From assembly GCA_030669135.1 (NCBI GenBank), contig DAOVEE010000001.1, positions 1 through 29,338 of the forward strand: a stretch of DNA of 29,338 bases. Reading direction: 5' to 3'. The position numbers and the translations under genes were made by a program. Of the stretch, positions 1 through 29,338 are shown piece after piece (within the stretch, counting starts at the first letter, position 1; every line of letters begins with the position of its first letter). This stretch comes from Candidatus Bathyarchaeota archaeon. Lineage in GTDB: Archaea > Thermoproteota > Bathyarchaeia > TCS64. The notes below the pieces were generated by a model. That model worked only from the letters and a program-made list of their open reading frames with translations, was not told the origin of the DNA and searched no databases.

Positions 1-1
1 A

Positions 2-100
2 GTCGAGTCCATAGACATCATGACGGAGCAGCTCGACTCCCATGACGGAGACACGAGGAACGTGAGCGCCATTACGATTCTGCTGAAAAATGAAGGATAA
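2..100 (+). CDS. albA: Alba DNA/RNA-binding protein, 3' end only (5' partial at window edge)
   Basis: Frame 2 reads VESIDIMTEQLDSHDGDTRNVSAITILLKNEG* (TAA 98-100). This matches the Alba C-terminal pattern I.IgTe.l...dG..rnVS.IeI.L. Not in the ORF track. Confidence 0.75.
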   Translation, partial: VESIDIMTEQLDSHDGDTRNVSAITILLKNEG

Positions 101-103
101 GAT

Positions 104-111
104 GGAGGTGA
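104..111 (+). promoter_or_regulatory. Shine-Dalgarno GGAGGTGA for the cold-shock gene
   Basis: GGAGGTGA ends 3 nt before ATG 115; canonical complement of the archaeal 16S 3' end. Confidence 0.7.
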
Positions 112-114
112 GAC

Positions 115-306
115 ATGTTGGAAGGTACAGTGAAGAGATGGATGAACGGATATGGGTTCATAGGGGTTGACGGAGAAGATGACATCTTCGTCCATAATAC
201 GGATTTAGATGGAACCTACGTGCTGATGCGGAATCAGAAAGTCGAGTTCGATGTCGAGACGACGCCGAAGGGACCTAGAGCGAGAAACGTGAAGGTTATC
301 GATTAA
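115..306 (+). CDS. csp: Cold-shock domain protein (CspA family)
   Basis: 63 aa: GTVKRW, RNP1 GYGFI, RNP2 DIFVH, C-terminal V.F.VE.TPKGPRA.NV. Confidence 0.95.
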   Translation: MLEGTVKRWMNGYGFIGVDGEDDIFVHNTDLDGTYVLMRNQKVEFDVETTPKGPRARNVKVID

Positions 307-344
307 AAACATTATGTCTACCCCATGGGTTGACGGACTCACCT

Positions 345-399
345 TCATCTTTTTTAAATAAATTGATGAAATTTCATGTAATTGAATATGTTTTTTTTT
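345..399 (+). terminator. Oligo(T) terminator candidates downstream of csp
   Basis: T-runs at 350-355 and 391-399 after the csp stop; archaeal terminators are typically U-rich. Confidence 0.4.
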
Positions 400-559
400 C
401 GAGTTTAGTTCAATCAATTATGGTTAAATATTTAGAAAACACCTATTTTCTTAAAACTCAAAATGTTTAAATGAGATACTCCATATAAATTGGTAATTAA
501 ACGAGTTCATCGGCAATATTTGCAATAATTTGAGGGAAAACCCCTCTGAGACGAATTTA

Positions 560-945
560 ATGAAGCCAAGTAACTATCGAGAAAAGAACGCCATGACCTA
601 TACTAGGAAAGAGTGCATAGGCGGAATCCCTGGCTCCAAGATCGTGAAGTTCACTATGGGAAACATATCCCGTGACTTCACCCACAAGGTCAATATCATA
701 GCCACTAAGGCCGGCCAGATCAGGCACAACGCGCTGGAGGCAGCGAAGGTCGCCGCCCTGAGGCATCTTGAAGATAGGCTTGAGCGCAGGGACTTCCTCC
801 TGAAGATTGTGCCCTATCCCACCAAGTGCTAAGAGAACATAAACGGGTCAACGTCGCGCAGGCGGACCGGTTCCAGGAGGGAATGAAGAAGGCGTATGGG
901 AAGCCCGTGGCTTATAGTGCCTGCACCTCTCATCGTGAAGCTTAG
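560..945 (+). pseudogene. rpl10e: Ribosomal protein L10e (uL16), frameshifted and 3'-truncated
   Basis: ATG 560: MKPSNYRE...YTRKECIGGIPGSKIVKFTMGN...QIRHNALEAAKVAA...IVPYP. The -1 frame from about 820 continues HQVLREHKRVNVAQADRFQEGMKKAYGKPV (the conserved YPH.vLRE.K...aDR.q.GM..a.GKp block), then AYSACTSHREA* (TAG 943-945). The expected ARV...KLP C-terminal region is missing from this frame. Confidence 0.8.
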
Positions 946-993
946 AGATGTTGGTGGGGAAGTCGACGATAAGCCAGTACATGTATGGAGGTC

Positions 994-1563
994 CTACTGG
1001 TTTGCTTTTTCGACCTTGACCAGGTTCTCGAAGTCGATCCTCAGCTGTCTGACCCAGCCCCTCTCGGCGTGGAAGTCCGCGTTGTCGCATATACACCTGA
1101 CGGGGCACACGAGCTTACCTTTCTTGTATCCTTCACAGTCGTCCTCGGTCTCCGGGACCTTCCCGCATCGCCGTATACAGAGCTTCTTGGTCAGGCTCTG
1201 GATGACGGAAAGCAGCTCCGGGACACCCAGGTTCATCTTCGTCTTTGGCGTCACCATGGTAAAACTATCTTGCCCATTCACGTAGTCGACCGCGCTGGGT
1301 GTATACTTCTCCGCCATGATGATTATCTCTCCATAATCTGTGTCATCATACTTCGAGACTATCTGTTTCACCGATTCGAGGTCCGCCTTCCCGACCTGCC
1401 CATCCTTGTCGACGAACACCTTAACGATAGTGTCCTCTCCTTCTTTGGACTTATAGTCAGCTGTACAGTTCTCGTCGTCGTACCCAGAGAACCTTACTCC
1501 GTGAAGCGTCTTTACCAGCTCCACCTCTGTATCAAGCCAATCCGAATTTACCTTTAAAGCCAT
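994..1563 (-). CDS. Hypothetical protein; possible restriction-endonuclease (Mrr)-like N-domain plus Cys/His-rich C-domain
   Basis: Open 189-aa ORF with globular composition and an AT-rich promoter region upstream. The C-terminus carries CIRRC-x9-C-x9-CPVRCIC-DNADFH. The fold call is by eye. Confidence 0.65.
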   Translation of the reverse strand: MALKVNSDWLDTEVELVKTLHGVRFSGYDDENCTADYKSKEGEDTIVKVFVDKDGQVGKADLESVKQIVSKYDDTDYGEIIIMAEKYTPSAVDYVNGQDSFTMVTPKTKMNLGVPELLSVIQSLTKKLCIRRCGKVPETEDDCEGYKKGKLVCPVRCICDNADFHAERGWVRQLRIDFENLVKVEKANQ

Positions 1564-2020
1564 TTTCCTAAAAAATCCTCAACTATTTCTATGTAATATT
1601 ATACGTGATACCGATATATAATCGATATGTAAGAAAATGTAAATAAAGAAAACAATTTTTTATATAAATCAACGTTTAATCATGTGTTTTAAAATTCGAT
1701 GATTTCGAGATTTTGTAATAAAGTGACAATTATTGAAACTGTGTGAAACATTAGAGACCGGGGGTTCTTGTTGCATCAACATAATGTATTCAATGCTTAG
1801 ATCTAGATTTCATCGGGGGCCAAGCTTTCGTAACCCCAACGCATCTCGTCCCTTAACGCCGTATCCACTTATATGTTGTACCAGCTGGTAATTACGAAGT
1901 TTGCAAATGAAATATTCGATTACTTTATATTTCATGCCTTTTTGTGTTCCTTCAAAGGGTAAAGAGATATCGTAAGGTAAACTAAGCCGCGGAGACTCTT
2001 ACCATTAACGTGTGATATAA

Positions 2021-2269
2021 ATGTCGTATGAGATTGAGCAGAGTTTCAGAAACATCGTAAGATTCTACGCCTACGAACTATACATGATTGATAAAGGGAA
2101 CAAAGCAACCTCGTTCTTCAATGAGAGACAACGCAGGAGCCTCACCAAGAACGGCGTCTTCGAGAAGATCTATGTGCACAGAGGCTGCAGGCTGAAGATC
2201 TCTGAAAAAGCTAAAGCGATCCTGAGTTCAATCGACCTATCATCCATTGCTTTAACCGATCTTTTATAA
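2021..2269 (+). CDS. Small hypothetical protein (82 aa), possibly winged-helix-like
   Basis: ATG follows an AT-rich region. R.L.KnGV.EK.Y..rG..L.IseKAKAIL resembles a wHTH recognition helix plus wing. Confidence 0.55.
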   Translation: MSYEIEQSFRNIVRFYAYELYMIDKGNKATSFFNERQRRSLTKNGVFEKIYVHRGCRLKISEKAKAILSSIDLSSIALTDLL

Positions 2270-2344
2270 TTTAAACGAGAGGCAACCAACTCTTCTACTC
2301 ATTACTTTTGGACGCAAGTTTAGAGTTTTGTCTCAACCCCTACG

Positions 2345-2352
2345 TTTTTATA
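2345..2352 (+). promoter_or_regulatory. TATA box candidate for the rps8e-srp19-gar1 cluster
   Basis: TTTTTATA about 40 nt upstream of the TTG start at 2394. Confidence 0.4.
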
Positions 2353-2393
2353 CCCCCTCCCGGTCATAGTGCTAGAACGAGAGGAAAAACACG

Positions 2394-2777
2394 TTGGCTT
2401 GGCACGACAACCTCACCAAACGCAAGAAGACAGGCGGCAAGAAACGCGCGTACCGGACGAAGCGCGTACACGAGCAGGGCAGACACCCCGTCGAGACCGC
2501 CCTCGGCGAGACCAAACGCAAGAAAGTCGAAGGCAGAGCCAGGATTGAGAAGGTCAAGCTAGTAAAAGCCGAGATGGTCAACGTCAGCGACCCTGCCACG
2601 GGCAGGACGGAGCGCCTCAAGATCCTCGACGTCGTCAGAAACCCCGCCAAGGCAGAGTACAACAGGAGAGGCGTCATCACCAAAGGCACAATTATACGCA
2701 CCGAGAAAGGCCTCGCCAAGATCATCTCCAGACCCGGCCAGGACGGCGCCCTCAACGCGGTCGTCGAGGAAGAGTAA
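2394..2777 (+). CDS. rps8e: 30S ribosomal protein S8e
   Basis: KRKKTGGK...KR..E.GR.P.ET.LG, NPA..EYNRRGVITKGTII.T..G.A.I.SRPGQDG.LNAV. TTG start. Confidence 0.97.
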   Translation: MAWHDNLTKRKKTGGKKRAYRTKRVHEQGRHPVETALGETKRKKVEGRARIEKVKLVKAEMVNVSDPATGRTERLKILDVVRNPAKAEYNRRGVITKGTIIRTEKGLAKIISRPGQDGALNAVVEEE

Positions 2778-2817
2778 CCTTCTTAGCCGGAGACCCGGCA
2801 AACCTATGTGAACAGCC

Positions 2818-3096
2818 TTGAGGGGAAAGGGTAAACTCCGCGTTTGGCCAGTATACTTCGACGCCAGTTATAGCAGAGGAGAGGGAAGGAGAGTCCCCCG
2901 ATCCAAGGCTGTCAGGAGCCCCAAGGCAGAGGACATCGAGAAAGCAGCTAGGAGGCTCGGACTCAACCCAGTTCTGGAGCCCGCGGCCACTTACAGCAAG
3001 CACCCGTGGAGGCCTATCGGAGTAGTCCTCGTGGACAAGAAGGGCACCAAGACCCGGATCATCAAGGACATCGCCGAGGAGCTGAAGCGGCGATGA
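2818..3096 (+). CDS. srp19: Signal recognition particle 19 kDa protein
   Basis: VWPVYFD...SR.EGRRVP...AV.SP....I..AA..LG...P..W...G.V.V.K...K..II..IA. Confidence 0.95.
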   Translation: MRGKGKLRVWPVYFDASYSRGEGRRVPRSKAVRSPKAEDIEKAARRLGLNPVLEPAATYSKHPWRPIGVVLVDKKGTKTRIIKDIAEELKRR

Positions 3097-3380
3097 AGAT
3101 CAAGGCTAAGCTCGGCGACGTGCTGCACCGCTCAGGTAGCAGCGGCCACCTCATAGTCAGGCTAGAGGCCGAGACACACATCGGCGAGCCGGTTTACGAC
3201 ATGAAAGGGACCCGGGTGGGTACCGTCTTCGATATCTTCGGACCCGTGGAGGCACCATTCGCGTCTGTAAGGACCCGCGAAGACGATGAGGAGACCGAAC
3301 ACAAAGCGCTCTTCCTCGGAGAACAGAAGAGGCAGAGCAAGCCAAGAGACAGGTCTAGGCGTCGTAGAAACCGGTCTTAG
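3093..3380 (+). CDS. gar1: H/ACA RNP Gar1/Naf1 family protein
   Basis: ATG 3093 overlaps the srp19 stop (ATGA). LG.VLH......LIV...IG..VYD..G..VG.V.DIFGPV..PF.SV, followed by a basic tail. Confidence 0.9.
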   Translation: MKIKAKLGDVLHRSGSSGHLIVRLEAETHIGEPVYDMKGTRVGTVFDIFGPVEAPFASVRTREDDEETEHKALFLGEQKRQSKPRDRSRRRRNRS

Positions 3381-3781
3381 GCAGGGTTCAGGCAGTCTCT
3401 TACCCCCATGACTTCACCGCCCTTTAGGTACACCCTAGGCACTCTTCTACCCACCCCGCACGTCACCTCGTGGGCGATGGTGCCGAGCCACCCTGCTACC
3501 TCCTCCATTGTTGGAGCGCCGTCAGAGCCGTCCCCGAACAGCGTCACGGTGTCGCTAACCTCGACCTGCCCTATATCCGTCACGTCTACCATGCACTGAT
3601 CCATGCACACACTCCCGACGATTGGGGCCCGGCGTCCATCGATAGTCACCTCCCCGACGTTGCTCAGACCCCTGCTGTAGCCGTCGGCGTAGCCGACGGG
3701 AAGCGTGTCTATCCTGCTCTTCCTCTCAGTGCTGTGGGGGAGGCCGTAGCTAAGCCCCGTGCCGGGCGGATCATGTGAGTT
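3377..3781 (-). pseudogene. alr: Alanine racemase, C-terminal half only (bacterial type)
   Basis: The frame is open from 3781: ...PPGTGLSYG...TERKSRIDTLPVGYADGYSRGLSNVGEVTIDGRRAPIVGSVCMDQCMVDVT...GTIAHEVTCGVGRRVPRVY. An in-frame TGA lies at 3782-3784. The N-terminal PLP-Lys barrel is absent. Confidence 0.85.
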
Positions 3782-3864
3782 TCATGGATCATAGAGAATT
3801 GTTAAACGGCGGACACTATAAATCTTGGAGGTTTATCCTAGTAACCTCGCTCCAGTTCGGTGTT

Positions 3865-3940
3865 TGGCGCGGTCGGCAGGATTCGAACCCGCGACCCCGG
3901 GTTCCGAAGACCCGTGCTCTATCCACTGAGCTACGACCGC
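3865..3940 (-). tRNA. tRNA-Arg (anticodon UCG), 76 nt, intronless, CCA encoded
   Basis: GCGGTCG/CGACCGC acceptor stem, D arm GCTC-AGTGGATA-GAGC with the Arg determinant A20, anticodon stem CGGGT/ACCCG with loop CT-TCG-GA, T loop TTCGAAT, discriminator G followed by CCA. Confidence 0.97.
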
Positions 3941-4023
3941 CCATGGTTCAGAGATTCGCACACTAGAAAAGGGTTACCCCTCCACGGGTTGAACCTAAAT
4001 ACCTGTAGCTCGACACGATACAC

Positions 4024-4203
4024 GTGAACACCGAGGTCAACCTGCCATACGGAGAGACGAGTTTAAGACAGAGCATTCCCGACAGATTCGGATGCACCTT
4101 GCTGGAGCCGAGGGACGTGAAGAAGGCTCTCGACGCCGTTGACCAGGATCCTAAGATAAGCATAATACCCGGGGGTCCGTCTACGATTTCACTGTTGGAG
4201 TGA
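4024..4203 (+). pseudogene. Internally deleted LarA-family remnant (59 aa: N-terminus fused to C-terminus)
   Basis: GTG 4024: VNTEVNLPYGETSLRQSIPDRFGCTLLEPRDV|KKALDAVDQDPKISIIPGGPSTISLLE*. The first half matches the LarA N-terminal LPY motif (shared LPYGET with the 20582-21817 gene). The second half matches the LarA C-terminal ekA.....q.akv.vIP.G motif. Below the 60-aa track cut-off. Confidence 0.6.
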
Positions 4204-4670
4204 TGGTTATGCGGCCTGAGAGGGTGGTTCAGAGCGTCGAGGTTACCGCGCTGGTCCACGCGACGGAGGACGAGTCCAAGGTAAGGAAAGCCGTCCTGAA
4301 CCTTTTGCCACCGGGCATCGATCCTCCGGCCCTCAAGGCCGTCAAGCTGCAGGGCTACTATGGGGACCCCTTAACCGCCCTCAAGCTCAACGTGAAGCAC
4401 AGGAAGCCCGCCACGGATCTGCTTGAGCACGTCGTCAGACGGCTCTCGTCTCTGGATCTCCAGGCCTTCCTAGATGAGCTGCCCCAGCGCATCGACGAAT
4501 CGAAGAACCTTTACATCAGGCTCGACAAGCAGAAGGCGTACACCGGGAAGGCGGTGTTGGAGAGGCATGACTCCATCAGGGTCAAGGCGAAGCTCCGGCT
4601 CCCCCACAAGGCGGACCCCGTAGAGTCCATACGGATGTACATAGAATCCTTGGAGACGTATCCGACATGA
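4200..4670 (+). CDS. Predicted RNA-binding protein (COG1325/PF01877 type, exosome-superoperon associated)
   Basis: VHATEDE.KV..AV.NLL, G.YG.P, .LY IRLDKQ.AY.G; lies immediately upstream of rnp3 as in other archaea. Confidence 0.85.
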   Translation: MMVMRPERVVQSVEVTALVHATEDESKVRKAVLNLLPPGIDPPALKAVKLQGYYGDPLTALKLNVKHRKPATDLLEHVVRRLSSLDLQAFLDELPQRIDESKNLYIRLDKQKAYTGKAVLERHDSIRVKAKLRLPHKADPVESIRMYIESLETYPT

Positions 4671-5341
4671 GGCGCTTCATAGACCTCCAAATACTCCCCG
4701 GGCCAGGGAAGACGGCTGAGATGCTGAGCCACGCCAACCACTTGGGATACTCTGCGGTCGGCTGCGGGGGGGACCCCCCGTCTGACGCTTCCATCGACGT
4801 AATATCCCGGCTTGACGTCGCGCCTAGGAGCCAGCAGGACCTACAGCGCATGCTCAAAGGGAACAGACGGAAGCATGAGGTGATATCGGTTCTGTGTCTA
4901 TCTAAGGGCGTGGCCCGCCGGGCGGCCAAGAACCCCAGGGTAGATCTTCTGAGGTTCCCGAGGTGCCCTTCGAGGAGGACAGTCTGGCTTGACAGACAGC
5001 AGGCGGCGTTGGCGGGTGAAGGGGGCTGCCAATTCGAGGTGGTGGCTAGTGACTTACTTACCCAGGACCCTGAGAAGCTGGGCTACGTCATCAAGCAACT
5101 GGAAAAGGAGGTCTTGAACGCCCGAAGATACGACGTGCCCGTGGTGCTCTCCAGTGGAGCCGACTCTGTTAACGGTATGAGGGCCCCGAGGTCGTTAGCC
5201 GCGTTGATGAGCCTCATCGGGTTGGGCGAGGAGGAGTCGCTGGACCTGGTCTCCGTGAACCCATGGGCCCTGGTCGAAAGAAACCGTGATAAGCTCTCCG
5301 CGTCATATGTTTCACCCGGAGTCCGGGTGATGGATTCTTGA
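4667..5341 (+). CDS. rnp3: Ribonuclease P protein component 3 (Rpp30)
   Basis: PHP/TIM-like: MRRFIDL, R.A.KNPRVDLL, P.VLSSGA.S...MRAPR.LAAL..LIG; ATGA overlap with the upstream gene. Confidence 0.9.
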   Translation: MRRFIDLQILPGPGKTAEMLSHANHLGYSAVGCGGDPPSDASIDVISRLDVAPRSQQDLQRMLKGNRRKHEVISVLCLSKGVARRAAKNPRVDLLRFPRCPSRRTVWLDRQQAALAGEGGCQFEVVASDLLTQDPEKLGYVIKQLEKEVLNARRYDVPVVLSSGADSVNGMRAPRSLAALMSLIGLGEEESLDLVSVNPWALVERNRDKLSASYVSPGVRVMDS

Positions 5342-6075
5342 CCGAGAAGGCGAAGATAGACATACTGGTTCACTGCTTCTACCACAGGGTGGGTCTTCAC
5401 AGGGGGCACCCCGTGCTGAGCGTCAGATGGCCCCTCACGCCGATGCCTCAGGAGACGGTGAACGAGGTTTATGGAGGCAAGGTCTTCAGCCTAGGGAGCA
5501 CAAACACTGTGCTCATAAGGGACGGAGACCTGAACATGGTCCACGACCCAGGTATACTGCAGCTGGGCAGGTACGGCACCCTAAAGATGAGACTGGAGGA
5601 GTTCGGGCTGAAGCCGAACGACATAGACGTCGTGATCAACAGCCACTGCCACTACGACCACATAGAGGCTAACTACATGTTCAAGGGCAAGCCGCTCTAC
5701 GTCCACGAGGAGGAGGTAAAGTTCTGCGACAGGCTGTACTGGCCCGAGTTCACCGAGGCCTTCATGGGCATCATGGACGTGAAGAGCTTCAACGGCGACG
5801 CACGGGTCTCCGACAACGTGAAGATCATCGAGACGGTGGGCCATACCCCGGGGAGCGTAACGACCCTCGTGGACACGGAGGACGGCCTCGTCGCTCTGGT
5901 GGGGGACGCCGCCATAGTTAAGGAGGACCTGCTGGAGCTGAGACCGCCGAGCGTGGTCACGAAGAACCTTGAGGCCGACGTCGCCGTGGCCAGTCTGCGG
6001 AAGATCAGGGACCTAAACCCCGTCTTGGTGGTGCCCGGCCACGACGCGCCCTTCTCTCCACAAGGTTTAAAATAA
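5338..6075 (+). CDS. Metallo-beta-lactamase fold hydrolase (AHL-lactonase/glyoxalase II-like)
   Basis: HCHYDH (HxHxDH), GHTPGS, LVGDA, PGHD; the TTG start overlaps the rnp3 stop. Confidence 0.88.
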   Translation: MTEKAKIDILVHCFYHRVGLHRGHPVLSVRWPLTPMPQETVNEVYGGKVFSLGSTNTVLIRDGDLNMVHDPGILQLGRYGTLKMRLEEFGLKPNDIDVVINSHCHYDHIEANYMFKGKPLYVHEEEVKFCDRLYWPEFTEAFMGIMDVKSFNGDARVSDNVKIIETVGHTPGSVTTLVDTEDGLVALVGDAAIVKEDLLELRPPSVVTKNLEADVAVASLRKIRDLNPVLVVPGHDAPFSPQGLK

Positions 6076-6254
6076 TCTGCCCTGTAAGGCTTGGCAGTGA
6101 ATAGATTTGCCGACGCACGGGTCTCTTACTAAAGCAGGAAAGGTAAGAGCTCAGACCCCTAAGATCGATGGCATTGATAGGAAGAGCCCCTCCCCAAAGA
6201 GAAGGAACAAATCTAACTATAAGAAGCGGATTCTCTACGTCAGGGAAGACCGCT

Positions 6255-6599
6255 TTAGAAGAAGACGTTAGAGATATTTTTGAACGATTTCACGAATGTG
6301 CTGAACCAGGGTAGGGTCATCAGGTACCTGAATAATAGTAGACCGATTGATGCAACTAGACCTAGGTAGCCTAGTCCTTTTATCCAGTCGAAGGGGCTTC
6401 CGGTGGGTCCTGTGGATGTATCCGGAGGCTCTTTGAGGTACTCGCTGGGCTGGTAGGAGGCGTTGGTCACTTGGGCGCTGTACGTGTAGATCGTGAGGAT
6501 GAGGGCTAACGACGTGACTAAGCCGAGGGATAGCCTCCAGTTCGCGTTAGAAGACGCCTTGATGAGACGCATGTATCTCTGTATGCCCATTACTTTCAT
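6255..6599 (-). CDS. Hypothetical membrane protein, two TM segments
   Basis: 114 aa with hydrophobic LSLGLVTSLALILTIYTY and GLGYLGLVASIGLLLFRYL separated by a polar Pro/Thr loop. Confidence 0.55.
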   Translation of the reverse strand: MKVMGIQRYMRLIKASSNANWRLSLGLVTSLALILTIYTYSAQVTNASYQPSEYLKEPPDTSTGPTGSPFDWIKGLGYLGLVASIGLLLFRYLMTLPWFSTFVKSFKNISNVFF

Positions 6600-6713
6600 T
6601 TAGGCTTCAAGAAATGAGGTTAAAAACATGATGTACCTCTCTGGCGGTTACATCGTGCATAGTTTTGAAGGAGTCTTCTCGATGTCGCCCCGATCTTGAC
6701 GTCGGTTTAAAAA

Positions 6714-7469
6714 CTATAGGTGAGAGGAGACCCAGTCGATGACCGCTTTCTGTAGCGGGATCCTGTGTTCGCTGAACCCGTGGTCGGCGCCTTCGATCTC
6801 CACCAGCTTCTTGGGCTCGTTGGCCGCCTCGTAGAGCCTCCTGATGTCTGTCGGCAGGGTCAAGTTGTCGTTGGTGCCAAGGACCACTATCAAGGGTGAA
6901 TGTACCCTCCTCACGGTCTCAATTGGGTTCAGCTTGGAGGCGGCGACCTTGATATCCTCTCGCAGCTTCTCCTCCGTCCACCCAGCCAGTTTTCCTTCCG
7001 CCATCTTGAGGAAAACGGGTACGATGTTCTCGAGGTATGGGTCCTCGGACCAGGACTTAATGTCTGAGGCGGGCGCCATGAGAATCCCCGTCTTCAGCGA
7101 CGGATCCATGCTCATGCACTTAGTCAGGGGCACCGCCCCCATGCTATGGGAGACCAGCCCAACCCTGTTGGGGTCGACGCAGTTTAGGCCTCGTAGGTAC
7201 TTGACCGCTGCCTCGGTGCTGGGCACCAGGTTTGTCAGTCTGTACTCTCCTTCGCTTCCCCACGCCCCCATGTAATAGAAGATGAGGACCACCACGCCGT
7301 TGAGAGCGAGCTCCTCCGCAAGATCCATGTTCTTGGTGTCGCCGGGGTATCCGTGGCAGACGGCGACGGCGGGGTACAAGGCTTCCTCCCTGGGCCTGTA
7401 CAGGCGTCCGAGGAGTCTAATGCTGTCACAGGGGATGATCGTGTCTTCGACGACTATGGTTTCACCCAT
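6714..7469 (-). CDS. Alpha/beta-fold hydrolase
   Basis: HGYPG oxyanion motif, nucleophile SHSMG, acid GTNDNL, His GADHGF. ATG 7469 preferred (track starts at GTG 7475). Confidence 0.9.
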   Translation of the reverse strand: MGETIVVEDTIIPCDSIRLLGRLYRPREEALYPAVAVCHGYPGDTKNMDLAEELALNGVVVLIFYYMGAWGSEGEYRLTNLVPSTEAAVKYLRGLNCVDPNRVGLVSHSMGAVPLTKCMSMDPSLKTGILMAPASDIKSWSEDPYLENIVPVFLKMAEGKLAGWTEEKLREDIKVAASKLNPIETVRRVHSPLIVVLGTNDNLTLPTDIRRLYEAANEPKKLVEIEGADHGFSEHRIPLQKAVIDWVSSHL

Positions 7470-7537
7470 TTTCACTCGTCTCTCCCTTAACGGTGTAACC
7501 TACAATATTTTTAACGCTGCCGCCCCAATTCAGGGCG

Positions 7538-8887
7538 ATGGGGAAGCGCATCACCACCCGGTTCAAGCCCAAGAACGTCTGGGTCCGTGACATGGTTGAG
7601 GGTGATCCTTTCGTCGCTTCCTCTCTGGACGTGACGAAGGGCATGCTGAAGCTTCAGGCCCCTAAGCAGAGCCTCTGCAGCGTGTGTAAGGGAGGGAAGA
7701 TGCTCTGCGGGAAGACGAGCTGCCCCATCATGGCGCGTCTAGGTGCCTTCTCCAAGATGTTTCAGGGCGTGAAGGGAACCAACATCGACGGAAGCAGCCC
7801 ACCCAGCGTCTTCGTCGGCCGATTCGGATACCCCTACGTCCAGATAGGGCCCCTCACTCCTACTTTCTACGGCAACACCCAGATCCTTGACTCCCCTGAG
7901 CAGTGGTTCGGTAAGAGCATAGACGAGATCATCGGCTACAGGAGCCAGCTCATCAGGGGGATGACCCCGGTGAACGTCCGCAAGCCCTGGAAGGCGGGGA
8001 GGCTCCTGGATAAGACCCGGGAGCTGAGCCTAGCGGAGCACTACGTCGAGACAGAGATGAAGCTGACGCGTAGACCCACTAAGCGGTTCTACATGAACGG
8101 CGACATCCAGCCCATAGGGCCCACGGCGCCCATGGAGGACGTGGACATAGGATACATCAGATGGAACAGGCACATGGAGAAGTGCCACTACGACAGCGAC
8201 CTCAAGGCGGCGCCGGCCACAGTCAAGCTATTCGAGGAGGGCCTCCCCGTCAGCAGCATCATGAAGGCTTTCAGTATGGGCAGCTTCGGCGTCGAGAAGA
8301 ATCGGAGGCTCGTGCCCACCAGGTGGAGCATCACAGCCGTGGACGACCTCCTGGGGAAGCACCTGACGAGTAAGATAAAGGGCTACCCCTTGGTGAACCA
8401 GTACGAGGTATACGAGAGTAACTACATAGGCAACCGCTTCGAGATACTGCTGGTCCCTGACGCTTGGGCGTACGAGGCTTACGAGGCGTGGTACCCTAGG
8501 ACCCTCTGGAACCCGTCTGAGGAGGAGGTGGCCATCGTGACGGACTGGGAGCCGTACAAAGGCCGCTCGACCTACGCGAGCATGGGCGGCTGCTATTACG
8601 CGGGCAAGCTGGCGGTGCTGGAGCACCTTGAGAGGGAGAGGCGGCAGGCGAAGGTATTCATCTTCAGGGAGGCGTACCCTGACTACATCCTGCCTGTGGG
8701 GGTCTGGCAGGTGAGGGAGAACTGCAGGAATGCCATGAGGCAGCCGTCCATGGTTTTTGATACTTTCCAGTCAGCGATAAACAACATCATGGGGAGGCTC
8801 AGCATTCCGTTAGAGAAGTGGATGGAGTCGGGACCCCTCCTGCGGCACACGGTGACTCAGAGGAAGCTCACAGACTTCTTCCACTGA
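7538..8887 (+). CDS. nreA: Nre family DNA repair protein (PCNA-interacting)
   Basis: C..CKG.K.LCGK..CP, G.SPPSVFVGRFGYP, RRLVPTRWSITAVDD, GR..YA..GG.YYA.KLAV.E.L; C-terminal PIP box QRKLTDFF. Confidence 0.95.
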   Translation: MGKRITTRFKPKNVWVRDMVEGDPFVASSLDVTKGMLKLQAPKQSLCSVCKGGKMLCGKTSCPIMARLGAFSKMFQGVKGTNIDGSSPPSVFVGRFGYPYVQIGPLTPTFYGNTQILDSPEQWFGKSIDEIIGYRSQLIRGMTPVNVRKPWKAGRLLDKTRELSLAEHYVETEMKLTRRPTKRFYMNGDIQPIGPTAPMEDVDIGYIRWNRHMEKCHYDSDLKAAPATVKLFEEGLPVSSIMKAFSMGSFGVEKNRRLVPTRWSITAVDDLLGKHLTSKIKGYPLVNQYEVYESNYIGNRFEILLVPDAWAYEAYEAWYPRTLWNPSEEEVAIVTDWEPYKGRSTYASMGGCYYAGKLAVLEHLERERRQAKVFIFREAYPDYILPVGVWQVRENCRNAMRQPSMVFDTFQSAINNIMGRLSIPLEKWMESGPLLRHTVTQRKLTDFFH

Positions 8888-8971
8888 GTCGTAAACCATG
8901 GATTTTCGTAGGCAGCGGCGTCTGATCATATGAACTTTTAAAACCGTCGCCATGCCCCTTATGTTAGGTTA

Positions 8972-10507
8972 GTGAGATCCATGAACCCTAGAGAGGTAGC
9001 TGAGCGGCTACATGAGAACGAGAGGAAGGTGCTCCAGGCGCTGAGCGGCAGGGGCACCGCGACCACAGAGGAACTGAGCCGGCTCACAGGGCTAGCAAGG
9101 GACGCCGTGGAGAAGGCGTCTGACTGGGCCGCGACGAAAGGCGTAGTCTCGTTTAAGGAGGAGGTCTCACAGTTTTTTAGTCTCACAGACGAGGGAAGCG
9201 TCTACGCGGAGAACGGCCTACCGGAGCAGAACCTCAGGAAGCTGCTGGTACACGGACCCCAAGAGATAGCGAAGCTCAAACAGACATTCGAGAACCTGAA
9301 CATAGCGTTGGCGTGGATGCGGCGCAACGGGTGGGCGGACATCCAGAATGGCGTCATGGAGCTCACCGATGAAGGAAAAAAAGTCGACGACTCCCCTGAG
9401 AAGCGGCTCCTGAGAGCCCTGGACAAGCCCACACCACAGAGCGGAGAGGCGTTCACCGAAGACGAGACACCAGTCCTAGAGCAGATGGTTAAACGGAAGC
9501 TGGTCACAAAGAACGAGGAGACGGAGCGTTCCGTCGCCATAACAGACTTCGGTAGGCAGGTTCTGCCTGAGCTGGAGGCAGCGGAGTCGGTGAACGTGAT
9601 CACTCAGCTGACTCCGGAGATGCTTGTGAACAAGTCGTGGAGGGGAGCGTCGTTCCAGAGGTACGACGTGACGCTCCCCGCGCCGAGCCTCAGCCCCGGT
9701 AAACGTCACTTCATCAGCCAAGTCATCGACTACATAAGACGGTTCTGGGTGGAGCTGGGCTTCAAGGAGATGAAGGGCGAATACCTTGAGCTGAGCTTCT
9801 GGAACTTCGACGCCCTCTACCAGCCTCAGGACCACCCCGCTAGGGACCTGGCCGACACGTTCTACATGAAGACGCCGTACAGCGGGCAACTTCCCGACCC
9901 GAAGATGGTGGAGCAGGTGAAGGAAACCCACGAGAACGGGTGGACAACCGGGAGCCTCGGGTGGCAGTACAAGTGGGACCCGGAGGTCGCCGCCCGTAAC
10001 TGTCTCAGGACCCACACCACGAGCCTGAGCGTAAAACAGATAGCGAAGCTCACGCCGGACGATCTTCCGGCCAAGTTCTTCAGCTGCGGCAGGGTGTTCA
10101 GGAACGAGACCATCGACTGGAACCACCTCGCCGAGTTCTACCAGACGGACGGGATCGTCATCGGGGAGGGAGTGACTTTTCGCGACATGAAGGGCTACCT
10201 GAAAGCCTACATGGAGGGGCTCGGGGTTGAGAGGTTCAGGTTCCGGCCCGGCTACTTCCCTTACACCGAGATGAGCATGGAGGCCGAGGTCTGGATAGAG
10301 GAACGCGGCGAGTGGATGGAGCTCTTCGGCGCAGGCATGTTCAGGCCCGAGGTGGTCAAGCCCCTCATCGGCATCGACGTTCCGGTACTGGCGTGGGGCC
10401 CCGGCTTCGACAGGCTCGTCATGCAGAGCTACAAGGTTAACACCATCAAGGAACTGTACACTAACGACATCGGCCTGCTGCGGCGGGCCAAGCTGTGGAT
10501 GGAGTGA
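8972..10507 (+). CDS. pheS: Phenylalanine-tRNA ligase alpha subunit (archaeal type with N-terminal extension)
   Basis: FWNFDALYQPQDHPARDLADTFY, LRTHTT, motif 2 GRVFRNETID..HL.EF.Q, FPYTE.S.E, G.GMFRPEV, AWG.G.DRL. Alternative start at ATG 8981. Confidence 0.98.
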   Translation: MRSMNPREVAERLHENERKVLQALSGRGTATTEELSRLTGLARDAVEKASDWAATKGVVSFKEEVSQFFSLTDEGSVYAENGLPEQNLRKLLVHGPQEIAKLKQTFENLNIALAWMRRNGWADIQNGVMELTDEGKKVDDSPEKRLLRALDKPTPQSGEAFTEDETPVLEQMVKRKLVTKNEETERSVAITDFGRQVLPELEAAESVNVITQLTPEMLVNKSWRGASFQRYDVTLPAPSLSPGKRHFISQVIDYIRRFWVELGFKEMKGEYLELSFWNFDALYQPQDHPARDLADTFYMKTPYSGQLPDPKMVEQVKETHENGWTTGSLGWQYKWDPEVAARNCLRTHTTSLSVKQIAKLTPDDLPAKFFSCGRVFRNETIDWNHLAEFYQTDGIVIGEGVTFRDMKGYLKAYMEGLGVERFRFRPGYFPYTEMSMEAEVWIEERGEWMELFGAGMFRPEVVKPLIGIDVPVLAWGPGFDRLVMQSYKVNTIKELYTNDIGLLRRAKLWME

Positions 10508-10513
10508 TGAGAG

Positions 10514-12184
10514 ATGCCGGTCATAGTGGTAAACCTTGAGGACTTGAGGGAACTGTTGGGCAGGGATGTCTCCATCGAGGAGTTCCAAGACAGGCTGCCC
10601 ATGATGGGCACAAGCTGGGAGGGGGTCACGGAGGACGGATTCCACCTAGAGGTGTTCCCCAACAGGCCGGACCTCCTCAGCATCGAGGGACTGGCCCGGG
10701 CCTACGCCAGCTGGACTGGGGCAAGGACAGGGCTAAGGAAGTACCCCGTGGAGAAGTCCGACTACAAGGTCGTCGTCGATACAAAAACCCAGGAGGTGCG
10801 TCCCTGGTTCGTGACTGCAGTGGTTAAGAACGTCGAGTTCGACGACCCCCTTATCAGGAGCATCATCCAGATGCAGGAGAAGCTACACGTTACCCACGGC
10901 AGGAGACGCAGGAAGGTAGCTATAGGGCTGCACAGCCTAGAGCCCATCGAGTTTCCTGTAACCTACACCACCAAGCCGCCGGAATTCAAGTTCAGGCCCC
11001 TCGGGGAGCGGTTCGAGAAGGACCTCACTTGGATACTCAGCGAGATGAAGACAGGCAAGGAGTACGCTTGGACCGTGGAGGGCTTCAAGGAGTACCCCAT
11101 GATCCTCGACAAGAAGGGCATGGTGCTGTCGATGCCTCCCATCATCAACGGTGAGTATACGCGGATAGACGAGTCCACCACGGAGCTGTTCATCGACGTA
11201 ACGGGCACCGACCTTAAGGCCATCACCGAGGTGCTGAACGTCATCTGCGTGACGCTCGCGGACAGGGGAGCCGAGATACACGAGGTTCACAACCACTACC
11301 CGGACGGCACGGTGCTCACCACGCCGAACCTCGAACCATGGGTGATGGACTTGGACAACGACTACGTCAACCACACCCTGGGCTACGAGTTCACGCCCCA
11401 GGAGTCAGCCCGCGAGCTGGAGAAGATGGGGCACGGAACCGAGATAAACGGAAACGTCATCAAGGTCCTTATACCAAGCTACAGGGCCGACATAATGCAC
11501 CCCATCGACCTGGTGGAGGACATCGCCATCGGCTACGACTACGACAACTTCGAGCCCGAGATACCGCCCATAAGCAGCGAGGCGGGCGAGGACCCCCTGG
11601 AGGTGTTCAGCAGGGGCCTACGGAACTTCCTGGTTGGCTTGGGGCTGCTGGAGGTGGTCACCTTCATGATGAGTAACAGGGACAAGCTCTTCCACAGGAT
11701 GAGCCTCCCCGAGGAGCCCATATGCGAGACCGATAACCCCAAGATGGAAGCCTACGACAGCCTCCGGAACAGGCTGCTGCCGAATCTCATGGAGATCCTG
11801 AGCACCAACAAGCACCACCCGTACCCCCAGAACCTCTACGAGGTCGACGACGTGGTGGTGATAGACCCGTCCACCGAGACAGGAGCTAGATCCAGGCGTA
11901 GACTAGCCATAACGCTATGCCACTCAAGCGCCAGCTTCAGCGAGATAAAGGCAACGATGAACACTCTGCTGGAGAACCTGGAGCTGGAGGCAGAAGTTGT
12001 GGAGGGGGGATGGGACTGCTTCATCGAAGGCAGGAGATACACCGCCATGCTAGGGGGAGAACCTCTCTGCTGGGCTGGGGAGATAAAGCCCGAGGTGCTG
12101 GAGAAATGGGAACTAGAGATGCCTGTCGCGGCCCTAGAGATGGATATTGACAAGCTCTTCAAGAAAATATACCTAGAGAAATAA
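10514..12184 (+). CDS. pheT: Phenylalanine-tRNA ligase beta subunit
   Basis: NRPDLLSIEGLARA, Q.QEKLH.T.GR.R.KVAIG.H, SMPPIING, P.YRADIMHPIDLVEDIAIGY, LR..LLP.L; directly follows pheS. Confidence 0.98.
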   Translation: MPVIVVNLEDLRELLGRDVSIEEFQDRLPMMGTSWEGVTEDGFHLEVFPNRPDLLSIEGLARAYASWTGARTGLRKYPVEKSDYKVVVDTKTQEVRPWFVTAVVKNVEFDDPLIRSIIQMQEKLHVTHGRRRRKVAIGLHSLEPIEFPVTYTTKPPEFKFRPLGERFEKDLTWILSEMKTGKEYAWTVEGFKEYPMILDKKGMVLSMPPIINGEYTRIDESTTELFIDVTGTDLKAITEVLNVICVTLADRGAEIHEVHNHYPDGTVLTTPNLEPWVMDLDNDYVNHTLGYEFTPQESARELEKMGHGTEINGNVIKVLIPSYRADIMHPIDLVEDIAIGYDYDNFEPEIPPISSEAGEDPLEVFSRGLRNFLVGLGLLEVVTFMMSNRDKLFHRMSLPEEPICETDNPKMEAYDSLRNRLLPNLMEILSTNKHHPYPQNLYEVDDVVVIDPSTETGARSRRRLAITLCHSSASFSEIKATMNTLLENLELEAEVVEGGWDCFIEGRRYTAMLGGEPLCWAGEIKPEVLEKWELEMPVAALEMDIDKLFKKIYLEK

Positions 12185-12424
12185 CCAATCCCCAGTTATT
12201 CATTTAATATCCTGAACTTGAGCAACATACCTGAGTGATCACTTAGCCTCTCTTTCCTAGGCTAGTAAATATTGACATAAGGTAACATTCCATGTCAAAT
12301 CCTCTGAGACGAAGACGTGATCATAGCGACACTCTTCACCGGTCCTACCAACCCAGCTATACTCGACTTAATCACTGTATAGCTAGCTGAAGGCATTTAC
12401 TAGCCCCCGTTATTCAAAGAACGA

Positions 12425-12781
12425 CTACTCGATCCAGAGGCTTCTGTCCTGGTCTTTCCAGACTTCTACGCTCATGCTCGTGTGATCGAACAGGTCCATG
12501 TAGTAGGGGTCGACCTTCTTGTACTCAGCATAGGGCCCCTCGTACTTGCCCCTCCTTTCCTTGTACTTCTCGAAGGCAGCCAGGCTGTCGTACTCCCACA
12601 CCATAATGTGGCGGTCTGTCTCCTCGGCCGCAATATACTTCACGAAATACCTTAGGCTCTTCCACTCAGGGAAGAGGTCTTTGTGCTCACCCACCCACGT
12701 CATCCATGTCCGGAGGGCCTGCTCATGGTCTTTCTCCTTCCCTGGTTTCACCTTCCAAGTCTCTACCTCGAATATCGGCAT
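12425..12781 (-). CDS. Hypothetical protein, NIPSNAP/dimeric alpha-beta barrel-like
   Basis: 118 aa: FEVETWKVKPGKE..HE, W.YDSLAAFEKY pattern typical of ferredoxin-like barrel proteins. Confidence 0.65.
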   Translation of the reverse strand: MPIFEVETWKVKPGKEKDHEQALRTWMTWVGEHKDLFPEWKSLRYFVKYIAAEETDRHIMVWEYDSLAAFEKYKERRGKYEGPYAEYKKVDPYYMDLFDHTSMSVEVWKDQDRSLWIE

Positions 12782-12809
12782 AGTATGTGAGTTCTCTGAG
12801 CCCTATTTA

Positions 12810-13328
12810 TTATTTCGAGCCCTTTAACGCATTCTCCAGAACATTCTCGATGAAATCGGTTTTAGACTCCGTGTAGGCTTCTCGCATGTCGGCGTATTTC
12901 TCCACGAGACGCAACTTCAACTCGAAGTACTCCTTAGCTGTATCTGGGTGAGCTCTCAAGTAGTTTCTGAAGAGAAGGTGCCTCTTCCAGAACGGGCTCC
13001 CGTGCCTTGCTAGGTGAAGATGGACCCCCGGGCTGTGAGGCCCCTTTCCGAGGCAGTAGTACCAGTCGTCATCCGTAGGCTCGGGGGTCACGTCGTCGTA
13101 CCCTACCGCTGCAAGCGCTGGGAGACAGCGGTCTGCGATCTCTTGGCTGTCCAACCCGGCTATTATGTCGATTATCGGCTTTGCGCCTAGGCCAGTCACT
13201 GAGGTGCTGCCGAAGTGCTCTATGGATTTGACGTGCTCGCCGACTGCGTCCAGGATGAGCTCCTTTTCCTCCTCGTAGAAACGCGGCCACTCAGGATCGT
13301 ACTCGACGACGGTTATCCGGCCTGGCAC
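12810..13328 (-). CDS. GrpB family protein (nucleotidyltransferase-like fold)
   Basis: VVEYDPEWP..YEEE, IEHFGSTSV.GL.AKPIIDI, HLHL, LFRNYLRAHP..AKEY..LK, Y.ESKTDFI. Confidence 0.92.
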   Translation of the reverse strand: MPGRITVVEYDPEWPRFYEEEKELILDAVGEHVKSIEHFGSTSVTGLGAKPIIDIIAGLDSQEIADRCLPALAAVGYDDVTPEPTDDDWYYCLGKGPHSPGVHLHLARHGSPFWKRHLLFRNYLRAHPDTAKEYFELKLRLVEKYADMREAYTESKTDFIENVLENALKGSK

Positions 13329-13355
13329 CTCTATCCTCGACTTTCATCCTCATCA

Positions 13356-13367
13356 TATTATATAATA
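13356..13367. promoter_or_regulatory. Palindromic TATA element between divergent GrpB and EamA genes
   Basis: TATTATATAATA is a perfect 12-bp palindrome in the 59-bp divergent gap, about 26 and 33 nt from the two start codons. Confidence 0.55.
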
Positions 13368-13387
13368 AGTTAACCATAACCCGAACC

Positions 13388-14263
13388 ATGGAAGAACGCC
13401 CCCGTTTCCCGCCCAACCTGGCGCTGCTCATAAGCATCATAGCGGTTTCAACGGCCTCGATACTGATCAGGATGAGCAATGGGCCTCCACTAGCGATAGC
13501 CACATACAGGATGCTTTTCTCGACCCTCCTCCTGCTGCCTCTATTCGTCTACTTCGACGGGTTTGAGAAGATGCGGCGGATGGGCGTGAGAGAGGTAGCC
13601 AGTTTGATGGGCATAGGAGTGGTGCTGGCGATCCACTTCGCCTCATGGATAACCAGCCTCAGCTTCACGACCGTCGCCAGCAGCGCCATATTCGTCCATA
13701 TAGACCCCATATTCGTGGCGATAGTCAGCCACTTCTTCCTTAAGGAGAAGGTCACCAGAAGAATGGTTGTGGGCATAGTCGTCGCCTTGATCGGGGCCAC
13801 CCTGATAGCAGTGGGCGACGCAGGCATCGGGGAGCTCAACCTCTACGGCGACCTCCTGGCGCTGATAGGCGGCGTGATGCTCGGCATCTACATCCTCGGC
13901 GGGAGGGTCGTGAGGAGGACTCTTGACCTTACCTCATATGTCACGCCTGTGTACGCCACCGCCTCCCTCGTATTAGTACTGATGTCTCTGCTTAGCGGCA
14001 CTCCTCTTACAGGCTACGCTGTGAACGAGTACGTCCTGTTCTTCGCGATCGCCTTGGTCCCCATGATCTTCGGCCACACGGTCTATAACTGGGCTCTGAG
14101 ATACGTCTCGGCGCCCCTAGTCTCCATGAGCCTCCTAGGTGAGCCCGTGGGCGCCTCCATCCTGGCTCTTCTTTTTCTGAACGAGGTGCCTAGCCCCATG
14201 GTTCTGCTGGGCGGCATAGTGACGTTGGCGGGGATACTGATGTGTGCCTACAGGCCGGAGTAA
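13388..14263 (+). CDS. DMT/EamA family transporter
   Basis: About 10 TM helices in two EamA repeats; S..FTTVASS, GD.LAL.G, GHTVYNWALRY, EPVGASILA. Confidence 0.93.
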   Translation: MEERPRFPPNLALLISIIAVSTASILIRMSNGPPLAIATYRMLFSTLLLLPLFVYFDGFEKMRRMGVREVASLMGIGVVLAIHFASWITSLSFTTVASSAIFVHIDPIFVAIVSHFFLKEKVTRRMVVGIVVALIGATLIAVGDAGIGELNLYGDLLALIGGVMLGIYILGGRVVRRTLDLTSYVTPVYATASLVLVLMSLLSGTPLTGYAVNEYVLFFAIALVPMIFGHTVYNWALRYVSAPLVSMSLLGEPVGASILALLFLNEVPSPMVLLGGIVTLAGILMCAYRPE

Positions 14264-14416
14264 GCCGCCGAAAAACTCATATTTAGCTAGTTTTCGTCAC
14301 TCTGTCAATAATGTTAGGGGAATCATGTTTCCTTCCCAGAATCTTTAAAGATTCATCGACTGGGTTTAAACCAACGACCAGACAGTTAACCGTATTCGTT
14401 TAATGTGTGAGGCCTG

Positions 14417-15673
14417 TTGGACGCTAACGTTGTCGTGATTCTCATATCTCTGGCCCTGTTCCTCGCATATGTCAGCGGCATAATCTACACGTATACGGGA
14501 GTCCCTGACACCGTCTGGCTCATCGTCTTCGGGTACGTGTTCGGGCCGACCCTGAACCTGTTTAACCCAGCAGCCTTTAGGCTCTCGACGCCGCTCCTCG
14601 TCGTCATGGCCTTGAACCTGCTAATGTTCGAGGCCGGCCTGAACGTGGACTTCAAGACTTTCAAGGAGACCATGATCAAGTCAACCTACCTCGGGTTGAC
14701 TACCTTCACACTCACCACCCTCGGGGTAGGCTACCTGCTGCACTACTCCGTGCCGTACGTGTTCACGTTTTCCGAGGCTCTGTTCTTCGGAGCCATGATA
14801 GCGGGTACGAGCGCCTCGACGGTCCTCGGCATAATCGGGAGCATCCAGCAGGGGAGAAAGGAGATCGGTGAGACTAAGAGGCTCCTCGTGCTGGAGTCCA
14901 TCGTCACGGACAGCCTCAGCATCGTGACCGCCATGACGCTTCTCAGGTTCATCCAGACGCCCGGCATACCCCTCAACGAGGCCGTCAAGGACATCGTTTA
15001 TGTTTTCACGGTGTCCGTCCTCATCGGCTTCGGGACCGGCGTCGTGTGGGTCCAGCTCCTCGACCTGATCCGTAACAGGCCGTTCAACTACATAATGACC
15101 CTCGCCGTGCTCTTCTTCTCCTACATTCTGAGCGAGAATGTGGGGGGCCCAGGGGCGGGGGCGGTGGCCGCCCTCGCCTTCGGCGTTACCTTGACCAACT
15201 ACCCGTTGCTTGCCAGAAGGTTCAACCTAAGGGAGAACGTCAGGGTGGAACGCAGGAGGCTCCGCTCCTTCCACGAGGAGATCACCTTCCTTGTGAAGTC
15301 GTTTCTCTTCATCTTCGTGGGCCTTGAGGTGCAGCTGTCAGCGGAGTACCTTCTCATTGGGCTCGCGTTGTCAGCCACAATCGGCTTGATAAGGATCTTG
15401 TCCGTCAACGTTGTGGGTGGGTTCATCAAGTTGTCAGACGACGAGGCAGCCATCTCCAGGCTCGTGTTCAGCAACGGACTTACCGCCTTGGTAATATCAC
15501 AGCTGCCGCTGATTGTGGACACGGTTGGTAGTTCCTTCATTAACTCAAGGATCTATATGGACCTAGCCGTCCCCATCGTCATCGCCTCCTCCCTCTTCGG
15601 GTCCCTAGTCGGCCCGCGCATCATCAGACACGGCATGTCACTGCAGGAGCCTGAGCCGGAGAAACAGGTCTAA
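14417..15673 (+). CDS. Cation:proton antiporter (CPA1/NhaP-like)
   Basis: About 12 TM; L.MFEAGL, GAMIAGTS, ESIVTD, F..KSF.FIFVG, NGLTALV. TTG start. Confidence 0.88.
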   Translation: MDANVVVILISLALFLAYVSGIIYTYTGVPDTVWLIVFGYVFGPTLNLFNPAAFRLSTPLLVVMALNLLMFEAGLNVDFKTFKETMIKSTYLGLTTFTLTTLGVGYLLHYSVPYVFTFSEALFFGAMIAGTSASTVLGIIGSIQQGRKEIGETKRLLVLESIVTDSLSIVTAMTLLRFIQTPGIPLNEAVKDIVYVFTVSVLIGFGTGVVWVQLLDLIRNRPFNYIMTLAVLFFSYILSENVGGPGAGAVAALAFGVTLTNYPLLARRFNLRENVRVERRRLRSFHEEITFLVKSFLFIFVGLEVQLSAEYLLIGLALSATIGLIRILSVNVVGGFIKLSDDEAAISRLVFSNGLTALVISQLPLIVDTVGSSFINSRIYMDLAVPIVIASSLFGSLVGPRIIRHGMSLQEPEPEKQV

Positions 15674-15708
15674 ACAGACCTAAATCTGAGTAACCCGCCA
15701 TATCCTCC

Positions 15709-16920
15709 ATGTCAGACAAGGTTTCGCTAAAGAGGAGCGTCCAGAACGAGTTGGACGCCATAATGCCGCACCTCAAGGAGCTCAAGGACGAGATCGGGCG
15801 CAACCCAGAGCTGGGGAGCGAGGAATACGAGTCAAGCAGCCTCCTCGTGGAGGAGCTTCGCAGCCACGGGTTCCAAGTGGAGTACCCCTTCTTCGAGATG
15901 GATACGGCCTTCAAGGCAGTCTACAAAGGAATGAAAAATGGGCCAGTTATCGCCATACTCTGTGAGTACGACGCCCTGCCCGGGGTCGGCCACGGCTGTG
16001 GCCACAACATCATAGGAACGGCGGGTATAGGCGCCGGGATAGCGGTAAGCAAGCTGATGAAGGGTTTGGCTGGCGAGGTCTGGGTGATAGGGACCCCCGC
16101 GGAGGAGGGTCACGGCCCCTACGCCGGGGCAAAGGTCAGGATGGCCTCGGGAGGCGTCTTCGACGGCGTCGACGTCTCCTACATGATCCACCCTGCCACC
16201 GGGAAATCCATGGTGACGGCTAACTTCCTCGCCGTCAAGGGAGTAGGCATCGAGTTTAAGGGGAGGACGGCCCACGCGGCGGCGGACCCCCACAGCGGCG
16301 TAAACGCGCTCAACGCTGCCATGATCACATACATGTCGATCCACGCAAACAGGCAGCAGCTGAGGAGAGACGCCAACGCGGTGATCCACGGAATCGTCAC
16401 CGAAGGAGGCCTCGCATCCAACATCATCCCAGACAAGGCAGTCCTGAAGTTCGGAGTCAGAAGCAGCGACGACACCTATGTGCCGACGCTGGTGGACACC
16501 GTGGTCAACTGCGCCAAGGGGGCGGCCTTGGCTACGGGATGCGAGGTCGAGTTCACCTTATCGAACGGCCTCAAGTCGAACATCCATAACAAGCCCCTCG
16601 AGGACCTCTTCCAGAGGGTCTTCGACGAACTGGGCGTCGAGTACAGGGACCCCCTGGAGTTGGCCACGATCCCGCCCGGCGGGAGCACAGACTTCGCCGA
16701 CGTTACCCACGTCGTGTCGGGCATACACCCCATGATAGGCATCGGCGGTGAGGGCTATACCATGCATAGCAGCGACTTCGCGGGACACACGTTGACGCCT
16801 GAGGGCGATAAGGGACTTGAGGTAGGGGCTAAGAGCCTGGCCATGGCCTCCATCGAGATACTGACGGACCCGAACCTGCTCACCGAGATCAAGGCTGAGT
16901 TCGAGAGAAATAGGGTATAA
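15709..16920 (+). CDS. M20 family amidohydrolase (AbgB/ACY1L2-like)
   Basis: NPELGSEEY, EYDALPGVGHGCGHN, GTPAEEG, F.GRTAHAA..P..G.NAL, GGSTDFADV. Confidence 0.92.
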   Translation: MSDKVSLKRSVQNELDAIMPHLKELKDEIGRNPELGSEEYESSSLLVEELRSHGFQVEYPFFEMDTAFKAVYKGMKNGPVIAILCEYDALPGVGHGCGHNIIGTAGIGAGIAVSKLMKGLAGEVWVIGTPAEEGHGPYAGAKVRMASGGVFDGVDVSYMIHPATGKSMVTANFLAVKGVGIEFKGRTAHAAADPHSGVNALNAAMITYMSIHANRQQLRRDANAVIHGIVTEGGLASNIIPDKAVLKFGVRSSDDTYVPTLVDTVVNCAKGAALATGCEVEFTLSNGLKSNIHNKPLEDLFQRVFDELGVEYRDPLELATIPPGGSTDFADVTHVVSGIHPMIGIGGEGYTMHSSDFAGHTLTPEGDKGLEVGAKSLAMASIEILTDPNLLTEIKAEFERNRV

Positions 16921-16934
16921 TCCCCTTCTTTTTT
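16921..16934 (+). terminator. Pyrimidine/oligo(T) terminator candidate after the M20 gene
   Basis: TCCCCTTCTTTTTT immediately after TAA 16918-16920, in a convergent gap. Confidence 0.45.
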
Positions 16935-16996
16935 ACTTGTTGTGTCACTATGTTCATCTATGCATACTACTACGTGATGGGGTTGGTGCTGGAGAG

Positions 16997-18019
16997 CTAG
17001 TTCTCCAGCCACTCGATGATCTCTGGGACGCTCACGAGACCCTCCCCCGGGTGGACCACAGGGTTCTCCCGTATCGTGAAAACGTAGCCTGTCTGCGGCG
17101 ACTTCGCCTTTTCAAGGGTCTCGAAGGTCCGGGGGCTGTAGATGAAGCCGACCTCGTCGCCTTCCTTCACGGTGTCCCCGAGGCCCACCGTGGGTATGAA
17201 GACGCCGCCCTTGCCGCAGTGGGCGACGTAGACCTTGGGGTCGGCTCTCCACTTGAGCCTGACCTGTCTCTTAGGTAGCTCGACGTCTCCGTCGATGATT
17301 CCTAGGTCTATCAGGATGTTCTTCACGCCGCGGTAAGCGATCTTCACTGCCTCCTCGTCGAAGTGGGCGTGGCCTCCGAGCTCAGGGACTATCGCCGGGA
17401 TTCCATTGTCCACGCAAGACGCCCTCAGAGTCCTTCGCCCGCCATACGCCTCGGTCTCGACGTATAGTATGGGTGCCCCGAATAGCCTGGCCATCTCCTC
17501 GGAGCGCCGAGCGGTCTCGCTGGGCGCCTTCTCGGAGACCCCGTCGGCCTCGTAGAAGACCCATACCGGGCAGTACCTGCTCGCGGTGTGCAGGTCCACC
17601 ACCTCGTCTGCGTGGCTCACGAGCTCAGTCCATATCTTGTGTGCCATGCGCTCGGTGAGGCTTCCATGCGGGTCCCCTGGCCATACCCGGTTCATCCCCC
17701 CCGGCTTGGGGTCGAACATGGTCGCCCTCGACTTCTCCCTGAAAGCCAGGGGGTTGGGGAGACAGTAGATCAGTGTGCCGCTCATCTTACCGGGGTCTAG
17801 CTCGTTTATGAGCCGCCTCAACGCGTCCAAGCCCATTATTTCTGAGCCGTGCTGCGCCACCTGTACGTAGAGGGTCTTTCCAAGCTTTTTCCCATGAAGC
17901 ACCATGAAGGGTATCTCCAGTGACTGCCCGTCTGCCCAGAAGTCGGGGATGGTTAACACGCTTCGAGCTTTCTCGCCGGGCCTCACCGTCAGCCCAGCTA
18001 CCTTTACTGGTTCGCTCAT
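16997..18019 (-). CDS. Succinylglutamate desuccinylase/aspartoacylase (M14) family protein
   Basis: QHGSEIMG, NP..F, MNRVWPG, DLHT, PELGG, and a C-terminal biotinyl-like domain (GGVF...V..GD.V..G). Confidence 0.9.
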   Translation of the reverse strand: MSEPVKVAGLTVRPGEKARSVLTIPDFWADGQSLEIPFMVLHGKKLGKTLYVQVAQHGSEIMGLDALRRLINELDPGKMSGTLIYCLPNPLAFREKSRATMFDPKPGGMNRVWPGDPHGSLTERMAHKIWTELVSHADEVVDLHTASRYCPVWVFYEADGVSEKAPSETARRSEEMARLFGAPILYVETEAYGGRRTLRASCVDNGIPAIVPELGGHAHFDEEAVKIAYRGVKNILIDLGIIDGDVELPKRQVRLKWRADPKVYVAHCGKGGVFIPTVGLGDTVKEGDEVGFIYSPRTFETLEKAKSPQTGYVFTIRENPVVHPGEGLVSVPEIIEWLEN

Positions 18020-18061
18020 TTCGATTCGTTGAGAATTATTCCTTACTGTATTAGAGTTTTC

Positions 18062-18565
18062 TCAGATGGGCCGCCAGTGGATGCTCTTCGACGTGGTGTA
18101 CTTCTGTTTAACCGGGAACCCGATGCCTATGCTGATGATCTCTGGGACGACGTGGTTCCTGAATCGGTCGCTGGGCTGCCCTGAGATGATCCCCTGACAA
18201 TCCGGGTCCATGTACAGGTAATATTTTTTCCCGTTGAAGCTTATCGCAGCGTTGTCGCCCCGCTTGTATACCGGCTTGTTATGTATCCTGAACGGGAAGA
18301 GTCTGCAGGCAGTGGGCTTCGTGCCCTGCAGCGTGCATATCCAGCGATCCATGAGGGGCTTCTGGAAGACGCAGCGGCCGTTGCTCTGGTTCTTGAGGTA
18401 AGCCTTGCCCATCCCGTACTCCAGCACGTTTGGGCCGTAGATGGCCCTGACCTTGACCATCTCGTCCATCTTGAGGGGCACACGGTACCCTACACAGCAG
18501 TTGCCGCAGGCCTTGCACACCCAGCTCTGCACCTCTGTCCACGGGATTAGTGAACTACGCCTCAT
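18062..18565 (-). CDS. YkgJ/CxxCxxCC family Cys-cluster protein
   Basis: W.CKACGNCC, GRCVF, CTLQGTKP.ACRLFPF, CQG. Confidence 0.88.
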   Translation of the reverse strand: MRRSSLIPWTEVQSWVCKACGNCCVGYRVPLKMDEMVKVRAIYGPNVLEYGMGKAYLKNQSNGRCVFQKPLMDRWICTLQGTKPTACRLFPFRIHNKPVYKRGDNAAISFNGKKYYLYMDPDCQGIISGQPSDRFRNHVVPEIISIGIGFPVKQKYTTSKSIHWRPI

Positions 18566-18640
18566 GACGGTCGCTACCGTAAAGGTATGGACGCCTAAAT
18601 ATGTAACGTATCAACTAGAAACCCATGTAGCTGTCACAGG

Positions 18641-18799
18641 TCAGCTTTTCTTCTTTTTCTCGGCCTCCTCGAAGCCGTAGAGCAGCGGGTAGATGTCGTA
18701 GTGCTGCTTGATCAACTTGTACGTGAATCGTCCGAACCAGTAGAATACGCCGAGGGAGAACACGATGATGACGATGCTCATTATATCGATCATGTCCAT
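18641..18799 (-). CDS. Small single-pass membrane protein (52 aa), not in the ORF track
   Basis: MDMIDIMSIVIIVFSLGVFYWFGRFTYKLIKQHYDIYPLLYGFEEAEKKKKS*. It fills the ard1-ykgJ gap on the same strand, has GC3-rich codons, and has a TM helix followed by a basic tail. Confidence 0.65.
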   Translation of the reverse strand: MDMIDIMSIVIIVFSLGVFYWFGRFTYKLIKQHYDIYPLLYGFEEAEKKKKS

Positions 18800-18842
18800 C
18801 TATGGTCGCTACAAGTTGGGGCTGGGCGGTAAATAACGATTC

Positions 18843-19334
18843 CTAAATATCGTCGAGGGTGGCTGCCATGACCCAAGCGTCCTCGCCGTCCATGTAGTAG
18901 CCGTAGTTCCTCTTCACCTTCTTGAACCCGAGCGCAGCATAGAGGCCGATGGCTGCGTCGTTGCTGATTCTCACCTCGAGGTACCCCTCGGACGTGCTGT
19001 ACACGTCTCTGCCCTTGCGCATCGCCTGTACGATGAGCTCCCTGCCGATTCCTCTCCTCCGGTAATTCTCTATCACCGCGATGGAGACGGTGTGGCAGAG
19101 ACGCGAGGGGGTGAGCTTGCCTATCTTCGACCAGCCTCTCTCGATGCGGCACATGATGTATCCCTGCACCGTGTCGTCGACGTCGGCGACGAGAAAAGTC
19201 TCAGGGTACCTCTGGTGTAGGTCCCTGTAGAAGTAGCTGCTATAGTTCTCGGGGAGACACGCAGCGTTAATCTGCATCACGCGCTCAATGTCCTCAGGTC
19301 TGAACCCCCTTACCCTGAAGCCCGCATCACTCAA
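18843..19334 (-). CDS. ard1: N-terminal protein acetyltransferase (Ard1/RimI, GNAT)
   Basis: IN..CLPENY..YF, GYIMCRIE.G, SIAV...YRRRGIG, YLEVRISN..AI.LY..LGF, YY.DGEDAWVM. Confidence 0.92.
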   Translation of the reverse strand: MSDAGFRVRGFRPEDIERVMQINAACLPENYSSYFYRDLHQRYPETFLVADVDDTVQGYIMCRIERGWSKIGKLTPSRLCHTVSIAVIENYRRRGIGRELIVQAMRKGRDVYSTSEGYLEVRISNDAAIGLYAALGFKKVKRNYGYYMDGEDAWVMAATLDDI

Positions 19335-19429
19335 ATTTTATTCCCATGAAGGTGAACACTATTGCTTTTAAGGGGATCGTAACTTCGGGTCAGGGATGGT
19401 TTTTAGGAGTCCAGTACTAGTCTATTTGG

Positions 19430-20563
19430 ATGGGCGCTCAGGGACCCTGTGTTCAGGGGGAGATGGACCCCCGGTACGTCGAGGCAGTCAGAAGAAACTT
19501 CGAAGTAGTGGAAACCTATTGGGAGCGCTCGACGCCCACGTTCATAGTGAAGACTAGGGGCACCGGGTTCAGGCAGAGCCTGTTGAAGCCCGCCTTCGAG
19601 GTGCTCTCGGACGAGCTGAGGCCCCGCGGCTATCTCCCGAGGGTTAGATGGATCGTTGACAGCTACCACGTATCCATCCTGAAGAGGGAGGAGTTCGGGG
19701 TGGAAGACTACAGGCGTAACCTGATACTCTTCGTGGCGACCGTGGCCACCGTGTTTCTCGACGGTTACATCAGGAGCAGCAACCCCGTGCTCACCGATGC
19801 GCTCATGAAGGGTACCCCCGTCTTCGTCAACGCGCTGCTGTTCACGTTCGCGATCATTACCATATTCGGCTTGCACGAGCTCGGCCACAAGTACGTGTCG
19901 ATGCGGCGAGGGGTTGAGGCCAGTCTGCCCTACTTCATACCCGCCCCGCCCGGGATGGGTGGGACCCTCGGCGCCGTTATCACTCAACGTGAGCCTCCGG
20001 TGAACAGGGACGCCTTGTTCGATCTGGGGATGGGGGGGCCGCTGACGGGGTTTCTAGTGACGGTGGTCATGGGGGTAATAGGGATGCGGCTCAGCTTCGT
20101 GGTGCCTCAGCGCACAGTGGCTGAGCTGATGATGCGGTTCGCCGAGGTCAGGTTCCAGCAGATCCCCTTACCGATTATTCTGGAGTACATCGCCGACTTG
20201 GTCAAGCCGACGCCGGAGGGGTACGTCCTCATCATGCATCCCGTCGCGTTCGCCGCCTGGGTGGGATGCATATTGACCTTCATCAACCTCATCCCCGCTT
20301 GGCAGCTCGACGGCGGCCACATGATCCGGGCACTCGTCGGCCGCGAGTCGCACAAGATAATAAGCATAGCCGGTGTGCTCCTCCTCGTCATCTCGGGGTA
20401 CATGATCATGGGGGTGGTGGTGGCGTTTTTCCTTATGAGGGAGGGCGCTGAGTCCATCGAGCCCCTTGACGACCTGTCCCCCCTCAGCATGTCGAGGAAG
20501 CTGGGTTTCTTCCTCTACTTACTCATAATGATGCTTACGCTCGTGGCGCTACTGCCATTCTAG
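19430..20563 (+). CDS. Site-2 protease (M50 family)
   Basis: HELGH zinc motif, PYFIP, LFDLG..GPL.G, HP.AFAAWVG, NLIPAWQLDGGH; multiple TM segments. Confidence 0.95.
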   Translation: MGAQGPCVQGEMDPRYVEAVRRNFEVVETYWERSTPTFIVKTRGTGFRQSLLKPAFEVLSDELRPRGYLPRVRWIVDSYHVSILKREEFGVEDYRRNLILFVATVATVFLDGYIRSSNPVLTDALMKGTPVFVNALLFTFAIITIFGLHELGHKYVSMRRGVEASLPYFIPAPPGMGGTLGAVITQREPPVNRDALFDLGMGGPLTGFLVTVVMGVIGMRLSFVVPQRTVAELMMRFAEVRFQQIPLPIILEYIADLVKPTPEGYVLIMHPVAFAAWVGCILTFINLIPAWQLDGGHMIRALVGRESHKIISIAGVLLLVISGYMIMGVVVAFFLMREGAESIEPLDDLSPLSMSRKLGFFLYLLIMMLTLVALLPF

Positions 20564-20581
20564 GCAGAGGGTTGTGGGGCT

Positions 20582-21817
20582 CTATTGAAGTATCTTCATT
20601 GTGCACCCATGTGGAATCACGTAGGTACCTCTGCCCCGACGCCCGCTCAACGCCCGCTGATACGCCTCGTTGGTGGTTCTAGCCGCCTCCATGCCTAACG
20701 GCTCCACCAAGTACTGTGGCAGAGCCGAGACCAGTATGACCCTGTTGTTGCGTGTAACCTTCCTGATGATGTACAGCCCGTCCGCCCCATAGGTGTATCT
20801 TCGCTCGAACTCCGGGAGATCCATGACTCTCGCCAGATTAGTGAAGGACTCGGCCCCCAGCCCCTCACCGCATTCTCCGAGAAGCACGATGGTTCCGTTC
20901 TTCTTCGTAACTCCGGTCGCCGTCTCCAGAGCCCACGCTGTCTTGTATAGGCTGTAGTCGAACCGGTCCCCGCCGGCGCTTATCACCGTGACGTCTGAGT
21001 TCCCCTCCGCCTTGACCTCGTAGGAGCCCCCCAGCTGGGTGACGGCCTTCCCCCATGACTCCTCGAGCCCGCCCGCGAAGGCACCGATATAACCGCCTCC
21101 CGGGTCTACAGCTAGATTGAGTGCAAAGTCCACACCCGCCAGCCTCGCGGCTGCGACGGTCTCCTCCTTCACGGGGTTAAGCTCTATGACCCCGGGCATG
21201 ACGCCTCCCTTGAAGTAATGCTTCCGGGCGTTCTGGATAGTCTGAAGCGAGGCTATGCCGGGAAGTATCGCGTTTTGTGCCCCCGTGAATCCGGAGTGGC
21301 TGTCAAGCCTAGTCTCCCCCACCGCTATCTTCAGCGTGGCGTCGAGGTATTCTCTGTTGACTTTGACGCTTGTCCCGCCGCCTGTACTGCCCGCGTCACC
21401 CAGATTGGAGGAGGCTTTGGTGTGGTTCACCAGCCTCACCTGCGACAGACCATCCGTCTCCCGTATCGCTCCGATTAGCCGCGTGGTCTCGCTCTCCCTC
21501 TCACCGTTACCGACTACGATGGTTATCCTGTCCCGCGGGACGATGAGCTCCACGAGGTGTTTGACTATCGATGACAACGCCTGAGAGGCTAGGCTCGGGG
21601 TCATGGAGCCGTCCACCGCGATGGCTATCCTGCAGTCTGGCTTCACCTGCTCGTTAAGGGTCGCCGCGCCGCTCGGCTCGTCCAGTGCCCGGGCTATCTC
21701 CTCCGCTACTTGCCTGGGCTCCTGTTCGATGTGGGGATCAAGTATCTCGATGAGGTTGTCCATGTCGACAGAGACGTATACCTCTGTCTCTCCGTAGGGA
21801 AGCCAACAGTCCACCAA
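20582..21817 (-). CDS. LarA (lactate racemase/NPN-dependent epimerase) family protein, catalytic residues apparently lost
   Basis: Colinear with LarA over its full length (LPYG, AL..P.G, G.t.vNr, G..G....ILPGIAS, A.AG..E, D..iS.GG, K..GtIv, G.G.E.F, VIP.G), but the key residues are substituted (see findings). Confidence 0.88.
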   Translation of the reverse strand: MVDCWLPYGETEVYVSVDMDNLIEILDPHIEQEPRQVAEEIARALDEPSGAATLNEQVKPDCRIAIAVDGSMTPSLASQALSSIVKHLVELIVPRDRITIVVGNGERESETTRLIGAIRETDGLSQVRLVNHTKASSNLGDAGSTGGGTSVKVNREYLDATLKIAVGETRLDSHSGFTGAQNAILPGIASLQTIQNARKHYFKGGVMPGVIELNPVKEETVAAARLAGVDFALNLAVDPGGGYIGAFAGGLEESWGKAVTQLGGSYEVKAEGNSDVTVISAGGDRFDYSLYKTAWALETATGVTKKNGTIVLLGECGEGLGAESFTNLARVMDLPEFERRYTYGADGLYIIRKVTRNNRVILVSALPQYLVEPLGMEAARTTNEAYQRALSGRRGRGTYVIPHGCTMKILQ

Positions 21818-21861
21818 AGCGTTTCAGAAGGATATAGTGTTATCCGAACAAGTATTTTTCC

Positions 21862-23256
21862 TTACGGAGTCAACACGTTCTTGTCTGTGGAGCTAGCCTT
21901 GGTGCCCGTAGCGTCTTCGCCAGAAGGCGTGGTCGGGTCCGTTGAACTCGGTTCCAGCTGCGTCTGGGTGCTGTTGAGCAGCCTCTGCCTCAACCGATCT
22001 AGGAGACTGCTGTGGCTCCGAAGCTGGTACTTGACCGACGGGCTGAGTGTAGAAGTGGTACTCGTTCTGTTCCTCCACGCCTCTAACCATGCATGAGCCC
22101 TATCCATGTCGCTGAGGGTGTTCCGAGTCTCCTCGTCCTGTATCGTGGAGACCGCCGTCTCTATGTCGTCGCTGAGCTCCTGAATCTCGTCCATGTCAAC
22201 CTGCCCGGCCTGCAGCGTCTCTTTGAGCCGCTGGAGCTTCTGCTCGGTATCCGTCAACGATCCAAGGGCCTGGGTTTTATCTTGGTCTGTGATGGTGTTC
22301 TGGTACTGGTTCAGGGTCTGGCGCATCTCCTCCACCCGGCTCTCCATGTTTTCCCTGTACCTTGAAGCCAGCCTCGTCTTGACCTGCTGGGAGAGCTGCT
22401 CGATCCTCGCCCTAACTCTGTTCATTGCTTCGACTGCGGCCTTCAGCGCCCGCTGACTCCCTTCACGGTCGCCTTTGCTGTGCTTCGCCTCAGCCTCATC
22501 TATCAGGCTCCCTATGTTATCTAGGGCTCCGTCTAGAGCTGTCGTGTCGTAACCGTTATCTGCCAGCCGCTTGGACAAGTTCCTATGGTTTTCGAGGGCT
22601 TCTCTGGCTCTCCGGATCTCAGGCGATGGCCGTGTGTCTGCCTCAGGCGGCTGGGGCTCAGTCACCGCCTTGAAGGCTCTCTGGAACATGGTCTGAGCTC
22701 TCCGCGCCTCAGCCAGCGCCGCCGCGTACTGGCCGTCCTCGAAGTATCTGCGAGCCTCTTGAAGCGCCTCCTGCGCCTCACGGTAACCGTTGAGCACAGC
22801 CATGGGCACGGCTTCGCCTTCTTCCTCAAGCTCCGCCATGTAAGCCTCGAGGGCCTGCTTTGTACGGATTATACTCTGGATCATGTTCTGAAGCCTCTCC
22901 CTCTGACTCATTGACGAGACGAGAACCCTCGAGGATGACACCACGCTGTCTCCTATCCTGATCTGGACTGTGTAAACGTCAGGGGCCAAGTCCCCGGGTA
23001 ATGTTACGTTCAAGCTGTACGACCCCGTCGCTGGGGCAGTGAAGTTGTAGGAGAAGGCGTCCCCGTTTGACGCTGTGAACTCCACGACCACCAAGGCCCC
23101 GGGGCTGGCTGTGCCTCTGACCGTGTACATGCCGCCGGGCCGCGCGTATACGCTCGGCTGACTGGCTGTCAGCGTGGGCTGGCTGTATGCGGGTAGGAGC
23201 GTGGACGCCGCGACTATTATCAGCATCATCGCGGTGGCTGCCTTGACTCTTTTCAT
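21862..23256 (-). CDS. Secreted protein: signal peptide, beta-sandwich-like domain, helical repeats, Ser/Thr-rich tail
   Basis: MKRVKAATAMMLIIVAASTLLPAYSQ is signal-like, so ATG 23256 is preferred; a TATA-like CTATAATAT lies about 25 nt upstream. The track start at 23334 overlaps the upstream stop and is also possible. Confidence 0.75.
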   Translation of the reverse strand: MKRVKAATAMMLIIVAASTLLPAYSQPTLTASQPSVYARPGGMYTVRGTASPGALVVVEFTASNGDAFSYNFTAPATGSYSLNVTLPGDLAPDVYTVQIRIGDSVVSSSRVLVSSMSQRERLQNMIQSIIRTKQALEAYMAELEEEGEAVPMAVLNGYREAQEALQEARRYFEDGQYAAALAEARRAQTMFQRAFKAVTEPQPPEADTRPSPEIRRAREALENHRNLSKRLADNGYDTTALDGALDNIGSLIDEAEAKHSKGDREGSQRALKAAVEAMNRVRARIEQLSQQVKTRLASRYRENMESRVEEMRQTLNQYQNTITDQDKTQALGSLTDTEQKLQRLKETLQAGQVDMDEIQELSDDIETAVSTIQDEETRNTLSDMDRAHAWLEAWRNRTSTTSTLSPSVKYQLRSHSSLLDRLRQRLLNSTQTQLEPSSTDPTTPSGEDATGTKASSTDKNVLTP

Positions 23257-23330
23257 CCTGTCTACCTGTATCCGTGCGGCGATATTATAGGAACCCGAAG
23301 GAATGAGGCGGAACAGGTGTTTCAAGCCAC

Positions 23331-24593
23331 TCATCTACGGTACCTCCTGTGGATGCTCACGAGGCTCTGGCCTCCTACCTTTCTCTCCTCTATTATGTCC
23401 AGCCCCTCGAGGCGGCGCTGCATTCTCCAGGCGCTGGTCCGCGGGATGTCGAACCTCTCCCGTATCTCGTTGGAGAACAGCTCGCCCCCGGACTCCGCGA
23501 TGAACCTTATTACCTCCCTGTCGTCCATCCTCAGAGTCGGGTGATCCCGGAAGATGGCGTCGAGGTCTACTTCCATTAACTTGGGCTCGGGTGGTTTGCC
23601 CGGTTTCTTGGATAGTCGAACATAGAGAACCGCCCCGAAGACGAGCACGGCCGCAGCCAGCATGTAGCTGGTGAGGCTCTGGGGCTTCACGGCGTTCAAC
23701 GCCGTAATCTGGCTCTGGTAGGCATAATCGTAAGCTGACTCGTAGTCCCCGGTCTCGTAGGCGGTGTCAGCCTGGGCCAGCAGCTGCTCAGCGACGTCTA
23801 CGCCCTTCGTCCTTCCCTCCGACTCTGCCTCCGAGATGGCGAGGCTCGCCGCCTCCATCAGGTCATGGGCCTGCGAGGCGTCGGCTGTGGCCTCGTCGGC
23901 GGCGTCTTTCGCCTGCGTCGCCAGCTGGATCGCTGTCGGGTAGTCAGCCAGATCGAAGGCTTCGGTGGCCTGCTGGAGGAGGTCAAGCGCCTCCGAGACT
24001 ATTATCCCCCCGTCCATTATCTCCTGTATGTGCCGCTCGGCGTCGGCGATGGCCTCCTCCGCCTTGCCTCTGGCGTCGAAGACGCTGGTTATGTAGGAGA
24101 CGAATATGTCTCCTGGGAGCATACTGACGTAGGGCCTGTCTTCATTTGTGCCTATCTCGACGGGTACTTCGCTCAGGTTAATTATGGTGGAGCCCTGCGG
24201 GAGCGTTATGCTGGTGGTTATGGTGGACGTCACGTTGACTGTCCAGATCGCCCCCGTCTTGCTGGTGAGGGAGGAGGTTAGGTAGGTGACCACGACGCCC
24301 GTAGACCCAAGCGTGTCGACTGATACCCCCTCGTCCGTGACCGAGGCGTCGAGGGGTAGGCCGTCCTGGTCGACGACGAGCAGGCTCTCGTACGGGAACC
24401 CCGGTAACTCAACTTCTATACGCACTAGGGACGGGTCTGTCTCTGCCTCGTAGTCGACCTGCACCACGCCGTCGTTGTAGACAAGCAGGGACAGCGACTT
24501 GGAGGCGTAGTCCTGGGCTTGGACCGCCGGTACGAGCAGCAGTGCCAGCGTCGACAGGAGCAAGGCTGCCTTTAGCTTCATGTACGCTTCCAC
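23331..24593 (-). CDS. Membrane-anchored receptor-like protein with C-terminal winged HTH (COG2512-like)
   Basis: Signal peptide MKLKAALLLSTLALLLVPAVQA (ATG 24581 likely), extracellular beta-rich region and two helical repeats, TM YMLAAAVLVFGAVLYV followed by RLSKKPGK, then wHTH DREVIRFIAESGGELFSNEIRERFDIPRTSAWRMQRRLEGLDIIEERKVGGQSLV. Confidence 0.85.
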   Translation of the reverse strand: MEAYMKLKAALLLSTLALLLVPAVQAQDYASKSLSLLVYNDGVVQVDYEAETDPSLVRIEVELPGFPYESLLVVDQDGLPLDASVTDEGVSVDTLGSTGVVVTYLTSSLTSKTGAIWTVNVTSTITTSITLPQGSTIINLSEVPVEIGTNEDRPYVSMLPGDIFVSYITSVFDARGKAEEAIADAERHIQEIMDGGIIVSEALDLLQQATEAFDLADYPTAIQLATQAKDAADEATADASQAHDLMEAASLAISEAESEGRTKGVDVAEQLLAQADTAYETGDYESAYDYAYQSQITALNAVKPQSLTSYMLAAAVLVFGAVLYVRLSKKPGKPPEPKLMEVDLDAIFRDHPTLRMDDREVIRFIAESGGELFSNEIRERFDIPRTSAWRMQRRLEGLDIIEERKVGGQSLVSIHRRYRR

Positions 24594-24767
24594 CGGTTAC
24601 CGGAAACTAGAATACTTGACCGCAAGCGGTATTAAGAGGTTATCGAACACGGAACCGTTTAAACCTCATTAGTTTTGATGTTCGAAGTAAAATTTCAGAG
24701 ACAGTTGCCCATGTAACGGCGCATTGAACGCCGCAGAAACCTCTCTACGGAACCTACATGAAGATGA

Positions 24768-25040
24768 TTAGGAAAAGAAGGTGAACCTCTCTTTCTTCGC
24801 CTTACAGATGGGACACCTCTCAGGAGGCTCACCCTCCACGGCGTAGCCACAGACGTCACAGACCCCTACCTGCCCCAGGTCAAGGTCTTTCTCGTTTTAT
24901 ACAGCTTCCAAAGCCCGCTCGTAGAAAGCGGCGTGGGTCTTCTCGGAGTATCTTAAGTCGGGGGAGATCGACGTCGCAGCCGCCATGGGCACGGCCTGCG
25001 CCTCAGCAATCGTTAAGACCGTCGGCCCTGACGTGAACAT
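24768..25040 (-). pseudogene. Rubrerythrin 3' remnant with an internal stop
   Basis: Minus frame: MFTSGPTVLTIAEAQAVPMAAATSISPDLRYSEKTHAAFYERALEAV*NEKDLDLGQVGVCDVCGYAVEGEPPERCPICKAKKERFTFFS*. It contains the ExxH helix and the rubredoxin CxxC...CxxC motif, with TAA at 24897-24899. The N-terminal helices are missing. Confidence 0.8.
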
Positions 25041-25108
25041 AGACAAGCACGAGCTCCATGAGAGAGCCGAAGATGTCAGGGAGCGTATTAAACGAGTTTA
25101 AAAGGGTG

Positions 25109-25471
25109 CTAGCTGAGCCTGCGCCGTGCAAGCCAGTAGACGGAGAACGCCACACCCAAGTCTAGGACCCACCACTTGTACAAGTCTAAGAAACTAACCA
25201 CTCCACGGTCTCCCAGTATTATAGGGCCATCTGGTTCACCTGTAAGCTCCTCAGTCGCCTCCTCCCCTAAGCCAAACATGGGAGCTTCGTTGGTGGCGTT
25301 CAGGCTTTCTACGATGTCCCCCGGGCTCCTTTCGATGCCCGCCTCTTCGGAGCCGGCGAGCATCAACGGAGGTGGAGCCACGTATCTCTCGACCTGCCCA
25401 GGCACGGCTGAGATCAGCAGGTAACCAACCGTCACCGCAAGCACCGTATAGACCGTGACCCGGCTATTCAT
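25109..25471 (-). CDS. Hypothetical membrane protein (TM-acidic loop-TM)
   Basis: 120 aa: VTVYTVLAVTVGYLLISAV, an acidic Pro/Glu linker, then WWVLDLGVAFSVYWLARRRLS. Confidence 0.7.
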   Translation of the reverse strand: MNSRVTVYTVLAVTVGYLLISAVPGQVERYVAPPPLMLAGSEEAGIERSPGDIVESLNATNEAPMFGLGEEATEELTGEPDGPIILGDRGVVSFLDLYKWWVLDLGVAFSVYWLARRRLS

Positions 25472-25541
25472 CGTTGTACCCTCCGTGCTCGTGTGACTTA
25501 ATGCTAGAGATTAGAACAGCCGAGGAGCCTGTATCGTGGGG

Positions 25542-25561
25542 GTGTTCTGTATTTAGAACAC
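25542..25561. promoter_or_regulatory. Inverted repeat GTGTTCT-N6-AGAACAC (operator or hairpin)
   Basis: Perfect 7-bp arms directly after the stop of the wHTH-TM gene. An extra TTAGAACA copy lies at 25511-25518, identical to 25553-25560. Confidence 0.45.
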
Positions 25562-26002
25562 TCATCTTGGGCGGTCCCTCCAGATCCGGTAGGTCTCGTA
25601 CCACAGGATCGCGGTGGGCACCACGCCCATCACCAGGGTCGTTATTGCGTCCCTCGACGGGTAGAACGGTTGCTGGACGAGGTACGTGACAAGCATCGTG
25701 GTCATGAGCACCGCGTAGAAGAGGTATCTGGGCAGCATCACCCCTCCGAGGGTCACGAACTGTCGTAGAACCCCCACCTTCACCTCCTTGACGAGCTTGT
25801 AGTCGCCGTAGACGTTCTCAACCAGACCGAGGTCCATGAGCTTGTTCAGGTGGTAGCTGCTGACGCTGGGGCTGCTGAACCCTAGCTCCCTCTGCACCTC
25901 CCGGACGCCCACCGGCTCGTTGGGGTTCTTGATTATGTGCATGTAGACCAAGAGGGTCTTCCCTTTGAGCTCCGACTCTATCACCGCGTCTTCGCTTGCC
26001 AA
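25562..26002 (-). CDS. Membrane-tethered winged-helix transcriptional regulator
   Basis: LKGKTLLVY....K...PVGVREVQRELGFSSPSVSSYHLNKL.DLGLV (ArsR/MarR-like wHTH) followed by two C-terminal TM helices. Confidence 0.85.
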   Translation of the reverse strand: MASEDAVIESELKGKTLLVYMHIIKNPNEPVGVREVQRELGFSSPSVSSYHLNKLMDLGLVENVYGDYKLVKEVKVGVLRQFVTLGGVMLPRYLFYAVLMTTMLVTYLVQQPFYPSRDAITTLVMGVVPTAILWYETYRIWRDRPR

Positions 26003-26040
26003 GGCAGTTACATCCCCTGAGTTGGTATCTAATCCGTTGT

Positions 26041-26886
26041 TCAGTCTTTAAACGTATTCAGAAGCGCCAGCGTAGCGTGGATAGCCTCCTCCGTCCTGAC
26101 GGTCTCGGTTCCTTGGCCGGGTACCGTGTTGAATATGAACCTGAAGCATTCCTCCGCCCTCTTACGCTCCCTACCTATAATCTCGTATACGCCGTCCCTG
26201 TTAGACCCGAAGGCGACGAGTGTGCGCCTGCTCTCAGCCCAATGAGAGCTTATCTTCGGTGCAACTATGTTGAACTCGTCGCCCTTCCTCGAGGTCGCGA
26301 TGGTCAGGTCCCACTCGGGGCTCAGCGCTAGCTCGCACAGTTTAAACTTGCTGCCCCGGAGGTTGTATCCCCAGTACTCGCTCAGCCTGCTCTTCTTGGC
26401 TGATCTTCCCTTGAGGTTTGGCTCCTTCTCAACGACCCGTACGGTCACCCGGCTTCCTCTGCTCGGGGCCCGCCCCTTTACCTCCATGAACTTGTCCAGC
26501 CCGACGTCCACCATGTAGCCGCCGTCGATTATGTTGATGACCACCCCTTCACGGACCTCCCCTACCTCTACGTTCTCCACACGGTCCTCGAGGGGGTGGT
26601 GGGGGGTCCGCAGCGGCGGCAGCGTCCCGACGTACCTGAGCTCGGGCCGCTTCTTGAAGAGGTACTTCCTGAGGTACTGGGGCGTCTCCATGTACCCCAG
26701 TATGTACTTCATGAGGGTGCTCTCGTCAGGCTGGTCGGGGTACACGACGATCTCCTCTACCCTGTAGATTGCTGCGGCGCGTCCAACATGGCCCAGCGCC
26801 TCGGTCTTCTCCCTGAGGCGCCTGTGCTCGGAGACCATCGAGGCCGGTATGGCTATCGAAAGCCTGTTTCTTCTCCTATCCACCAA
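26041..26886 (-). CDS. SPOUT-family putative RNA methyltransferase (COG2106/C9orf114-like)
   Basis: LSIAIPASMV, GRAAAIYRVEEI, YMETPQYLRK, G.LPPLRTPHH, central OB insert, YWGY, NTVP.QGTETVRTEEA. Confidence 0.93.
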   Translation of the reverse strand: MVDRRRNRLSIAIPASMVSEHRRLREKTEALGHVGRAAAIYRVEEIVVYPDQPDESTLMKYILGYMETPQYLRKYLFKKRPELRYVGTLPPLRTPHHPLEDRVENVEVGEVREGVVINIIDGGYMVDVGLDKFMEVKGRAPSRGSRVTVRVVEKEPNLKGRSAKKSRLSEYWGYNLRGSKFKLCELALSPEWDLTIATSRKGDEFNIVAPKISSHWAESRRTLVAFGSNRDGVYEIIGRERKRAEECFRFIFNTVPGQGTETVRTEEAIHATLALLNTFKD

Positions 26887-26890
26887 GTCT

Positions 26891-27382
26891 TCACCGCTCC
26901 CTGTGCTTGGACCAGCTCCTCCAGCCGGTCTTCACGAAGCTTTCCCTATGCTCCAAGTCCTCATGCACCCACTCCAGAAAACCGTCGAAGCTCCTCATAT
27001 CGGCGACCTCCATGTGGCTTCCGACTCCGAGCCTGACGAGGCTCTCGACGAAGGTCTTCTCCGCCAGCTCCTGTGTCGCCCCTGTTATCTTAACCTCCTT
27101 AACCTTGTAGCCCAGCTTCATGAGGGTCTCTTTAGCCGAGGAGAAAACGTATCCCGTGCATATGTGGAGGGGCTCACCCTGCTCGATGCCTAGCTCTTCT
27201 ATGCCTTCGAGTATTATCTGGGTCACGGCGCGGAGATACTCCTTGTACTTGAACTCGGGCGCCCTGAAGAACTCGAGGGGTATCTCCCCGACGTGAGACT
27301 CACCTGTCTCGACGCGCCTCATCACTATGACGACTCCTCCGATGAGGTCACCCCAGCCCGAGTCATCCACCTCGACTACCAT
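26891..27382 (-). CDS. Uncharacterised protein with an RNase HII-like N-terminal acidic motif
   Basis: MVVEVDDSGWGDLIGGVVI parallels RNase HII GvDEaGrGp.iGp.vv. ATG 27382 preferred over the track start at 27430. Confidence 0.7.
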   Translation of the reverse strand: MVVEVDDSGWGDLIGGVVIVMRRVETGESHVGEIPLEFFRAPEFKYKEYLRAVTQIILEGIEELGIEQGEPLHICTGYVFSSAKETLMKLGYKVKEVKITGATQELAEKTFVESLVRLGVGSHMEVADMRSFDGFLEWVHEDLEHRESFVKTGWRSWSKHRER

Positions 27383-27488
27383 TATGGACGATAGAAGGTG
27401 ATCTATGGATAAATAGGTTGATGTGTCCACCCAGCGGACACGTTTCTCTAAAGGAGTAATTGATGGAGGTACCTGGTTCTTCGTGTAC

Positions 27489-28547
27489 CTAGGGTTTCTT
27501 CAGGGCGTCTATCGAGTCGGTCGTGCTTGGGTCTTGCCCATACAGCATACCGAGGTACGCCGACGCAAAGTCCCCGATATACAGCGCCGAGATCATCCGG
27601 GCCAGCCTTCCCTCGCCCATCGCCTCGACCTCCACCACCCTACCGAACCTCTCCGCTACCAGCTCGTTGAACCTATCGATTTTCGTCGACGCGGCTTCCG
27701 CCTCCACCGGGTCTCTGATTATCACTGCGCACACCTTCTCCAGCAGCTCCGGGGGAGCCTCACGCGCCATGACGCTGTTGTGGAAAGCCTCCGGGAAGAA
27801 CCCGGCGGAAGCCGGGCTCTTGCTGTTCTCGTTGAGCTGGGTGCTGTACCTGTAGGCCACGCCCTCAAGGAGGCTGGAACCGTAGACGTAGGGCGTGTAG
27901 CCCCTGATGCTCTCTGCCAGGGTCTTACCGGGGTTCGAGTCAGTTGGGGTCCCCGGACCCATCTCCTCGCTGAGGCTCTTGGCGACCTCGATTGCCTCCT
28001 CGACCTCGCCCCACGTCTCGTCACCGATAAGACCTAAATTCCTAGTAACCGCCGCGAGCCCGAAGAACTGGAACGCTATCGCCGCCCTCGGCTTGTAGCC
28101 CTTGGGGAACCTTAGGCGCGGGATCTTTCTCAGGGAGGCGCTCTGGCTTAGCTTACCGCCTGAACAGAAACAGATCAAGGGGCACCCAATCTCCACGGCC
28201 TGATGGTACTGGCTCAGGGTCTCTTCCGTGTCCCCTGAGTAGCTCACGGCGTAGACCAGGGTGCCCTCGTCGACCCACGCGGGTAGGCGGCTCCCACGTG
28301 AGATAAATAGGGGAGTCTTGGAGACGTCCCTAAGCCAGTCTCTGAGCAGGATGCCGCCGACGGCTGATCCGCCCATCCCGGCGACCGCTAGGGTTTTAAT
28401 CTTCTTCTTCTGTATTCCGCCGAGCTCCAGCTTCTCCGCGTCTCGTATTGCCTTCCTAGCGCTTGACGGGAAACGGGTCAAGACCGACAGCATGTCGCCA
28501 CCGTCGTGGCTTTTCAGGTACTCCGGGTCGTCGAGGAGATGCTTCAT
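27489..28547 (-). CDS. pgi/pmi: Bifunctional phosphoglucose/phosphomannose isomerase (double SIS)
   Basis: GMGGSA, SYSGDTEETL, SGGKL, PRAA, TQLNENSK, PEAFHN, LYIGDFAS.YL. ATG 28547 preferred (track 28571). Confidence 0.93.
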   Translation of the reverse strand: MKHLLDDPEYLKSHDGGDMLSVLTRFPSSARKAIRDAEKLELGGIQKKKIKTLAVAGMGGSAVGGILLRDWLRDVSKTPLFISRGSRLPAWVDEGTLVYAVSYSGDTEETLSQYHQAVEIGCPLICFCSGGKLSQSASLRKIPRLRFPKGYKPRAAIAFQFFGLAAVTRNLGLIGDETWGEVEEAIEVAKSLSEEMGPGTPTDSNPGKTLAESIRGYTPYVYGSSLLEGVAYRYSTQLNENSKSPASAGFFPEAFHNSVMAREAPPELLEKVCAVIIRDPVEAEAASTKIDRFNELVAERFGRVVEVEAMGEGRLARMISALYIGDFASAYLGMLYGQDPSTTDSIDALKKP

Positions 28548-28630
28548 ACCCTTAACTTGAAGAGGTAACAATAAAAGGTCAACGAGACCTCATGGGCTCG
28601 CTGCAATGACAAGGAAATAAGAAATGAGGG

Positions 28631-29023
28631 TTAGAGCCTCTGCCTTCTCGGGGGGTACTGTCTCCTGTACTCTCTCTCCGAGAGGTTGTTCTCCGTGTTG
28701 ACCTCTTCTATGGTCACGTTCTTCTTCTCGATGTTGCCGTATTTACCGACGTTCAGCCTTAGACTGCCTCTGAACGTCCCAGCGTAGCCGTTCTCCACCT
28801 CGACGATGTCACCGACGCCGAACCTGTCGATATTCTCGTCCCACAGCGTCAGAAGAACCGTGCCCGTTTCGTCGCCCACGAGAGCCTCAGCCACCCTGTG
28901 TAGCTGCCCGTCGCTGCTGCTGGACACCTCCCTGACGTCCCCCGTTTTCAGAATCTTGGCGACCAGATTCACCCTCCTGCTGTAGGTGGTGAGGTCCCTG
29001 ATCTTCGTCATGTAATCCGACAA
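28631..29023 (-). CDS. ssb: Single-stranded DNA-binding protein, single OB fold (crenarchaeal SSB type)
   Basis: KIRDL...VNLVAKIL, VAEALVGDETG.V.LTLWD, GD.V.V.NGY...FRG.L.LNVGKYG.I. Confidence 0.9.
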   Translation of the reverse strand: MSDYMTKIRDLTTYSRRVNLVAKILKTGDVREVSSSSDGQLHRVAEALVGDETGTVLLTLWDENIDRFGVGDIVEVENGYAGTFRGSLRLNVGKYGNIEKKNVTIEEVNTENNLSEREYRRQYPPRRQRL

Positions 29024-29058
29024 GCTCTCTCAGAGAGATAAGAGGAATCTATGGTTTA

Positions 29059-29337
29059 TCAGCTTTCGCTAGCCACACAGATCTTGCAGGCGAGCCACGC
29101 GTAGACCTTTATCGTGTCTAGGAAGTCCCTCACCTTCACGTGGTCCTGCTGAGTGTGGGCGAACCTCTCCTCACCGGGCCCGAATCCGATGACGGGTAAC
29201 CCGAGCCGAGAGTACATGCGTCCATCGGTGGCGAAGGTCCATAGGCCACGCTCCGGCTTCCTGTAGATCTCGGATACCGCCTGAGCCGCCTCCTCTACCA
29301 CCGGGTGCTTATCCGGGTCCGTGTAGAACCCTGAGAA
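29059..29337 (-). CDS. M20/ArgE-DapE (YgeY-like) metallopeptidase, C-terminal part (5' partial)
   Basis: The frame is open to the window edge: FSGFYTDPDKHPVVE...WTFATDG...GLPVIGFGPGEERFAHTQQDHV. Confidence 0.85.
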   Translation of the reverse strand, partial: FSGFYTDPDKHPVVEEAAQAVSEIYRKPERGLWTFATDGRMYSRLGLPVIGFGPGEERFAHTQQDHVKVRDFLDTIKVYAWLACKICVASES

Positions 29338-29338
29338 C

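Follow-up and report, generated by a model that had tools for sequence, protein, structure and literature searches.

Positions 560–910 on the plus strand of the DNA analysed here are very probably a non-functional relic of uL16B, a second (type B) gene for ribosomal protein uL16/L10e that has been disabled by a deletion of about 3.4 kb and a 1-nt deletion, the cell relying on the type A copy, uL16A. The whole stretch of 29,338 nucleotides, called the window, is contig C119 of the Bathyarchaeia MAG G000, which has 298 contigs and is 94.8% complete with 4.1% contamination. JGI metagenome contigs were also scanned by sequence pattern, and two of them, L100 (Ga0265594_1001556) and L102 (Ga0114918_10003757), recur below. 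The features of the window that bear on the relic are the following.

2–100, plus strand: 3' end of an Alba gene whose 5' part is on contig C276 (tblastn, 94% to the Alba of G004)
115–306, plus strand: CSD (cold-shock-domain) gene, from the ORF listing, 75% identical to the CSD of G004
462–473, plus strand: AATGTTTAAATG, a BRE/TATA-like box and putative promoter, conserved with intact uL16B loci in the upstream alignment
511–546, plus strand: conserved 5' leader with two putative hairpins (GCAA-TAT-TTGC and GAGGG-loop-CCCTC), from the upstream alignment
560–820, plus strand: first part of the remnant, codons 1–87 in frame 1 (MKPSNYREK...KIVPYP), PF00252, type B clade
818–820, plus strand: frameshift site, CCN CAY minus one base giving CCC ACC, from the alignment and also in L100 and L102
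820–910, plus strand: second part of the remnant, codons 88–117 in a second frame (HQVLREHKRVNVAQADRFQEGMKKAYGKPV), by homology to intact copies
830–832, plus strand: premature TAA stop of frame 1, from ORF reading
899–910, no strand: deletion junction GGAAGCCCGTGG, which resembles the uL16B site GGAAGCCTGTGG and the antisense p76 site GGAAGCCTTCGG
911–982, minus strand: remnant of the convergent gene p76 (small, zinc-finger-like), first 24 codons with the ATG at 982–980, by alignment with p76 of G045, G003, G004 and G044
994–1563, minus strand: p189, intact, 189 aa, upstream operon partner of p76 and a paralogue of p195, from the ORF listing
3868–3940, minus strand: tRNA gene (Rfam RF00005, 69.4 bits)

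Codons 1–117 of a uL16/L10e gene occupy window 560–910. The frame 560–832 opens from the ATG at 560 with MKPSNYREKNAMTYTRKECIGGIPGSKIVKFTMGN and, after the CCC at 818–820, reads ACC AAG TGC TAA, and the uL16 sequence resumes in frame from 820 as HQVLREHKRVNVAQADRFQEGMKKAYGKPV. All 13 intact copies examined (11 of type B and two of type A) have CCN CAY at this site, where the window has CC-CAC, one base short, in agreement with the sequence-only reading, which had placed a lost base at 818–820. The Pfam profile Ribosomal_L16 (PF00252) matches window 593–829 with 36.9 bits, above the cut-off of 27.9, and by BLASTP against the intact uL16 of its own genome the remnant reaches an identity of 57% in frame 1 (87 aa) and 77% in frame 2 (39 aa), both results agreeing with the earlier identification of a broken uL16 gene. 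The identity to the intact uL16B of G004 is 86% at the amino acid level. No single frame carries the full-length domain, since the match covers profile positions 4–72 of 132 only; the intact uL16 copies cover positions 2–132. The N-terminal two thirds of the remnant align with archaeal uL16 (L10e; PF00252), with GGIPGSKIV, HNALEAA, YPHQVLRE and ADRFQEGM..GKP kept, but its frame is broken at codon 87, the last ~50 codons are gone, and it belongs to a genus-specific duplicate clade and is not the copy at the ancestral locus. The gene is disabled both by the 1-nt deletion with its premature stop and by the loss of its 3' third.

The match to every intact copy, in DNA and in protein, stops at window 910, straight after GKPV, the point after which homology had already been reported as lost. 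From 911 on, the window aligns with the p76 and p189 region of relatives, and codons 1–24 of p76 (MYWLIVDFPTNISKLHDERCRHYK) are read on the minus strand from 982 to 911, with one Cys of the CxxC motif replaced (CRHY); p76 of G045 is intact with 84 aa. A decayed AYKLP.P..IV C-terminus left by an internal deletion is rejected because 911–982 is antisense p76, with 85–90% DNA identity to intact p76, and GCTTATAGTGCCTGCACCTCTCATCGTG, which had been read as that C-terminus, is the reverse complement of p76 codons (MYWLNVDFPTNISKLHKKGCRHCKPRAS) that are intact in relatives. Since the sequence after 910 belongs to the convergent p76, the second lesion is a 3' truncation, due to a deletion of several genes (~3.4 kb), in place of the internal deletion suggested before.

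At the junction the uL16B site and the antisense p76 site agree in 10 of 12 positions, and L104, a single contig, has both sites in the same direction at a distance of 3405 bp. A single microhomology-guided deletion of ~3.4 kb would have brought codon 117 of uL16B up against codon 24 of p76, truncating two convergent genes and removing everything between them. A separate 1-nt deletion at 818–820 shifts the frame. If the ancestor was like the intact relatives, the genes lost would be the 3' end of uL16B, uS12B, eS26B, a small Zn-ribbon gene, TFB, p195, CSD2 and p76', and the absence of uS12B 3' of the remnant would be due to this deletion. Its size in this lineage would be ~3.4 kb on the model of the intact loci; this genome has a p195-CSD2-p76' module elsewhere, beside TBP and aIF1A on contig C52, so the ancestor need not have been like the intact relatives and L104, and fewer bases may have been lost. 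A junction within a short and imperfect direct repeat, a further frameshift and an intact paralogue that takes over the function are features shared with other prokaryotic pseudogenes formed by microhomology deletion; there is no essential difference, and the uL16B remnant is a textbook case.

An improbable alternative is that the remnant is still in use, either through a programmed -1 frameshift at 818–820 giving a 128-aa product or as a 90-aa fragment retained for regulation or assembly. Both the window and L100 have kept the promoter-like box, the leader and the ATG, and with box and start codon intact transcription and synthesis of the 90-aa fragment could still occur; the long-term dN/dS is low as well, but this stems from the long time before inactivation. 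Frameshifting is opposed by the sequence TAT CCC ACC AAG, which has no slippery X XXY YYZ heptamer, and by a downstream frame that ends after 41 codons with the C-terminal third missing, so that both the heptamer and the full-length downstream frame of a programmed frameshift are lacking. For the fragment, ~50 C-terminal residues of the fold are lost, and columns invariant in type B have changed, with Y20C in all three conspecific contigs, Y to H and A to V in L102, and K to E in L100. L102 furthermore starts with GTG, not ATG, and the gene is wholly deleted in the close relatives G045, G047 and G002. A residual 90-aa product would on these grounds be without function, in keeping with a non-functional relic.

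The AATGTTTAAATG box sits ~90 nt 5' of the uL16B start. In the leader hairpin the loop differs among relatives and the stem does not, and the leader could be an autoregulatory element of uL16B. An Rfam scan of window 1–4200 left the leader unmatched and gave the tRNA as its sole match.

The intact uL16A of this genome is found on contig C95 (G000:C95:5368-5820) and encodes 169 aa. Its neighbourhood, L21e-RpoF-DUF655-uL16-Dph2, is kept across the genus and also by other families of its order, indicating that the C95 locus is the ancestral one (type A). With uL16A on C95 an intact copy covers the function, and the sequence-only reading was borne out in expecting both an intact paralogue elsewhere and a decaying, non-essential duplicate in the window, the tree described below placing the remnant in the duplicate clade. 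Both C95 and C119 rank their relatives alike, with G045 first (92–94% nucleotide identity), followed by G047 and then the rest, and no near-identical duplicates of C119 or C95 genes were found elsewhere in the bin, so the two contigs fit one genome. From this we infer that uL16A and the uL16B remnant, which are on separate contigs of the MAG, occur in one cell. A mixed-population origin of the A and B copies was considered and rejected on the same two observations. The cell would rely on uL16A at the ancestral locus and on uS12A beside EF-1alpha; uS12 is present in this genome as the A copy only, next to EF-1alpha on C259. A search of this MAG for eS26 of either type found none, whereas the gene is present in 30 of 31 relatives from the genus; the missing A copy is probably on an unbinned contig.

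In the maximum-likelihood tree the uL16 proteins of the genus form two sister clades, A and B, joined with 100/97, and the remnant falls inside the B clade (100/99) with the B copy of G004 as its nearest neighbour. To judge from this tree, uL16B is a within-genus duplicate and not foreign DNA. Intact type B genes are present in seven of the ~30 genus genomes surveyed (G003, G004, G005, G010, G015, G022 and G024). The possibility that G004 has type B alone was discarded, as a partial uL16A, cut off within its first 27 codons, stands at the end of contig C122 of that genome. By sequence comparison type B is under purifying selection where intact. Between the remnant and the B copy of G004 the dN/dS is 0.085 at a dS of 0.8, indicating that the inactivation is recent relative to the split from G004. 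A comparison of the three conspecific contigs for relaxed selection gave 2–7 non-synonymous against 2–4 synonymous changes per pair, with ratios of 0.3–1.0; these counts are very small, and the ratios of the neighbouring p189 are similar.

That a horizontally acquired uL16 is decaying here in AT-rich alien DNA is very unlikely, and the transferred copy proposed in the sequence-only reading is contradicted by the phylogeny of both copies, in which the two types are sisters within the genus and type B is not nested in other lineages. The order-specific motif REHKRVNVAQADRFQEGMKKAYGKP is common to A and B. The AT-rich flanks that had been pointed out are indeed there, with 25–31% GC against 55–60% in genes, but other intergenic spacers of the window are as AT-rich, for instance the spacer at 1564–2020, so that this is the normal composition of the genome and no sign of alien DNA. 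Variation of the locus content among relatives would also suit a foreign element; no integrase is found in the array, and in the viral collection scanned a close relative of type B was not found, the one match being distant (31% over 76 aa).

The lesions recur in independent data. Compared with window 1–3000, L100 and L102 are 97.9% and 97.6% identical and have the gene order of the window, and both lack exactly the base that the window lacks (CCCTATCCCACCAAG) and share its junction (GGGAAGCCCGTGG, then CTTAYAGTGCC). An exact 24-mer across the junction matched no metagenome contig, owing to one SNP (T/C at 915), and a second search pattern, placed in p76, gave six metagenome contigs. The idea that the gene is intact in the organism and that a homopolymer error and a chimeric join explain the lesions has almost no chance of being right, for although the MAG is built from short reads with k=141 overlaps at contig ends and has a contig break 450 bases 5' of the remnant, two contigs from other metagenomes, otherwise collinear over 14–18 kb, have the same missing base and junction, and the common sequence at the junction is only 12 nt, well under any assembly k-mer, so that an assembler chimera is not credible. 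A lone homopolymer sequencing error had been thought unlikely from the start, and three independent assemblies now concur. On the sequences of three samples both lesions appear to be fixed in the species-level population, although an intact allele may persist there as a minority. The uL16B remnant is a real, recently inactivated, ordinary pseudogene.

In relatives that retain it, uL16B is the first gene of an operon uL16B-uS12B-eS26B, and the full array is found on the single contigs L101, L103 and L104 and in G004. It is given here in the orientation of the window, followed by four loci of relatives that have lost parts of it.

Full array: GNAT> p109> <p103 Alba> CSD> uL16B> uS12B> eS26B> Zn-ribbon> <TFB <p195 CSD2> p76'> <p76 <p189 ... 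S8e>
G002 locus: CSD joined straight to p189
G045 locus: p103 joined to a 3' remnant of p76'
G047 locus: p103 joined to p189
G044 locus: uL16B lacking 243 nt in frame between LEAA/LEDA-coding repeats, and the TFB-p195-CSD2 block gone

Together with the event in the window these amount to at least five independent lesions of the cluster, indicating that the accessory cluster is dispensable when A copies are present. The broken uL16B of G044 is located at L054 (G044:C63) 135–464 on the minus strand, has lost 81 codons and has an 85-aa open frame left, with an intact uS12B immediately 3' of that frame.

Pfam confirms eS26 in the array (34.7 bits versus 27), as well as TFIIB and CSD. The uS12 sequences fall into two clades (99/99), A beside EF-1alpha and B beside uL16B, and uS12A and uS12B occur together in G010, G015 and G022. 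Only B-type uS12 was detected in G004, G005 and G024, of which G005 is 96% complete; either uS12A is unassembled in these three genomes or uS12B has replaced it in some species. The eS26 of relatives comes in a full-length A form of ~75 bits and a shorter, divergent B form of 33–42 bits, and the one eS26B sequence that was read, from G004, keeps two Cys pairs.

On contig C336 of G003 an intact uL16B is followed by a p195-like gene and not by uS12B, and this genome has two B-type uS12 copies (C269 and C149), a pattern suggesting either that the module was duplicated or rearranged once more or that the bin, with 7% contamination, is mixed. A Bathyarchaeia-type uL16B-uS12B-eS26B-TFB array is also present on L066 (DATKYC010000011.1) in a soil MAG labelled 'Acidobacteriota', a placement that is probably a binning error; the eS26B of this array aligns across two frames and may contain a frameshift.

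Upstream of the remnant the synteny GNAT-p109-p103-Alba-CSD is kept in this genome, and the CSD gene is directly 5' of uL16B in all full-length relatives. Contig C276, which carries the GNAT, p109, p103 and Alba genes, overlaps the start of the window by 141 bases (k=141), and it is here, by the CSD gene, that the assembly graph breaks. Between conspecific contigs the CSD gene has 88–92% nucleotide identity with in-frame indels, compared with ~98% in the flanks, which suggests that the CSD region is a polymorphic hotspot.

On the other side of the remnant, p189 has no match in Pfam, and the match of p195 to an inactive restriction-endonuclease-like family is weak and below the threshold. An assignment of p189 as the orthologue of the G004 p195 was dropped, since the two are paralogues with 35% identity and the true p189 orthologues are found beyond p76. 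Both p189 and p195 are ~190-aa paralogues with C-terminal Cys clusters, and p76 and p76' are ~80-aa CxxC proteins. Modules of p189/p195 and p76/p76' recur with CSD paralogues at several loci, among them L057 (G000:C52) 4399–7033.

The remnant itself is ordinary, and the accessory operon that it revealed, with its repeated decay, is the more useful result. Because the operon is intact and under selection in some species and lost or broken at least five times elsewhere, it offers a natural presence/absence series in which the use of alternative ribosomal subunits by archaea could be examined. A practical consequence is that a second uL16 match can inflate the contamination estimates of MAGs of this genus. 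The sites of uL16, uS12 and eS26 in the ribosome are the large-subunit tRNA-binding region, the decoding centre and the mRNA exit region, respectively. With these sites, with extra CSD, Alba and TFB genes around it, and with purifying selection where intact but repeated loss in sister species, the operon, apparently undescribed so far, could conceivably supply alternative subunits for condition-specific (stress or cold) ribosomes, as an archaeal counterpart of the bacterial alternative operons, a proposal that is speculative and rather less likely than its opposite. We know of no metal or other regulator of uL16B-uS12B-eS26B, and our literature search found no paper on ribosomal-protein paralogues in Bathyarchaeia.

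Paralogues of archaeal ribosomal proteins are rare, with 26 described in 87 genomes, 17 of them in Halobacteria and mostly of S10p, S17e and S14 (Yutin et al. 2012, PMC3353972), and uL16 is absent from the examples in the main text of that paper. The type B genes resemble these known cases (PMC3353972) in being rare, lineage-specific ribosomal-protein duplicates, but they occur in Bathyarchaeia, concern other proteins, and have three paralogues linked in one operon. Alternative ribosomal-protein operons of bacteria, such as the Zur-regulated zinc-free L31/L33/L36/S14/S18, are discussed in the same paper (PMC3353972). As in those systems, the second set is clustered in a single operon, is patchy among close relatives and stands beside the primary copies; the accessory operon differs in consisting of uL16, uS12 and eS26, so that the bacterial operons serve as a working analogy and not as a class to which it belongs.

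Follow-up and report, generated by a model that had tools for sequence, protein, structure and literature searches.

A retained LarA-like protein family without nickel-pincer cofactor residues in Bathyarchaeia: a candidate pseudoenzyme at the position of a malate racemase

In the lactate racemase LarA of L. plantarum, Lys184 is the tether of the nickel-pincer cofactor (NPN), His200 the nickel ligand and His108 and His174 the acid/base residues, and Asp72, Arg75 and Lys298 serve in binding the cofactor and the substrate carboxylate. In a 2020 study of LarA homologues (LarAHs), groups 12, 13 and 16 were set aside because their catalytic residues and those that bind NPN are missing (Desguin et al., 2020; PMC7583248). 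Group 12, which includes Nitrosopumilus Nmar_0290 and NKOR_01295 and has an aspartate at the His174 position, was excluded in one sentence, with no function given (Desguin et al., 2020; PMC7583248). A milder departure is known from the single-histidine LarA-like enzymes (PDB 9Q2U, 9Q3J and 9Q3K), proteins of about 500 amino acids in which one histidine is replaced by asparagine and NPN is still bound (PMC12611868). Our literature search found nothing on Nmar_0290, nor on Bathyarchaeota with a lactate racemase. NPN-less LarA homologues have thus been noted before (Desguin et al., 2020) and never characterised, and the idea of such a protein is less new than had been assumed.

Here we analyse a gene for a LarA-like protein in a window, meaning the whole stretch of DNA analysed, of 29,338 nucleotides from a Bathyarchaeota genome; the features discussed are collected in Table 1. 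The protein belongs to a family that we call D-type. The reading frame is intact and full-length, as a sequence-only reading of this DNA had claimed. Its start is conserved across 22 orthologues as ATG or TTG, opening an N-terminus of the form M/L-V-D/E-C-W-L-P-Y-G, and most of these orthologues have a stop one to four codons upstream, a pattern that marks the TTG as the true start. The N-terminal hallmark MVDCWLPYGETEV is kept in every degenerate LarA-like clade of archaea, and canonical LarAHs conserve it only weakly. In four metatranscriptome runs, sparse low-depth contigs from related strains (90-99% identity) cover the gene evenly with its neighbours, a signal for which DNA carry-over is possible.

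Table 1. Positions of the LarA-like gene, its residue segments and other genes of the window (residue numbers refer to the LarA-like protein).
Feature	Position	Strand	Remarks
LarA-like CDS, NPN-less D-type family, 411 aa	20582..21817	-	intact, 0 internal stops
Start codon TTG of LarA-like gene	21815-21817	-	
Stop codon TAG of LarA-like gene	20582-20584	-	
N-terminal hallmark MVDCWLPYGETEV, residues 1-13	21779..21817	-	sequence conservation
VDGSMTP, residues 68-74, replaces SSDHTRP	21596..21616	-	D72, R75 lost; positions variable in family
GNGER, residues 103-107, replaces ATGFH	21497..21511	-	catalytic His108 lost
Asp172 at catalytic His174 position	21302..21304	-	alignment
Gly-rich loop GFTGAQNAILPG, residues 176-187, retained	21257..21292	-	alignment
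Arg198 at Ni-ligand His200 position	21224..21226	-	alignment
YKTAW, residues 291-295, replaces YQAVK	20933..20947	-	Tyr kept; Trp295 for Lys298
ERRYTYGADGL, residues 338-348, homologous to LarA substrate-lining segment (about 349-360)	20774..20806	-	
M50 (site-2-protease-like) membrane metalloprotease	19430..20563	+	converges on LarA-like gene, 18-bp spacer
RimI-like GNAT acetyltransferase	18843..19334	-	third of conserved trio
Upstream overlapping gene, membrane protein with wHTH	23331-24593	-	
Upstream overlapping gene, secreted coiled-coil protein	21862-23334	-	
Second, canonical larA remnant	4009..4203	+	~37 N-terminal and 27 C-terminal codons joined

Both LarA domains are recognised in the protein by Pfam (Lar_N at 2e-29 and LarA_C at 2e-10). 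The closest characterised type is the LarAH6 malate racemase (Mar2, PDB 6D6Z/7S91; NF052593), which is the top match both in the PDB (6D6Z, 9e-37, 25% identity by HMMER) and in NCBIfam, and which the protein resembles in length and two-domain fold. It nevertheless scores 243.1 bits against the NF052593 cut-off of 500, as well as 166 against 460 for the lactate racemase model, and it stays under all of the NCBIfam LarA equivalog cut-offs; it also has GADG in place of the GAHK substrate motif of LarAH6. The match to L. plantarum LarA (PDB 5HUQ) is at 2.5e-27 by HMMER. An AF2 model built with 20 family members as input (pLDDT 93.1, pTM 0.91) superposes on LarA structures, including holo LarA, with TM 0.86-0.89 and resembles the closed form of LarA, so that the LarA fold is predicted to be intact. 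The Gly-rich loop, PGIAS, Asn218 and Tyr294 of L. plantarum LarA are likewise kept, whereas the lysine tether, the nickel ligand and the catalytic histidines are not.

The residues were mapped by HMMER against 5HUQ, by MAFFT against 13 canonical archaeal LarAHs and by hmmalign with 150 cluster representatives. The HMMER alignment runs without a gap from G167 to F202, anchored at G-F-x-G, PGIAS and T-I, and places Asp172 at His174, Asn182 at Lys184, Arg198 at His200 and, further downstream, Trp295 at Lys298, with His108 opposite a gap or Arg107. The other two methods agree with this mapping, and they put Gly70 at Asp72, Thr73 at Arg75 and Arg107 at His108, a position that is Arg, Asn, His, Phe or Ser across the D-type family. 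What defines an NPN-dependent LarA is missing on each count, whether the tether and nickel ligand (N182 and R198 here), the two catalytic histidines (R107 or a gap, and D172) or the D72/R75/K298 set (G70, T73 and W295), and LarAH6 enzymes differ from the protein in these same seven residues. The Gly-rich loop GFTGAQNAILPG keeps G176, G179, P186 and G187 around Asn182, which stands in place of the NPN-tethering lysine. All three alignments bear out the loss of K184, H200, H108, H174, D72, R75 and K298 that had earlier been read by eye. A shifted but present lysine or histidine was considered and rejected, the alignment being gap-free and anchored on both sides. The protein does have a His174 and a His200 of its own, each two residues downstream of a lost LarA histidine. 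Position 174, however, is Tyr, Leu or His across the D-type family, with Leu in a 91%-identical orthologue, and position 200 is His, Leu, Asn or Thr; since these nearby histidines are unconserved even in close orthologues, the LarA residues are lost rather than shifted.

The replacements recur throughout the family. A search of 5.8 billion proteins gave 168 matches at E ≤ 1e-10, and the 120 of these that were listed are almost all full-length (about 410 amino acids), at 48-99% identity, with every named source a member of the Bathyarchaeota or Thermoproteota. Among the 120, position 172 is Asp in 115 and Asn in five. Arg stands at position 198 in 106 and Lys in 11; at position 295, Trp is found in 91 and Leu in 25; Ser, Asn or Thr occupies position 182, and Lys never does. 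R339, R340 and G344 are invariant in the D-type family, and Y341, A345 and L348 reach 95% conservation or more there but not in canonical LarAHs; an alignment of 20 D-type sequences has 26 invariant columns. A subset of pocket positions is thus strongly fixed (D172, R198, Y291, W295, G344, A345, E/D346, L348, R339 and R340). Taken together, however, the 20 positions of the LarA signature have an entropy of 1.44 in D-type against an average of 1.49 (permutation fraction 0.39), and so are no more conserved than the average position, unlike those of a typical active site.

The gene is under strong purifying selection. Pairwise dN/dS (Nei-Gojobori) is 0.07-0.22, where the neighbouring M50 gene has 0.03-0.16 and the coiled-coil gene upstream 0.21-0.36, and neutral evolution, for which a check had been proposed, is not seen. 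A match is present in 38 of 41 related genomes, with full-length open frames in 33 of the 41 and fragments at contig ends in two more, and the D-type carriers comprise 20 members of the genus, our genome included, and five of six members of the sister family. The residue loss is a family trait and not decay. Loss of catalytic residues together with purifying selection, in a homologue of an active enzyme, is the combination by which a pseudoenzyme is recognised, and a gene kept by selection without its cofactor residues must have another job. Much of the sequence-only reading, that of a retained non-catalytic LarA-fold protein, holds up: the gene is retained, the fold is predicted to be intact, the residues are lost family-wide and the NPN genes, as described below, were mostly not found.

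The D-type family is part of a wider degenerate group. We searched 1.84 billion cluster representatives with a profile and listed the best 150 hits, which include about 14 D-type clusters and about 35 further clusters without Lys184. Most of these further clusters outscore most canonical LarA homologues among these 150, and those with a named source come from Bathyarchaeota, Nitrososphaeria and Aigarchaeota; where the proteins are named, all are automatically annotated as "nickel-dependent lactate racemase". An N-terminal MVxCWLPYGxTEV motif and LVSxLP are common to D-type and the other degenerate clusters. In the 35 other degenerate clusters, the seven cofactor and catalytic positions have an entropy of 3.09 against a mean of 2.31, a value reached in 0.45% of permutations, compared with 0.12 for the same positions in canonical LarAHs, a contrast that is partly circular in that the canonical group is partly defined by three of the seven.

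The genomic position of the gene points to its origin. The order LarA-like, M50 and GNAT is seen again within the genus, as well as in the sister family and among class-level Bathyarchaeia, and the trio is also found on a Nitrososphaeria contig; the pairing with M50 is kept across Bathyarchaeia and Nitrososphaeria, and where M50 is missing the RimI-like GNAT directly follows the LarA-like gene. In the class-level Bathyarchaeia, the gene at this position keeps D72, R75, H108, H174, K184, H200 and K298, one such canonical gene exceeds the cut-off set for LarAH6 malate racemases (504.7 against 500), and LarB, LarC and LarE are all present in four of the five genomes with a canonical gene at the locus. 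The D-type gene occupies the same place beside M50 and GNAT as these canonical genes, and by position it is thus orthologous to an NPN-dependent malate racemase. In our trees D-type is monophyletic (support 100/99), its sister is a "D...L" clade with Leu at 198 and Met or Arg at 295, and another degenerate orthologue branches next. The larger tree is a polytomy that requires three to four changes, with an unreliable root and Nitrosopumilus branch. The shared gene order with M50 and GNAT is older than the residue loss, and thus says nothing specific about a new function.

Two other parts of the window were considered. The overlapping pair of genes for a wHTH membrane protein and a coiled-coil protein ends 44 bp upstream of the LarA-like start, and an operon with this pair was rejected as a functional clue: the pair is found only in part of the genus, is fast-evolving and does not belong to the core. 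The stub that had been noticed at 4024 was confirmed. It is what an in-frame loss of 1,089 bp has left of a genuine lactate racemase gene, as judged against the intact gene of a genus relative (L042), which itself reaches 466 bits where the Ni_dep_LarA cut-off is 460.

As claimed earlier, larB, larC and larE are all absent from the window. In our own genome (94.8% complete, 298 contigs) LarC was not found, and LarB and LarE gave nothing above cut-off, their best matches being PurE-like and PP-loop proteins far below it. Among the D-type carriers, LarC occurs in three of 20 genus genomes and in none of five sister-family genomes, that is, it is missing in 22 of 25, and the distribution of LarB and LarE runs parallel to it. 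Every genus genome searched has two to six Lar_N genes. Ours has two LarA homologues besides the one described here. That on contig C97 scores 547, above the cut-off of 400 for "NPN isomerase group 22", and the one on contig C78, though truncated, retains an H...GGGK...NH pattern. The proposed look for an active larA with larBCE elsewhere in the genome thus turned up paralogues with NPN residue patterns and none of the larBCE genes. D-type genes mostly do not co-occur with LarB, LarC and LarE as an NPN-dependent LarA would, but the canonical paralogues share this absence; the same genomes carry LarA homologues with full NPN residue sets, and the absence is therefore a weak discriminator. We dropped it as proof of NPN independence and use it as supportive only. 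That LarA homologues with complete NPN residues should occur in genomes without the NPN pathway is a puzzle in its own right.

The described proteins that come closest are those of Group 12, of which the gene in the window is the Bathyarchaeial counterpart. Two Nitrosopumilus-like loci (L053 and L054) have the same order of a LarA-like gene, an opposite-strand M50 gene and a GNAT gene, and the N-termini of their LarA-like proteins match the first 31 residues of the published Nmar_0290. The D-type profile matches these proteins at 1e-20 to 9e-22, and degenerate proteins give higher scores with the Group-12-like protein than canonical LarAHs do. In both families the catalytic and NPN residues are not conserved, the D-I-L-D-G-L-T-A signature of Group 12 corresponds to D172 here, and the motifs WLxYGxTxV, GExxxD, AECxGLG and LVSxLP are common to both by eye. 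Sequence and genomic position thus agree on orthology, while the tree fails to place the Nitrosopumilus-like proteins owing to their long branch (3.3 changes per site). There are clear differences as well. The pairwise match to D-type is at E 6.5e-11, Group 12 proteins have about 360-375 amino acids against 411, and they carry T/S, A and S where D-type has N/S (182), R198 and W295, so the replacement residues are not the same. A match is present in 37 of 37 Nitrosopumilus-like genomes (one family from a phylum-wide sample; complete, low-GC, about 1.6 Mb). These carry LarC, unlike most D-type genomes, and have no Pfam Lar_N gene, the degenerate orthologue itself falling below Pfam detection. 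The single-histidine enzymes share with the D-type protein a departure from the two-histidine mechanism; however, they have lost only one histidine and bind NPN, and their sequence match is weak (E 4e-4). What is new here is the positional orthology to a malate racemase, the phylum-wide trio and the Asp/Arg/Trp set of replacements that marks the subfamily.

From these comparisons, the LarA-like protein appears to be neither an NPN racemase nor a dying gene. The explanation that we favour, to which we give an even chance, is that of a folded LarA-type protein derived from a LarAH6-type malate racemase that is independent of NPN and acts by binding, as a pseudoenzyme. Its ancestor would have been an archaeal NPN-dependent malate racemase of the LarAH6 type, and both the binding of the nickel-pincer cofactor and the racemisation of a hydroxy acid would have been lost. 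The role that was retained is most likely independent of active-site chemistry, since the pocket positions drift while the fold, the N-terminal hairpin and the LVSxLP motifs persist. The protein is proposed to work by binding, either to a putative protein partner or to an anionic ligand of small size. In D-type, the vacated cofactor cavity is probably filled or newly lined by Asp172, Arg198 and Trp295, where contact between Asp172 and Arg198 is conjectural; the fixed subset of pocket positions may plug the cavity or line a new anionic-ligand site.

Pocket positions that have become fixed again in D-type could equally reflect a new site for catalysis or ligand binding, and the main rival is accordingly a neofunctionalised, cofactor-independent enzyme, in which Asp172, with His or Gln at 181 and Arg198, would act on a substrate, probably an anion, that R339, R340 and Y291 would hold. 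Such an enzyme is a serious contender, though we rate it as on the whole less likely than not. It would account for the conservation of Asp172 (96-100%) and of Arg or Lys at 198 (98%), for the near-invariance of R339, R340, G344, A345 and L348 in the homologue of the LarA substrate loop, and for a Gly-rich loop that is kept in a model resembling closed LarA. Several features sit poorly with it: this protein and its closest relatives have Gln at position 181, where others have Phe or Tyr, the sister clade has other residues at 198 and 295, the wider orthologous group is hypervariable at the pocket positions, and the signature positions are as a set of only average conservation.

The sequence-only reading had also suggested a heteromer partner of an active LarA. 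A non-catalytic partner or regulatory subunit of a LarA homologue encoded elsewhere would find candidates among the multiple Lar_N genes of the genus, including those on C78 and C97, yet it is improbable: in about 45 loci inspected the gene never adjoins another LarA homologue, a related genome that is 100% complete (G037) has the degenerate orthologue as its sole Lar_N gene, and the Nitrosopumilus-like genomes have no other by Pfam. LarA is not known to need a partner. The heteromer idea draws no support from gene position and fails in genomes whose only LarA-like gene is the degenerate one.

Continued use of NPN, or of a related nicotinic-acid-derived cofactor, bound non-covalently and in an altered manner, is very doubtful. 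The retained Gly-rich loop would suit it, as would a degenerate Bathyarchaeota relative (L052) whose gene adjoins a larE-larC/larB cluster, the Nitrosopumilus-like genomes that have LarC without a canonical LarA, and the other LarA homologues of the genus, which apparently manage without LarB, LarC and LarE. Against this, nothing is left of the nickel ligand, the tether, D72, R75 or the two catalytic histidines, and LarC is missing from most D-type genomes. Other families of NPN enzymes can account for genomes that have LarB, LarC and LarE but not LarA (Nat Chem 2026; PMC13524815). Decay to a functionless pseudogene, which the lost catalytic residues and the truly destroyed second larA of the window might suggest, is effectively refuted and was rejected on the dN/dS values and the conservation of the family, with its invariant columns, confidently predicted fold, full-length frames in most relatives and more than 120 full-length orthologues down to 48% identity.

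The pseudoenzyme reading can be taken a step further, to a rather unlikely but more specific proposal, in which the LarA-like, M50 and RimI-like genes form an ancient functional module, kept throughout Thermoproteota from Bathyarchaeia to Nitrosopumilaceae, whose former malate racemase became a cofactor-free regulatory or adaptor subunit in several lineages. The LarA-like protein could then serve, for example, as a metabolite-sensing partner of the M50 protease or of the acetyltransferase.

Whichever role the protein has, the public label of these proteins as "nickel-dependent lactate racemase" is wrong. The error is systematic, and such mislabelled proteins distort metabolic reconstructions of Bathyarchaeia and Nitrososphaeria. 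Work on LarA has so far focused on NPN-dependent racemases, and homologues without the cofactor residues, set aside in 2020, have not been studied since. They make up a large group kept by selection, nearly universal in one lineage of Bathyarchaeia, and they share their locus with genuine malate racemases of sister lineages. This offers a tractable natural experiment in how a metallo-cofactor enzyme is repurposed after loss of its cofactor, and as Nitrosopumilus maritimus is cultivable, the function could be tested there. If the proposal of an ancient module is true, the series from active enzyme to pseudoenzyme would be laid out at a single genomic position.

The sequence-only reading had described a second LarA-family gene cut down to a stub at position 4024, and this is borne out by comparison with L042, a locus from a genus relative that carries an intact larA. 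An in-frame deletion of 1,089 bp (363 codons) has reduced the window's copy to roughly 37 codons from the N-terminal end and 27 from the C-terminal end, with DNA identity of 92-95% to L042 on both flanks. The intact larA of L042 exceeds the NCBIfam Ni_dep_LarA cut-off (466 vs 460), and the gene behind the remnant is a genuine lactate racemase. The neighboring alanine racemase fragment lacks about 750 bp present in L042, so deletions have cut short two adjacent racemase genes in the window's own genome.

Features of the window, its own genome and Nitrosopumilus-like genomes
Feature	Location	Strand	Remarks
Alanine racemase, C-terminal domain only	window 3380-3781	-	Pfam Ala_racemase_C, 2e-42
tRNA-Arg	window 3865-3940		adjoins alanine racemase fragment
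Lactate racemase (larA) gene remnant	window 4009-4203	+	comparison with L042
Membrane protein with wHTH and secreted coiled-coil protein	window 21862-24593	-	overlapping genes
Own-genome Lar_N paralogue	L003:1450-2709		contig C97
Own-genome Lar_N paralogue	L002:856-1776		contig C78
Degenerate Group 12 orthologue, Nitrosopumilus-like	L053:5070-6188; L054:5102-6184		genomes G128, G213

Members of the genus (G001-G024) each hold 2-6 genes with Lar_N, the Pfam N-terminal LarA domain, and several of these genes encode complete sets of nickel-pincer cofactor (NPN) and catalytic residues. One such paralogue belongs to NPN isomerase group 22 and adjoins a PdxA-like gene, and another adjoins a UxaA-like dehydratase gene. 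Despite these full-residue paralogues, which are apparently competent enzymes, the NPN biosynthesis proteins LarC, LarB and LarE were found in only 2-3 of the 24 genus genomes. In genomes related to the window's, a LarC match is interrupted by an in-frame TAA (G038:C85:5957-6706) and a LarB match is broken into two frames (G024:C89:9456-10084), which may be signs of NPN pathway loss.

The Nitrosopumilus-like genomes show the reverse of this pattern, in which Lar_N genes are present and LarC was mostly not found. LarC is found in five of five (about 350 bits), while Pfam Lar_N recognized no gene in them; the one LarA-like gene they carry, next to the M50 protease and GNAT genes, is the degenerate Group 12 orthologue.

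On one Bathyarchaeota contig (L052:1420-6826), a degenerate LarA-like gene, whose protein carries K184->D, H200->R and K298->E, directly adjoins larE, larC and larB and is followed by the GNAT gene; this arrangement may be a snapshot of the ancestral lar cluster. Elsewhere (L051:2351-5219), a D-isomer-specific 2-hydroxyacid dehydrogenase gene precedes another degenerate orthologue on the same strand, and the GNAT gene follows it with no M50 gene between the two. In the window, the overlapping pair upstream of the LarA-like gene is an insertion between that gene and the genes at 25109-26886, relative to the genus loci L017 and L018, and its coiled-coil gene evolves fast (dN/dS 0.21-0.36).

Orthologues without any NPN residue are automatically annotated as "nickel-dependent lactate racemase" in public records (those behind P0005, P0277, P0299 and P0152, among others). 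This label is a systematic mis-annotation across Bathyarchaeota, Nitrososphaeria and Aigarchaeota genomes.

Follow-up and report, generated by a model that had tools for sequence, protein, structure and literature searches.

A candidate membrane-tethered winged-helix regulator, its secreted partner and a conserved GTTCC promoter element in Bathyarchaeia

In a 29,338-nucleotide stretch of the genome of a Candidatus Bathyarchaeota archaeon (contig DAOVEE010000001.1; hereinafter, the window), two neighboring genes, denoted A and B, appear to form a circuit, open to testing, for a family of archaeal membrane-bound regulators that spans the phylum and is so far unstudied. The reading that we prefer, and to which we give a slightly better than even chance, is that B is a transmembrane transcription regulator that binds an array of GTTCC half-sites, and that the secreted protein A is its main target and output, and possibly also its ligand. 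B would be a single-pass type-I regulator, with a beta-sandwich and a DUF4398-like helical ectodomain outside the cell and a MarR/DUF7343-type winged helix about 15 residues below the membrane. Several B molecules would bind the array from the membrane side, the invariant recognition helix contacting repeats that are phased at one turn of the DNA and extend into the BRE/TATA box of A; B would thus switch the transcription of A. Further predicted targets are a few genes for secreted, DUF5667-like helical proteins, for small proteins of the envelope and, in sister genomes, for stand-alone receivers. Protein A, with its macroglobulin-like immunoglobulin (MG2-Ig) domain and helical rod, would be the circuit's main output, and may feed back on the ectodomain of B. 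What the analysis shows is how the two proteins are built, that the pairing of their genes is conserved, that they have a helical unit in common and where in the genomes the cis-element occurs; the role of B as the element's binding protein, the direction of regulation and any contact between A and B are inferred, and a factor other than B could recognize the repeats.

The B family is present in 68 of the 151 Bathyarchaeia genomes and in 143 of the 301 Thermoproteota genomes, including Ca. Nitrosotalea devanaterra, which amounts to about half of the sampled Thermoproteota, cultured ammonia oxidisers among them. Membrane-bound transcription regulators have been counted in almost every archaeal genome, and this family lends itself directly to testing: its predicted operator has defined half-sites and phasing, its predicted regulon is small, and its secreted partner is conserved. 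Should B bind the array, the two would form the first cis/trans pair in archaea for a transmembrane regulator of type I, with the ectodomain first, and would open a route to asking what the uncultured Bathyarchaeia sense at their surface.

Architecture of the two proteins

The open reading frame listing places both genes on the minus strand, at the coordinates that an earlier note on this DNA, made by inspection of the sequence, had given; all feature coordinates given with two dots below refer to that strand. Gene B (23331..24581; stop codon TGA at 23331-23333) encodes a 416-aa type-I membrane protein and is a candidate transmembrane transcription regulator, as judged from the reading frame, the homologues and an AlphaFold2 model; the start is assigned to ATG 24581 rather than GTG 24593 because the homologues are 416 aa long. 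The model (mean pLDDT 87) opens with a helix for the signal peptide (residues 2-15), after which come, in order, a beta-sandwich (25-164), five helices (170-295), a transmembrane helix (303-323), a disordered linker and a wHTH (winged helix-turn-helix) domain (340-412). Hydropathy analysis yields exactly two hydrophobic segments, 3-21 and 303-321, the second immediately followed by SKKPGK. The first segment, together with the N-terminal helix of the model, defines a predicted signal peptide (residues 1-22, MKLKAALLLSTLALLLVPAVQA; 24516..24581), and model and hydropathy agree on the transmembrane helix (23613..23675), which is followed by the basic, disordered linker. The modeled extracellular beta-sandwich (24090..24509) resembles the beta domain at the N-terminus of M1/M61 aminopeptidases as well as the lumenal domain of the OST subunit Ost1/ribophorin I (VIA-align Z about 11 in each case). 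The extracellular helical domain (23697..24074) comprises two tandem DUF4398-like units, an internal duplication borne out by profile alignment (hhalign probability 98%, E 6.5e-14 for unit 1 against unit 2); the unit superimposes on PA2901, a DUF4398 protein (PDB 4fm3; Z 11.3, rmsd 1.7 A, 23% identity), and Pfam matches to this region among the B-family members are to DUF4398, DUF1771 and TPR.

The cytoplasmic wHTH domain (23346..23564; recognition helix IPRTSAWRMQRRL) was identified through Pfam, PDB profiles and the predicted fold. Among 40 B-family members, it matches DUF7343 in 35, MarR_2 in 34, HTH_IclR in 34 and TrmB in 27; the PDB profile matches are the wHTH domains of CodY and IclR, and the fold is similar to those of MarR, TFE, Fur and ArsR (Z 9-10), so that all matches are to DNA-binding families. 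This domain is the most conserved portion of B, and the recognition-helix motif P-R-x-S-x-W-R-x-x-R-L is invariant across B paralogues and lineages. The model, the hydropathy profile and the hhalign comparisons bear out the domain order proposed in the earlier note (signal peptide, beta-rich ectodomain, two repeats, transmembrane helix, cytoplasmic wHTH), and the model supports the architecture of a wHTH regulator tethered to the membrane by a single pass.

Gene A (21862..23256; start ATG 23256, stop codon 21862-21864) encodes a 464-aa secreted protein, as judged from the reading frame and the homologues. We place its start at 23256 rather than at 23334 because all of the A-like relatives, at least 25 in number, begin directly at the signal peptide and because a conserved, non-coding promoter element occupies the 78 nt upstream of this ATG. 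The overlap of the two genes at 23331-23334 described previously thus holds for the maximal reading frames only; the actual genes are separated by a 74-nt spacer. The structure model of A (pLDDT 75.6) consists of an Ig-like sandwich (residues 30-113), a series of helices (118-432) and a disordered Ser/Thr-rich tail. The sandwich (22918..23169) is predicted to be a macroglobulin MG2-type domain on the basis of the model, Foldseek matches to MG domains and Pfam; MG2 is matched in 10 of 25 relatives. The helices form a putative rod (21961..22905), the first two units of which resemble the helical units of B in hhalign comparisons, and Pfam matches to the rod in relatives are to EzrA, Spectrin and SbsC_spectrin-like. 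The Ser/Thr/Pro-rich C-terminal tail (residues 433-464; 21865..21960) has pLDDT below 50 and carries no anchor; the only hydrophobic segment of A is the signal peptide. Model, hydropathy and profile comparison therefore agree with the initial description of A as a protein with a signal peptide, an Ig-like domain and repeats related to those of B, with no transmembrane anchor. The nearest AFDB cluster is that of a DUF5667 protein. A single-sequence homology search with A retrieved only close relatives (at least 52% identity), and the wider family, with remote orthologues that are 21-25% identical over the full length, was recovered solely through synteny and profile searches.

The suggestion that the repeats of A and B are related was upheld at the level of sequence profiles. 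The B-helical and A-helical profiles align with a score of 51.4 (hhalign probability 93.6%), against 18.8 for the reversed control and at most 15.5 for 30 column shuffles, confirming that the two proteins have a helical unit in common.

The GTTCC promoter element and the predicted regulon

The conserved promoter and putative operator of A (23283..23323) was recognized by its sequence and by its conservation upstream of A-like genes at more than 30 loci. It consists, on the minus strand, of GAAAC (23319-23323), GTTCC (23310-23314), ATTCC (23300-23304), GTTCC (23290-23294) and TATAATA (23283-23289), and the consensus of the A promoters is GAAAC-N4-GTTCC-N5-(A/G)TTCC-N5-GTTCC-TATAATA. The element recurs before A-like genes whatever the position of A relative to B, even where the A proteins are only about 20% identical, and the half-site GTT(C/T)C is as conserved as the recognition helix of B. 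Variants of the helix across B subfamilies are PRTSAWR, PRTSLWR, PKSSAWR and PRTTMWR, and variants of the half-site are GTTCC, GTTTC and TTTCC. From the position of the TATA box, transcription of A is predicted to start at about 23258-23262, some 24-27 nt downstream of it. Given that the direct repeats have a 10-bp period, all the sites lie on one face of the DNA; given that the proximal repeat abuts the TATA box, activation and repression are indistinguishable. The A element scores 45.6 with the position weight matrix (PWM), against scores of at most 11 across 1 Mb of shuffled genome, and the strict pattern has 66 matches in the 151 genomes, compared with 2 for the reversed control. As a cross-check, B is also present in 27 of the 31 genomes that are positive for the strict pattern, a co-occurrence for which common descent and A itself are confounders.

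A whole-genome PWM scan of the source genome detected 5 strong sites, against the shuffled maximum of 11. Two of these precede A-like genes and two precede genes for other secreted proteins, one of which is a bona fide DUF5667 protein. A motif site at positions 6495-6538 of contig C49 has no convincing ORF downstream. In sister genomes, the element also precedes genes for stand-alone receiver proteins, and in one genus (g1) it flanks B paralogues on both sides. Thus, a small predicted regulon, consisting mostly of extracytoplasmic proteins and definable by a conserved cis-element, is supported at the sequence level, in line with the surface regulon predicted earlier.

The candidate promoter of B itself (24629..24663), which is conserved in close relatives, is proposed tentatively from its sequence and includes, on the minus strand, TTTAAAC (24657-24663), GGTTCC (24651-24656), GTTCG (24644-24648) and TTAATA (24629-24634). 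With regard to a possible autoregulation of B, the GTTC-like words lie by a TATA box without the full phased array, and the region contains no PWM match above the threshold. A scan for sigma-70 promoters and terminators, a model that is not applicable to archaea, gave nothing above shuffled sequences.

Gene pairing and alternative explanations

Among the evaluable B loci, 22 of 27 and about 29 of 38 have an adjoining A-like gene (approximately 75%). About a quarter of the B loci have no A-like neighbor, which counts against the preferred reading, as do the incomplete array in the promoter of B and the loss of A from the main B locus of genus g2. The A-like gene can be located downstream or upstream of B, or in convergent or divergent orientation, and the pairing is also found outside Bathyarchaeia, so that the expected co-occurrence and adjacency extend beyond this class. 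The source genome encodes two B paralogues, each with its own A-like neighbor. No further regulator gene accompanies the pair with any consistency. The neighboring genes for an M50 protease and a LarA-like protein in the window were considered as system components and rejected: among 40 loci that are paralogous or distant, 39 lack them, and their presence therefore looks like inherited synteny.

Because A has a promoter of its own and does not overlap B, A in this lineage appears to be primarily a regulated target; in one case where A lies about 90 kb from B, the A-like promoter still contains the cis-element. An alternative that we regard as possible, albeit doubtful, follows the logic of ToxR/ToxS: secreted A would bind the ectodomain of B through the shared helical unit, modulating B. 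This co-component role can coexist with the preferred reading, as a feedback loop. It is favored by the genuine commonality of the helical unit, by the tight linkage of the two genes in every orientation, by the existence of B paralogues with their own A partners and by the much faster evolution of A compared with B, which is typical of co-component sensors. In Ca. Nitrosotalea devanaterra (LN890280.1, 40994-44091), moreover, the two genes overlap, with an SD-coupled start and no promoter between them, similar to VtrA/VtrC (PMC9214523); given this translational coupling, the regulator-target wiring is not universal. However, short variants of B (283-317 aa) without the helical unit also come with an A-like partner gene, so that the pairing is independent of the shared helical module, which argues against A-B binding through it. 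In addition, the Ig domain is missing in some A-like partners, the main B locus of one genus (g2) has lost A despite conserved flanking synteny, and in another genus (g16) A is unlinked from B.

Similarly to ToxR/ToxS, TcpP/TcpH and VtrA/VtrC (PMC9214523), B is a predicted membrane-tethered wHTH protein with an adjacent, fast-evolving gene for an extracytoplasmic partner, and the 10-bp period of the GTTCC half-sites resembles that of the direct repeats TNAAA-N5-TNAAA that are bound by membrane-bound ToxR (PMC8517210, PMC4829181). None of these three systems shows detectable homology to B or A. In B, the topology is inverted compared to ToxR, with the N-terminus outside, the ectodomain first and the wHTH last; no Trans_reg_C match was found by Pfam searches with the window protein and its family, and the wHTH belongs to the MarR/IclR/DUF7343 type and not to the OmpR/CadC type. 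Whereas ToxS-type partners are membrane-anchored lipocalins, A is predicted to be a soluble protein combining the MG2-Ig domain with a helical rod, and in ToxR/ToxS-type systems the two extracytoplasmic domains form an obligate heterodimer. Partner genes of that type are co-transcribed with the regulator gene and often overlap it; in the window, the 74-nt spacer contains a separate TATA box and putative operator, which would give A its own regulated promoter, and in Ca. Nitrosotalea devanaterra the genes overlap. The metatranscriptome data are short Logan contigs that show neither direction nor transcript ends and are uninformative on a separate transcript of A. Accordingly, of the ToxR/CadC logic invoked in the earlier note, the single-pass tethered wHTH and the secreted partner stand; homology to ToxR, its topology and its type of wHTH do not carry over.

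Extending the preferred reading, in which B regulates A, one could envisage a phylum-wide mode of archaeal outside-in signaling, in which membrane-anchored wHTH proteins would array on GTTCC repeats with all contacts facing the membrane, and the secreted helical protein would be both product and extracellular ligand, closing an envelope self-monitoring loop that in some lineages would be wired to stand-alone receivers. We put this forward as a speculation that is rather less than likely to hold in full.

It seems unlikely that B is an inactive membrane precursor from which regulated intramembrane proteolysis by a site-2 protease, the M50 peptidase encoded at 19430-20563, frees the wHTH as a soluble factor. 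The peptidase gene lies two genes downstream of B, and likewise in a relative with a 42%-identical B; a short, disordered linker joins the transmembrane helix to the wHTH; and TcpP and CadC are reported to be processed in this manner (PMC11323476, PMC11484849), providing a precedent. Nevertheless, the M50 and LarA-like neighbors are found beside B solely in the window's own family, and the 10-bp phasing of the half-sites fits binding to one face, that is, from the membrane. Comparably improbable is a structural envelope module, in which A would serve as a rod in the pseudo-periplasm or associated with the S-layer and B would anchor or scaffold it at the membrane, with a non-regulatory wHTH (for nucleoid tethering or protein binding) and GTTCC read by an unrelated soluble factor: the similarity of A to spectrin-like, EzrA-like and SbsC-like rods, its probably glycosylated tail, the Ost1/ribophorin I-like sandwich of B and a recognition helix that is invariant across many paralogues, unusual for specific transcription factors, are all compatible with such a module, but the exclusive matching of the wHTH to DNA-binding families, the lack of another consistently linked regulator gene, the motif flanking B genes and the receiver-domain signaling proteins in the predicted regulon argue against it.

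Relationship to archaeal membrane-bound regulators

To our knowledge, ArnR and ArnR1 are the only archaeal transmembrane transcription regulators (TTRs) that have been studied experimentally. These membrane-bound one-component regulators of Sulfolobus acidocaldarius bind repeated boxes upstream of the BRE/TATA of promoters for cell-surface structures (PMC6396743), an arrangement that the A element resembles. ArnR, however, has an N-terminal HTH, a cytoplasmic HAMP and sensor domain and two C-terminal transmembrane helices but lacks an extracellular domain, the boxes that it binds are inverted repeats (TCGAC-N5-GTCGA), and it has no secreted partner (PMC6396743); the model of B, set against this description, places B outside the ArnR/ArnR1 family on the basis of its architecture. 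According to the survey of Demey et al. (2023), most archaeal genomes encode TTRs, about 4 per genome, with an enrichment in Thermoproteota and single-pass forms being the commonest (PMC10269533). B combines a predicted DNA-binding domain with at least one transmembrane region in one polypeptide, the two sequence features of the TTR class; that it would also bind DNA and regulate from the membrane has indirect evidence in the conserved GTTCC array beside B genes. For the B family, the census (PMC10269533) contains neither a description at family level nor a partner, an operator or a regulon; nor is this family described in a paper on archaeal dark matter (PMC4158269). The literature searched on COG2512 and DUF7343 contained nothing relevant and no mention of DUF7343.

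The MarR family aligns with B over the wHTH core only (about 75 residues), the rest of B being extracellular or membrane-embedded, and the N- and C-terminal flanking dimerization helices of the soluble MarR homodimer have no counterpart in B. DUF4398 and DUF5667 are domains of unknown function and are uninformative on mechanism. B also resembles the DUF7343 proteins (Pfam PF24034), which are annotated as 'membrane-associated transcriptional regulator' and in which, as in B, an extracellular domain rich in beta structure and a transmembrane helix precede a C-terminal wHTH; among the structural neighbors of B are AFDB clusters of this name. On sequence, the wHTH of B appears to be related to DUF7343 and its membership is borderline: the window protein scores 16.2 bits (E 0.009) against a gathering threshold of 27.6 bits, and 35 of the 40 relatives match at E <= 0.01, the best at 4e-8.

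Domain architecture of the regulator and its secreted neighbor

Genes B and A, which encode a candidate membrane-tethered winged helix-turn-helix (wHTH) regulator and a secreted protein, respectively, are both read on the minus strand of the window. The listed open reading frame of B (23331-24593) begins with GTG; because many homologues are 416 aa long and a GGTGG motif lies 8 nt upstream of the ATG at 24581, we place B at 24581-23331. An AlphaFold2 model built on a 40-sequence alignment is confident (mean pLDDT 87) and comprises a signal peptide (residues 1-22), a beta-sandwich (25-164), a five-helix domain (170-295), a transmembrane (TM) helix (303-323), a disordered basic linker (324-335) and a wHTH domain (340-412); hydropathy shows only the two expected hydrophobic segments. 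In exhaustive structural comparison, the sandwich matches, at Z about 11, an OST-subunit lumenal domain and the N-terminal beta domain found in M1/M61 aminopeptidases. The helical unit fits PA2901, a DUF4398 protein, with Z 11.3 and an rmsd of 1.7 A, and the wHTH resembles those of MarR, TFE-alpha, Fur/PerR and ArsR (Z 9-10). The wHTH of 27-35 of the 40 family members matches the Pfam families DUF7343, MarR_2, HTH_IclR and TrmB, the window's own B protein falling under every Pfam threshold, and the DNA-binding domains of CodY and IclR are PDB matches of the wHTH profile. No paper on DUF7343 was found in the literature searched.

The maximal reading frame of A (21862-23334) includes a 26-codon extension ahead of a typical signal peptide. 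Given that all collected relatives of A start right at the signal peptide, the sequence comparison indicates that A most likely starts at the ATG at 23256 and is 464 aa long. The ATG at 23334, which would overlap the B stop codon by 4 nt, sits just 5' of a non-coding promoter element within the spacer between the two genes; the contact or overlap of the two ORFs at 23331-23334 described in an earlier note applies to the maximal reading frames only. The AlphaFold2 model of A (pLDDT 75.6) consists of an Ig-like sandwich of the macroglobulin MG type (residues 30-113), an all-helical rod (118-432) and a disordered Ser/Thr-rich tail; hydropathy reveals no second hydrophobic segment.

The two helical units of B are clear duplicates (hhalign probability 98%, E 6.5e-14), and the B helical profile is collinear with helical units 1 and 2 of A (score 51.4, probability 93.6%). 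Because this score is far above those of the reversed A profile (18.8) and of 30 column-shuffled profiles (at most 15.5), the helical module that the earlier note saw in both proteins is real and, at the level of sequence profiles, is more than a likeness of coiled-coil composition.

The architecture described for this locus is thus confirmed, and B fits the transmembrane transcription regulators (TTRs) as operationally defined, a class found widely in archaea, with enrichment in Thermoproteota (PMC10269533). The earlier interpretation, an archaeal equivalent of ToxR/ToxS logic, is partly supported, in that the pairing and the shared module stand. Given its inverted topology and the different class of its wHTH, B is no homologue of ToxR or CadC. 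B is also unlike ArnR (PMC6396743), and A, which is not a lipocalin, differs from the lipocalin co-components (PMC9214523).

Linkage of the two genes across genomes

The B family was detected in 68 of the 151 Bathyarchaeia and 143 of the 301 Thermoproteota genomes sampled, and the ESM Atlas contains large related clusters from Nitrososphaerota. Sequence searches yield a narrow A family (32 matches, all with at least 52% identity) and a broad B family (more than 181 matches, down to 40%). Synteny accounts for the difference: distant B homologues are followed downstream by full-length orthologues of A that retain only 21-25% identity, and A evolves at roughly double the rate of B. Profile HMMs placed an A-like ORF beside B in 22 of the 27 best loci that could be evaluated, taken from different Bathyarchaeia genomes, and in about 29 of 38 loci that are paralogous or distant, as well as beside full-length B homologues outside the class and in probable ammonia oxidisers. 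The position of A varies (downstream, upstream, convergent or divergent), which argues for selected linkage rather than inherited gene order. In the window's genome, each of the two B genes has its own A-like neighbor, and such neighbors persist beside short B variants (283-317 aa) that lack the helical domain. In genus g2, a LarA-like gene directly follows the main B gene, implying that A was deleted with its flanks retained; in genus g16, the A-like gene lies ~90 kb away from B.

Several features of these neighborhoods deserve mention. In the window, A is followed by a LarA-like gene (Lar_N and LarA_C) and a convergent M50 site-2 protease gene (19430-21817), and this order is kept in the family to which the genome belongs, including the A-deleted loci L010, L025 and L028. 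Directly 5' of B lies a rubrerythrin remnant (24771-24959, minus strand), the last ~60 codons encoding the C-terminal rubredoxin-like part, with an in-frame TAA at 24897-24899 and 51% identity to its intact counterpart ahead of B in locus L004. Beside the second B paralogue, the A-like gene (L003; contig C115:6205-6260) appears to carry a frameshift in its signal-peptide region when set against the orthologue in L021; pseudogenization or a fault in the assembly could explain this. In two g2 genomes (G108:C100 and G112:C134), an A-like gene adjoins a 170-210-aa ORF that matches the B beta-sandwich only, one of these ORFs containing a stop codon; full-length B is encoded elsewhere in both genomes and has lost its A neighbor.

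A phased repeat array upstream of A-like genes

Alignment of the DNA upstream of A-like start codons revealed an element that is strongly conserved even where the A proteins of different lineages can hardly be aligned: TGAAAC-N4-GTTCC-N5-GTTCC-N5-GGTTCC, immediately followed by a TCTAATA/TATAATA box 30-45 nt from the ATG. In the window it reads, on the minus strand, GAAAC (23319-23323), GTTCC (23310-23314), ATTCC (23300-23304), GTTCC (23290-23294) and TATAATA (23283-23289). A position weight matrix (PWM) trained on other genomes scores this copy at 45.6 and, at a cut-off of 12, finds six sites in the 1.9-Mb genome; five of these are strong, with scores of 30.7-53.4, and the sixth, on contig C179, is weak, compared with a maximum of 11 in 1 Mb of shuffled genome. 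One site precedes each of the two A-like genes; others precede a secreted DUF5667 protein (C138; Pfam E 3e-10) and a secreted beta-rich protein (C164). The remaining strong site (C49:6495-6538, plus strand; 38.9) has no convincing downstream ORF and may represent a decayed target or serve a small protein or non-coding RNA.

The 151 Bathyarchaeia genomes contain 66 occurrences of the strict three-repeat pattern and 2 of its reversed control, and nearly all of the 66 fall within families bearing full-length B. By coordinate cross-check, about 40 occurrences directly precede A-like genes and about 6 are divergent beside B paralogues; the remaining element promoters of genus g1 lead to genes for stand-alone receivers (Response_reg matches with E 1e-19 to 2e-21) or for small proteins that are either membrane-bound or secreted. 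The receivers hint that the membrane regulator is connected with phosphorelay proteins. The CheY-like genes concerned belong to loci L076, L078, L079 and L088-L091; some of their promoters are divergent from B paralogues and some carry four repeats. The element is retained by A-like genes unlinked to B (L092, L094 and L095), and in family f29 the half-site has diverged to TTTCC/TTTTC with the 10-bp phasing unchanged.

Candidate reader of the array and alternative readings

The obvious candidate for the protein that reads the array is B, because it is the sole regulator consistently linked to element promoters and because the element lies between B and A or flanks B on both sides. In addition, its recognition helix, P-[RK]-[TS]-[ST]-x-W-R-[ML]-[IV]-[RK]-R-L, hardly varies between paralogues, between classes or in the short variants, mirroring the invariance of the half-sites, which are spaced one helical turn apart such that bound domains would all occupy one DNA face. 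Such geometry would suit a protein tethered to the membrane at a distance of about 15 residues. The membrane-bound ToxR recognises the direct repeat TNAAA-N5-TNAAA (PMC8517210, PMC4829181), a site comparable to the phased GTTCC repeats that B putatively reads. Because the proximal repeat touches the TATA box, activation and repression by B are indistinguishable.

The earlier note had A binding the B ectodomain through the common helical unit. Direct contact, which as a feedback loop would be compatible with regulation through the array, seems to us rather doubtful: in its favor are the helical unit common to both proteins, the close linkage of the genes and the fact that paralogous B genes have A partners of their own, as well as the translational coupling of B and A in Ca. 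Nitrosotalea devanaterra (ATG at the B stop, GGAGGA Shine-Dalgarno), but B variants without the helical unit are still paired with A-like genes and some A-like partners lack the Ig domain, both of which speak against the proposed binding mode. Regulated proteolysis, with the nearby M50 protease releasing the wHTH of B, is possible, local synteny being its sole basis. A purely structural role for A and B is disfavoured, since the wHTH is of the DNA-binding type and the predicted regulon includes receiver proteins.

Within the known TTR class, the predicted module of B, array and A is unusually testable; the corrected start of A, the operator-like array with its predicted regulon and the phyletic range are what the present analysis adds. 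Other wHTH genes occur nearby. In the ammonia oxidisers (L109, Ca. Nitrosotalea devanaterra LN890280.1, and L110, a related complete genome), the pair consists of overlapping B and A-like genes, and immediately 5' of it is a gene for a small cytoplasmic wHTH protein. In the window (25109-26002, minus strand), a second membrane-tethered wHTH protein, unrelated to B (146 aa; N-terminal wHTH with weak TrmB/ArsR/MarR matches, C-terminal TM helices), is encoded ahead of a 120-aa two-TM protein.
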